From the NCBI GenBank assembly GCA_016748015.1, contig JAAOMT010000735.1:310001-374000 (forward strand): DNA of 64,000 nucleotides, given 5' to 3'. Each line of letters opens with the position of its first letter. The stretch's first letter is position 1. This DNA comes from Geosiphon pyriformis uo1 (Eukaryota > Fungi > Glomeromycota). The translations under genes were made by a program, and so were the position numbers. The notes under the pieces were generated by a model. That model was not told where the DNA came from, did no database searches, and was given only the letters and a program-made list of their open reading frames with translations. Of this stretch, positions 1 through 64,000 are shown piece after piece.

Positions 1-251
1 AAAACAAAGATCAGAAATTTAATTACCAAAACCTAATCCCAAAAAACCTGGAAAATCAAACCCTAAATATTCAAACTCCAAAAAATCAGAACAATCCAAA
101 CTCCAACATAATTAATCAGCAACACTTACCTCCAGTAATCATGATCAATCAGCCACCAATTGAACCAATTGCTGAACCAATTTAACAGCTTCAAGTACCA
201 CCTTAACAACAATCATAACAACCATTCCAACAACCACTACAACCACAACCA

Positions 252-1027
252 ATGGCCTATGCACCAATTGCCAAAATTGAAAAATTTACTGATAAAGAAG
301 ATAACATGCAAGTGTGACTAAACAATGTGAAGAAAACCATTGCAGCCAATAAATGAAACAATGCCAGAGTACTTCAAGCCATTCCATACTTTTTCCAGAA
401 TACTGCCAACTTATGGTATCAAAGCTTGGCCAACAAATCTCAAAATTTTAACACATTTAAGCTTGAGTTCTTACAATATTTTAACAATAATAATAGTATT
501 AATTATCTAGCCAATACCTTCACTACTATTAAGCAAGAACTGAAGCAGTCACTACTTATCTAAAATGCTTCCACAAGAATCTGTGCCAAATTTAGACAAT
601 ACAGACCGATTATTTCACAGTACCACAAATTTTAAATTAATTTATCAGAGGTCTGTATAGTAGTATTCTCCAATATATATGTTTATTACACTTAACAAAT
701 CTTCAAGCAGTAGTTATCTATGTCTGAGATTTTGAAGCAGTTAAATTAGAAGCCAACCATATCTAAGCTGTAAACCTAGTAATGAATAGTTTATCTGACC
801 TGGATTCTAAATTGAAGCAGTTTAGTGATTCAATTAATCAGAAATTAGTGAAATACTTAGTTAACAATCAAGCAATTTATTAATCTCCACAATGACATAA
901 TAATTCAGGAAACTCAAATTATTTCCAAAATCAGACACAGCCATTATTATTAACCAATCAACTGTGGTAAACAAAGATACATGTTTGCTACAATTATGGT
1001 AAACAAAGACACATTAGAATTAGTTGC
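252..1027 (+). pseudogene. Gypsy gag capsid-like region and CCHC zinc knuckle (disrupted)
   Basis: Retrotransposon gag-like peptide with stops and a frameshift. The C-x2-C-x4-H-x4-C knuckle has decayed to CYNYGKQRHIRISC by TGT>TAT. Confidence 0.75.
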
Positions 1028-1657
1028 TGAATTTATAGCAATATTACACAATCAGAAAATCAATACTGAAACTCTGATTGTCAGTTCCAAACTCCAAATT
1101 ATTAATCAAACCCAGAACCATATTAACCATATTACTTATCCATAATATAGCAGCCAATCTATTAACCACCAATTTATCAGCCTTCAGCACTAGTAGTTTA
1201 TCAACTGCAGCTTCAACCTATCTATTAACTGCAGCTTCAAACAATCTATCAGTCCCAACAAATTCAAACACTACCATCCAACTCAGCTCAATTAATCACT
1301 GAAACCCAAAGGCCAAGAGTTACTCATACTTAACAAAACTGAGAGTCAGCAATAATTATGCATCAACTAATTCCCAGTTCCTTAACTCAATCCTTAGAAT
1401 CATAACAGTAAAGTTTAAGAACAGGATATATTTAAAATCCAAATTCTCAGAACTATTTAAGTCTTCTAGTTACCCTAGAAGATGCCATATTTAACAACTT
1501 AAAAGCCAGACAAAAGCAGCCACTTACTAACAACATATTGCCAGCAACTATTACTAAAAATGAATCACTTACCGCCATCTTTTCTTTTGAACTCGAGGAA
1601 CCAGTTAAAATGCTATTATTCAATAGAACTGCCCTAGAATCAAAATTCATGACTGCA

Positions 1658-2030
1658 ATGTATACAGATGTTAAAGTTGATAGTCAGCCCATTAAACTGA
1701 TTTTAGACAGTAAATTAGCTGACAGCATCATCACCCGACAACTTATGGATCAATTAGGTTATTGAGTTGATCAACCTATCAGTACACAAATAATCATTGT
1801 AAATAGAGCAACAAAAATTCCAATAGGCAAAATTAACAACTTCTTTTTTGAAGTCAGTAATATTGTTGCACCAATTAAAGTCTTGATAATGAAAACAACC
1901 CAATATCAAGCACTAGTGGGTAACAACTGGTTGTCTAAAACCAATGCAGTGCTTGATTGGACTACACAGAAGCTTTAACTCAGTCAGAATGGACAACATA
2001 CACATATACCAGTCATATGTGATCACTTCA
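1658..2030 (+). pseudogene. Retroviral-type aspartic protease (disrupted)
   Basis: MYTDVKVDSQPIKLILDSKLADSIITRQLMDQLG ... YQALVGNNWL matches the DSG motif and the (I/L)LG.DWL motif of retropepsins. Confidence 0.8.
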
Positions 2031-3163
2031 AAACTCTTCACACCCCAGTGTCACTAATCAAGCTTGAGAAAAAAAAACCTATTTGGGAAGTCTACCAAGT
2101 TTCTTGGGCCAACACCAAATACAATGAGTTATCACTAGTACTTTTTTGGAATAACAAAAGGAAAAAAAAGGAAGAAAATGCACCAGAAAAAGACATCACC
2201 ATAGAAAAAATAACTAGTGGCTGGAAAAGATTCTATTTACATGAGCCACTGAAACAACTACCATATATTCTATTTAAATATTAAGATTATGATAAGAAAC
2301 TTTCTTCTATGGGAGCTTGAATTGCACCCAACAAAGACTACTGAATGCAAACCCACTATTACTACAAATTATGTTACAAAAAATAATATGATTACTTAAA
2401 GTGATAAGGCAAGTGGAACAACAAACTATGTTTCACTTGTAGAAAGCAGCTACTTAACAAAGAAATATGGAATGACATTCTTGGTTGAAGAAGAACATGC
2501 AATGTATTGTGTCAATACACAATCTTCATCAGCAACTGGGTGAGTTGTGAGACACCTATAAACACTGCATGGCACCAAGTAATCTCTTACTTGGACAGTT
2601 ACTTACATAACAAGAATGAGATCTAGAAAATGGCAAATGTCAAAGTTGAAGGCACTTTAACTATTGAAATCTTAAAAATAAAGAATAACCCACCAAAACC
2701 AGTTAAAATCATTTTTATTCCCAACTCAGATGCATTTTTGGATACTGAAATAGGACCAGAAGAATTCCATAAACACTACCAGAATTTAGCACCCACAAGA
2801 GAAGAGCAAGAACAATGTTTAGAGCAGCTAAACACTCAATTATATGATTACTGTTTGATTTCATATGACTTTTAATATTGTAATGAGTGTAATCTCATTT
2901 ACAATTTATCACCACATATGATTTACATAATCCCAAAGGAAGACAAACCAATCAACAGCTACATATTAAAATTAGAATTACAATTCAATTCCAATTTAAA
3001 CTCCAATAACAATGATAACAAAAATAACAGTTCCAGCTCTATTCAAAATAACAATGAAAATAACAGCAATTCAGACTTCAATTCAAATCCAGAACAATAT
3101 ATTGTACTTTCTGATTTTACCAAGGAGCAGAAACTTAAACAATTTAGCAATAATAATAAAAGT

Positions 3164-3560
3164 ATTATGCCTGAATACATACATGATATTGATGCAGAGT
3201 TTAATCTGAGATATCCAGAAAAAGAAGCCATAAAATTGGAACCATATTTACACACCTGCATTAATCTCAAAGTAGCACTAGAAATACCAGCAACAACAAT
3301 AGTTCAATTAGCATTCAGGAGTAGTTTAGCAAAAAAGGGGATTAACATTAGAGAGAAAATAATTGATGCAGAATATGTAAGAAATATTATTGCTATGTTG
3401 CAAAATAATTCAGAAAAGATCTATATAATAAAGCCAAATAAAAAGATAACACAGGCAATATTCCTGCTTTTAGTTAAAATAACTCAATTAGTGTCAATAG
3501 GAAACTGGAAAAAATTTGGGATTACAGCTAAAAAGATTAGTGGATTTGAATTCATGGATA
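3164..3560 (+). pseudogene. dUTPase domain within the Gypsy pol
   Basis: All five trimeric dUTPase motifs appear in G>A-eroded form: DAEFNL (DAGFDL), RSSLAKKG, IIDAEYVRNI (IIDAGYVGNI), KITQAIF (RIAQ), KKISGFEFM (RG..GFGS). Confidence 0.88.
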
Positions 3561-4049
3561 AAATAGATATATTAGTTAACATGGCAGAGGAAAAAACTGT
3601 TAACAAGGGAGAAATTATCTCTATTCATTAATTAATTTCTATTCCACCATATAACTAGTACATGTTAGCCATAGAAAAAAAAGTAAAGAATTAGGTTCAG
3701 ATTTTTGAAGCAGAAGCAACACTTTGTGAATCAAGAAAGATTGAATTAGTTAATCTACACATACCAGCCAAAAACCACAGTCACATCAAAATTTCCATCT
3801 ACAACAACACAGAAGATGTCATTAAGATACCAAAAAGAACTATTATTTGATATTTAACTACTGGAATCGAAAACCAACCACCAAATTTTATTTCAGACTT
3901 TCCACAACTATGTGAATATGTCAACATAATATCACAAACCATTTATGAACGAAATAAATATTATTTGCTCTAACCAGAACAATTGGAACAAATAAACATG
4001 AGAAATCTAGACCCATTTTAATGTATACAACTCAAAATATTACTCAAAA

Positions 4050-6370
4050 ATTTTACTGACATCTTTGCAAGTAAAAACAAATTTGGCAGAACTGACATAA
4101 TTCAGCACCAGATCAAGACTGAAGATATAATGCCAATTAAACAAAGAGCATACTAAGTACCACCAGCCAATCATAAAATCATTCATCAAGAAATCAATCA
4201 AATGCTTAACAATGGACTAATTTAGCCATCAATAAGCCCATAATTATTACCAATAGTACTAATCCATAAGAAAAATAGAAAAATCTACTTTTGTGTAGAT
4301 TATAGAAAACTCAATGGTATAACTTGTGGAGACAGTTATCCAACTCCACAAATTCAAGAATTATTTGATGCTTTCAGAAAAAAGAAATGGTTCTCAACAT
4401 TAAATCTAAATAATAGTTACTGGTAAGTAGCCATAAATTCAGAAAATAAGGAAAAAACAGCATTTATTACAAGAAAAAAGAATTTAGAATTTGAAGTGAT
4501 GCTATTTGGCTTAATTAATACACCAGTCACATTTTAATGGCTAATAGAAATTGTTTATACCAGACTACTATAAAAATCAGTAGTTGTGTATTTAGATAAC
4601 ACCAATGTGTTCTCAAAAACATTTGATAATTATCTCTATTATTTCCAGTAAGTATTTAAAAGACTAAGAAGAGCAAAATTGAAACTAAATACAACCAAGT
4701 GTTTTTTTGGCAAGACAGAACTCAAGTTTTTGGAACATATTGTAAGCAAAAAGAGCATTAAAACAGATTCAGATAAAATTGAAGTAGTAAAGTTCTTTCC
4801 AGTACTCACCAACCTGACCGAGCTACAAGCATTTTTGGAATTTACAGAGTATTATTGTTGCTTTATCAAGAACTTTTCCAAACTGGCTCAACCATTGCAT
4901 CATCTACAAACCAAAAATGTTAAATATAAATGAATTGAAACACAACAAGAAGCTTTTAATACACTAAAAAGAAAGCTCATTCAAGCTCTAGTACTAATTT
5001 ATCCAAATCATAGCAAACCATTATTACTGGAGGTTTTTTGGTCTCTTTTCTTAAATGTTGATAATATTGATTTGCTGTGAATTCATGTTCTCAGGAAGTA
5101 GTTGAACCTCCAATAACTGAATTTATCTTCAAATTATCTTCTATAATTTGAACTTACTGGACTTATAAATGGAATGGCCAATTCCTTGCCAGTTACTTTA
5201 TGTAGTTACATTGTAGTAAATATCAACTCTTTCCCAGGAATTGCTCGTCTGGAAGCTTACTAAAATGTGTAATTACTTTGCTGTAAAAGTCAACTCTTCT
5301 ACAGGAATCTCATCTGTAGGCTACCCTAATGATTGTAATAAGAAAAAAAAGAAAAATAAAATAAAAGAAATGTAAAAGAAATAGAATTTTATCAAGAGAA
5401 ACGTTTTCTATCTAGGCCTGGAGTCACTAACAGTTTACTGAAATTGGTAGCTAATCAATTTCGAAATGTTAGTTGGGTTTTGGGGATTTTCCAAGTACAA
5501 TAATTAAAGAATTTGGTTTTTTCAAATTATTTGATATTTATTTCTTTTTGTGTATGTAGGAATGGTTCTAAGTGATAAATCTAAAGTAAGATACATTTTC
5601 CAGAAGAAAAAAGCTCTTCTTTTATACAACTTGTTGTAGTACTAGTCTATGAACTTGCACTTTTTCTCTTTGCTCAAATTTCAGCAAACTAAAGATACAT
5701 TTTGATAAACTACAAGTTATTTCGCTGAACTATTGATTAATTTGGGTGAACTATTTATAATTTCGGCGAATTTCTGTAAATTTCGGCAAATTTCTTATAA
5801 ATTTCGGCAAATTTTTGAATGTTACAAAGTTCAGGGTATTGTGTAATTTGATCATCCTTTTTTCTGTTATACTAATTAGATTATTTTAATTGAATCGTGA
5901 TATGTGATAATTGATTAAATAATAAATGATAATTTGAAATGATATTAATATACTAATGAATTATAGAAATTATAAGGGTAATTTCATGCTAATTAATAGC
6001 TAAAATTCTACTGGTAACACCATTTATTATCACCACTAATGCATTAGGTCAAGCATTAGGAACAGTACTATCACAAAAAAAACCAGATGGAAGAAAACAT
6101 TCAGTAACATATACCAGCTGAAAAGAACTATAGAACACCAACACTAAAACATTTAGCAATTTATTAGGCTGTCATAAAATAGAAGAAATATTTAAGCCAG
6201 AAATTTGAGGTGCACATTGATCACAAAAGATTGACTTTAATCCAGAAACAAAAATTTGGAGACAATTGACATGCAAAATGGAAAATAGCATTTTTGTTAT
6301 ATACTTTTACAGTACACTATAAAAAGTGAAAAAAAATGGAAATGCCAACAGTTTGTCATGAATAAAACAA
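4050..6370 (+). pseudogene. Gypsy reverse transcriptase and RNase H, interrupted by a solo LTR
   Basis: PIKQRAY, FCVDYRKLN, KTAFIT, MLFGLINTPVTF, YLDN, LKLNTTKCFF, LQAFLEFTEYY. Removing 5022-6023 restores the frame agc aaa cca ttt att atc (SKPFII), followed by TNALG.ALGTVLSQ. Confidence 0.9.
5022..6019. mobile_element. Solo LTR (998 bp) of a different LTR family, nested in pol
   Basis: 4-bp TSD CCAT at 5018-5021 and 6020-6023. Termini are TATTACTGG...CTGGTAACA, i.e. TGTTACCGG inverted ends after reversing three deaminations. Non-coding, with internal AAATTTCGGC-type repeats at ~5755-5815. Confidence 0.85.
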
Positions 6371-6599
6371 ATTTGAACATTTCAACCCAAAAATATAACA
6401 AAATCTAAACAGTTGAAACAAAATATAACAAAAAATAAACACACAAAAATATTAACAATGTCAGCATTATATAAATACTCAATAGTTTAAAGAGAAATTA
6501 TCTCAAAAGAAACAAAACAACATAAAACAACAATCAAAATATTTTATCACTTATCAAAGTATACTTTATTAGAAAAATAAAAAAGATCCAGATCAACCA

Positions 6600-7700
6600 A
6601 CTAGAGTAATTATGAAGCCAGAAAAAGAGACAATACTGTTTAATATGCACTCAGATCTAACAGTAAAACATTTCTACAAAGAAGCAACAATAAAAAGAAC
6701 CAGAAAAAGATACTACTGGTCATTGATATATTCAGATATCATCTAATATGTTCAAAATTGTGATGCTTGTTAGAAAAGAAAAGGAACCAAACTCAGTAAA
6801 CCATTGAGATCAAACAAAATGGAATAACCATTTAATTGTATTGGGATTAACTTAGTTAGACCATTAACAATAACTAGCAGAAGAAACAAATATATTGCAA
6901 TAACCATAAATTATCTCATTAAATAGCCAGAAGCAAAAACAATTCAAAGAGCAGATACAGAATCTGTTGCCAAATTTGTTTATCAAGATCTAATTTGTCA
7001 ACATAGATGTTCAAAAGAACTATTATTAGATCAAGAAACTTATTTTGTAAACAGAACACTAGCAAAATTAAGTTAAAGATTTGGAATCAAAAGACTATTA
7101 TTATTACTATATCATCCACAAACAAATGGGTTAGTTGAAAGATTTAACAGAACATTGTGTGAAGCAATTGCCAAAATCAGCCAAGAAAACCAGAACAAAT
7201 AAGATTTGTGTATACTATCAGTATTATTTGCTTATCAGACAATAAAACAGAACACTACACAAGCAATACCATTTGAATTAGTATATGGTAGAACAGCAAC
7301 ATTACCAGTTAAGATAGAAATCAACACATATCCAATTAAACCAATAACAGAAGATAATTTCCAAGAAACATTGTTGAAAAAAACCTATAACTTAATAGAA
7401 ATATTAGAAAACAAATAGTGAAGAGCAGCTAATAATATCCAAAAAAAACAAAAAAAACAAAAAAAAAGACACAATAACCAACTACCAAATAAACCAGTTG
7501 AATTCAAGATTGAAGACAAAGTACTTTTATATTATACCAAAATGAAAAAACAATAGAGTGGAAAATTTGACCTCAAATGGGATGAATCATTTTACATAGA
7601 AGAAATTATTGAAAATGGAGTTTATAAATTAAGATGGGACAACAAAATTTTAACCAAAGCAGCACATGGTAATTGACTGAAACCATATCATTATATAGTA
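6600..7700 (+). pseudogene. Gypsy integrase (HHCC finger, core, GPY/F tail; disrupted)
   Basis: NMHSD..KHFY...YYW...YVQNCDAC; GINLVRPL; LLLDQETYF; YHPQTNGLVERFNRTL; PFELVYGR; FKIEDKVLL..KFDLKWDESF. Confidence 0.88.
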
Positions 7701-8499
7701 TTATCATCCACCAATAATATTCTACAACTGAGAGTACAACAAATACTAGTTCAACCAGATGAAATTCCATGAGATTTGGAACCAATCATAATTATTGAAT
7801 TAAACATGTCAAATTAATTAACCAAAGAAATATATAAAAACATGATAGACATGATAGAAGATATCAAAAAAATAGAAATTACTGACAAGATTTACTCACT
7901 AGCACAACAACTCTTTTAATTAATTCAACAATGGAATATAAAAATTACTATTAACTAATAAACTATTTAATACAAAGATATTAGGAAAATACCCCAATAC
8001 AGAGTACAGAGAAAACCAGAAAACACTGTCAACAAAATAATTTTAAAAGTAAAAGTGGCAATAGAAGAGCCAACAAATATCACCTCATATTAAAAATTAA
8101 CCAAAAAAACTTGGAGATGATAAATACAAGAATTTCCAAAGAACTTTTGTTATTTCCACTTGGAACAACATCTGAATATTAAAAACTTATATACAGATAA
8201 GACAAAGTAATTATTTGATTCAGAAATATTATAACAACTTAAGCAATTCATGAAAAAAAACAATCTAACTACACAAGCATGAGTCATCTATTGATTATAA
8301 GTTGGATTTCAAGACTGACCAGAAATCTTACTTAATTCAATAATGGATATCATTATTGTTAACCAAATAGAAAAAATAACCAATGCCCAATTTGAAGAAT
8401 TACAAAACAAGATAACACAAGTAATTCTTAAAAAAAAAGTTCAAAAAATACTCAAAGATAGAGAGTTAAAATTAGAGGATCTTAATGAAACTCAATATT

Positions 8500-8511
8500 G
8501 AAAGGAGAGAA
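8500..8511 (+). other. Polypurine tract (PPT)
   Basis: GAAAGGAGAGAA lies immediately after the last pol-frame stop and 3 nt before the putative LTR start. Confidence 0.6.
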
Positions 8512-8514
8512 TAA

Positions 8515-8888
8515 TATTATTTATAGAATATAAGAAATATACTAGTATATAAATTAGCCAATCAGAAATAAACATAGTAAATATGGAATTCCAGAATTTT
8601 TCTCAGAGGAATTGCAGAATTCCAGGAATTTTAGGATTTTTGTATGAGAAATTACAGGATTTCAGAATTCCAGGATTCCTCTTAAAAAAATTGCAGAATT
8701 CCAGGAATTCCAGGATTACTGGTGTGAAAAATTAAGGAATTAAAGAATCTCAATTATGTATATATAACAGTAGTATTAGAAGTAAAAAAGACAGATCTCT
8801 CAATTAGATTTTATCTAAAACAACTTTTTAATTCACAAATATCAATAAATAATTATTTGTTATTTTAATCTACTTCTCACTATTAACA
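8515..8888 (+). repeat. Putative 3' LTR of the Gypsy element
   Basis: Starts TATTAT (from TGTTAT) after the PPT and ends ...TTAACA. Contains tandem GGAATTCCAG(G)A-like units (8585-8720) and a TATATAA box (~8759). The right boundary is uncertain because the 5' LTR is not in the window. Confidence 0.5.
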
Positions 8889-9239
8889 CTTCATGTTGAT
8901 AGTAACTGATACTTAACTACACTGAAACAATAGCTCTTAATCATGACTATTGACAGAATACTAATATTTATTGCCTTGGCTTATTTCTTTATTTTTTTTT
9001 ATTTTTTTTTATTTTGTTATTTTTTGTTGTTGACTAATTAATTAAAGATTAAAGTGCTGAGTTATTAACATCAAAAATTGCCTGGTAAAAGATTTTTGTG
9101 AGTGAGTAAAACATATAAGAAATACAAATTGCTTACCAGAAGATTGCTGGCCACTAAACTGAAAAAAAAATTGATGAAATTGTGATTCCAAGAGACTACT
9201 AAAACAACTATTAAATCTCAGTCTATTATACAAAGAACT

Positions 9240-10470
9240 CAACCAAAACCTTCAGACAACTAGAACCTTCAGATATCAACATTCTTATATCAATTAAATA
9301 CCAAGTTACAGGTTTGTTATTTGCTTTGAGACTCCAAATAATTACCTATAATAACAATTATTGGTTTAAATGGTGCTATATATAAAAGACCAGTATTATA
9401 TAATGTTTCTAAAATATTTTATCATAATTAAGTGTGTTTAATTTAGTCCAAAATTCTATGTTTGCTATTTTTTTACTATATAAAGTAATTTTATAACATC
9501 CACAATTTCGAAACATGGCTTGCCAAACAAATAATTTTTTTTTGATATAATATAATTTGGCAGGTAAATTTTTTCCAATATTTTTAGGAATTGGACAATA
9601 TTGTTCTTTTGATTATACTATTTACAAAACAAAGCCATCCAATTTAACATTTGCATAGAGATTTTTCTTGACTTGATCTGTTCATCAAAAACATGTTTCA
9701 GTATGTTTTCATCACTCCATTCATTTGATGTACATACAAATGATTTTTTATAATTCATTAATTAAAATAAGGATTGTATATCAGGATGTTTGATACCAAA
9801 AAGAGTTTTTTCATTGTATTTGGTAAGAATTCCTAATTTTTTCCAAATGTTGTTGGGTGTTTTGTCTTCAATTAATTTAATACATGTTTTATCTTAATAT
9901 ATATGTAAATAACAAGTAGATTTGTTAATTTTTTGTACAATGAGTCATTGTTGTTCACTTATCTTTGTCATTATTGTTGAGATATATTCTGTTTCTGCAC
10001 CATAGTAATTTTTAAAAAATAAACATTCAATTAAATTAATAACAATTATATGTTTGTCAACTTTCAGAAACAATGATACAAATGAAATATCTTTTGTTAA
10101 TTTTTGAACAAGAACTTTATTATTGAAACCAAGAATTAAAAGACCCAAGTATTTTGTCTTGACACCAAATATACTTTGATACAAAATATTAATTGTAGTT
10201 AAAGGTAAGTTTTCAATATTACTAGATTCTGAACCACTAGTACAAATAAAGCCAGGTTTCTGACAATTAGTTTGTTTTACTATTGTCATTATAAATTGTT
10301 GTTTGTTTAGTTTAAAATCAACATACATATATAGTTAGTAAGGTATAGTAAAAACCTTATTTTCAAATTGTTTCTGAATCCACCAATTCTGAATAAACAA
10401 ACCATAATGTGTTTCAGAAATAATAAAATCTTTGTTAAGGAAGTTTATAGTGTATTATTAATTATGAGCT
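9240..10470 (-). pseudogene. Tandem FYR (FYRN/FYRC-like) domain protein pseudogene, probably transposon-borne
   Basis: The minus frame reads HYGLFIQNWW...IPY*LYMYV..KPGFIC..TTINILYQSIFGVKTKYLGLLILGF.. and ..TPNNIWKKLGILTKYNEKTLFGIKHPDIQ (FYRC-like), then WQAMFRNCGC..IEFWTK. No introns, and the same C>T/G>A erosion as the TEs. Confidence 0.55.
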
Positions 10471-10949
10471 ATATTATGACAAATGTTAAAAAAAACAAAA
10501 CATTTAAAAACAAAAAAAAAACTATAATAGGTATAATCATTAAATTTGATTATCATTTGTCAATTATTTAAACCAGATAATATTCAATCTATAAATTAAA
10601 GATTTTTAAATAAAATATGACTGAAAAGTATATTTAATATTTGATATTAAATTTTAAGAGTACTAATATAAGACATAGAATTATATCAGTATATTATTAT
10701 TTGTTAACAGTATAAATTATCTTTTTACTTTCAAATTTTTTGGTTATCTTTTGAAAAAATTAGCAATTAAGATATTTTATAAGATTGATCTTGTATATTA
10801 AATTCATATTTATTTAATTTGCTTTTTGAAATTAAATTCTTCTTTAATTTATTCTATTATCATACAATTCTATTTTTTCTTGCTATCTATTAGCTTATTA
10901 CTCTAATTCATAACAATATAAAAAATAAAAAATAATAATAATAAGAATA

Positions 10950-13900
10950 ATAATAAAAAATTTAATATTTGAGTTTTACTTAAAAACTTTTTAACAATTT
11001 TTTATAGAATTTATTAATTTTTTTATTTTAGTTAATAAAATCTAATAAATAAAAATTTTTATTGCAAATACCACTAAAAAATTCATTTCTATTTTAAAAG
11101 ATACTATTATTAAATATCTTAAAACAAAGCTAAAAAACATATTAATATTACAAAAAATTTTAAATTTCTTAAAAAGCATGCTTTACTGTAAACTTATTTT
11201 AATAAATTGGCAATAACTATTAAAATTTTATCAATTTATGACAAAAAAATTGGCCAAATTAAACATTAAAACAATAAATTTTGATCAATAATATCAATTA
11301 AAAGCATTAATTTTAAAATAATTTAATATATTTTTACAAAATATTAAATTTAAAAAAACCAACTTAGTTTAATACCAAATTTTTATTAAAAATACTAAAT
11401 CTAAAAAACAACATATTTACTATATTTTATTAATAAAAAATTTAACTATTAATAAATTTATAATTTTTATCAATTATTTTAATAAGAAAAAAAATTTAAA
11501 AATTAAACAGCAAAACAATTAAAAACTTATATACAATATTATTAATTAACAAATTTTTGATGTTTTTAAAAAAACAAAATGGTTTTAAATATTTAACTTA
11601 ACTAATAAATATTAATAAATAGAAATAGATTCAAAAAAACAAATATAAAACAGTATTTATCATACAAAATAACAATTATAAATTTAATATAATGTTATTT
11701 GAATTAATTAATATTTCTGTAATATTTTAAAAATTAATAAATATAATTTACTCTAAAATTTTGTAACAATTTATTATTGTTTATTTAAATAATATAAATG
11801 TTTCTTTACCAAAATTCACAAATTATTTTTAATATTTACAACAAATTTTTAAGAAATTAAAACACATTAAACTTAAATTAAATTTAAAAAAATATTTTTT
11901 TGAAAAAAATAAACTAGTATTCTTAAAATACATAGTTAAAAAAGATAAAATAAAACCAAATTTATCAAAAATAAACAAAATAAAAAACTTTTTAATACTT
12001 CAAAATATAATAAAAATCAAAAGTTTTTTAGAATTTGTATTTTACTATTATTACTTTATAGAAAACTTTTTAAATATTGTTAAACTTTTTAATTATTTAC
12101 TATTTAAAAATATAAAATTTGAATAGACCAAAATACAACAAAATACTTTTAAGTATTTTATATAAAAACTTATTAAATTATTAATAATAATCTATTTAAA
12201 TTTTAACAAAAAATTTATTTTGGTTATAAATATTTTTAAAACTAGATTTGGTATTATTTTTTCTTAAAAAAATAACAATAAAAAAGAATACATAATTGTT
12301 TATATCAATAAAAGTCTTAATACAACAAAACAAAACTATATAGTATATAAATTAAAATATTTAACAGTAGTTTGAAATTGTGTTTACTTTAATACATATT
12401 TATAGTATAAACTTTTTAATATTATTATAAATTATAAAAGTTTAGTTTAGTTAAATAACAAGAAAATATTAAAAAAAAGTATATTAAATAATCACAAATA
12501 TTAATATTATATAATTATATTATTAAATATAAAAAAAATACCAAAAATACCAATATCAATTATTTGTCAAAAATAAGACATATGTAAAAATTACTAACCA
12601 ATTTTTATTAAAAACAATGAATAATTATCTTTATAAAAACTTAAGTTAATATTTAAAACACTATAATTAAATAAAAACATGTTAATAGAAAAGCTAATTA
12701 AGTTTTAAGATATTATTTTATTCAAAATTACATATTTTATTATTAGAATTAACAAAATTCAAATAATTTATTAAAAGTTATAATTACAGATAAAAAAACT
12801 ATTTTATTTAATATGTACTTAGATATTTATTTAGACCATTTTAAAAAAACAGTAATTATTTAATATGTAATTAATTATTATTATTGACTTAAAATAAATT
12901 TAAATAAAAAATTGTAATTTATATTAATAAAAAAATGAACCAAAAATAACTAAATTATTAAGATTAATAAAAATTAAATAGTTATTTAATAGAATTAGAA
13001 TTGATTTAATTAAATTATTAATAATAACAAAAAATAATTATTATATTACAATAATAATAAATTATTTTACCAAATAACTAGAAATTAAAATTATCAAAAC
13101 AGTTAATACTATTTTAATAGCTTAATTTATACATAAAAACTTAATTTGTTGACATAAATATTCACAAAAACTGCTATTAAATTAAGATATATATTTTGTA
13201 AACAGTATTTTAAAAGAACTTAGCCAAAAATTTAGAATTAAACAACTACTATTATTATTATACTATTTATAAACAAATAAATTAATTAAATAATTTAATC
13301 ACACATTATGTAAATTATTGGCCAAAATTAGCAATAAACATATAAAAAATAAGATTTATTTATATTAGTAATACTATTAATATATAAAACATCAAAATAA
13401 AATATTATACAATTTATATTATTTAAATTAATTTTGAAAAAAAGCCATATTATCAATTAAACTTACTATTTTAATATATTTAAATAACATTATTATTAAA
13501 AAATATTTTATAAAACATTATTTAAAAAAACATATAAATTAATAAAAACTTTAAAAAACAAACAACACAAAATATTAAATAATTATAAGAACAACAAAAA
13601 ATAAAACATGACAATCAATTATTAGATAATATAATTAACTATAAAATTAGAAACAAAATATTGTTGTATTATATTAAAACTAAAAAACAAAAGAGTAAAA
13701 AGTTTGATTACAAGTAAAATAAATTATTTTATATTTATAAAATACTTAAAAATAAATTATATAAATTAAGATTAAATAAAAAAATATTTAAAAAAAACAA
13801 TAGATAATAATTGATTAAAATTATATTATAGTAAGCCAGTAATAACAACACAAATACTCAGAATTAAAACACAATTATTATTAATATTATTAAATCAGAT

Positions 13901-14063
13901 TCTATAAGATTTAAAATTAATAGTTTTAATTAAACATTATTCAAAAGATAATTAATCTTAAATTACACTAAAAACGACTTAACAAGCATAAAAACTTATG
14001 TAAAAAAATTCAAAACAATAATTAAAAATTAAAACAATAACATTTATTTTAAAAAATATTAGC
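10950..14063 (+). mobile_element. Second, extremely AT-mutated Gypsy pol relic (spacer-RT-RNase H-IN)
   Basis: Collinear with the first element: IANTTKKFISILKDTIIKYL; FDVFKKTKWF; IIVYLNN (YLDD) at 11782-11793; KIKSFLEFVFYYYYFIENF; FNRIRIDLIKLL; NKLIK*FNHTLCK. Ends at an N-gap. Confidence 0.8.
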
Positions 14064-14083
14064 NNNNNNNNNNNNNNNNNNNN
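14064..14083. other. Assembly gap (20 N)
   Basis: Run of 20 N. Confidence 0.99.
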
Positions 14084-14244
14084 ACAAATTAATAATACAA
14101 TATTAAACTACTATAATAATTTAAAATTTAATAAAAAAATTAACTTTGATTTTAATGAAGCTTAATTTAAAAAAAAAAATTATAAAATAATATAAATTAT
14201 CTAATTATAATATAGCATAGTAATAATTTTAAAATAATAATTAA

Positions 14245-17200
14245 AAAATAAACTTCTTTCTTTCTTACCTTCCCAAATTCCCAAAAAGCGCATTTTCTGG
14301 AAAAAGAAGTTTTTTGTATTTTTTTTTAGTCTATATCAATATTTTTTTACCTAATAGTAACCCATTTTTCGTGGATATAGAGGCTACTGCTAGTAGCACC
14401 ACACCTAAGAAGAAGGCTCCTAAGGGTGCTTTTCAAGGTTCTACTGGTGACTCCTTTTCTCAAAAAAAAAAGGTTGTTCTTAGTAATGTGAAACATTCTG
14501 GTAATGAAAAGAATATATTCTTGAGCAAAGCTGGATCTAGTGGCAGTGTGTATTCTGATGTAAAGAGTCTCTTTGGTGAGGATGAGGATGTTAACATGTC
14601 TGGAATGGATGGTGGGTTTCTTTTGGGTTCAGTGACTACTACACTCAAGGCAAAATGAGTTAATACTGGTGTTGGTTTTGGTTCTATGCTTGGCTTTTCT
14701 AATTTTCATATGGATGATGATAAAGTTGTGCTCCCTCCTCACTTGCCTATCTCTTTAGAGAAGAAATGGATTGACCTTAAAATTATTAAGACTCCTGTGG
14801 AAGTGTTAGTTAAAAAGTCATTTGCTTTGGATATTAATCTCTCAGCTGTGGAGGGTAAATCGGCAACGGCTAAGACTCAGTTAATTAGAAAAATTTTCTC
14901 AACAGTCAATGGTTTTGGGGGGATCACTACCCCCTCAAAATTTAAAGGGATCATCAGATCAACATTTACATCAGAGAAGAGCATAGAAATGGCCATGTCA
15001 TTGGCCAGAGAAAATAAGATCATCATAAACACCAATCTCAAAAAACAAGAAGTGCATTCAGATTGGGCTGTAGTGATCAAAAAAATTCCCATGGACATGC
15101 CTAAGGATATGATTGTCACTGCAGTCACCAAGTTTGGTGAAATTAAGTCAATCAGAATTCAATTAATTGGAATGTGGCAAAAGGCTGTGGTAGAGTTTGT
15201 TGAATCAAGTCAAGCCAATCTGCTAGCATCAAAATGGTCATTCCTGATCAGAAAAGATTCAGTATGTGTTGCCAAAGCTGTGGGAGATCATGATGTCTGG
15301 GCATTAAGAGATCAGTTTAAGGTGTTGTTGTTTACTTTGCCAGTGGGAACGACTGCACATGACCTTGGTACCCTTTTGGAAAAGACTGGAGGAAAGACTT
15401 GCATCATCAATTGTTCATTGAAAACTGGTAATAGATTTCATTGTGCTGTGGTTGGCTTTGAATCTAATGAGGAGTTGGAATTTGTTTTTCTCACTGAGCT
15501 TATTTTCAGTGGTGTTCATTTTTCTTGGGCTAGGTTAGATTTGGTTTGGTGTGGGAAGTGTGAGCATTTTGGTCATTTGGTCTTGGAGTGTGATGTCTCT
15601 GATGTTCTACCTCTTATATCTTCCGAGTTGTTGAAAAAATCTTCTCTTGGTGTGAATTGTCTTTAGCTGGCAAGATTGTATGCCAAAAAAAATGTTTCTA
15701 TCTCTTGTCCTACTGCCTTTGGTAGCAAATCATGGGCTCAAGTGGTGTCTAGTGCCTCCTCTTCTGGTGGCTCTCCTTCCAGTTCTGGTTTGTTTTCTGG
15801 TGGCATGCCTCTTGTTGTGAGCCTCTCTAATTATCAGGTTGTTGGTTTAAATAATTGTTTGGTGGTTTTAGAATGCTCTTTGAGGATTCTTTCAGATCAA
15901 GTTTCTGTTATTCTTAAAAAATTGAGTTTCATTAAACTGGTGCCATTGGCAGCTTCTTTTTGTGCTCCTTCTTTGGCTGTTTCTGTGTCTTTGGCTCCAA
16001 TTGTGAATTTGAATATGGCTCTGAATGACATGTTGGCTTCGGCTGATCCTTTTTTTTCTGGTAGTAGTGAATCTGCTACTGTTCTTAGTTCAAGTGGTTC
16101 AAAAGTCCTTACCTTCAAGATGGGTGGTTTGGAATCTAAGATGTCTGCCCTAAAGGCTTTGTTTGGTTCAATTCTGGTGAGATTAGATCTCTTGTGTTCT
16201 GGTTCAAGTTTGTTTTTGGTTTCTTCATCCCAATGAATGACTTGATTTGGAAGGTGGCTACATGTAACGTTCATAACATCAACATTCCTGCTAAACAAGA
16301 GGATGTTGTACACTGGCATTTTGATTCTGGAAATTTGATTTCGATCATCACAGAGACAAAGTTAAGATCTTCAATTAGACTGTGGATTGCAAATAAATTT
16401 AATGGTGTGTGAATTTTCTCTTCGGGGTTGGATAAGGGTTTTCTTGGNNNNNNNNNNNNNNNNNNNNTGCCTTTGGTAGCAAATCATGGGCTCAAGTGGT
16501 GTCTAGTGCCTCCTCTTCTGGTGGCTCTCCTTCCAGTTCTGGTTTGTTTTCTGGTGGCATGCCTCTTGTTGTGAGCCTCTCTAATTATCAGGTTGTTGGT
16601 TTAAATAATTGTTTGGTGGTTTTAGAATGCTCTTTGAGGATTCTTTCAGATCAAGTTTCTGTTATTCTTAAAAAATTGAGTTTCATTAAACTGGTGCCAT
16701 TGGCAGCTTCTTTTTGTGCTCCTTCTTTGGCTGTTTCTGTGTCTTTGGCTCCAATTGTGAATTTGAATATGGCTCTGAATGACATGTTGGCTTCGGCTGA
16801 TCCTTTTTTTTCTGGTAGTAGTGAATCTGCTACTGTTCTTAGTTCAAGTGGTTCAAAAGTCCTTACCTTCAAGATGGGTGGTTTGGAATCTAAGATGTCT
16901 GCCCTAAAGGCTTTGTTTGGTTCAATTCTGGTGAGATTAGATCTCTTGTGTTCTGGTTCAAGTTTGTTTTTGGTTTCTTCATCCCAATGAATGACTTGAT
17001 TTGGAAGGTGGCTACATGTAACGTTCATAACATCAACATTCCTGCTAAACAAGAGGATGTTGTACACTGGCATTTTGATTCTGGAAATTTGATTTCGATC
17101 ATCACAGAGACAAAGTTAAGATCTTCAATTAGACTGTGGATTGCAAATAAATTTAATGGTGTGTGAATTTTCTCTTCGGGGTTGGATAAGGGTTTTCTTG

Positions 17201-20200
17201 GTGCTGGGGTGGCTATTATTATGGCCAACTCCTTGGCCTGTCATGTCACTAAGATTGAGAAGATTCTTGGTTGTGTTGTGGTGGTGCGTTTCTTATTCAA
17301 AGATAAGCTTTCAGTGTTTGTTGTTGGTTTGTATGCAGGTGCATCTTCTGGAAATTGTTTTGGTTAGGCTTTTGAAGTGAACTCTGTCATTGCTAAGGCT
17401 GTTAACTCCAGCTGTTTCATTATTTTGGGTGGGGATTTCAATAAAAATGGATCTAGAAAAAGTGCAAGTTTCAAATTCTGTTTGGAGTTGGGTTTGGTCA
17501 ATTTGTTTACTGGCCACCCTTTGGTCAGTAATTCTACATGGAGCAATTCTAGGGGGGTTGAAAAGACTATTGATTTCATTTTTGTTAGTAAGATTTTGGC
17601 TTCTGCTGTCACTGGCCATGGAATTGGCTCTGTTTCTGACTTTTTTGACACTGATCATTGTGCGGTTTCTGTCTCTGTTGGTTTGGGCAGCTTCTTAGAC
17701 AGCTGGTTGAATAGCTTGCGCAAACAGGCTAACAAGGATTGCTGGAAGTTTTTCATTAAGACTGTTGATGAGACCAAATGGTCTCAGTTTAGAGACTGCA
17801 CTTCTGCCAAGCTTTTGGCTGTGTCTGGTGAGTTTTCAGAAACTTTGGCTTATGCTGATGTGAATGGCATGTGAATATGTTTGGAAAAAGTGTTGGTGGA
17901 TTCTGTGGATGAGATATTTTCGAGGCATTGGTTTAGTGAGTTTCAGTGTTCCAAGAACAAATTCTCTTCTAAGTTTTTTAGGTTAGAACTGTTAGTTGCT
18001 AAAGTTGTTAAAGGGCTGAGATTGGGCAATTTACAAAGAGTCAATCAGCTTATCAATATCTGGGCCAAACTAAATAGTGGTAAGGCTGCCATGATTGCTA
18101 ATATGATCCAGGATAGTAGCAAGTCTTCAGATGTCTTAAAGCAATTGTTATTGTTTCAGAAAGAATACAGGAAATCCAAGATGTACAAGTTAAAGTTGGC
18201 TAAGGAAGCTTCTGTTCAAAAGGCCATTGAGTGCCATATGGAAAAATTTTGTTCTGATAAGGGTGCAATGATTAGAAATGTGTTGGATCGGCCTTTCCAC
18301 AAGGTAGTTCTTAATCATTTGGTTGTCAATGATGAATTGGTGTTGGAGCCGGGTATGGTGAAACTTGGTGTTGATGAGATCATGGAAAGCTGGACTAGGA
18401 AGAAGATGGTGCCTTTGGTTGTGTCTAACATCTGGGCTTATCAGTATGCTCTGTTGGATTATATAAGGGATGATGCTTTTTCAGGTATAATGTGCTCAAT
18501 TGATATGAGTGAGTTGCTTTTGGTGGTTAATAATTTACCTGATGGCAAGGCTGCTGGTCTGTCTGGTATTCCTAATGAGTTGTGGAAGCACTGTGGTAAC
18601 ATGGTGTTGAAGTTTCTGTTGGGTTTGCTGAATTCATGTTTGACTGTGAGGAATGTGCCTGTTTTGTGAAAAAGAGCTTGGGTTTCCATAATCCCTAAAC
18701 CTTATGACTGGGATGGAATTCTCACAAACACTTGACCCATTGCTCTTATTGAGACAGCCAGGAAGATTCTCTCCAAGATTTTGTCAGATTGTATTTTTTT
18801 GGCATGCAGCAAGTTCAGTGTTCTTTGAGATGATAATTTCTCGGTGTTTAAGGGTACTTCTACACAATCTCTGGTGTTTGCAATTGGGTCTGTGATTGAG
18901 GATGCCCTTAAAAAAAACAGGGAGGTTTGGATGGTCTTGCAGGATATGCACAAAGCATACAACTCAGTTGGATGACACTACTTGAGAGTGAACTTGCAGC
19001 ATATCAAAATGTGTGAGAAATTTGTGTCATTTTTTGGTAGCATTCATAAGAATAGAGTTAATAGGGTAATGATAGACTTTGGGCTTTCAAATAGTTATGT
19101 GGTGCATGATGGGTTAGATCAGGATGAGGTCTTCTCACCCCTCTTGTGGAAAATTTTTTATAACCCACTTCTGTGTGAAGTTAAAAGGCATGAACAGTTT
19201 TTTGGATACTGAATAGATTCCAGGTTCGTTTTGAGGTCAGGCTGTATTGAGAGTGGTGGTGAGTTCTCTTCTTATTTTGCAGCTGGTGCTTTTGTTGATG
19301 ATACAATATGAGTTAGAAACTGTCAAACTGCTACTCAGAATATTTTGGACATTGCAAGTGGGTTTTTTGTCCTTAATGACATTTTTATCAACAATGAAAA
19401 GACTGTGGTCATTCTGATCAATCAGAGTGTTAGGGTTGCTTTTTTGTATATTAATAGTCTTCCCATCTTAATTGCTAAAAAGGGAGAGACTCATCATTAT
19501 CTGGGGATCTTTCTATCTACTAATGGGCTTTCAAAGCCAAGTCTGGCCAAGGCATATTCTGATGTTTGTTTTTTTACTAATGTAGTTCTTAGAAAGGCTA
19601 TTACTAATAAGCAGTTTTTATATTTGGTGTTGGCCGTCTTGCAGCCTATTGTCAACTATCACACTCAGTTTAGCTTTGTTTTGTCATCTGTATGCTGTAA
19701 ATGAGATGTAATGTTGAGAAAAAGTCTTAAGTCCAAAGCTGGTTTGCTTCGTGATTTCTCCACTGAGGCTTTGTGTCATCCCTCTTTGTATGGCCTAAAA
19801 TCTTTTGAGCAGATGCAGTCTGAAGGAAAGTTGGCTGCCTTAATCTCATTTTCCAATTCTTTTGGTGTTCTTGGATGTTTGTTTGAGCATAGATTTCTTG
19901 ATTTGCAGGTTTTGGTATGGTCTCCTCTGAACTCTTTACAGTTTCCTGTTAAATTGTGTGTTAGTCCTGTAAATAATTTTCTGGCTGGTGTGATTAAAAT
20001 TTTTCTGTGTAACAAGCTGTCTCTGGCCAATAATTTATTTAATATGTTCCATAGTCCTGGTCACTTTTCTGTGTCTTCTATTCTGGGGGGTTCTCTATTC
20101 TTCAATTCTGTTCATTCATTAAAGCAGTTTGGTGTGGCTTTTGGTAATAAACTGTTTGACAAAAAAGGGTGTGTTATGAGTTGTAAAACTTTTTGGTGCT

Positions 20201-21810
20201 GGAAAAGGCTGGATCCAAGGGGTCCTGCTTCTTACTGGTTTAAGGTGGTGTCTGAGTTTCTTTGTGGTGGGAGCACTTCTATGGCCATCTCTGTGAAGTC
20301 TGTTTGTCCTTTTAGTTTGAGCGTTTTGGATACCAAGGAGTTTTCTGTTGTTCAAGATGGGTTGCATAAGATTTGGTCTGGTTTTTTTAAGGTTTTTACA
20401 AATGATTCTGTTAAGAATTATGGTCGTGCTAATGTAGCCAGTGGAGTGGCTGCTTATTTTTTTGCAATTGATTTGAGTGTTGGCATTAGGGTTCTTAGGC
20501 TGTTGTCTTCTACTATGGCCAAACTGCAGGCCATTGTTTTGGCTTTGGAGTGCATTTCTTCTTTTTGTTCTGTTGTACTGCATTCTAATAGTCAGACAGC
20601 CATTAATGCATGCGTTTCTGAAATGTCATTATCTGTGTCTGATTTCTGCTCTTTATATTGGTTGGAAAGGCACCGGATTTTTAATTTGGTTTGTGACAAG
20701 GATTTTTCTGTTTATTGAGTCAAGATTAAAAGACATTCTGGGGTTCATGGCAATGTTAAGGCAGATGCTGCTGCTGAAGACGCTGCTCTCTCTTAATTTT
20801 CTTTGCCTGTTGGTGTCAGTGAGTGTTTTTTGGTTGCTAAAAACACACTTGTGTCTGGCAATGCTTATCATTTTATTCGGAATTTGTTTAGATCCATTTG
20901 TTATGCTTGGTGGAAAGTGGGCCCTGGTTGAGATGTGGTTCCTGCCATGTTGACTGAAACTGTTGATTGGGAAGCTACCATTAGGATGTGGCATTCTGAT
21001 TTGCATATGCTTGCTGGTTTTACTAGTTAGAAGTCTTCTTATCTTTACACCTATTTGATAAAGGCTGTGCACCATCAGATGCCTGTGGTGGTAAGGAAAC
21101 AGCTGTATGATAAATGTTACCCTGGTGTGCTGTGTTTGCTGTGTTGTGAGGTGGAGTTGTCTGATCATGTTTTTACGTGTTCCCATAACACGGAGATTCA
21201 GAGAGAGATTTTGGCTGCTACTTTTGCTGACTGAGTGTTCTTTGCTGAATCTTGTAGCTTGTTGTCTTCTGGTGTTTTGTGGTTTTTTAATTGGTGTTTT
21301 TTAGATGTTGGCTTGTATTCTGTCTTGTGTAAGAGGTTTGTGTTGAGAGATTGGTGTGCAGAGGCTATGGAAGTTCTTGATAGTAAAAAGAAGGCTGTTA
21401 GTGTTGTAGTTGGTTTTGTTGGGCGTTTTGTTGAGTTGTACCACTCAAGAGCCTGGTTGGTGAGGTCTGTGTACAGGGTGAAAATAGAGACAGCAGGTTT
21501 GGTTAGTGATGACATGTTGATTTTTGGTTTGTCTCATTGTATAAACTCTTTGTTGTCTGACAAGGTGGTAAGAATGCTTGGTGTTATTGGCTCTTTTGCT
21601 ATTAGTTTTGGCCGTTGTAAGTCTTGTCTCCTTTCTCTGGTTTGGATGGTAGTCCACATGTTTTTTTAGGTGTGTAATGTTGTCTTGTCTGGCCTGAGTG
21701 GCTAGCCACATATAAAAAGTGTGTGAGCTGCATTTAGTTTAAGCCTCTTAGTTTGGCTTTATGTACTAGATAGCAGTTGGGCTTCATTCATTAATCGCAT
21801 TAATAAAAAA
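14245..21810 (+). mobile_element. Full-length non-LTR retrotransposon (LINE with APE-RT-RNase H), copy 1, divergent subfamily, inactivated
   Basis: ORF1 14341-16236 (RRM-like, CGKCEHFGHLVLEC knuckle). ORF2 runs to 21677 (ATCNVH.IN, ETKL, GGDFN, TIDFIF, DTDH; AFVDD; RNase H; CLLCCEVELSDHVFTC). A-tail at ~21805. 14-bp TSD AAAATAATAATTAA at 14231-14244 and 21808-21821. Confidence 0.93.
15714..17201. other. 734-bp apparently exact direct duplication flanking a 20-N gap (16448-16467); likely scaffolding artefact
   Basis: 15714-16447 matches 16468-17201 (offset 754) with identical ORF translations, including inactivating mutations. Confidence 0.9.
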
Positions 21811-21860
21811 ATAATAATTAATATAATAACAAATATTATTTTATAATAACAGCAAACATT

Positions 21861-24800
21861 TTTTTTTTATGCTTTACAAGCAAAGTCCAAACACCACCTA
21901 AAACTATACATCAAAGAAATAATCTAAACTAGGCATGAATCATGCATTTTTTATACATAACCAGCCACTCAAACCAGTCAGGACAACACTATACTGTTAT
22001 AACAACAGAAACTGAAAAATCTATACCAAAAAAAAATGAACAGTGTTTACAAAAACCAAAGCAGACACCAAAAGTCTCAGACATCCCAAGCAATTTAATC
22101 ACATCAACAGACAACTTCAAAGCTGAGCCAGAAATTGAGACGGGAGCTGAGCCATCTATAGGGATCAGCCCACATTTCTCCATAAAGGCATGATGTTTAA
22201 CATAAACCAACCAAATGTCATTTCTAAAAGCGAGGCAGAGAGAGCACAAAAAATTGGTAATCTTGACACCAGCTACTTTGAGATCCTGGAAGACAAAAAC
22301 AGCCTCTGTAAACCATCTATTGAAAACAAAACCCTTAAAAAGAGCTGAGAACACCAAAAAATCCAGAGCACAGGCAGACAACAATTGCAACACACACAAA
22401 GAGAAAAAGAAGAGACCTGAAAGTTTTTTCCAAGAGGACATGCCCAAATTCAATATCTGGCAATGAACTGAGCTATCGACCATACAAGAAAACACATGAT
22501 CTGATACCTCTACCTCTCCACAATACAGACACAGAACATTAAGATAACATCTATCATAAAGATGCTTCCAAACAGCTACGGGAAGCCAATGGTGCAAAGC
22601 TTTCATGAAGTAGGTATGAGAATTAGCAGTGCATCTACTGATAAAGCCTGTGGCCATGTGCAAGTCAGGGTGCAACATTTGGGAAGATCTGAGCCAATCA
22701 ACATCTGAAAGCAAACCACCCACCAGAAAGCCAGAACCAGAACCAACCTCCCAACATACATAACAAACAGCACGAAAAACATTCCAAACAAAGTGCCTAG
22801 AATTACCAAAAACTATACCACCATTGGTTATCAAAAAATGTTCACTCATGTGAAGAGGAAGGAACCAACCAGAGAGAGAAGCAGCATCAGCAAAACTGTC
22901 AGCATATTCATTCCCCAAAATACCAGAGTGGCTCTTCATCTTGTGCCAGCTGACTCTTAAATTCTTGTCATGAATAATATTTCTAATGTGCTGCCACTTG
23001 ACCCAACACTGATTGCAGAAGTCAGGACACATCAGATCCAACTCTGATTTGCAAGCATCCAAAGCAGATTGACTATCCAAAAACAAGCAAACAGAGCAAG
23101 ATGTTGGTATATACTCCAGAGCTAAAGCAATGGCCTGCAACTCTGCCAAAGTAAATAAAACCAAACCACAAACTCCAACACCCAAACCCAAATTAATGTT
23201 CTCAAAAAAGACTGCAGCACCAGCTTAACAATCCAGCATGCCCAAATCTTTTAGAGAACTATCAGTATAAACAGACAAACAGCCAGAATCAACTTGAGAG
23301 AGACAATTGCTAACAGACACAAAATCACTAGACTTACAAATGTTCAAAAAGCTAACACTAATCAAATCCGAAGGAAAGGGAGGCAAACCACCAAGAAATA
23401 CAACAGAAAGCTTAAACCACTCAGGAACTGGACCACGAGGGTCCAGTCTTTTCCACTACTTAAAGGTGTACTAGTTAAAGATATCTCTATAATGATCATG
23501 TAGCTGATCCATAAAGGCAATGCCATAATGCTGGAGGGAAGACAAAAATTTGAGAAACAAAGATTCACCCAGAACAGTAGACATAGACACCTCATTACAA
23601 AGCTGAAAAAAGCTGGCCAAAGAACCACCCAAAGATAAATTGCAGTCAAGAAGAATGCAAACCATGCCTGATAAAAAATTGTTGGAAGAACTAACACAGA
23701 CACGAACTGGAGAACTCAATGGATAGATGAGACACCAACTTAAAACTTGCAAATCATGAGACCTGTGACTAAATAATCGACCCAGAATCCCACAGGAGTT
23801 CACAAAACTAATAAGTGAAGCAACTTTGCTCTCAGACTGACACTGGAAGAAGGATTTTAAACCATAAAAAAAAAATAGTAAATCATATTACCAGGAAAAT
23901 CGAGAGGAAGACCAGATTTAAGCTTTAAACTCTTGCAAACCAGAGCATCTCATTTGTTGCATACACCAACAGGAACTAGGCTGAACTGTATTCTGTAGCT
24001 GATTATAGGATAGAGAACTACTAACACCAGGTACAAGAACTGCTTATTTGAAACCACTTTTTGCAGAACCAAATTACTGAAGAAATGAATGTCCAAATGG
24101 GCTTTAGCCAAGTTAGACCTAAAAAGACCATCAGTAGAAAGAAAGATACCAAGATACCAATGAGATTCATCTTTTTTGGCTATGGAAATAGGTAAATCAC
24201 TAATGAAAAGAGACAAACTGCTGATTTTGCTATTGATAGGAATGACCACAGTTTTGTCATTATTGATTGAAATATCATTAATTCGAAAGAATTTACTAGC
24301 AATGTTGAGAATATGTTGAGTAGCAGCTTGACTGCTGTTAACCCAAATTGTGTCGTCAACAAAGACCCCAGCAGCAAAAAAGAATATAAGCCCAGCCAGA
24401 GATTCAGTACAACTACTCTTGGAGATAAAATAAGAATTGAGTCTATATCCATACACACTCTTCTGGCACTTGACTTTACACAAAAGCAGATCATAAAATA
24501 TGCACCAAAGAAGAGATGAAAAAACTTCTCCTTGGTCTAACCCATTATATACATAATAGCTATCAGTTAAACCAAAATCTGTTATAACCTGATTGGTCCA
24601 ATTTCTATGAATACCACTGAAAAACTGAATAAACCTGTCACACATTTTGATCCTGACCAAACACCTCTTGAAATACTCCCATCTAACAAAATTGTATGCT
24701 TTTTGCATGTTCTATAACACCAGCCAGAGCTCCTGATCCTTCTCCAAAGCATTCTTAACAACTGAACCAATAGCAAAAATAGGAGTTTGGGTTGTTATAT

Positions 24801-27800
24801 CCTTTAAAACTGAAAAATTATCCCCACAAAAAATGTCATGAGTACTGTATACCAGTGATATTCTGTTAGAGAGAATCTTGAAGAGGATTTTGCGAACTGT
24901 TTCAATCAAAGCTATAGGTCAGGTATTTGTGAGAACACCCTCCCACTTATATGGTTTAGGAATTATTGAAACTCAAGCTTCCCTTCAAGAACCAGGTATG
25001 GACTCACGAAACAGACAAGAATTTAGAAGCACCAAGAGCATATCCAGAACAGACCTGTCACAATGTTTCTACAACTCATTTAAAATACCCAAAAAACTGG
25101 CAGCCTTGCCAACAGGTAGATCAAAAACCATGCCAAACAATTCCAAAAACTTAATTGGTTGCATTACACCCCAAAAAGCCTCATCAAAAACATAACTTAA
25201 AGGCTGATATTAACAGTGCCACTCTTTTGAGATATTGGAAACAACTTTATGCTTCTTAGTCCAGCCCTCCATAATTTCATCCATCTTTGATCTTACAGGA
25301 CCAGATTCCAAAATCAGCTTATTATCTACAACCAAGTGATCCAAAATGACCTTGTGGAAAGAACACTCCAGAACACTTCAAATAGTGTGACATTTGTTCA
25401 TCTTGAAATTTTTCATCCTCTTGTTGATCGCCAATTTGATTTGAGATTCCTTTACACACTTTAGATTCTGTCAGTTTAAGTGAGCAATAAGTTTTCCTAA
25501 TCTTTGAAAGAGCTGACCAAACAGTATTAAAAGGAGAGCCAGAAAGAAAGAGAGATCTAACCATGGAAGCATTATCATTATCAAGAGAACCCCAGACATC
25601 CAACAGTGAAATAAACTTGTCATGACAGATCGACCAAGAAGCCTTAACTAATCTTAATACCAAAAGTTCTAATTTATGAAATTTGGATGATTTCTTAGTA
25701 AAGACACCATTATAGTTCTTGAACCATTTCTTTTTAAACATCTCATTAGCCAAAAGAACCATTATCTTGCAAACAATGTCCCACATTGCATCCAAATCTG
25801 AGAATCTCATAGTAGCAGCAAACTTATCTGAAAACATTGTGGCATTAACTAACATGACATGCTTAAAATCAATTCATTTACTTTCATCAGCACTCTTAAA
25901 ATCAAACTTCCATTAGTCTCTATTTGCTTGCTTGCAAAGAGAGTTTAGCTGTGTATCCAAAAGTCCACCCAAACCCACAGACACAGAAACAAATTAATGA
26001 TCTGGGTCAAAATGCTCACTGACTTTTGAAACATTGCAATTCACTATCGCATTGACTAGATTTGAGGAAACAAGTACATAATCAATTGTCTTTATGACAC
26101 ACCTAGAATTTGCCCAAGTATGCTTCTTTACAGCTGGGCTACCAACCAAAAAATTAACTAGTCCTAAATCAAGGCATTTCTTGAAACTTGCACACCTGCA
26201 AAAACCATCTTTATTAAAATCACCACCAAGAATGACAAAAGAAGATTTATTGACCACCTTCGCAATAAGAAAGTTGATATCACCAGCCTAAAAAAACCGA
26301 ACCACTGAAGAGGCGCCAGCATAAAGTCCCAAAATTGACACTGAAAGTTTATTCTTGAAAAGCAACTTGACAGACAGGAGCTGACCAGACACTTTATAGA
26401 TTTTACTCACATGCTGAGCCAGAGAAACATCCATAATTATGACAACCTCAGCACCAAGAAAACCCATATCCAAACCAGAAGTAAAAATCCAAACACCATC
26501 AAACCTATCTTTGACTCATAATCTACAGCCAGACCTTAATTTTGTTTTCATAACTATCAAGACCAAATTTCTTATTTCCTTATGCCAACAAATAATGTCT
26601 TCCTGCTTAGTAGGGACATTGATACCCCAAACACTACACATAGCAATTTTCCAAATCAGATCTGTCATTGAGAAAGATGAAGAATAGGAACCAAACTAGC
26701 ATTGTCCATCTTAGCTGAAAGGCTCATAACCATGACAGAAAAATTTTTCAACATTTCCTCCATTCTTGAAACAATCAAAGAGTCAAAAACAGCTGCTCTC
26801 ACAACAGTTCCACCATTAGTGGCCACACCCAAACTCTCACTCATCACTATATCCATCTCTTGATTCTGTGATGAAAGAGTTACCAATAGCTAACATTCAG
26901 GGCTAAGCTGGGAAACCATTGACCCAGGTGTGTCCAACCTCTTAGCCAGCTTATCCACATGCTCTGCGAGGCTGGCAAGACTGTGCTCAAGAGCAGCAAA
27001 CCTATTATCTAATACTGAAGACACTTGTGGGATAGACTTCATCTCCAAAGAGGAGCCATTGTTCAACAAAACATTACAAACAAGGAGAGGAGGAAAGGAA
27101 GACCCAATAATAATCTTGGCTCACAAGACACCACTAAAAGAGACAGGATAAGCAACAGGTGCTGAATGCTTGGCATAAATGGCTGCCAGTCTGCTTTTAT
27201 CTACATGTGAGAGAACCTGACGTGGCAAGCCACTAGAGAAAGATTTCTTATTTGTAACACAGCCCAGAGAGGTATGACCCAGTTTTCCATACTTTGTACA
27301 CACAGCAGAACCAAAATAAGACCAACAAAAATGAACACCTTTTAACACAGGTGTGGTTTTTATGACAGCATCCAATAATTCAGCTGACTCAAAACAAACA
27401 ACGGCACATCTGGCCTGGGCATATGTGATTGGATGACAATCAATCTTACATGTTTTTTCACTTACAGAACTAATGAAGTCTCATATGTTGTGAGCATTTG
27501 TTCCCATTGGAAAGGTATAGAACAGCGCCCTATAATAATTCCTCTCATCTCATGTTATTTTGTCCAAATCCAATCTAGCAACACGCACTGTATCTTTTCC
27601 AATTAGAATAGACCACCTAGCTGCTAAAAGATCTACATGAATGTGCTTTTCAAACTCAATGATCGCCTTTTGTTACAGCCCTACTAATTGCATTTTGATT
27701 GACTTAATTGTACCAAATTTGGATAGTGCAACATGCACAGCCTCAGCAGATGTTCCAACTGAAATTTTCTTCAACATCACAGTCCGATCTGAGTGACCAG

Positions 27801-28599
27801 TTAATTTCTTGAGATCGGCATTCACTAGGATCTTCATATCAGTAGCCAACTTGGTAGTTTTTATCAAACTCAATTTGGAAGTAAATGTTGTCTGGATGAT
27901 CCCAAAAAATTTTGAAGGGATAGAGGTCTTCCCAAAACCATTGATTTTCAAAAATAATTTCCTGACCATAGCCAGTTTGTCCTAAGCAGATTTTTCAGAA
28001 ATATTGACCAGATCAAAATCCAAAGCAAAAGACTTCTTTACAGACACATTGACCAAATTTTTGAGAGGAGGAGGAAGCACTACAGACTCATCCAAGAGAA
28101 TGTCATCATCATCATCATTGCTCAGAAAGTTGATTTTGCCCAAAGGCTTGTCCAAAGCCTGCTTGGTAATTATTCTCAGACCCTTTGGCGTTTGGTTAAT
28201 GTCCTTTCTTTTAAGAGCATCTCTCTCTTCATAATCCACACTAGTTTCTTCAATCAAAAATTCCTCCTCCATATCTACACTGTCAAATTCGGTGGTATCA
28301 CCAGCTTTAGACTCCCAAAAACCACCAACTGGTTTACTAAATAAAACCATATTATGAACAATACCATCTTTCAAAATACCCTCTTTTTTTTTCTTTTGAG
28401 AGACAACATCTTTACTAACAGTATTCACACCAAAGCCCTTGACAAACTTCTTCATTGCAGCCACACTGGAATCAACAATAGTCTTATAATCAAGCAGAAA
28501 AGGTTTTGACTTATTGTACTGAATTGTAAAAAACTTCTTTCAAAAAACTTTCTTGACTTTTTGTTAAGAATTTGGGACAAAAGAGAAAAAAAAGTTTTA
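21861..28599 (-). mobile_element. Full-length LINE copy 2 (tail-to-tail with copy 1), inactivated
   Basis: ORF1 28524-26665 and ORF2 26668-21989 with many stops. Poly-T at ~21859-21868. 8-bp TSD CAAACATT at 21853-21860 and 28600-28607. Confidence 0.93.
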
Positions 28600-30023
28600 C
28601 AAACATTAATTTACAATAGTAACAAATACTAAATTAAAATATTAAAAAAAGTATTATAATATATTTTTAAATAAAACTACAAATATATATATATATATAA
28701 TAGTTTTAATATTAAGAAAAATAATTTTATTAGCTTTTAATCTTTTACTTTAATTATTTTTTAATCTTTATTTTTAATAAATATTTAAAAAAATAATATT
28801 TACTAGTACTATTTTTTAAATAAAATTATTATTTATTAGTTAAATTTTTTAAAAAAATTATTTTTGATCAAAATTATTCATATTATTATTAATTAATAAA
28901 AGTTTTATTGTAAAAATTAAAAAAAGTGCTAAAAATTATTAATATTCTGTGTTTTTAGATTAGAAAAACACATCAAAAAATTGCAAAATAGTTTCAAAAA
29001 ATTTCAAAACAGTAAATAAATTTTAATTTAGTTTCTGAAAAAAATATATAAATATATACAATTAAAAAAAAATAACTTATATTGTAATATCAAAGAAAAA
29101 TTTTAAAAATATTAGTAAAAATTTCAAAAATACCAGAAATATCGATAATAACTTAAAAAAATTATAGAAATTTCAAAAATTTTATATTATAAAAATTTAT
29201 ATATATATATAAAAATATTAAAAACAGAAAAAATAAATAAGTTTAGTTAAAAACAAGTTTAATTTCTATCTTTTTAAGTAACTTTTATAGTTAGCAATCT
29301 AATATTTAAAGTTTATAATTATTATAAATAAAATTATTAAATTATATTATCTAAATACAATTTTATAAATACTCTTTATCTTATTAAAATTCAATTATTT
29401 TTTTATTAATATTAATAATATTAATACAAAACTATTAATAATACTAAAAAAATAGTTTTAATTATAATTATTAATAAAATATTAATTTTTTATTTTTTAT
29501 TTATTTTATATTTATCAATTAATTAATTAAAAGTATTAAGATTATAATATAAAGAATTTTTGATAAAAAATAACAAAAAAAAATATAAAATATAGTCAAA
29601 AAACTATAATTGCTTACCAAAAAAATAAAAAACATCAGAATAAACTAGTTACTATGTTAAAAAAGTTAAATATTAAGTATTATTTATTATTAATATTAAA
29701 TTTTTGTTTATTATACAAAGAATTTTATTAATAAAATTTTCAGAAAATTTTTAGATTAACTTATAAGTATTAAGTTATAAAAAACTTTAATAATTCAAAA
29801 ATAATTTATAATATTATATTAATTAAGTCTGTTATTAAGTTAATTGGTTTTTTGATTACTTTGGTTTTTTTTGTTAAAATTATTTAAATATTTTTTTTTA
29901 TTATTGCTTAATGAGTGAGGTCCAAACACAACCTAGCACTATACATCAAGGAATTGATCTAAACTAGGCGTGAATTATGCACTTTCTACACGTGACCAGC
30001 CACTCGGACTGATCAGAACAACA

Positions 30024-33000
30024 CTATGCAGCTATATGAACCAACACTGATTCACCTATACCTGAAAAGAACAAGCAAGCTTTGCGAAAACCAAAATGAA
30101 CACCTAAAGCACTAGTAATGCCAAGTAACCTAACCACCCCTGCAGAGAACCTCAAAGCCAAACCATGAACCGAGACGACGGCTGAACCATCTAGTGGAAT
30201 CAGTCCATTCTTCTCCATATACGCATAATGCTTAGCACAAATCGACCAGACATCCTCCTTGAAAGCAAGACCAAGAGAGCACACAAACTTGACAATCTCC
30301 AAAACAGCAATCTTGGGGTCGTGAAAGACAGAAACAGCCTCACTAAACCATCTATTGAAAACAAAGCCCTTAAAAAGAGCCATAGACACAGAGGAATCAG
30401 AAACACTGGATGACAACAGCTGCAATATATCCGAAGAGGAGTGAGATGAGCCAGAAAGTGCTTTCCAGGACCCTATATGAGAATTCAGCAACTGGCGCCA
30501 AACAGACTCGTCAACCTTGCAAGAGAACACATGATCCAACACCTCCACCTTACCACAATACAAGCACAACATGCTAGGATAACGTTTATCATAGAGACAC
30601 TTCTGAACAGCAACCGGCAACTGATGGTGCAAAGACTTCATAAAATAAGTACGCACACTGGACGAATACCTGCTGGTGAATCCTACAGCCATGTGCAAAT
30701 CAGAATGCCACACCAATGACAAATGAGGCCAATCAACCTCAGAAGACAAGCTGCCAACCAAAACCCCAGAACTGGAACCAACCTCTCATCGCGCACGACA
30801 AATAGAACAATAAATATCACAAACAAAATGCCTCAAATTTCCAGAAACAACATCACCATCAGCTGCCAAGAAGTGCTCACTCAAGCGAAGGGGAAGATAC
30901 CAATTGGAGAGAGAAGCAGCACCAGCAATCGCATCGGCACGCTCGTTTCCCGAAACACCAGAATAACCCTTCACCTTGTGAAAGCTAACTCTTAACTTCT
31001 TACTGCGAATTACGTTGACAATATGATGATGTTCGACCCAACACTGATTACGAAAATCGGGACACACCAGATCTAACTCCGACCTGCAAGCATCCAATGC
31101 CAATTGACTATCTGAGAACAAACAAACAGAGCTTGACGGGGGAACACACTCCAGAGCTAAAGCAACAGCCTGCAATTCTGCCAAAGTAGACGACATCAAA
31201 CCCAAAACCCTTACGCCCAAACCCAAACCAATGTCCTCAAAAAAAACAGCAGCACCAGCTCTACAGCCAACCGTGCCAAGACCACTAAGAGATCTATCCG
31301 TATACACTGACAGGCTGCTAGCACCGGTTGCCAAGAGATGATCACGAATAGACACAAATCCACCAGACTCAAGAATGTTCGAAGAACTACCATCTCCCAA
31401 AACTAGAGACTGAACGTAAGAAGATCCTACACTATTGAGAAACAAAACAGAATGCTTGAACCACTCAGGAACTGGGCCACGGAGGTCCAATTTCTTCCAC
31501 CACTTGAAAGTGTACCAATCATAGACAGCACCATGACGGTCACGAAGTTGATTCACAAAGGCAATACCATACCACCGAAGGGAAGGGAGAAACTTGAGAA
31601 ACCTTGACTCACCCAGAACCTCAGACATAGGCACTCCACCATGAGACTGAAAGGAACTAACCAAAGAGCCACCCAGAGACACATTGCAATCGACAAAAAC
31701 ACGAACCATGCCTGCCAGAAAGTTATTAGAAGCACTGACACAAATACGAACAGGAGAACACAATGGATGAACAGGGCGCCAACACAGAACTTGCAAGTCA
31801 TGAGACCTGTGGGAAAACAAACAACCCAAGATACCACCAGAGTTCACAAAACTGACAAGAGAAGTGATCTTGCTTTCAGATTGAACTTGAGAAAATGACT
31901 TCAAACCATAAAACGAAGGGTGGTAAACCACATCATTGGGGAAATCGAGTGGCAAACCGGACTTAAGCTTCAAACCTTTACGAATCAGAGCATTCCACTT
32001 CCCGCACACACCAACAGGAATAAAACTGAACTGAGTTCTATAGCTAACTATTGGATGCAGAACTGCCGACACCAAATACAAAAACTGCTTATCTGAGACC
32101 ACCTTCCTCAACACCAGATTGGTGAAAAAGCGAATGTCCAAATACGCCTTAGCCAAGCTAGGCTTCGAAAGACCCTCAGTTGACAGGAAAATGCCCAGAT
32201 ATTGGTAAGATTCTCCCTTTTTGGCAATAGAAATGGGTGAACTGCTAATAGACAGGGAGGGACTGCTGACTCTGTTATTGATAGGAATGGCTACTGTTTT
32301 GTTGTTGTTAATAGAAATGTCATTGATAAAAAAAAATTCACTAGCAACATTGAAAATATGTTGAGTAGCCATCTGACTGCTACCAACCCAAATTGTATCA
32401 TCAACAAAAGCACCAGCGGCAAAAAAAGAAGAAAACCCAGCCTGGGATTCGGAACGACCATTCTTGGAAACAAAGTGAGAGTTCAACCTATACCCACATA
32501 CACTCTCCTGTCTCTTGACTTCGCACAAAAGAGGATCATAAAATATGCGCCAGAGAAAAGAAGAGAAGACCTCTCTCTGGTCCAAACCATCGTGCACACG
32601 GTAATCACTTGTCAGTCCAAAATCAGTCATGACTCGGTTGGTACAATCCCTATGAATACCACCAAAAAACTGAATAAATTTGCTACACATCTTAATCCTG
32701 ACCAAACTTTTCTCGAGATGCTCCCAGCCAACCAAATCATATGCCTTCCGCATGTCCTGCAGAACCAGCCATAGCTCCCTGTTTTTTTCCAAAGCATCTT
32801 TGACCACCAAACCAATTGCAAAAATAGGGGACTGGGTTGTCATACTCTTCAAAACTGAGAAATTAGCCCCTTGAAGCATGTCAAAAGTACTGCACGCCAA
32901 AGAAATCCTGTCCGAGAGTATCTTGGAAAGAACCTTGCGAGCCATTTCAATTAAAGCAATAGAATATGTGTTCATTAAAACATCTTCCCACTCATAAGGT

Positions 33001-34679
33001 TTCGGAATCATCGAGACTCATGCTTCCTTCCAAGGGCTGGGCACTAATTCATTAGACAAACAAGAGTTCAAGAGCACCAACAACATATCCAAAACTGACC
33101 TATCACAATGTTTCCAAAGCTCATTTGAAATACCCGACAAACCAGCAAGGAACTCATCATACCCAATTGAACACATGACACCAGAAAAAGCTTCGTCAAA
33201 AACATACTCCAGTGGCTGATATTGGAGACGCCAATCATCCGAGACATTATCGACCACCCGACGCTTCCTAGTCCAACTTTCCATAATTGCATCAACCTTG
33301 GACTTGACTTGCTCAGGTTCCAAAATCAACTCGTCATTAACCATCAAATGATCCAGCACAATCTTACGAAATGGCCGCTCCAACACACTTCTTATTGTAT
33401 GACCTTTATTTACCTCAAAGCTTTCCATCCTCTTGTCTATCGCAGATCTGATGCATGCTTCTTTAGCACTCTGAGATTCAATGAGCTTGGACTTTCGATA
33501 AGATTTCCTGGCACCAAAAAGAGCAGAACAAACATGACCAGATTCCACATCAGAGTCCACCAGATCCTGAATGACCGAAGCCTTGACATTGTCCAGAGTA
33601 GCCCAACACCTCATGAGAGAAGCAAAATCCACAGCACACTTCACACGAAATGCCTTAATAATTTTTGAAACCAAAAGCTCCAACTTGTGGAATCTTGACG
33701 ACTCTTTGGTAAAGACACCATCAAATTCCTTGAACCACTTTTTCTTGAACACTTTATTAGCCGAAAGAATCATTATTCTGCGAACAACATCTCACATTGC
33801 ATCCAAATCCAAAAACTTCACAGAAACAGCAAATTCATCTGAGAACATTGTTGCATTAGCCAATGTGGCACACTTAAAATCGATCCATTTACTCTCATTA
33901 GCACCCTTGAAATCAAACTTCCATCTGTCTTTGTTTGCTTGCTTATGAAAAGAGCTCAATTGCATATCCAGAAGCCCATCCAGACCCAAAGACACTGAAA
34001 CAGCTTGATGATCCATGTCAAAGTGCTCACTGACACCCGAAACATTACAATGTACCATCGCATTGACCAGATTTGGAGAGACAAACACGTAATCAATCGT
34101 TCTTTTGACACCCCTAGAATTCTTCCAAGTAGGCATTTTCACAGCTGGGCTCCCGACCAAAGAGTTAATCAATCCCAAATCAAGGCACTTCCTGAAACTC
34201 GCACACTTATGAGAGCCGTCTTCATTAAAATCGCCACCGAGGATAACAAAGGAGGACTTGTTAACAGCCTTTGCGATGATAGAGTTGATTTCGCCCGTCT
34301 GAGAGAACCAGACCACCAAAGAAGCACCAGCGTACAGTCCCAAAATTGACACAGAGAGCCTGTTCTTGAAAAGTAACTTGATAGACAACAACTGACCCGG
34401 GACCTCAGATATCTTGTACACATGTCTCACCAAAGAAGAGTTCATAACCACCGCCACACCAGCACCCAGATACCCAGAATTCAAACCAGTAGTAAACACC
34501 CAAACCCCATCAAACTTGTTAATGATCCAGGGCCGAACCTTACCTTTTAACTTAGTTTCAGTAAAAATCGAAATTGAATTGTCCATGTTCTTATGCCAAC
34601 GAACGACATCACTCTGCTTCGCAGGGTTGTTCATTCCTCTAACATTGCATGTAGCAACTTTCCATACTAATTCACTCAT
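30024..34679 (-). pseudogene. LINE ORF2 (~1550 codons): AP endonuclease, RT, RNase H, C-terminal CCHC; 3 premature TGA
   Basis: ATCNVRGMN, FTETKL, ILGGDFNED, RTIDYVFVS, FDMDH; LQDMRKAYD, GLDQREVFS, AGAFVDDT; VYTDRS, LAELQA, FSDSQ, HKVKGYSGVSGNERAD; CLYCGKVEVLDHVFSC. Stops at 33792, 33018 and 30786 all fall at Trp positions. Confidence 0.92.
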
Positions 34680-36541
34680 TGGAAGGGGGATTGGAAGTTC
34701 GCACCATCAGCCAAAGCCAGACTATCGAAACGAGCGGACAAGATCAACACAGATTTGGAGAGGCCCTCCAACATATTTTCCAATTTCACAACATGGGGGG
34801 ACATAGATGAGCCCACAATCATGGCAGATTCATGGCCATCAGCCATACTTAAGTCCATATCCAATGTCACACTACTTTCCGAGTTCTGTGGTGGGGTGAC
34901 CACTGGCAGCCGGCATCCGTGACCAGGCTGGGGAACCACTGGCACAAGCAAATCTAACCTCTTGGCCAACCCATCAATTTGTTTTGCGAGACTGACAAGA
35001 CTATCTTCGATACTGACCAGTCTTTTTTCCAGATCTTTTGCAACAGGAGAGGTAAGTTTACTATCGACGATGGAACTAAAACTTGTCTTACCACTAGAGA
35101 GAGAGGGAGCAGAGAGAGCACTAACCACTGATGCCCAAGTTTTACCACCAAAAGCCAAAGAATGAAAGATAGGCACAGATCTCTTTGCATAAATTTTCGC
35201 CAATCTGGATTGGTCTTGAACCGAAAGGGGAGCCCTTCTGCCTCCTGCAATTTCAGCACCCTTGACTGTTCTACAACCAAGAGAAGTATGACCAAATTTC
35301 TCACAAACCACACATGAAGCTAAAGAAAGACGGGACCAATGGAGACCAAAGCTCTTTATAACTGGAGTCGTTGCCATTGCATTAACTAATTCCACTTCCG
35401 AGCCAAAACACACAGTGGCACAGCGGGCGTGAGAATAACTGACGGGATTGCGATCGATGAAGCAGGTTTTCCCACCAATAGAACCAATAAAATCCCACAA
35501 ATCATGAGCAGTGGTTCCCATGGGAAGAGTATATAGCAAAGCCCTAAAATTATCTCTGACATCTCACGATTGTTTGTCGATATCAGCCCTGGCCACCCGA
35601 ATCGCATCCTTCCCAATAAGGATAGACCACTTAGAGGCCAGAAAATCAGCCTGGTCTTGATCTTCCAATTCAATGATCGCCTTTTGCCATAAACCCACCA
35701 GCTGTATTTTGATTGACTTAATGATGCCAAATTCGGCTACAGCCGCATGCACAGCCTCCAAAGAAGTTCCCACAGGAATTTTTTTTAGCACAATAGCCCG
35801 ATTTGTATGATTGTTGACAGGGCGCTTGAGATCGGTGTTTACCACAACACCACGGTCATTAGCCAGATTAGTTGCAGTCATCATTGCCTCTTCAGAAGTG
35901 AAAGTGGCCCGAATGATCTCACCAAATTTTGAGGGGGTAGAGGCCCCCCCAAAACCATTTACACCTAAAAAGATTTTTCTGACAAAATTGACTTTTTCCT
36001 AAGAGGATTTACCCACCACCACCACCAGATCAATATCCAAAGTGAAGGACTTGCGAACAGGCACCTGAATGGATGGCTTGACTGAAAAAGGAGGCGGTAG
36101 AAGAAGAGACTCATCCAACACATCACCATCCGCATCGACAGCATCATAATCAATCACACCCAATGGCTTCCTTAATACTTTTTTGGTCTTCACACACAAA
36201 CCTCTAGGCATTTGATCAGGATTCCCTTCTGCGAAAGGACCATCATCATTATAGTCCACACTGGTTTTTTTCACCAAGCATTCTTCCTTCATGTCAATAC
36301 TCTCAGATTCCGTAGTGTTATCAGTCTCCGAACCCCATGAACAAACACCAGGAACTTCAGCAGCAATCTTTCCGTTATCAACACCCTCTGCCAACACACC
36401 TCCCTTCCTCTTTTTCCTTGATGCAACCACTTTAAAACCACTCTCAGAACCAGAAACTTTAGCAGTTTTTTTCATAACAGCAATAACAGAGCCAACAGTG
36501 GCCTCGTAATTGAAAAACAGTTTTGATTTATCGTACTGAAT
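34676..36541 (-). pseudogene. LINE ORF1 (~620 codons from the proposed ATT start): basic/acidic N-terminus, RRM-like domains, CCHC knuckle, coiled coil; 2 premature stops
   Basis: AIVLKKIPVGTS..AVAEFGIIKSIKIQL (RRM-like), CVVCEKFGHTSLGC, DLEKRLVSIEDSLVSLAKQIDGLAKRLD. Stops at 35999 (CAG>TAG) and 35564 (TGG>TGA). Confidence 0.85.
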
Positions 36542-37257
36542 GGTAAAAACTTCTTTCAAAAAAACTTTTGACTTCTTTTTGGGAATTTTGGACGAAGGAG
36601 AGAAAGAAGTTTTTTTTTATTTAAATTTTATTATAATTCTAATTAATCTATTTGGTAATATTACAATAAATATTATTAATTCATTTTTTTTGAAGAAATT
36701 AATTCATAAATATATAATATCTTTATAATAAATAAGTTTTTTTAATATTAAAAGTAATATAAAAAAACTAAATTGTTTTTAAGTAATTTTATCTTTAATA
36801 GTTATAATTTAAATAATTGTATTAATAAGCTAAATAAATTGAATTTATTTCTAATTTATTTTAGTTAGTTTAAATAATTAGTTATATATAAAAAGTGCAT
36901 AAATTATAGCTATTTAAAGTTTTTGTATTTTAGCTTATAGTTAATAATTAAATTATAATTTGTTAAAGCAGTAAAAAAAAATACATTAAAAAAAATAGCT
37001 TAAGAAAAAACTAAAAAAAGTAAAAGATATTTTTTTAGTAACTTTTAGTTAAATAATTAATAAGAGAAAAAGTTTTTTTATTTTTTTAAAAATTTAATAT
37101 AATAATTTATAAATTAATAATTTTTGTTTTAAAATTTAGATTATGTTCTTATTTTATGCATAAATATTTATATAATAATAAGTTATTTTACAATTTTATT
37201 ATATATTTAATAAAAATATTGTTGAATTGTTCAAAGGCATAAAATTACATTTACATA

Positions 37258-37302
37258 TCGGGTGGCTGGTCACGTGCGGAAAAAATGCGTGACCTGTGTC
37301 TA
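37258..37302 (+). promoter_or_regulatory. LINE-3'UTR-like fragment carrying a GTCACGTG E-box and a GGTCACG/CGTGACC inverted repeat, upstream of the SDR gene
   Basis: 15-nt exact match GTGGCTGGTCACGTG to the copy-3 3' UTR. 29 of 35 aligned columns are identical to the copy-5 3' UTR. About 230 bp before the SDR ATG. Confidence 0.6.
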
Positions 37303-37505
37303 AATTTTAAACTTAACAAAAAATTGTTTTTTTAGTTATTATTTATAAATATTTAAAAAAGTGAGTTTTCTGTATTCAAGGGTGATGTCAAAAAAAACTT
37401 AAGTCCGATTCCTCAGTAAAGATGATTTTAGATAACCAATTCAGCTGATCAGTTTCTTTTCTAAACCCCAAATTGTCCTCCCTTTCCATTTCTCAAAGAG
37501 AAACC

Positions 37506-38924
37506 ATGGATATAAAATCGCTCTTTAGCGTGCAAGATAAAATTGTGTTGGTTACTGGGGGGTCGCGTGGGTACGTAATGGTTTTCACTATGTTCCAGCA
37601 TTGAGTGCTAAAACTTTAATTTCAACGATACACTTGTACCTGAAATCAAAAACTTTCGGTTTTCAACTACATACTCCTTTATATTCATTATCTTTATCAC
37701 TGTTATAAACTTGTAACAGCATCGGATTAATGATTGCAAAAGGATTCGTAGTGAATGGTGCTAAAGTTTATATATCGTCTCGGTCTGCTAAAGTGTGTGA
37801 TCAAGCCGCTGAGAATTTAACTAAAGAAGGTATGAACTCATAATACTATCTATATACAAAAACACATATAGGCTCCGATATAAGATCTCAGATAATCAAT
37901 ATTATTGTCTTCTTTAATTGTATAGTAGAATGTTTTAATCACTCGGTGGGCCAATATTTGTATAGTTTGTTCATATAAGGATGGATTAATAATTAATCCT
38001 TTCATTGTCTTCTACAGGCCCCGGAAAGGCAATTAGTATTCCCGCTGATTTACAAAAACTGACAGAGGTGAAACGGCTCGTCGCCGAAATCGAAAAACGC
38101 GAAGGACGTGAGTGTTCGAATTTTAATCTGCATTTATATTATTTCTCATATAATCTCTAATATTCTGACCGATTTCAGAATTACATATATTGATTAATAA
38201 TGCCGGAGCAAGTTGGGGGGCAACATTTGCAGAATATCCTGATGAAGCATTTGAGGTATGAAACACTTTCAAGGGTGTCTAGTATCGCCAAAAAATACTT
38301 GAGCTGATAACACGTTCTGTTAATTATAGAAAGTTTTAAACTTGAATTTAAAACGTGTATTCAGTTTGACACAGGCGTGAGTCGGACTCTTTATTAGCTA
38401 GATTGTTTTCACAAAATCCGATTTTACCTTCCTAAATCAACGTTCCCTGATAGGATTTTTCCATTACTTGAAAAAACTGCAACACAAGAAGATCCAGCGC
38501 GCGTAATTAATATTGGATCAATTGCTGGTACACATTCTTGTATCTTTGACTATACTTTCCAAATACTGATGAATGTTCTTTTCATTCATAAGGTATAGGC
38601 TCCCCATATTTAGAAACTTACGCATATTCTGCCTCGAAAGCTGGTCTTCATCACTTGACGCATGTATTGGCAGGAAAGTTGGGACATCGGTTCGTTACTT
38701 TTAATGTGATCGCTCCTGGACCTTTTGAAACAAAAATGATGGCACAGACATTGAAAAGTCTAGGCGATAGTATCATAAAAGGTATTCCATTGAACAGGAT
38801 TGGCACACCAAAGGACATAGCTGGAACATGTATTTATTTGGCATCACGAGCTGGCGCGTTTGTTAATGGGGCTTTAATCACGCTTGATGGTGGGAGCGTC
38901 GCACAAGCGTCTGCAAAACTTTGA
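37506..38924 (+). CDS. Classical short-chain dehydrogenase/reductase (RhlG-like 3-oxoacyl-ACP reductase family), multi-exon
   Basis: Exons join to MDIKSLFSVQDKIVLVTGGSRG|IGLMIAKG (TGxxxGxG), INNAG, NIGSIAG, YAYSASKAG (YxxxK), NVIAPGPF, GALITLDGG. GT-AG introns. Confidence 0.93.
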
Positions 38925-39086
38925 CAGGTAAAAAGCTGCTCTTTCCATTAAATTCTGCTAATTAAGTTGTAGCCTTGATTTAAATTACTTTAGTACGAAA
39001 ACATTCTTTTCATTGTTCTAGATCACCAATCTCAAAATATTGAATTTGTTGGAAAGTGAATTTGCCCCTTCATAGCCATTATTATT

Positions 39087-40852
39087 TTAGAGTGTCAATC
39101 TTTTCAGTGGTAGTACAAGCTTTTCATTTCTCTTGTAAAAGTCAACTAATGCATTAGCTGTTCTATCAGGGGCATCCTCTTGTAGCATGTGACCTACATC
39201 GGGCAACACAATCAATTGATACTTTCCTAGTGAGATAATCAGTCAATTTTTTCTTGTTAAGTTCGTGGAAACAAGAAAATAAACTCGTAAAATAAGAAAT
39301 TCAAACCTTGCATTTGGGCAATGGTCAAAGGCTTATCTAATCGATCTGGGCCTTAATTCAGGTCAAAATTCTCAGCTAAGTTTAAATAAAAATCATCTGA
39401 GGTAATTAAATAAAATAATACCTGCAAGTATCAGTAGCTTTGCAGCTTTTGATGCCAAAAACTTTTCTGACATTCCAATAAACCATCCTGCAAAAACAAT
39501 TAATTTCAACTTTGGTGAATAAACAGATAACATTTTAACTCAGATTTACCTTCCCAATATTTCTGCGTGGCGGCTAAATTCGTCCTCCATACCAATTTAG
39601 ACATGCCGGTATTTGGATCACTTTCTTCTGTGAATAAGGAGGGAATAGATACTCGCGATGAAGCTAAATTATGAATTGTACCTGATTTTACACTAATCAA
39701 AGGTTAAAACAAATTTGAGTTGAAAGCGAGCTGTTTGGTGGGTGGGTCTTCTAAAACATCTACCTCCACTCTATAGCATGCTCAATAGACTTGAACTCGG
39801 TCGGCCTAGTTCTCAAGAAACTCGACATTCCTGATAATGCCTCCATTGCCGAACCTACAAAAAACAATTATACTATTTCCGAAACGCCAATTTAAAGTAA
39901 TTTCAATCTAAAGCGAATATAACATAAAGTCAATGGCAAACCTTCAACAACATCCAAAACCGCCACACAAACCACTGAAGGTATTGAATGATTTGACGCT
40001 GCATGAGCAACAACACATCCACCCATGCTAGAGAATTAATAAAGATAAGAAATTGGCAATATAAAGTTAACATTTAAAAATATAGATTGTATTTAAAACC
40101 TATGTCCAATTAAGAAAATATCCCGTTTTTTCACCTCTCCTTCACCACCAAATACAAAGTTTACAACATCGGCCAAATCCTGAGAAAGCCTTTCTAATGA
40201 GAGATTGGTATCATCGGAGGTACGTGTTGCCCCTATTTGATCCACGATGGGATATCAAGTAAAACTGGGTATTTCATGAAAACCTCAAATAATGCAATAT
40301 CTACAAACCATGCCCACGACAATCATATGCCAATATTGACACGCTACCCTCCATGGCTCGTCGGATATGAGAAACACAGAGGGCAAACGATAGACTAGAA
40401 TATCCTGCTCCATGATGAAAGACAAATATTGGAGCATTTTTCTCAGTTGTTGCAGGAGCTTCGTATACTCTAAAAATGTAAAACACGTCATAAGTAATCA
40501 AAGGTTATGGTAATAAATGATCAAACCAAAAAAAATCCAATTTAAAAAAATCAAAGGATATATCTTCCGTTCCCGGAAGTTTGAGGTCTCTGAAGCTTTC
40601 ATAACAATTATTCCATGGTACGGGAGAAAAGTTGAGCTTCCCCCGAGGTCTGAAAACACTACATAAAGTAATTATGTGACAAATCATGTCTAAAAATAAA
40701 CAACTGCTAAAATTTTCTTTCGCCTACGCTGGACCCAAGTTCCCAAAAGTATCTCCCTCTTCCTCTATTACTTCCTCTTCTTGATTCGGTAAAGAGGGCA
40801 ACGAAGAGTGGCCAGTTTTGTGTTTGAATAAGTCTTTTTGTAAGAAAGACAT
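39087..40852 (-). CDS. PPE1: Protein phosphatase methylesterase 1 (PP2A demethylase, alpha/beta hydrolase), multi-exon
   Basis: FVFHHGAGYSSLSFA, DCRGHG, LIGH|SMGG, VLDVVE|GSAMEAL, RPTEFKSIEHAIEW, WRTNL, KLLILAG|PDRLDKPLTIAQMQG|KYQL, GHMLQED. ATG at 40852, TAA at 39089-39087. Confidence 0.93.
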
Positions 40853-41372
40853 GGTATCAAGTAATTGGTCAAAACAGTTTTATGGTATCTGTTATTATTA
40901 TTATTATTATTTAATTACTTTTTTGAAAATATTTAAATTAAACCAATTCTTAATTTGGTTTAAATGCATTTTTTCTAATTATTTTTTAACTGTAATAATA
41001 TATTTATTAAATTAATATTTGGCTATTTTTTTATTGCTTTAACAAAATGTAAACTTATTATTGTTTATTTTAATTATAAAACATTATTATATATAAATTA
41101 TATATTACTTATTTAATGAACCAAAAAAACCAAATAGGTTAAAAATAAAACTATTTTTAATTTAGATTTCTTATTTATAACATATAATTTTTTATTTATT
41201 TATTTTAAATATATACATTATTAATAATTAAAAAAAAATTACAAATTACAAATTATAATTTCGATAATATTAAATAAATTTAACATTATATTTTTATTTT
41301 AAATGTTTAAAAAATAATATTTATTAATTAAATATTTAAAATTTTATTTTATTATGATAAAAGTGAATAAAT

Positions 41373-44300
41373 AAAAAACTTTTTTCTCTTTTTCATCCCA
41401 AATTCCTAAAAAAGAGTCAAAAGTTTTAGTAAAAGAAGTTTTTAGCCATTCAGTATGACAAATTTAAACCATTTTTTGATTTTGAAACCACCATTGGCCC
41501 TACTATTGCTGTTATGAAGAAGGTTGCAAAAGATTCTGGTGCTGGTGGTGGTTTTGGACCTGTCCTATCAAGAAAGAAAAGAAAGGGTGGTGTTTTGGCT
41601 GAAAGTGTTTTGGTAAGAAGGGGTGTTATTAAAACAACTAAAAATCACTCACAAAATTTTGAGACTGGTAACACTATCAAGTTTGAGAGTGTTGACATGG
41701 AGGAAGAGTGTCTTATTGAGGAGACTAGTATCGATTATGGTGAAAGGAATGTATTTGATGGTGGAGACTCCAACTAAACACTAAAGAGCTCAAGTATCAA
41801 AATTAAGACCAAGAAAGTATTGGGCAAACCACTGGGCAAAATCAACTTTGAGGATGGCTTTGATAATGGTGATTTTCTGGATGAGTCTGCCCTCTTTCCA
41901 CCTCCTCTTCTGCTTAAACCTTCAGTTCATGTTTCTGTTCGCAAATTCTTTACTTTGGATATTGATTTGGTGGCTGTTGCTGAGAAATCCTCTCAGAAAA
42001 AATTGAATTTTATCAAGAAAATTTTTTCAGGTGTAAATAGTTTTGGAGAGGCCTCTACCCTCTCAAAATTTGGTAAAATAATTCATGTGACTTTTACTTC
42101 TGAAATGGCGATGATGGTTGCGGGAAAATTGGCTTATGATTGTGATGTTATGGTAAACACCAATCTTAAGCATCCAGTAAACAATTGTACAAATCGGAAT
42201 ATTGTGATTAAGGAGATTCCTGTTGGTACATCAATTGAGACAGTGCGTGCAGCTGTTTCCGAATTTGGGGTTGTTGTGTCAATCAAAATGCAGTTGGTAG
42301 GGCTGTAGCAAAAAGCAATTATCACTTTGGAAGATTCTGATCAGGCTGATTTGTTGGCATCTAAGTGGTCTATCCTTATCAGGAAAGATGCGGTCCGGGT
42401 GGTCAGAGCTGATGTGGATAAACAGACATGGAATTCCAGAGATGAGTTTAAGGCATTGCTTTACACTTTTTCTGTAGGAACTAATACACATGATCTTTGG
42501 GATTTTATTGGTTTAGTGGGTGGAAAAACATGTGTCATTGAGCACAATTCAGTTAACTACACTTGGGCATACTGCACCACAGTGTGTTTTGAGTCTGAGA
42601 ACAATCTAAATTGGGCTCTGGCCAACACTCTGGTGATAAATGATGTTAGATTCCATTGGTTGTGTCTGTTTGCTGTCTTGTGTTCCTCTTGCAATTTTCT
42701 TGGTCATACATCTAGGAATTGTAAATTAGCTGGTGTGTCTTCGAGTCTGAAGGGCAAAAAGGCTCCTCTTTCAGCTCAGAATCAGTTTAGATTGGCAAAA
42801 ATTTATGAAAAGAAGTCTGCTCCTGTTTTTCATCCTTTGGCTTTTGATGGGAAGACTTGAACATCAGTGATTGGCTCTATTCCTTCAGGCACTTCTCTTG
42901 GATACAACTCTCAGCTTGGTTCTATTAGAAATGGTAAACCTCTCCCTCCAGTGGTGAATGATTTGGAAAAACGTTTGGTTAGTATTAAAAGTAGTCTTGT
43001 TAGTCTCACGGAACAAATTGGTGAGTTGGCTAAGAGGTTGAAATCATTCATGCCAGCAGTTTCTCAGTCTAGCCCTGGATGTTAGCTGCCAGTAACCCCT
43101 CTATCACAGAATTAAGGGGAGGATATAGTAATGGGAGTGGATTTAGGTGATGCCACTAGTGACAAGACTGCTGCCGTTTCAGGTTCAACTGCCTCACCTA
43201 AGATTGTAAAATTAAAAAACATGTTGGAAAATCTCTCTGCTTCGGTCATAAGCCTATTAGTGTGCTTGGATGGTTTGGCTTTGGCAGATGGTGCTCCTTT
43301 TCTACCTCTTTCTTAATAAGTAGTCTGGTATGAAAAATTGCCATGTGTAATGTTTGTGGGTTGAACAATCCTGTGAAGCAAGATGATGTTATTCGTTGGC
43401 ACAAGGATATGAACAATTTGGTTTCTATTTTTACAGAGTTGAAACTTAAAGGGAAAGTTCATCCATGGTTGACCAACAAATTTAATGGTGTTTGGGTTTT
43501 TACTTCTGGTCTGGATTCTGGTTCTTTGGGTGCTGGTGTGTTGATTATTGTGAATTTTTTTTTAGCAAAACACATTTGCAAGGTCTCTGAGGTGCCTGGT
43601 CGGCTCCTATCTATCAAGTTGTTTTTCAAAAATAAACTTTCAGTGTCTATTTTGGGACTCTATGCTGGTGCTTCATCAGTGGTTTGGTTTTTCAGGCTGG
43701 TGAAATCAACTTTCTCATTGCTAAAACCATTAATAAGTCTTCTTTTGTCATTCTTGGCAGTAATTTTAATGAAAATAGTTCTCAAAAGTGTGCGAGTTTC
43801 AAAAAGTGTCTTGAGTTGGGGTTGGTTAACTCTTTGATTGGAAGCCTAGCCATTAAGATGCCCACTTGGGTGAATTCTAGGGATGTCATGAAAACTATTG
43901 ATTACATGTTTGTTTCATCGAATCTGGTCAATTCTTTGGTACATCATGGTGTTTTGGATGTTAGTAAATATTTTGATACAGACCACCAGACTGTGTTTAT
44001 GTCTGTGGGCCTAGATGGTTTATTAGATACACACTTGTTTTCTCTTCGCAAGCAGGCAAATAAAAATTGTTGGAAATTTGATGTCAAAAATGCCAGTGAG
44101 GCTAAATGGCTTGAGTTTAAAAATGCTATGGCTGCTAACACTACTATGTTTTCAGGTGCATTTGGTGTTGCTGTGAAGTTTTCTGATTTTGGTGCTATGT
44201 AGGACATCATTCATAAGATCATGGTTCTCTTAACTGATGGTGCTTTCAAGAAAAGATGGTTCAAAAATTTTGATATGGTTCGCAATAAAATATTGTCTAG

Positions 44301-47300
44301 GTTTTATAAGCTGGAGCTGTTGGTTTCCAAGCTGGTGAAGGCTTTTTGTTTGAGTTCTAGTGTCAGTTTTGCTTTACTTTTGGGTACATGGGACAACCTT
44401 GACTTTGCTGGTGCTTCGACAGTAAGATCTATGTTTTTTTCTGGTGCTAAATTTGATGACATTTGTTCTGCTCTGGCCAAAGCAAGGAAGTTATACTGCT
44501 CTTCTAAATTGCTGGAGTCCAAGCACACTGAAGAATCTCACATTAGGCAGGCTATTACCAATAGGATAAAGAGTTTTAAACTGGATAAGGGTTGTACAAT
44601 CAGAAGTGTATTGGAACGTCCCTTTCGCAAAGTGGTTTTGGACTATCTGGTCATGGACAATGAGTTAGTTCTTGAACCTGATTTGGTTAAGTCCAAGGTG
44701 GATGCTATCATAGAAAGATGGACCAGGAAGCATGTGGTGGTTGATGATATCTCTAATACTTGGTCTCATCAATACCAACCTTTGGACTACATCTTTAATA
44801 ATGCTTTTTCTGAAGTGATGAGTGAGATTGATTTTGATGAGTTGCATCATGTGATAACCAATTTTCCAGATGAGAAAGCTGCTGGTCTCTCAGGCATCTC
44901 TAATGAGCTTTGGAAACATTGTGATAAGTCGGTTTTGGGTTTGCTTTTGGTTTTTTTGAATTTTTGTTTGTCTTGTAAGTTGGTGCCTGGTCCTTAGAAG
45001 GAAGCTTGGGTTTCAATAATTCCCAAATCTTATGAGTGTGAGGGTGTTCTCATGAATACTTGTCCTATTGCCTTGATCAAAACAGCTTACAAAATTCTAT
45101 TCAAGATTCTTTCAGATAAGATCTCACTGGCTTGCAGCTCATATGATGTTCTGTGTGGTAATAATTTTTCAGTTCTAAAGAATACAACAACTCAGTCTCC
45201 TATTTTTGTGGTTGGCTTGGTAATTGAGGATGCTTTGGAAAAAAACTGGGAACTTTGGCTTGTTCTGCAGAACATGCAGAAGGTGTATGATTTGGTTGGC
45301 TGAGAGCACCTTAAGAAGAGCTTGGTCAGGATCAAAATGTGTAATAAATTTGTTCACTTTTTTGGTAGTATTCATAGGAACCAAACCAACTGTGTCATGA
45401 CAGATTTTGGTTTAACAGATGATTACCAGGTGTTTGATGAGTTAGACCAAAGTGAAGTTTTTTTTCCTCTGCTGTGGTACATATTTTATGATCCTCTTTT
45501 GTGTGAAGTCAAGTATCAAAAGAGTGTATGTAGTTACAGACTCAATTCTTATTTTGTTTCTGGGAGTAGTTGTACTGAGTCTTAGGCTGGGTTTTCTACT
45601 TTCCTTGCTGCTGGTGCCTTTGTTAATGATACTATTTAGGTTGGTAGCAGTCAGGCTGCTACTCAGCATATTCTTAACATTGCTAGTGAATTTTTTTGAG
45701 TCAATGACATTTCAATTAATAATGACAAACCTGTGGTCATTCCAATCAACAACAGGGTCAGTGTTTCATCTCTTTTTATTAGTAGTTTGCTTATTTCTGT
45801 TGCCTATAAAGGGGAATCTCATCAGTATCTTGGTATTTTTTTGTTAACTGAGGGTCTTTCAAGGTCTAGCTTGGCTAAAGCACATTCAGATGTTCATTTC
45901 TTTACTAATTTAGTTCTAAGAAAGGTGGTTTTGGATAAGCAGTTCTTGTATCTGGTGTTAGCAGTTCTCCATCTCATAATTAGCTACAGAATACAGTTTG
46001 ACAATATTTCTGTTGGTGTGTGTGATAAATGGAATGCTCTAATTTGCAAGGGCTTGAAGCTAAAAGCTGGTCTTCTGATGGATTTTTCCAGTGATATTAT
46101 TCATCATCCCTCTTTTTATGGTTTAAAATCATTTTTACAGTGTCAATCTGAGAGTAAAATAGCTTTGCTTATTAGTTTTGTGAACTCTGGCAGGATCTTG
46201 GGACATCTGTTTAGTCACAGGTCACATGACTTACAAGTTCTGTGTTGGTGGCCCATTTACCCATTGATCTCTCTTGCTCATATTCATGTCAGTGTTTCTA
46301 ATAATTTCTTGGCTGGTATGGTTCGCATTCTCCTTAATTGCAATTTGTCTTTGGGTGACTCTTTGGCCAGTGCTTTTCAGTTTTGCGACAGGGTTCCTAT
46401 GTCTGTCATTTTTGGCGAATCTTTGTTTTTCAAGTTTTTACCTTCTTTCTGGCATTTTGGCATTGTCTTTGTGGATCAGCTTTGTAATCATCATAGCATT
46501 GTTTTTAACTGGTGCACTTTCAAGTGATGGAAGAGGCTGGACCTTTGTGGCCTGGTTCCTGAATGGTTTGGACTTTCTGTTGCATTTCTTACAGCTTCTC
46601 ATTTGTCTTCCACAGCCTCAGTTGGTGCTGGTCCTCTTAACTTTTATGAGTCTGATGATTTTATGGCTGTCTGTGGTCGTCTTTCCCAAGTTAACGTCGA
46701 TAGTTTGTCTGTATATATGGATGGTTCTTTAAAGAATTTAGGTACAGTTGATTGTAGAGCTGGGGCTGCTGTTTTTTTTGAAGACATTAATTTGGGTTTG
46801 GGTGTTAGTGTTTAGGATTTAGTGTCATCTACTTTAGCAGAATTATAGACTATAGTATTGGCTTTAGAGTACGTGCCTGCAGCTTGTTCTATTGATTTGT
46901 TTTCAGATAGTCAAGCAGCTTTAAATGCTTATAGGTTTGAGTTAAGTCTGGTGTGCTCTAACTTTTGCAATTGATGTTGGGTTAAGCGTCAGCATATTCA
47001 GAATGTTATCCACAGTAAAAATTTGAGAGTTAGTTGGCACAAAGTCAAGGGCTACTCCAGTGTTTCGGGAAATGACCACGCTGATAGCATTGCTGATGCT
47101 GTATTTCTATCTAGTTGGTATCTTTCTCTTTGCATAGATGGACACTTTTTATTAGCAGATAGTGGTGTTGTTTTTGGTAATTCTAGACACTTTGTTCGAG
47201 ATGTTTATTATGCAGTTTGTCATGCATACTGGAAGGTCGGTTCTGGTTCTGGATTTCTGGCTAGTAATTTGTGTTCAGATGTTGACTGGCTCAGCTTTTC

Positions 47301-48122
47301 TAGGGTTTGGTACCCTAATTTGAATATGGCCACTGGTTTCATTAGCAGACTCACAGCTGATACTCATACTTATCTTATGAAGACTTTGCACTATCAGCTT
47401 CCTGTGGCTGTCCAGAAGCACATTTACGATAAATATTACACTAGTGTCCTGTGTTTGTATTGTGGTGAGGTAGAGATTTCTGATCATGTGTTTTCTTGTG
47501 CAGTTGATGATTCGGCTCGTCATTAGGTTCTGGAATCCTATATGTCTTATTGGAAGTCACTTTCTGGACTCTCTCTTCAGTTGTATTGCAGTTAATATTG
47601 ATTTGTGCTTCAGATTTGCTGGTCTCCTTGGCTCTTTACAAGGGTTTTGTTTTCAATGGATGGCTTCAAGAGACTGTTACTGTCTTCCATAATTCCAAGA
47701 TTGCTGGTGTTAAAATTACTGATTTTATGCACTTTCTATGCTCTGTTTTTAGGAATAATATTTGGTTGGTCCATACCAAGCATTGTGTTTTTATGGAAAA
47801 GAATGGCCTGATCCTAGTGGACAAATCTATTTCTATCCCAGTTTTTGGTTTGGTTTCGAGATTGTCATCTGGTGTAATTAAATTGCTTGATGTTACTGAA
47901 GTCTTTGGTGTCTTTTTTGGCTTTCGCAAGTCTTGTTCGTTTTTTTTGGGTATTGGTGACATGGTTTCTGTTAATATAGTTGCATAGTGTTGTCCTGACT
48001 GGTTCGAGTGGCTGATCACGTGTGGTTAAGCACATGATTCACGCCTAGTTTAGATCATTTCATTGATGTATAGTTCTAGGTAGTGTTTGGGTCTCACTTG
48101 TTAAACGTAATAAAAAAAAAAA
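41373..48122 (+). mobile_element. Full-length LINE copy 4, inactivated
   Basis: ORF1 41448-43319 and ORF2 43316-47987 with many transition-derived stops. Conserved 5' end AAAAACTTTTTTCTC and an A-tail. Only a weak TSD candidate (ATTATGAT at 41351 and 48123). Confidence 0.93.
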
Positions 48123-48610
48123 ATTATGATTATGTATTTACATTTTGGTTGTTTAATACTAGATATTAATTTACTATTTTATTGTTTTTTCTATTTTTCT
48201 TTTTTTTTATAAATTAGAATTATTTTATTATTTTTAAAATAATAAATTTTATTTAATTTTTCCTTTTCTCTTAGGCAAAATAGGGTTATAACAATTACAT
48301 AAATTAGTAATACATGTGTATAATTTTAATATTTTAATAAAATGATTAAAATATTTTTAACATGAATATAAAAACAAATTATTATACATGAACCTCCTAA
48401 TTCACAAATTGGACGTTGACAATTTTCTTTACTTTCAAAAAGCCTTTCATAAGTTCAACATTAAGTTCATTTATAATCAACTTATTTTATATTTTTCATC
48501 TTTTTAATTGTTTTTTTCTAATACGCTTTTTTTAATAATATACTCGATCTCCTTATCTTTATTTTTAAATCTTTTATCTGGACTTTTTTAAATAGAAAGG
48601 TTAAGCTTAC

Positions 48611-51600
48611 ATGGACGTACAGCACCGTTCTTTTCACCTTGAGTCTGTTCGAAAACTTACAAATTTTATTCTGGCAAACCCTACCCTTGGAAATGCTTCG
48701 CCTAAAGGCAGTAACAAGCCCCCACCTTTACAACAGCTATGGTCTTTGCTAACTTCTCGAGGTGGGATTATTTCTTCCAGTGTTGCCTGTAGCATTGTGT
48801 CTCTTGTGCAAGCAGGTGCTCTATCTTGGACGGACGCGATATACGGCTTTATTGACGCCTTGGGAGCAGCTCAAGGCATGATTTTAGAAAGTGTTGTTGT
48901 TGGAATAGCTAGTGTTCTTTGTTTTCCGTTGGAGGCGCAATCCCAATACACTTGTCCTTTTAAAGCAAACGCTGGTTTAGGCGGTAAAACACACCCCTTC
49001 ATTCTCGTGATAACAATAAAACCTGAGGCATGGAAAACCTTGCTTTCTCAGCTTGATCTCATATTGGATCCTATTCGAGCTGGAGGTCTTTCAACAGGGC
49101 CCGTAACAGCCCTCTACTTGAGCAATGCCTTGGATATGTTAATACCATTCTTGGATTTTGTCCTTTTGGGGCATTTACAAGATTCAGATTTGGCTTCTAT
49201 GATAATTCAACTACTTTTGCAGTCCATTCAAAATTTGGTGGATGAAATGCACGTAAATTTCAAGCAAAAGATGCTTCAATATCTGCTTCAAGTGTTTCAA
49301 AAAATTTCCCCTAGCCCCAAAGAGCCTCATAGACCATATTTTCTTATGCAATCCCTTGTTAATGTATTGCTTATCTCGATTAGACGAAATTCATTGTCAC
49401 CTTCTTTTCTTGTCGAATTCAGTTCATCACTCGCTTTACAACTCTTGTCTCATTTATGTGACGCTCACAGTAAAACGGTTCCAATTATCCCCTATGTCCG
49501 CTTGTTGCGACAAATATTGGAGCTGCAAAAGGAATTACCGGCAATATTTTCAGAGCTCAATTTTATTTTGTTATGGCCCTCATTGTCCTACCTATTATTA
49601 GACACAAATTCTATTGAAAGTCAAATCATTATCTTAGACTTAATGAAAAACTCAATAAATAAACTCTTGAAAATTTCAGATGAAGGAACACCTTTGCTTA
49701 TAATTGATTTTGGAATATTACCATTGTTTCAAGTTGTTTCAGATGTTGCCCAAGGATCAACAAGAAATTGTGCAATGGAGGTATTCCTAAGTATCGAAAA
49801 AATTCGTAAAAGGCGTAAGTGGGATCTTGGAAATTTTCATCCAAAGGTTCAAAAGAAGGTAATTGAGTTTTAAGATTTGCAATTCCTTAATTCAAAGGTG
49901 AATTCAATACCATTTACAAACAGATCACAGCCCTCTTAAGTCATCCAAGTATTAATGGAACTCTTGCGACGATTTTGGGGGAGACTAGTCGTTTTCTCGA
50001 AATATTTTCCCAAGCTTCAATTAGAAATTCTAATTTGGGGTTTAATTCTTTATTCTCAACTCTTTTTGTGATACCTTATTTATTCTACCCTGATCCCATT
50101 ATCCGTATCCATTCTCTCACCACTATCACCACCATGATTCAAGAGAATTTAGCTGAGACTCAAAAAATTCCCATTCTTTTAATTGTTCTTTATCTACTGC
50201 GAAATGATCCCGCTACCTCGGTTCACCTTCATATCCTCCATTATTGTCTACCTTCTTTGATCTCCCCGACGGATTCAACCATCACTGCGAAAATATTGAA
50301 AGTTACAATGACAATGATCAAAAGAAACGATAATCAATTTAATATGAGATTGGGTGGTGTCGGTGTAAGGGTTTTATATGGGCTTTGGGAGAAACAAAAA
50401 AGATGCTGGAAATCTTTACGTTACGTATTGAGTGAGTGGGTGCAACAAAGGAAACTTAACAGTGGTAAAACTTTAGACACGGAATCGGAATCATACGAAA
50501 TGGAGGTTGCAGTATTAGCAACTATAAGGTATGAATTTTGAATTCCGCATAAGAATATGTTATAAAATTATTTTAATAGATTCTCCATTGATCGATGATT
50601 TATAGGGACATTTGTCGGACCAAAGCCCATGATTATGCAGAGGAGTTGATACCTTTTGTTTCAAGTTTACTTCAATCTGTTTGTTTACGGCCTGCTAGCC
50701 TTTGTTTAATCATTGAAGCTCTAAACGCTTGTGTCTCTTCTGACGTCATAGACCCTCGTGCTGGTAATTAGTATAGTTCGCTTTTGTCTAATTTCTTCGG
50801 CCAGAAATGCCCCATATTAGCTAACCTTTTTTCAAGTGTGGAATGTACTGTTGGTTTATATTGCAAATGCAATCATGCAAGAGGATCCTCTAAATACCGA
50901 CCTTACTGCAAGGATATGTCATTTCTATCAAATTGCGGCATTGAAGAGTAATGGTAAATCTGATTGAATTTTTTATCCAGCATTCATATATTTTATAAAA
51001 AACGGCTCAACAAGATTAGACTTACATCGATCACCGTCTTATTTAGAGACTGATGTCTACATCGCCTTCAAGCAAGAAATTCTATCAACCTATTTACGGC
51101 CACTCATTTTCCCTTTCTATCAAGCAAATTCAATTGCCCAAGCTGAAGATTTGCTTTTTCAGATTACACCTAATTCCTGCGTATTGAAACACGCCTTGAA
51201 CGCTCTTTCACATTTTCCTGCGCCAGATATTTTATCTATATTCCCAGAATCTCCAAAAATCTTGCTCTCTCAAATTTTGAATGGTACTTCTAGTGTGGAA
51301 GAATGGAAACCTATATTCAGCAAACTTGTATCTAATGAGATTGATCACATGCAACGTGGCTTATTCAAGGGCATTATCAGCAACAAATCTACTCCCAATA
51401 TTTCAACCATTGGAAGCAATACCAAGCAAGTCAAAATTCGAACATTTAAGAAGCAATTGAGTTTAATTTGTTCTAAGATTTTGGATGATTGGGAGAGTGG
51501 AATGGTTAGCCCTGGATTGCGTGTAGGGTTTGCCCTCACATCTCTAATTTCATATCGATTGTTGGAACCATCAGAAAATTCCTCGCCAGATCTAAAAGCT

Positions 51601-54600
51601 ACGCAGTTTTACCGTCTAATGAATAATGCTATTGACGATATTTCATTGAGCGATCATTGGCTCATTAGGGTAGGAGCGGTGACTTATTGGTGGAAATTCT
51701 TCGAGAACGGGCTTCAAGAGGTTTTCTTGTCTGGAAAAAATGAGGATGTGATTGTTCAAGGGTTGGTTGACGATTTGCTGGACAAGCTCGTCAAAGCAAA
51801 ATTTCCAATTGTATTTCAGAATCTAATCTTGTCGTTGACAGGTAATATTCGTTTTTCATACATTCATTTCAATCGAGAATTTTGAGACTAACTTAAATTT
51901 TCTAGGCCTCTGTCTTGCTTTGAAATCGTTAAACATAACATCAACGCAGACCCAAGCGGCACGCCTTTTACAATATCTGCTTGATAATTACATTTTTTCG
52001 GAATTTGCTGATTTACAAAATCAACAACTTGAACATGATTGGAGCTTTATTTCAAATGATGAAGTCCAATTTGCGTGTATGCTTGCTTTAGGATATTTGG
52101 TATCATTAACTTCTATGGATGAAAAATTGATCTGTGAGGTCATTGACATATTGATTGGAAAATTGGCCGGTTCAACTACAAGGTTGGTCTTTAGCAATAA
52201 TCATCGAAAGGCTATTAATATATTCCTCACCGTTCGTTTTGATTCTTAGGATTAGTTCTGAATGGAGATTCTTTGCAGCTAGTTATACCCTTGGAATTCT
52301 GTTAGCCTGCCTTAGTTCATCTCCAACAAAAACAATTACTTTATCAAATATTTGCTCCCAAACGATATCTTATCTCGAGGATTTATTGACAAACAATGAT
52401 CTGGATTTTAATACCACTTTGGGGATTATGTTGGGGCTAGCGAATATTGATCGTGAGCAAGAGCAGAGGGTTGAGCGCGTGTATCAGACATCTTTAACAA
52501 CTGTAAAGAGGTTTATAGATACAGCTGGTATAATTGAAACGAACAAGGGTATCGTTGTTGGGGCAGTATGGTTCATTAGCTTCTCCTCGGGAAAGAAGCT
52601 CAGCGAGGAAATTGTGGAGATACTAGGAAAGGCAATGCAGATTGCTGAAAAATCGGTATATTCTGGATTGATTCGATTTTATTATTAAGATGATCGGCTA
52701 TTTATAACTAAAAATCTTCGCAAAAATTAGGTTGAGTGGAAGCAATATCATTTTCATTTCGCACAAGCTTATTTTCATGCTCTTCAAGCAATTCTTGAAT
52801 TCGCCCCATCCTCGCATAATCTTTCGTCCTTTAATGGTCAAGTTCACTTTCATCTACAAGTCCTTTCTTCCCCGAGTTCAAATTCTAGCACTCGCTGTCA
52901 TTCAATCATCACGCTAGGGACATTGGCAGGGGTTGACTTTATATCTCTACCAAGAAATAATTCTAATGACTCATACTTCTTTAAATCTTCCTCTGACAAA
53001 ATTATTTTTGAAGTGCTGAATACCTTACGGCATTTCACCGGCCTAAATGAGCAATCATTGGCTATAAATGATCCAAAAGCAGGCCGTTTAGCGGCTGTTG
53101 TTTTGGGTCGATTTTTGGTGAACATTGAATTACTCGATCAAGACGATGAAGAATTCGAGCTAAAATTTTCAACAACAAGTACTGAACCAAAAGACTATTC
53201 CCGATTTTCAACTTCAAGCTATTTGCGAGCATTGTTTGATGGATTAAATTATATGTCAACTAGTGAGTCCATTTCGAAAGTTTTTCATGTCTATTTGCGT
53301 CAATAATAATAATAATAATAATAATAATTTATTTCCGAACCAAAGGAGCGATGAGTGAATCACCGATTTCAATTGAGACTGTTGGCTTAATATTATCTGC
53401 GTTTACCGCCGTGAATTTTGCCCTTCCCCCAATTAATTGGTTTATTGTCCTTTCGAGATTTAATGAACTTCCCTTCAAAAAATTCAATCTTCACCATCAA
53501 TGTATTCTAATGGCATCCAAGCATTGTTCTCAGTCCACCTCTTTATTAGAATTTCTTGTTCACAAATTGATTAGCTTTTCAGAAATCCAATCAGATGATG
53601 AACTGAAAAAATTATTACTAGAACGCGGTTTAGCAAAAATCTTGAAAATCTCTGGGTTCGGAAAGATGGACATCAATCAAGAGGATAAAACAACAGAGAA
53701 AAAAGGAATGAATATTAGCAAAACATTGATCGTCCCAAATTCACGTGTAGTTGAAATTGTGAAGGGGATCGTGGGAAATTTGTTCAAAGAAACGGCCAGC
53801 AAACAAACTCAGGTATGTTACCTGAAACAGATTAAATTTTAAATCCGTATACCTAATGGCAATATTTTGTAGGATTTGCAACTAACTTTCCTTTCAACGA
53901 TGACCGAACACCTCTCAGCACATAAAGATGAGATACCATCAGTCGGGGCATTAAATGGACTTTACAATGATTTGGCTTCTGTCCTAAAGATAGCTTACGA
54001 TCAGTTGGGTGGACCGTCTAATGCTATTGAAGAACAAATCATTCGTCTCGCCGTTCAGTGTGCATTTTTTCGTATAGAGGATCTAAATTACTTTGGTTCT
54101 GCAAATAATTTTTCAGAATTGCAGAAATATGCCCTCGCTGTTTGCACATTATATGAGCTGGAACGGGTCGATTCTCCCAACAACCTGACTCAATTGCTAC
54201 AAGATTGTTTGGGAACTTTTGTCAGCACCTCAAATCTTGATGACTCTCAGACGGTCATGATTTTTTCTTGGATTGGCAGAGCAATCCGCTCTACTATCAT
54301 CAACAGTTCAAAGACTGGTATAGACAAACGGTTGAAGCTAGCATGGTTAGTTAGAATTCTGGATGTGCTAATTGTTGGATCTGGCTCCCGTAACAATAGT
54401 AATCAAAATTTAGAGTATGAAGTAGTAGTTTCTTTAAGCGGAATCTTGAATAACACTTGGAAGAACAAAGTGGCACAACGTGATTGGGATGTTGAAAATT
54501 TCCTGCAGATGGTCCAAAATATTGTGAGTGTCAGACAATTAACTGCAACACTGCCAGAAGAGGTTGACTTTGAGCAAGCGGACGATGAGATGAAAGGATT

Positions 54601-54839
54601 GCAACAACAGGTGAAAACTGTTCAATTCATTTAACATCGTATCTTTCAAAGCATTTTTTAAAAGTGGGTTCTTTTTTTAGATCATCAAGCGTCTAATTAG
54701 ATTGCTTGAAATTAGTTATGAGTCAAATCCTAATGGTGAACTGCATTTCACTTTTTACTTTGTTCTACTGAGACTGAGACATTTAATTCCAGAGGATTCA
54801 TTTTGGATTTTATTAGATAATTGCCCAACCTTTATCTAG
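48611..54839 (+). CDS. Focadhesin/RST1-like large ARM-repeat protein (DUF3730 family), multi-exon
   Basis: Long helical exons joined by GT-AG introns. Motifs HPFILVITIKPEAWKTLLSQL, EPKDYSRFSTSSYLRA and LPPINW recall focadhesin motifs (HPLI.VL...P..W...L.QL, P.DYSYL..SS, PP.NW). The last exon and stop (TAG 54837-54839) are less certain. Confidence 0.72.
53302..53328 (+). repeat. (AAT)9 microsatellite in an intron
   Basis: Perfect AAT run. Confidence 0.9.
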
Positions 54840-54948
54840 GGCTTTCTAAATTAAGGAATTTCGTGGTGCCATTTTGGATCATGATCAATTTTTTAGTCTT
54901 AACTCATTAAAGTAATTTACAATTTTTATATTCTTTGCCCAAAGCATA

Positions 54949-56374
54949 ATGGTTCCCATCGAAAATTCACTTATTCTTAAATCTACTGGTCTGCCTATGC
55001 CTTTGGTTGGACTAGGTCTTTGGAAAGTAGGATAATTTAACGTACTGTTAATAGAAACGTTGATAAGTCTCGCTGATTCTGCTTTTCTCTCAGGTTGACA
55101 AAGATAAAGCCGCTGAAGTCGTGGTTGAAGCTTTGCGCACTGGCTATCGACTCCTGGTAAATTTTATCTGAATAAGTCCCATTTTACCAAGTTTTATTCA
55201 GAACATGGGTTAAGTTCTACATTAGGATAATGGAAGTGATTATGGGAACGAGAAAGAAGTTGGCCAAGGTCTTCAAAAGGCATTTGATAGTGGAATTGTA
55301 AAACGCGAGGTATCGTATCATTTATATTGGTTAAGTTTAAATAAACGGCACCAAATTTAATTGATGCCTATTTTAGGATATTTTTGTGGTTTCCAAAGTG
55401 AGTCATTGCTTTTAAATATGTTCATGAATCACACTCAACAAAGCCATCAGTTAATAAATAAAATGGTTGCTCTGCACAGCTCTGGAATACGTTTCACAGC
55501 CGTGAAAATGTTCGACCAGCTTTGGAACGTACACTGAAAGACCTTGGATTGGATTACCTTGATCTTTACCTTATCCACTTTCCTATTTCTCTCAAATACG
55601 TGGACCCTGCCATCCGCTATCCTCCCGGCTGGTACTATGATCCAGCTGTCGAAAAGGCAGTCCAGGAAAATGTGACTATACGGGAAACTTGGGAGGCGAT
55701 GGAAGAACTGGTCAACGCTGGATTGGTTAAAGTAAAGTCTCCCTTGACATGTAAAAAAACTCTGTTTATAGAAACGTCGCATATTTAAACCCAATTCTTT
55801 TGATCCTCGAATTTCAAGCATATAGGCCTATCAAATTTCTGTGCTCCTCTTATTCAGGATCTTCTCAAATATGCTCGCATCAGGCCAGATGTTTTGGAAA
55901 TTGAGCATCATCCATATTTAACTCAAGAGATGCTTGTTCAATATGCTAAATCTCAAAATATTGCCCTCATCGGCTACTCCTCATTCGCTTCCCAGAGCTA
56001 CGTTGAATTGAATTGGGATAAGGCAATCAATTATCCTTCACCTCTGAAACACAACCTTATTACTGAGATCGCTCAAACTTATAAAAAATCTCCGGCACAG
56101 GTACGTGCTATCTTGAATGTTTAGGTTTTGCAGATTAGAGACCTTATAATAACCTATTCTTCAATTATTTCAGATACTACTTCGTTGGGCAGTTCAACGA
56201 GAAATCGCTGTAATCCCAAAATCCAATAATTTGGATCGGGTTATAGAAAACAAGGAGATTTTTGATTTTTCATTAACAGAAGAAGAGATAAATAGAATCT
56301 TGTCGTTGAACATTAACGTTCGGTTTAATGATCCTGGAGAATACATGGGGCCTAATTTCGCTATCTTTGCTTGA
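54949..56374 (+). CDS. Aldo-keto reductase, xylose/aldose reductase (AKR2/XYL1-GRE3-like), multi-exon
   Basis: [15 protein letters not shown]|[16 protein letters not shown]|[58 protein letters not shown]. Confidence 0.93.
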
Positions 56375-56808
56375 GAATTGAGGTTTATACCAAGTTAATC
56401 CCAAGATTCGAAATTTAATTGATAGAATGTTTAAAACTTTTATGCATTGTCATAATTTAAAATAACTGCTATCAAAATTTCTACAGTTTTCCCTTGAAAA
56501 GGGGCCACAACTCCTTTGTATGCGTGTCACAACTTATCACATCGTGATACTAAATATCGCAGATAGCCGATTAATGATGAAAAATGACTAAATATTTTGT
56601 ATACTATAAAAGATCGGTATAAATAGACCAAGAATACTTAACCCTAATTTCCTACTCTGCAATTATTATTTCACTGAACATTATCTACAAGGTAGTCGGA
56701 ATTTTCACCCTCCTCCTGTACTAAGGCCCTTAAAAAATTGTAAGGAAAAAGATCAGTTTTAAAGAGCAACAAGAATTAAATAAGATTGTGACTCAAAATA
56801 TATTTGGC

Positions 56809-58018
56809 ATGGAAACGAAAAGAGACATAAGTAAGGGCCATGTCTATAATGGAAAACCGCATCGTCCACCTAGCGCATATCAGCCAAACCTTTTTCCACT
56901 TAACCCCACTGAGGGGAATCCGTGGGCACATATTGACTCGAATGTACCCTATGTGTCTCATCAAAATGAAATGAGTGACCATGAACGGGATTATCATAAC
57001 CTGCGTCATTCATATGGACGTTCTGACTATGATAGGTCATATTCTAGAGTAAATGGGGCAGGCCAGCCGTATTCAGGTGGACATTATGACGAAAGTTATG
57101 ATAACTATTATACGAGGAATCAACGCTCATCATATAATCAAAGACTGAATTCTCAAAAAGAGTCGCGTCGTCATTCAGAGAATGAAGCCCACCATGAGTC
57201 GTCGTATAATGGGAAACGTCATGAGCCTTATTTTAATGGCTCAAAACAGCAGCGACACAAAGAGCGAACCTCAGAACCTTCTAAAAATTATGTTAATGAT
57301 ACTAACACAGATATTGCTACTAATAATTCAATGGAACCTGAGACTTCTGCGCAGATAAAAATAAAGGAATTAGGACCCAAAGTCTCACCACCAATAATTA
57401 AGGCTCTTCATACCGGCCAACCAAACGGCAAGCGGCTTTTGTTACGTTTTATTCAGTTTCTTGCCAGTATTGCCGCGTTTTGTTTCATTGTTGGGGCTCC
57501 TGGCGTAGGTTATTTGTTGAGGCATTAATGCAAACCGAATTTTTATGAGCAAAAGAATGAACTTATTGAATTTATTTGATATCTAGTATTCCGGTCAGGA
57601 CACTCCATTCGGAGATAAATCCGGTGTGATTGTTCTCTATATTCTCTCCATGTTATCCTCTCTAGTCTCCTTATATTTTCTCATAAACTACTGCACTCGT
57701 CGTTTTAAACATGGCGAAAAATTAAGGCGGTGGATTTTACTTGGTGTGGATATGTTTTTTGCTATTTCATGGGGCGCAGATGTTGTTATCTTGGTTGACA
57801 AGTTTAAGTGTTCCCCTGGAGGTTATAATCATTGGTAAGTGGGAAGTTGAATTTGTCACAAGCCTATTTGAATTCACTAAATTGTTCAATTTAGGTGTGA
57901 TTTTTACAATACGAGTATCTTTTTTTCGGTGGTTGCTTTCGCTTCATATACAATATCCTTTTTTTGGGATATTGTGGGAAGTTTTTCGAAAAAATCCCAA
58001 ATGAACTACGCAGCGTAA
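56809..58018 (+). CDS. Membrane protein with a disordered N-terminus and a C-terminal MARVEL-like 4-TM domain, 3 exons
   Basis: Hydrophilic Y/S/R/H-rich N-terminus, then LLLRFIQFLASIAAFCF, three more hydrophobic helices and C..GG...W|CDFYN. GT-AG introns at ~57505-57587 and ~57835-57894. Confidence 0.75.
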
Positions 58019-58464
58019 GGAAAAAGCGCTTTTGATATTGGTTACTGCTTCTATTTTCATTTTTGGATAAAAGAGAATGAACATTGAGTTTTTTGTCATT
58101 TAATAATATTATTGGAGTCCTTATTTCAAAGAGCCCAAGTTCTTAAAATATAGGACATTACACAAAGGGGTCGCTTTAATTTTATTTAGGAACTCTTCCT
58201 CTTTCAATTCCTCTTGTCATTTTTATGAACACGTTCAGCTTAGTTATTTCATATTATCCTTAAATGATAGTGATTTCGGAGCATAATTAAAATTCTTTTT
58301 TGACGCGTTGTTTATGGATCTACTGAATGTTATTCCGAACACTGAAAATCATACATAAAAAAACGATATAGTAACTAAATTGGCTTTGTTATCGATTTAG
58401 CAAGTTCCATGGCAAATCAGGAATAGGACTTGCTCAAAATTTTTAACCAAGAATATTGTAGATG

Positions 58465-58469
58465 AAAAA
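58465..58469 (-). terminator. Pol III oligo-T terminator of tRNA-Ser
   Basis: TTTTT on the minus strand about 12 nt after the tRNA 3' end. Confidence 0.65.
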
Positions 58470-58481
58470 TTTAGGTGTTTT

Positions 58482-58563
58482 CGTCGCCTGCAGGATTCGA
58501 ACCTGCGCGTCCAAAGGACAATGGCTTAGCAGGCCACCGCGTTAACCACTCCGCCAAAGCGAC
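58482..58563 (-). tRNA. tRNA-Ser(GCU), intronless
   Basis: GTCGCTT/AGGCGAC acceptor stem, D-arm TGGCGGAGTGGTTAACGC, anticodon arm GTGGC-CTGCTAA-GCCAT, long variable arm GTCC-TTT-GGAC, GCAGG-TTCGAAT-CCTGC, discriminator G. Confidence 0.97.
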
Positions 58564-59659
58564 TAACTGTTCTTACCATCACTCCTACTTATTGATAATT
58601 AGATAGCATTTAAGGATCAATTTTTACAAATTGCTTCTCACGAAAAACTTCATGAGAACATAATCTCTTTAATCCTTAAAGCTTGTATGGGAACCGAGAC
58701 ATTTGTGTTTAGATAGATTTACCACGCTCGTAGTATGGGAATTCTTTTTTCACAGCGGTATTTCTTTGAGAAGATAGTGCTTTCTGCAACTCTGAAAGCT
58801 CCTTTCGAATGTTTTAGATAAACATGACCACAGAATAATGTTACATTCTCCCGCCTATTTGAAATCATTTATATTATGAATCAAACTCTATCAACTTTAG
58901 ACTGGTTTTATGTTTCAAATTATTTTTGAATATTCCTATCAACTCTGTTGAAGCTTTGACTTAAATCGCTAAAGCAATTACTTTCAAAATGCTCAACATC
59001 AATGCTTCTGCATTTTACCTGACTCTCAACCAGGTTTTCGAGAAACTACAACCACGGAGATTTAATCAAAGACATTCACCAAGTATGTTCTATAATCAGT
59101 TATTAACCTGCTTATTGACTTGATCATTAATCTGATCAGTAACCAAATTATTAACTTGATTATTTGTATAATTAAAACTTTTTAGAGCTGTGGAAAATCA
59201 CTAAAAATAATGAAAATTTTTATTTAATTAATTATTTCTTAACAGTTTTTCAAATTAAAGTTAACTGACATTTTTTTGAATTTGTATTTTTGTTAAATTA
59301 ATTTAAAAAATAAAAAACTTGCTTTTGTAATTTATTGAATAAACAATGGTTAAAAATAAATATTTTTTGTAATTTTATAAAATTTTGTTATTTGTAATTT
59401 TAATTTATAATAATATTAACATAATTATTTGCATTTAATTTGTTATTAATTCTTATTAAACAATGTTAAATTTTTTTTATATATAATTTTGACCATTTTA
59501 TTTTATTTAACAAGTACAGTTTAATTACTACTTACTACAATACAATTTTAAAAATTTCAAAATAAGTATGATGTTATAAAACTGTTTTTTTTTGATATAT
59601 TAATATTAATAGTTTTAATTAAAACTGTAATTAGTTTTTTAATTCTGATTATTTAATAT

Positions 59660-61987
59660 AGCCCATAGAGGGGAATCTCATCAGTATCTCAGTATTTTTT
59701 TGTCAACTGAGGGTTTTTCAAAGCCTAACTTGACTAAGACACATTCGGATGTTCATTTTTTTATTAATTTGGTTCTGAAGAAGGCAGTTTCAGATAAGCA
59801 ATTCTTGTATCTGGTGTCAGCAGTTCTCCATCCCATAATTGGCTACAGAATACAGTTTGGCTATATTCCTATTGGTATGTGTGATAAATAGGATGCTCTG
59901 ATTCACAGGAGCTTGAAGCTAAAAGCTGGTCTTTCACTGGATTTTCTTAGTGATATTATTCACCATTCTTCCTTTTATGGTTTAAAGTCATTTTCACAGT
60001 GTCAATCTGAGAGTAAAGTGGTTTCGCTTATTAGTTTTGCGAACTCTAGTGGGATTTTGGGATGTCTGTTTGGTCACAGATCACATGATTTACAGATTCT
60101 GTGTTGGCAGCCCATTCACCTACTGATCTCTCCTGCTCGTATTTGCGTCAGTGTTTCTAATAATTTCTTGGCTGATATAGTTCACATTCTCCTTGATTGC
60201 AATTTGTCTTTGGGTGGCTCTTTGACCAGTGCTTTTTGGTTTTATGACAGGGTTCCTATGTCTGTTGTTCTTGATAAGTCTTTGTTTTTCAAGTTTTTAT
60301 CTTTTTTCCAGTGTTTTGGCATTGCTTTTGTGGATTAGCTTTGTAATCGACATGGTGTTGTTTTTAGCTAGCACATCTTCAAGTGGTAGAAGAGACTGGA
60401 CCCTCATGGCCTGGTTCCTGATTGGTTCAGACCTTCTGTTGCATTTTTTGCAGCTTTTCATTCCTCTTCCACAGCCTCAGTTGGTGCTGGTCTTCTTAAC
60501 TTTTGTGAGTCTGATGATTTTGTGTTTGCCCACAATTGTCTTTCTCAGGTTAACATTGATAGTTTGTCAGTATATACGGATGGTTTTTTGAGGAATTTGG
60601 GCACAGTTGATTGCAGAGCTGGAGCAGTGGTTTTTTTTGAGAACATTGATTTGAGTGTGGGTGTTGGTGTTTAAGGTTTAGTGTTATCTACTTTGGCGGA
60701 GTTACAGGCTATAGTGTTGGCTTTGGAGTGCATGTTTGCAGCTCATTCTGTTAATTTGTTTTCGGATAATCAAGCAGCTTTAGATGCTTGTAAGTCTGAG
60801 TTAAGCCTGGTGTGCCCTGACTTTCGCAATTGATGTTGGGTCGAGCGTTAGTATATTCGGAATGTTATCCACAGTAAGAATTTGAAAGTTAGCTGGCACA
60901 AAGTCAAGGGCCACTCCAGCATTTCAGAGAATAATCGTGCTGATAGTATCACTGATGCTGCTTCTCTATCTGGTTGGTATCTCTCTTTTCATATGGATGA
61001 ACACTTTTTGTTGACGGATGATGGTGTTGTTTCTGGTAATTTTAGACACTTTGTTTGAAATGTTTGTTATGCAGTTTGTCGTGCACACTGGAAGGTCAGT
61101 TCTGGTTCTGGATTTCTGGCTAGTAGTTTGCATTCAGATGTTGACTGGCTTAGCTCTTCTAGGGTTTGGCATCCTGACTTGCATATGGCCACCAGTTTTA
61201 TTAGTAGACTCACAGCTGATACTCATACTTATCTTATGAAGGCTTTGTACTATTGGCTTTCTGTAACTGTTTGGAGGCACATTTACAATAAATGTTACCC
61301 TAATGTTCTGTATCTGTATTGTGGTGAGGTAGAGGTTTCTGATCATGTGTTTTCTTGTGTGGTTGATGATTTGGCTTGTCATCAGGTTCTGGAATCCTGC
61401 ATGTTTTCTTGGAAGTCACTTTCTGGGCTCTTTTTTTCCTCTTCGGTTGTGTTGCAGTTGATGTTATCCTGTGCTCTGGATTTACTGGTTTCCTTAGCTT
61501 TTTACAAGAGTTTTGTTTTCAATGGTTGGCTTCAAAAAGCTGTTACTGTCTTCCATGACCCCAAGATTGCTGGTGTTAAAATTACTGATTTTATGCACTC
61601 TATATGTTCTACTTTTAGGAATAATATTTGGTTGGTCTGTGCCAAGCATTATGCTTTTATGGAAAAAAATGGCCTGATTCCAGTGGACGGGTCATTTGTC
61701 ATCCCAGTTTCTGGTTTGGTTTCGAGATTTTCAGCTGGTGTGGTTAAATTGTTTGGTATTACTGAAGCCTTTGGCGTTCTTTTTGGTTTTTGCAAGTCTT
61801 GTTCGTTTTTTTCAGACATTGGTGACCTGGTGTCTGTTAATATAGTTGTGTAGTGTTGTCTTGACTGGCTCGAGTGGCTGGTCACATGTGGTAAAATGCA
61901 TGATTCACGCCTAGTTTAGATTATTTCATTGATGTATAGTTCTAAGTGGTGTTTGGACCTCACTCATTAAACGTAATAAAAAAAAAA
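59660..61987 (+). mobile_element. 5'-truncated LINE copy 5 (end of RT, RNase H, CCHC, 3' UTR, A-tail)
   Basis: Begins abruptly at HRGESHQYL. Closest to copy 4. 9-bp TSD ATTTAATAT at 59651-59659 and 61988-61996. Confidence 0.93.
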
Positions 61988-62665
61988 ATTTAATATTGTT
62001 AATGTTATAATAAAGAGTTTTCTATTAAAATTACAAATAAGTTTTTTTTAATCTTTGTTGCTTTTATATATAATGTATTTTTTTTAAAAGTTAATCTAAA
62101 ATCTATTTACTATTATTGGAGTTTTTTTTGAGACTATTTTTGCAATTGTCTAAAGTGTTTCTTTAATCTAAAACATGAAATATTAATGGTCTTAAATGCT
62201 TTTTCTAAATAAAACAATAAAGTTTTTTATTAATATAATGTAATTTTAATCAACTTAAATAACTAATTACATGTAAAAAATACATATGTTATATATAAAT
62301 AAATAATTATTAAATAACATTCAATAAACATCAAAAAAATGTAATTTGAACGTAATAATAACTTGAAATCCTTTCCTGGTTTATTTTTTTTTTATTTCAA
62401 ATACTTATTGATAAACCAAAAAATTTACCCGTTTTTTGGTTTTACTAAAGAAAAAATTGCTATATTAGAAATCAAAAGCAATTAGAAAAAATATTAAAAT
62501 TTGCATAGCTTAATAAATTTTTTAACAGTTTGATATTTGTGTATTTAATTATGTAATGACTGAGAATTCTGATTGGTTGCGAACAGCGATAAATTCTTAC
62601 CAACATAAGAACTCAAATATTATAAAAATTCACGAGACATCATTCTCCTTTCACAACTGGGAGAT

Positions 62666-64000
62666 ATGCAAAATCCTGGGCAAGGGGAAAAGGGTCATGT
62701 AAAAGCCACTAAGACTAATAATGGCTCTCGTTCCAAACCCCAGAATAATAATTTGGCTGGAGTCATAAATTCCTTCAACACTCTTGCCGTCACACCAAAT
62801 GAGGGGGCGATTCTAACGAGGGACCCATCTGTGGCTAATAATATAAGACAGGAGAACACTGATCGTAAGGGCGGTATAAGAAAATCAGAAGGAGGGAAAA
62901 AGAATAAGGCAAATGGGCGTGGGAGTGGTAATAATGCTAAAGAAAGAGTTGGATCAGCTTCACGTTCAAGTAGTGTCCACAGTCGCAACTCCAATTTTGC
63001 CAACCGTGAGAATCGGGCGAATAATAGGGAACCTAGTGAGGAAGGTGTTCTTAGCTCACAAGCGAACAATATTCAGGTTGAAAATTTTGTGAGTCATAGT
63101 CAAAACCCATATTTAACACCAATTTATAAGAGGGACAAGGAGACAGAAAGTTTTCATAGAGTTGGAATGAATGGTCCACCAGCAAATAACATGATGCAAC
63201 CACAACCTCCAATACTAAACCATGCTCCACAGCCTATGCCTCATCAAACTTTCAGGCCTGCTGTTCAAGTGCAATCCTTTCAAACACCAGTTCAGCTTGT
63301 AGCACCTCCAGAGCCTCCTTCAATGACTTCCGAAAACACTGATACCGTTGATGTTAAGCTCAAAATTTCAGCTTGGCATACATTGGCGGATTCAAAGGCA
63401 AAATTAAAGGATGGTCTTGGAACTGGTAACCTGCACCGTCAAGGGAAAAATTATATTCCAGTTGCTGAAGAAACTGTTTTGGAGATTCAAAGTAAGGGCG
63501 GGGGAAAGAAAAAGAAGAGAGCTTCAGCTCCCACAACAAGGCGTAAATCTTCAAGCGCCAGTAAGGTTGGCTTAAAGGGAAAAGCAGGCCCAAAACCTGA
63601 AACGATAAAGCCAAAAATAAACAAAGGTCCCAAGATTTCAAAAGAACCTAACAAACCAGTTTCTGTTGTGCCTAGCGTGCAACCATTGGGTTCAAGATCA
63701 AATATTATTCTCACCAATCCTGAAAACCTCCAACAACAACAACCTCAATTTAATAATAACAATCGAAATCAATCAACTGCACTCGGGAATCAAAATGGTT
63801 TTCATCAACCGCTACCTCAACAATCAACGACTCTGTATACACCTGTATATCAAAGTTCATCGCCTTCAGGTCCTACTATAGGAAGCTCTCCTAATTTTAT
63901 TCGACCAACACAGCCAATACAGCTATCACATCCAAATCCCAGTATTTGGAAAGAACCTCAACATCTTGTCAATGAAAGATTCTGGGAGTTACCGAAGAAT
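62666..64000 (+). CDS. N-terminal part (445 codons, runs off the window) of an unidentified protein; low-complexity and disordered, with a basic NLS-like patch
   Basis: The frame from ATG 62666 (MQNPGQGEKGHVK...) stays open to the window end. It is missing from the ORF track because it has no stop. Contains KGGGKKKKR and P/Q/N-rich tracts, retains CpG like the host genes, and has a reverse CCAAT (ATTGG) at ~62572. Confidence 0.8.
   Translation, partial: MQNPGQGEKGHVKATKTNNGSRSKPQNNNLAGVINSFNTLAVTPNEGAILTRDPSVANNIRQENTDRKGGIRKSEGGKKNKANGRGSGNNAKERVGSASRSSSVHSRNSNFANRENRANNREPSEEGVLSSQANNIQVENFVSHSQNPYLTPIYKRDKETESFHRVGMNGPPANNMMQPQPPILNHAPQPMPHQTFRPAVQVQSFQTPVQLVAPPEPPSMTSENTDTVDVKLKISAWHTLADSKAKLKDGLGTGNLHRQGKNYIPVAEETVLEIQSKGGGKKKKRASAPTTRRKSSSASKVGLKGKAGPKPETIKPKINKGPKISKEPNKPVSVVPSVQPLGSRSNIILTNPENLQQQQPQFNNNNRNQSTALGNQNGFHQPLPQQSTTLYTPVYQSSSPSGPTIGSSPNFIRPTQPIQLSHPNPSIWKEPQHLVNERFWELPKN

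What the first reader, a model, noticed from the sequence alone, without database searches (positions are those of the whole stretch)
36470..36541. LINE ORF1 appears to initiate at a conserved non-AUG codon (AUU)
Seen: upstream of the first ATG (MKK), copies 2-4 share an in-frame peptide: IQYNKSKPFLLDYK, IQYDKSKLFFNYE, IQYDKFKPFFDFE. It shows synonymous changes (tac/tat, gat/gac, aaa/aag, cct/cca) and a 3-nt frame-preserving indel. Frame agreement stops just 5' of an ATT at 28524, 36541 and 41448. Divergent copy 1 has ATT at the same offset (14341; IFLPNSNPFFVDIE) and has no ATG at the MKK position (PKKK). All four ATTs have a purine at -3. Known: AUU is a documented weak near-cognate start. 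Inference: ORF1, and through coupling ORF2, is throttled by non-AUG initiation.
Basis: partly seen in the sequence, partly recalled or inferred. Interest (0 to 1): 0.8.

Follow-up and report, generated by a model that had tools for sequence, protein, structure and literature searches.

The report
LINE ORF1 with possible AUU-started extension
In an abundant jumping gene (LINE) of the fungus Geosiphon pyriformis, the 22 or so codons before the first ATG of its first gene evolve like protein-coding sequence. They begin at an ATT present in every lineage examined, so a longer protein form started at AUU is plausible but unproven, and an ordinary ATG start is kept as well.

Summary
They belong to a ~6.7 kb non-LTR retrotransposon (APE, RT, RNase H; ORF1 with a CCHC knuckle) of Geosiphon pyriformis, with hundreds of copies.

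I compared 90 further 5' ends plus five found inside held loci, about ten lineages in all.
- Every full-length copy starts at the same nucleotide.
- No lineage has an ATG at or upstream of the ATT. Genome-wide the ATT form occurs 344 times and the ATG form once.
- The stretch from ATT to ATG has no in-frame stop.
- Its three to four lineage-level indels are all 3 nt, while 1-nt indels occur just upstream.
- In column-shuffle tests it behaves as coding in this frame only. The signal weakens when CpG sites are masked.
- No RNA structure explains the conservation.

One argument fails. "Copy 1 has no ATG" is decay: 21 of 30 copies of its subfamily have an in-frame ATG where the window copy has ATA.

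The ATG sits at codon 13, 20 or 23/24 depending on lineage, and each lineage has one such ATG within ~25 codons of the ATT. This points to a minor AUU-started form plus a major AUG-started form. It does not support "throttling".

Confidence is about 0.5. No expression or translation data were available.

The parts
29893..36609 (-). LINE copy 3 (subfamily c3), full length but decayed, with several stops and frameshifts
   Evidence: Exo_endo_phos, RVT_1 and RNase_H domains, and a CCHC knuckle in the ORF1 piece; self-alignment; short A-run at the 3' end; the 5' end is shared by 30 copies.
36542..36609 (-). 5' leader upstream of the ATT. It is pyrimidine-rich at the 5' end, about 90% conserved between subfamilies, and carries 1-nt indels.
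   Evidence: 0.34 changes per site, no periodicity; shuffle test not significant.
36539..36541 (-). ATT, the candidate near-cognate start codon, with A at -3
   Evidence: ATT in 61 of 61 c2-c4 copies and 30 of 30 c1 copies. Genome-wide pattern counts are 344 ATT and 1 ATG.
36476..36538 (-). 21 codons between the ATT and the first ATG (QYDKSKLFFNYEATVGSVIAV), the putative N-terminal extension
   Evidence: coding-type substitution pattern in this frame only. No in-frame stop, and only 3-nt indels between lineages.
36473..36475 (-). First ATG of ORF1 (MKK), the annotated start of gene model G9A89_006549
   Evidence: P0001 is 100% identical and starts here. ATG in 54 and ATA in 7 of 61 copies.
34676..34679 (-). 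ATGA overlap of the ORF1 stop (TGA) and the ORF2 start (ATG)
   Evidence: The same overlap occurs in copy 1.
28453..28594 (-). Copy 2 (subfamily c2) 5' end: leader, in-frame TGA 28542-28540, ATT 28524-28522, 23-codon stretch, ATG 28455-28453
41379..41516 (+). Copy 4 (subfamily c4) 5' end: leader, in-frame TAA 41430-41432, ATT 41448-41450, ATG 41514-41516
14253..14409 (+). Copy 1 (subfamily c1) 5' end: ATT 14341-14343, decayed subfamily start ATA 14377-14379 (ATG in 21 of 30 relatives), AAG 14407-14409 at the MKK position

Best explanation
What the element is: an abundant APE-RT-RNase H LINE of Geosiphon pyriformis. It is transcribed from an internal promoter, so every full-length copy begins at the same nucleotide.

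Proposed mechanism: scanning ribosomes first meet a conserved AUU in good context (purine at -3), about 70 nt from the 5' end. A minority start there and make an ORF1 protein with 12 to 23 extra N-terminal residues, including a conserved P-F-x-x-D-x-E-A-T block. Most ribosomes scan on to the next in-frame AUG and make the shorter main form. Because the whole stretch is read anyway, the AUG has been free to move within it: codon 13 in c1, codon 20 in c7, codon 23/24 in c2-c6.

Shown: the sequence conservation, the reading-frame behaviour, and the absence of an upstream ATG.
Inferred: that the stretch is translated, that AUU is the start codon, and the relative use of the two starts.
For: - All full-length copies share one 5' end, and the leader has no ATG.
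- ATT is present in all of about ten lineages, although the codons on either side differ: ACC/GCC/ACA/AAC/AAT before it, CAG or TCT after it.
- Genome-wide, the ATT form occurs 344 times and the ATG form once.
- The only upstream in-frame ATG seen, in the copy in L090, is unique to that copy (1 against 150).
- The frame breaks just upstream. The distance from the GAAAGAAG motif to the ATT is 8, 9 or 10 nt depending on lineage. In-frame stops lie at -6 (c3, c2 window copy, c4) or -9 (L078 copy).
- Between ATT and ATG there is no in-frame stop in any lineage.
- The lineage-level indels there are all 3 nt (at least 3 to 4 events). Only 13 of 56 (23%) neutral indels in dead copies are multiples of 3.
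- Substitutions fall 8/7/20 by codon position.
- The Pro codon shows all four third bases, and the hydrophobic codons keep T at position 2.
- Column-shuffle tests are significant in frame 0 only: p=0.008 and p<0.0002. The upstream leader is not significant, and true ORF1 segments are strongly significant.
- No RNA structure explains the conservation: alifold gives -11.5 kcal/mol over about 200 nt, and single-sequence z-scores range from -1.8 to +2.2.
- There is precedent in fungi for conserved AUU, CUG or ACG codons starting N-terminal extensions (PMC5487733).
Against: - There is no expression, ribosome or peptide evidence. No RNA run was listed.
- The stretch is short, about 66 nt.
- Neutral decay already puts 45% of changes at codon position 3, because CpGs sit on codon borders. 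Fixed against private changes gives an odds ratio of 1.6 with p=0.21, although the odds ratio is the same as in true ORF1.
- After CpG masking the synonymous-fraction test is no longer significant (p=0.15-0.19). Only the BLOSUM test holds (p=0.004-0.008).
- Lineages c4, c5 and c6 are each represented by a single decayed copy.
- Homology of the first six codons between c1/c7 and c2-c6 is uncertain.
- AUU is a weak start codon (my own knowledge of start-codon selection).
- The stretch evolves more slowly than the start of ORF1 at all three codon positions, so a nucleotide-level constraint may also act on it.
Confidence: 0.5

Rival explanations
1. ORF1 starts only at the first AUG in the ordinary way. 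The stretch between ATT and ATG is part of a conserved 5' UTR, for example the downstream part of the internal promoter or a protein-binding RNA element. On this view its coding-like look comes from CpG placement, a transition-rich mutation spectrum and chance.
For: - The whole leader is strongly conserved at the nucleotide level. Positions 1 and 2 of the stretch change at the same rate as the upstream leader (0.36 against 0.34 per site).
- Each lineage examined has one in-frame ATG within the first ~25 codons, as expected if AUG is the functional start.
- The leader has no upstream ATG, as a scanning model needs.
- The synonymous excess loses significance once CpG columns are masked.
- The contrast of fixed against neutral changes is not significant.
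- The standard view is first-AUG scanning for LINE ORF1 (PMC3894237).
Against: - All lineage-level indels are 3 nt, while 1-nt indels occur in the adjoining leader.
- The BLOSUM shuffle test stays significant after CpG masking, and only in this frame.
- The Pro codon shows all four third bases, and the hydrophobic xTx codons vary at positions 1 and 3.
- There is no in-frame stop in about ten lineages of AT-rich sequence.
- In subfamily c1 the conserved PFFVD block lies upstream of that subfamily's own ATG.
- No RNA structure was found.
Confidence: 0.3
2. One reading: AUU is the start codon of ORF1, the downstream Met is only an internal residue, and weak initiation at AUU limits the output of ORF1 and, through the overlapping stop and start, of ORF2.
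For: - The same coding-type evidence as for the best explanation.
- The position of the ATG is not conserved between lineages, as expected for an internal residue.
- The ORF1 stop and ORF2 start overlap as ATGA, which fits translational coupling.
Against: - The supporting case of copy 1, 'no ATG', is a decay artefact: ATG in 21 of 30 subfamily copies.
- All three lineage groups have one in-frame ATG within the first ~25 codons. By a rough estimate this would happen by chance about 5% of the time at about 2% Met per codon.
- Each such ATG has a purine at -3. Ribosomes that skip a weak AUU would start there under the established scanning model, so total ORF1 output would not be limited by the AUU.
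Confidence: 0.1

Closest known systems
Conserved non-AUG (AUU, CUG, ACG) N-terminal extensions of fungal genes, e.g. Neurospora cpc-1 and its homologues (PMC5487733)
   Same: An in-frame extension upstream of the annotated AUG with no stop. A conserved near-cognate codon in good context. The extension is as well conserved as the main ORF. Both long and short forms are expected.
   Different: Here the gene is a retrotransposon ORF1 and there are no uORFs in the leader. The extension is only 12 to 23 codons long. There is no in vitro or ribosome-profiling support.
Murine leukaemia virus glyco-Gag, started at an upstream in-frame CUG (from my own knowledge, not checked here)
   Same: A retroelement whose nucleic-acid-binding structural protein has a minor N-terminally extended form started at a near-cognate codon upstream of the main AUG.
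   Different: CUG rather than AUU. The extension is about 88 codons and has a known membrane-targeting role. It is a retrovirus, not a LINE.
Canonical LINE ORF1 translation by cap-dependent scanning to the first AUG (review PMC3894237)
   Same: The leader is free of AUGs and the first AUG is in the ORF1 frame.
   Different: The sequence upstream of that AUG behaves as coding, and the position of the AUG shifts between lineages.
Stop-start overlap coupling of LINE ORF1 and ORF2, e.g. SART1 UAAUG (described in PMC3894237)
   Same: The ORF1 stop and ORF2 start overlap here as AUGA.
   Different: The overlap motif is different. The downstream structure and actual coupling were not tested here.

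Membership tests
APE-type non-LTR retrotransposon (LINE) with RNase H | ORF2 with an apurinic-type endonuclease, a reverse transcriptase and an RNase H domain, in that order | tested here: met
   PF03372 (E 6.6e-07), PF00078 (7.6e-08), PF00075 (1.7e-10) on successive pieces of copy 3.
APE-type non-LTR retrotransposon (LINE) with RNase H | ORF1 with nucleic-acid-binding modules (RRM, CCHC knuckle) | tested here: met
   CVVCEKFGHTSLGC (C-x2-C-x4-H-x4-C) in the last ORF1 piece; a related gene model carries PF00076. The pieces of copy 3 themselves gave no Pfam hit at E<=0.01.
APE-type non-LTR retrotransposon (LINE) with RNase H | Many dispersed copies with a shared 5' end, 5'-truncated copies, an A-rich 3' end and no LTRs | tested here: met
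   600 to 890 candidate sites per query; identical 5' ends with unrelated flanks; a 5'-truncated copy at 59663-61970; short A-run at the 3' end. Target-site duplications were not examined.
Non-AUG-initiated N-terminal extension | No in-frame stop between the near-cognate codon and the AUG in all lineages, with the frame kept by indels | tested here: met
   0 stops in 11 lineage sequences. The indels are all 3 nt, against 23% expected from neutral indels.
Non-AUG-initiated N-terminal extension | Amino-acid-level (coding-type) constraint on the extension, in that frame only | tested here: inconclusive
   Positive (p=0.003, 0.008, <0.0002). After CpG masking only the BLOSUM test holds (p=0.004-0.008). 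The contrast with neutral changes gives p=0.21.
Non-AUG-initiated N-terminal extension | A conserved near-cognate codon in favourable context at the 5' limit of the constraint, with no AUG available upstream | tested here: met
   ATT in 91 of 91 aligned copies and in 5 extra lineage copies. Purine at -3 in all lineages. Counts of 344 ATT against 1 ATG, and no shared upstream ATG.
Non-AUG-initiated N-terminal extension | Direct evidence of initiation: footprints, toeprint, an N-terminal peptide, or a reporter | not testable with these tools
   No RNA run was listed for this sequence. No proteomic or ribosome data are at hand.
Canonical first-AUG start of LINE ORF1 | Sequence upstream of the first AUG evolves as non-coding | tested here: not met
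   the frame is kept and substitutions are coding-type.
Termination-reinitiation coupling of ORF1 and ORF2 | Overlapping stop and start codons | tested here: met
   ATGA in copy 3 and copy 1. Function was not tested.

The most novel reading that the evidence does not exclude
A LINE family whose ORF1 protein is made in two forms. One is a conserved, AUU-started, N-terminally extended form carrying a P-F-x-x-D-x-E-A-T block. The other is an AUG-started form. Because the region is read anyway, the AUG has moved within the extension. If so, this would be a LINE counterpart of retroviral glyco-Gag, in an early-diverging symbiotic fungus. I found no paper describing this in the library searched.
Probability: 0.5. 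Interest if true: 0.6.

Novelty: new variant of a known kind. Interest (0 to 1): 0.45.

Why it matters
LINE ORF1 is generally assumed to start at the first AUG. Annotation pipelines follow that assumption, and all Geosiphon gene models for this family do so, or invent upstream exons.

A conserved near-cognate start would mean that part of the protein is missing from LINE annotations. It would give retrotransposons a second ORF1 form with a possibly distinct role, and a way for stress-dependent start-codon stringency to change the balance between the two forms.

If the signal is instead a nucleotide-level feature, it marks a conserved element inside the leader of a very successful fungal LINE.

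Tried and rejected
- Antisense ORF as the source of the 3-base periodicity: rejected, because the matching antisense frame has a stop (my own reading).
- RNA structure as the source of conservation: RNAalifold on 10 copies was weak. Single-sequence folds of 11 lineages had z-scores from -1.8 to +2.2.
- An upstream ATG in some subfamily. Gene model P0026 seemed to start with M at the ATT position, but the contiguous pattern has 0 genome matches, so it may be a spliced-model artefact (I did not see its DNA). The in-frame ATG in the leader of the L090 copy is unique to that copy.
- Fetching DNA for divergent gene models: the look-up of encoding contigs leaves out this genome.
I did not try to harvest sequence by other routes, so c4 is known only from the window, and c5 and c6 from one copy each.
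- RNA evidence: no RNA run was listed.
- Cross-genus relatives: the word search found only Geosiphon proteins. I did not run the large profile search, because the N-terminus evolves too fast for a 25-residue comparison across genera and the claim does not rest on absence of relatives.
- Majority states of subfamilies were computed for the first ~700 nt only, for statistics. No whole or mended element was built.

Full report
**What is there.** The window is G000:C585:310001-374000 of a 128 Mb genome. All 33 protein hits to the ORF1 N-terminus are Geosiphon pyriformis gene models (G9A89_*). One is 100% identical and starts at the MKK ATG.

The finding lies at the 5' end of a ~6.7 kb non-LTR retrotransposon. 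ORF2 carries endonuclease, reverse transcriptase and RNase H domains. The last ORF1 piece has a CCHC knuckle. The window holds four full-length copies from four subfamilies that are 65-71% identical over the aligned stretches (c1 matches only in parts), plus one 5'-truncated copy. All four are decayed, with several stops each.

**Check of the observation.** The ATT codons, the peptides, the purine at -3, the extra codon in copy 2 and the upstream in-frame stops in copies 2 and 4 are all as described.

**More copies.** Five further 5' ends from other lineages lay by chance inside these loci. Together with window copy 4 this gives about ten lineages: c1, c7, c2a-c, c3a-b, c4, c5, c6.

All full-length copies begin at the same nucleotide, (A)n-CTTCTTTCTCTCC, next to unrelated AT-rich flanks. 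This fits an internal promoter and a fixed transcript start.

Copies differ mostly by C>T and G>A changes, many of them at CpG. At TACGAT, the TATGAT and TACAAT forms each occur 7 times in 30 copies. So differences between single copies are largely neutral decay, and only differences between subfamily ancestors can speak to selection.

**The argument from copy 1 fails.** In the c1 subfamily the codon that reads ATA in the window (14377-14379) is ATG in 21 of 30 copies, ATA in 8 and deleted in 1. That subfamily therefore has an in-frame ATG 12 codons after its ATT.

The related c7 lineage has its ATG at codon 20, and c2-c6 have it at codon 23/24. Each lineage has one such ATG within about 25 codons of the ATT. 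This looks like turnover of a start codon that is needed.

**Is there an ATG at or upstream of the ATT?** No.
- ATT is present in 61 of 61 c2-c4 copies and 30 of 30 c1 copies.
- Genome-wide, the ATT form of the motif occurs 344 times and the ATG form once, with controls of 5 and 2.
- The one in-frame ATG seen in a leader (the copy in L090) is unique to that copy, 1 against 150.
- Gene models that reach upstream (P0003, P0026 and others) appear to be spliced or decayed-copy artefacts; the one contiguous test was negative.

**Does the stretch from ATT to ATG behave as coding?**
1. Parsimony changes among six lineage ancestors fall 8/7/20 on codon positions 1/2/3 (p=0.003). True ORF1 downstream gives 133/119/249. 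The leader upstream gives 7/6/10.
2. Neutral decay in dead copies is itself skewed in this stretch (122/52/143) because CpGs lie on codon borders. Fixed against neutral changes gives an odds ratio of 1.62 with p=0.21. True ORF1 gives the same odds ratio (1.60) with p=2e-6. The effect size matches true coding sequence, but the sample is small.
3. A test that shuffles alignment columns gives, for c2-c6, p=0.008 for the synonymous fraction and p<0.0002 for BLOSUM score in frame 0. The other frames score far lower. The upstream leader is not significant, and true ORF1 segments of equal length give p~0.
4. With CpG columns frozen, the synonymous test drops to p=0.15-0.19 and BLOSUM to p=0.004-0.008. 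True ORF1 stays below 0.001.
5. There is no in-frame stop in any lineage.
6. Lineage-level indels in the stretch are all 3 nt and number at least 3 to 4 events. These are one codon present or absent at column 10, one at column 4 in c7, and one near column 23 in c1/c7. Only 13 of 56 (23%) neutral indels are multiples of 3.
7. Just upstream, the distance from the GAAAGAAG motif to the ATT is 8, 9 or 10 nt depending on lineage, so the frame is not kept there.
8. Individual codons look protein-constrained. The Pro codon shows CCG, CCA, CCC and CCT. Two hydrophobic codons keep T at position 2 while positions 1 and 3 vary (F, L, I, V, M). GAT/GAC is invariant as Asp.
9. The block P-F-x-x-D-x-E-A-T survives the deep c1/c7 against c2-c6 split, where the start of true ORF1 is nearly saturated. 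In c1 this block begins upstream of that subfamily's own ATG.

**Other explanations for the conservation.** No convincing RNA structure was found. The antisense frame that would share wobble positions has a stop. A nucleotide-level role, such as a promoter element, cannot be excluded: positions 1 and 2 change no faster than the leader.

**Where would translation start?** Between the variable T-run and the constrained codons, ATT is the only codon one step from ATG that is shared by all lineages. It has A or G at -3. In c3, the c2 window copy, c4 and the L078 copy an in-frame stop lies 6 to 9 codons upstream.

**Mechanism.** I favour leaky scanning with two starts. A minority of ribosomes start at AUU and give an extended ORF1 protein. 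The rest start at the next in-frame AUG. This rests on the established scanning model and on fungal precedents for conserved AUU, CUG or ACG extensions (PMC5487733).

The ORF1 stop and ORF2 start do overlap as ATGA, so coupling of ORF2 to ORF1 is plausible but separate from the present question.

**What is known.** A review of LINE protein synthesis takes first-AUG scanning for ORF1 as given (PMC3894237). Two literature searches found no report of a non-AUG ORF1 start in a LINE. That covers this library only.

**Limits.**
- The stretch is short.
- Three lineages are represented by single decayed copies.
- Part of the signal depends on CpG sites.
- No RNA run was listed, and nothing shows translation.

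Majority states were computed only for the first ~700 nt of subfamilies, for statistics. No repaired or whole element was made.

**Verdict.** Confidence in an AUU-started extension alongside an AUG start is about 0.5. An ordinary AUG-only start with a conserved leader is about 0.3, and AUU as the sole, limiting start about 0.1.

Noticed in passing
window 34676-34679 (-) and about 16232-16238 (+): The ORF1 stop and ORF2 start overlap as ATGA (CAA TGA / ATG AGT in copy 3; CAA TGA / ATG AAT in copy 1). This arrangement is typical of termination-reinitiation coupling.
   Followed up: partly
window 36590-36609 (-), and the first ~20 nt of every full-length copy (L001-L090): The element begins with a pyrimidine tract (CTTCTTTCTCTCCTTCGTCC) that is near-identical across all c2-c6 lineages and matches the first ~17 nt of c1/c7. 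It resembles a 5'-terminal oligopyrimidine or initiator motif.
   Followed up: no
L001-L090, e.g. the TACGAT site 6 nt after the ATT: Copies decay almost only by C>T and G>A changes, with CpG sites split evenly between TpG and CpA products. Some non-CpG G>A changes also occur, e.g. ATG>ATA.
   Followed up: partly
proteins P0003, P0005, P0010, P0012, P0026: Public Geosiphon gene models annotate decayed LINE ORF1 fragments as hypothetical proteins. Some have upstream residues that appear to be invented to supply a Met. P0003 fuses an unrelated N-terminal region to the extension in the ORF1 frame.
   Followed up: partly
L090, about 950-995 (-) = G000:C457:10587-10607: One decayed copy of lineage c6 has a private A>T change that makes an ATG in the leader. 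It lies 12 codons upstream of the ATT, in frame, with no stop. It is the only such copy in the genome.
   Followed up: yes
window 36530-36535 (-) and equivalents: Deamination of TACGAT to TATGAT creates an out-of-frame upstream ATG. Its short ORF ends at a TGA that overlaps the main ATG (TTATGA). This form is common among dead copies.
   Followed up: no
window 59663-61970 (+): A 5'-truncated copy of the same LINE, holding only the last ~2.3 kb.
   Followed up: no
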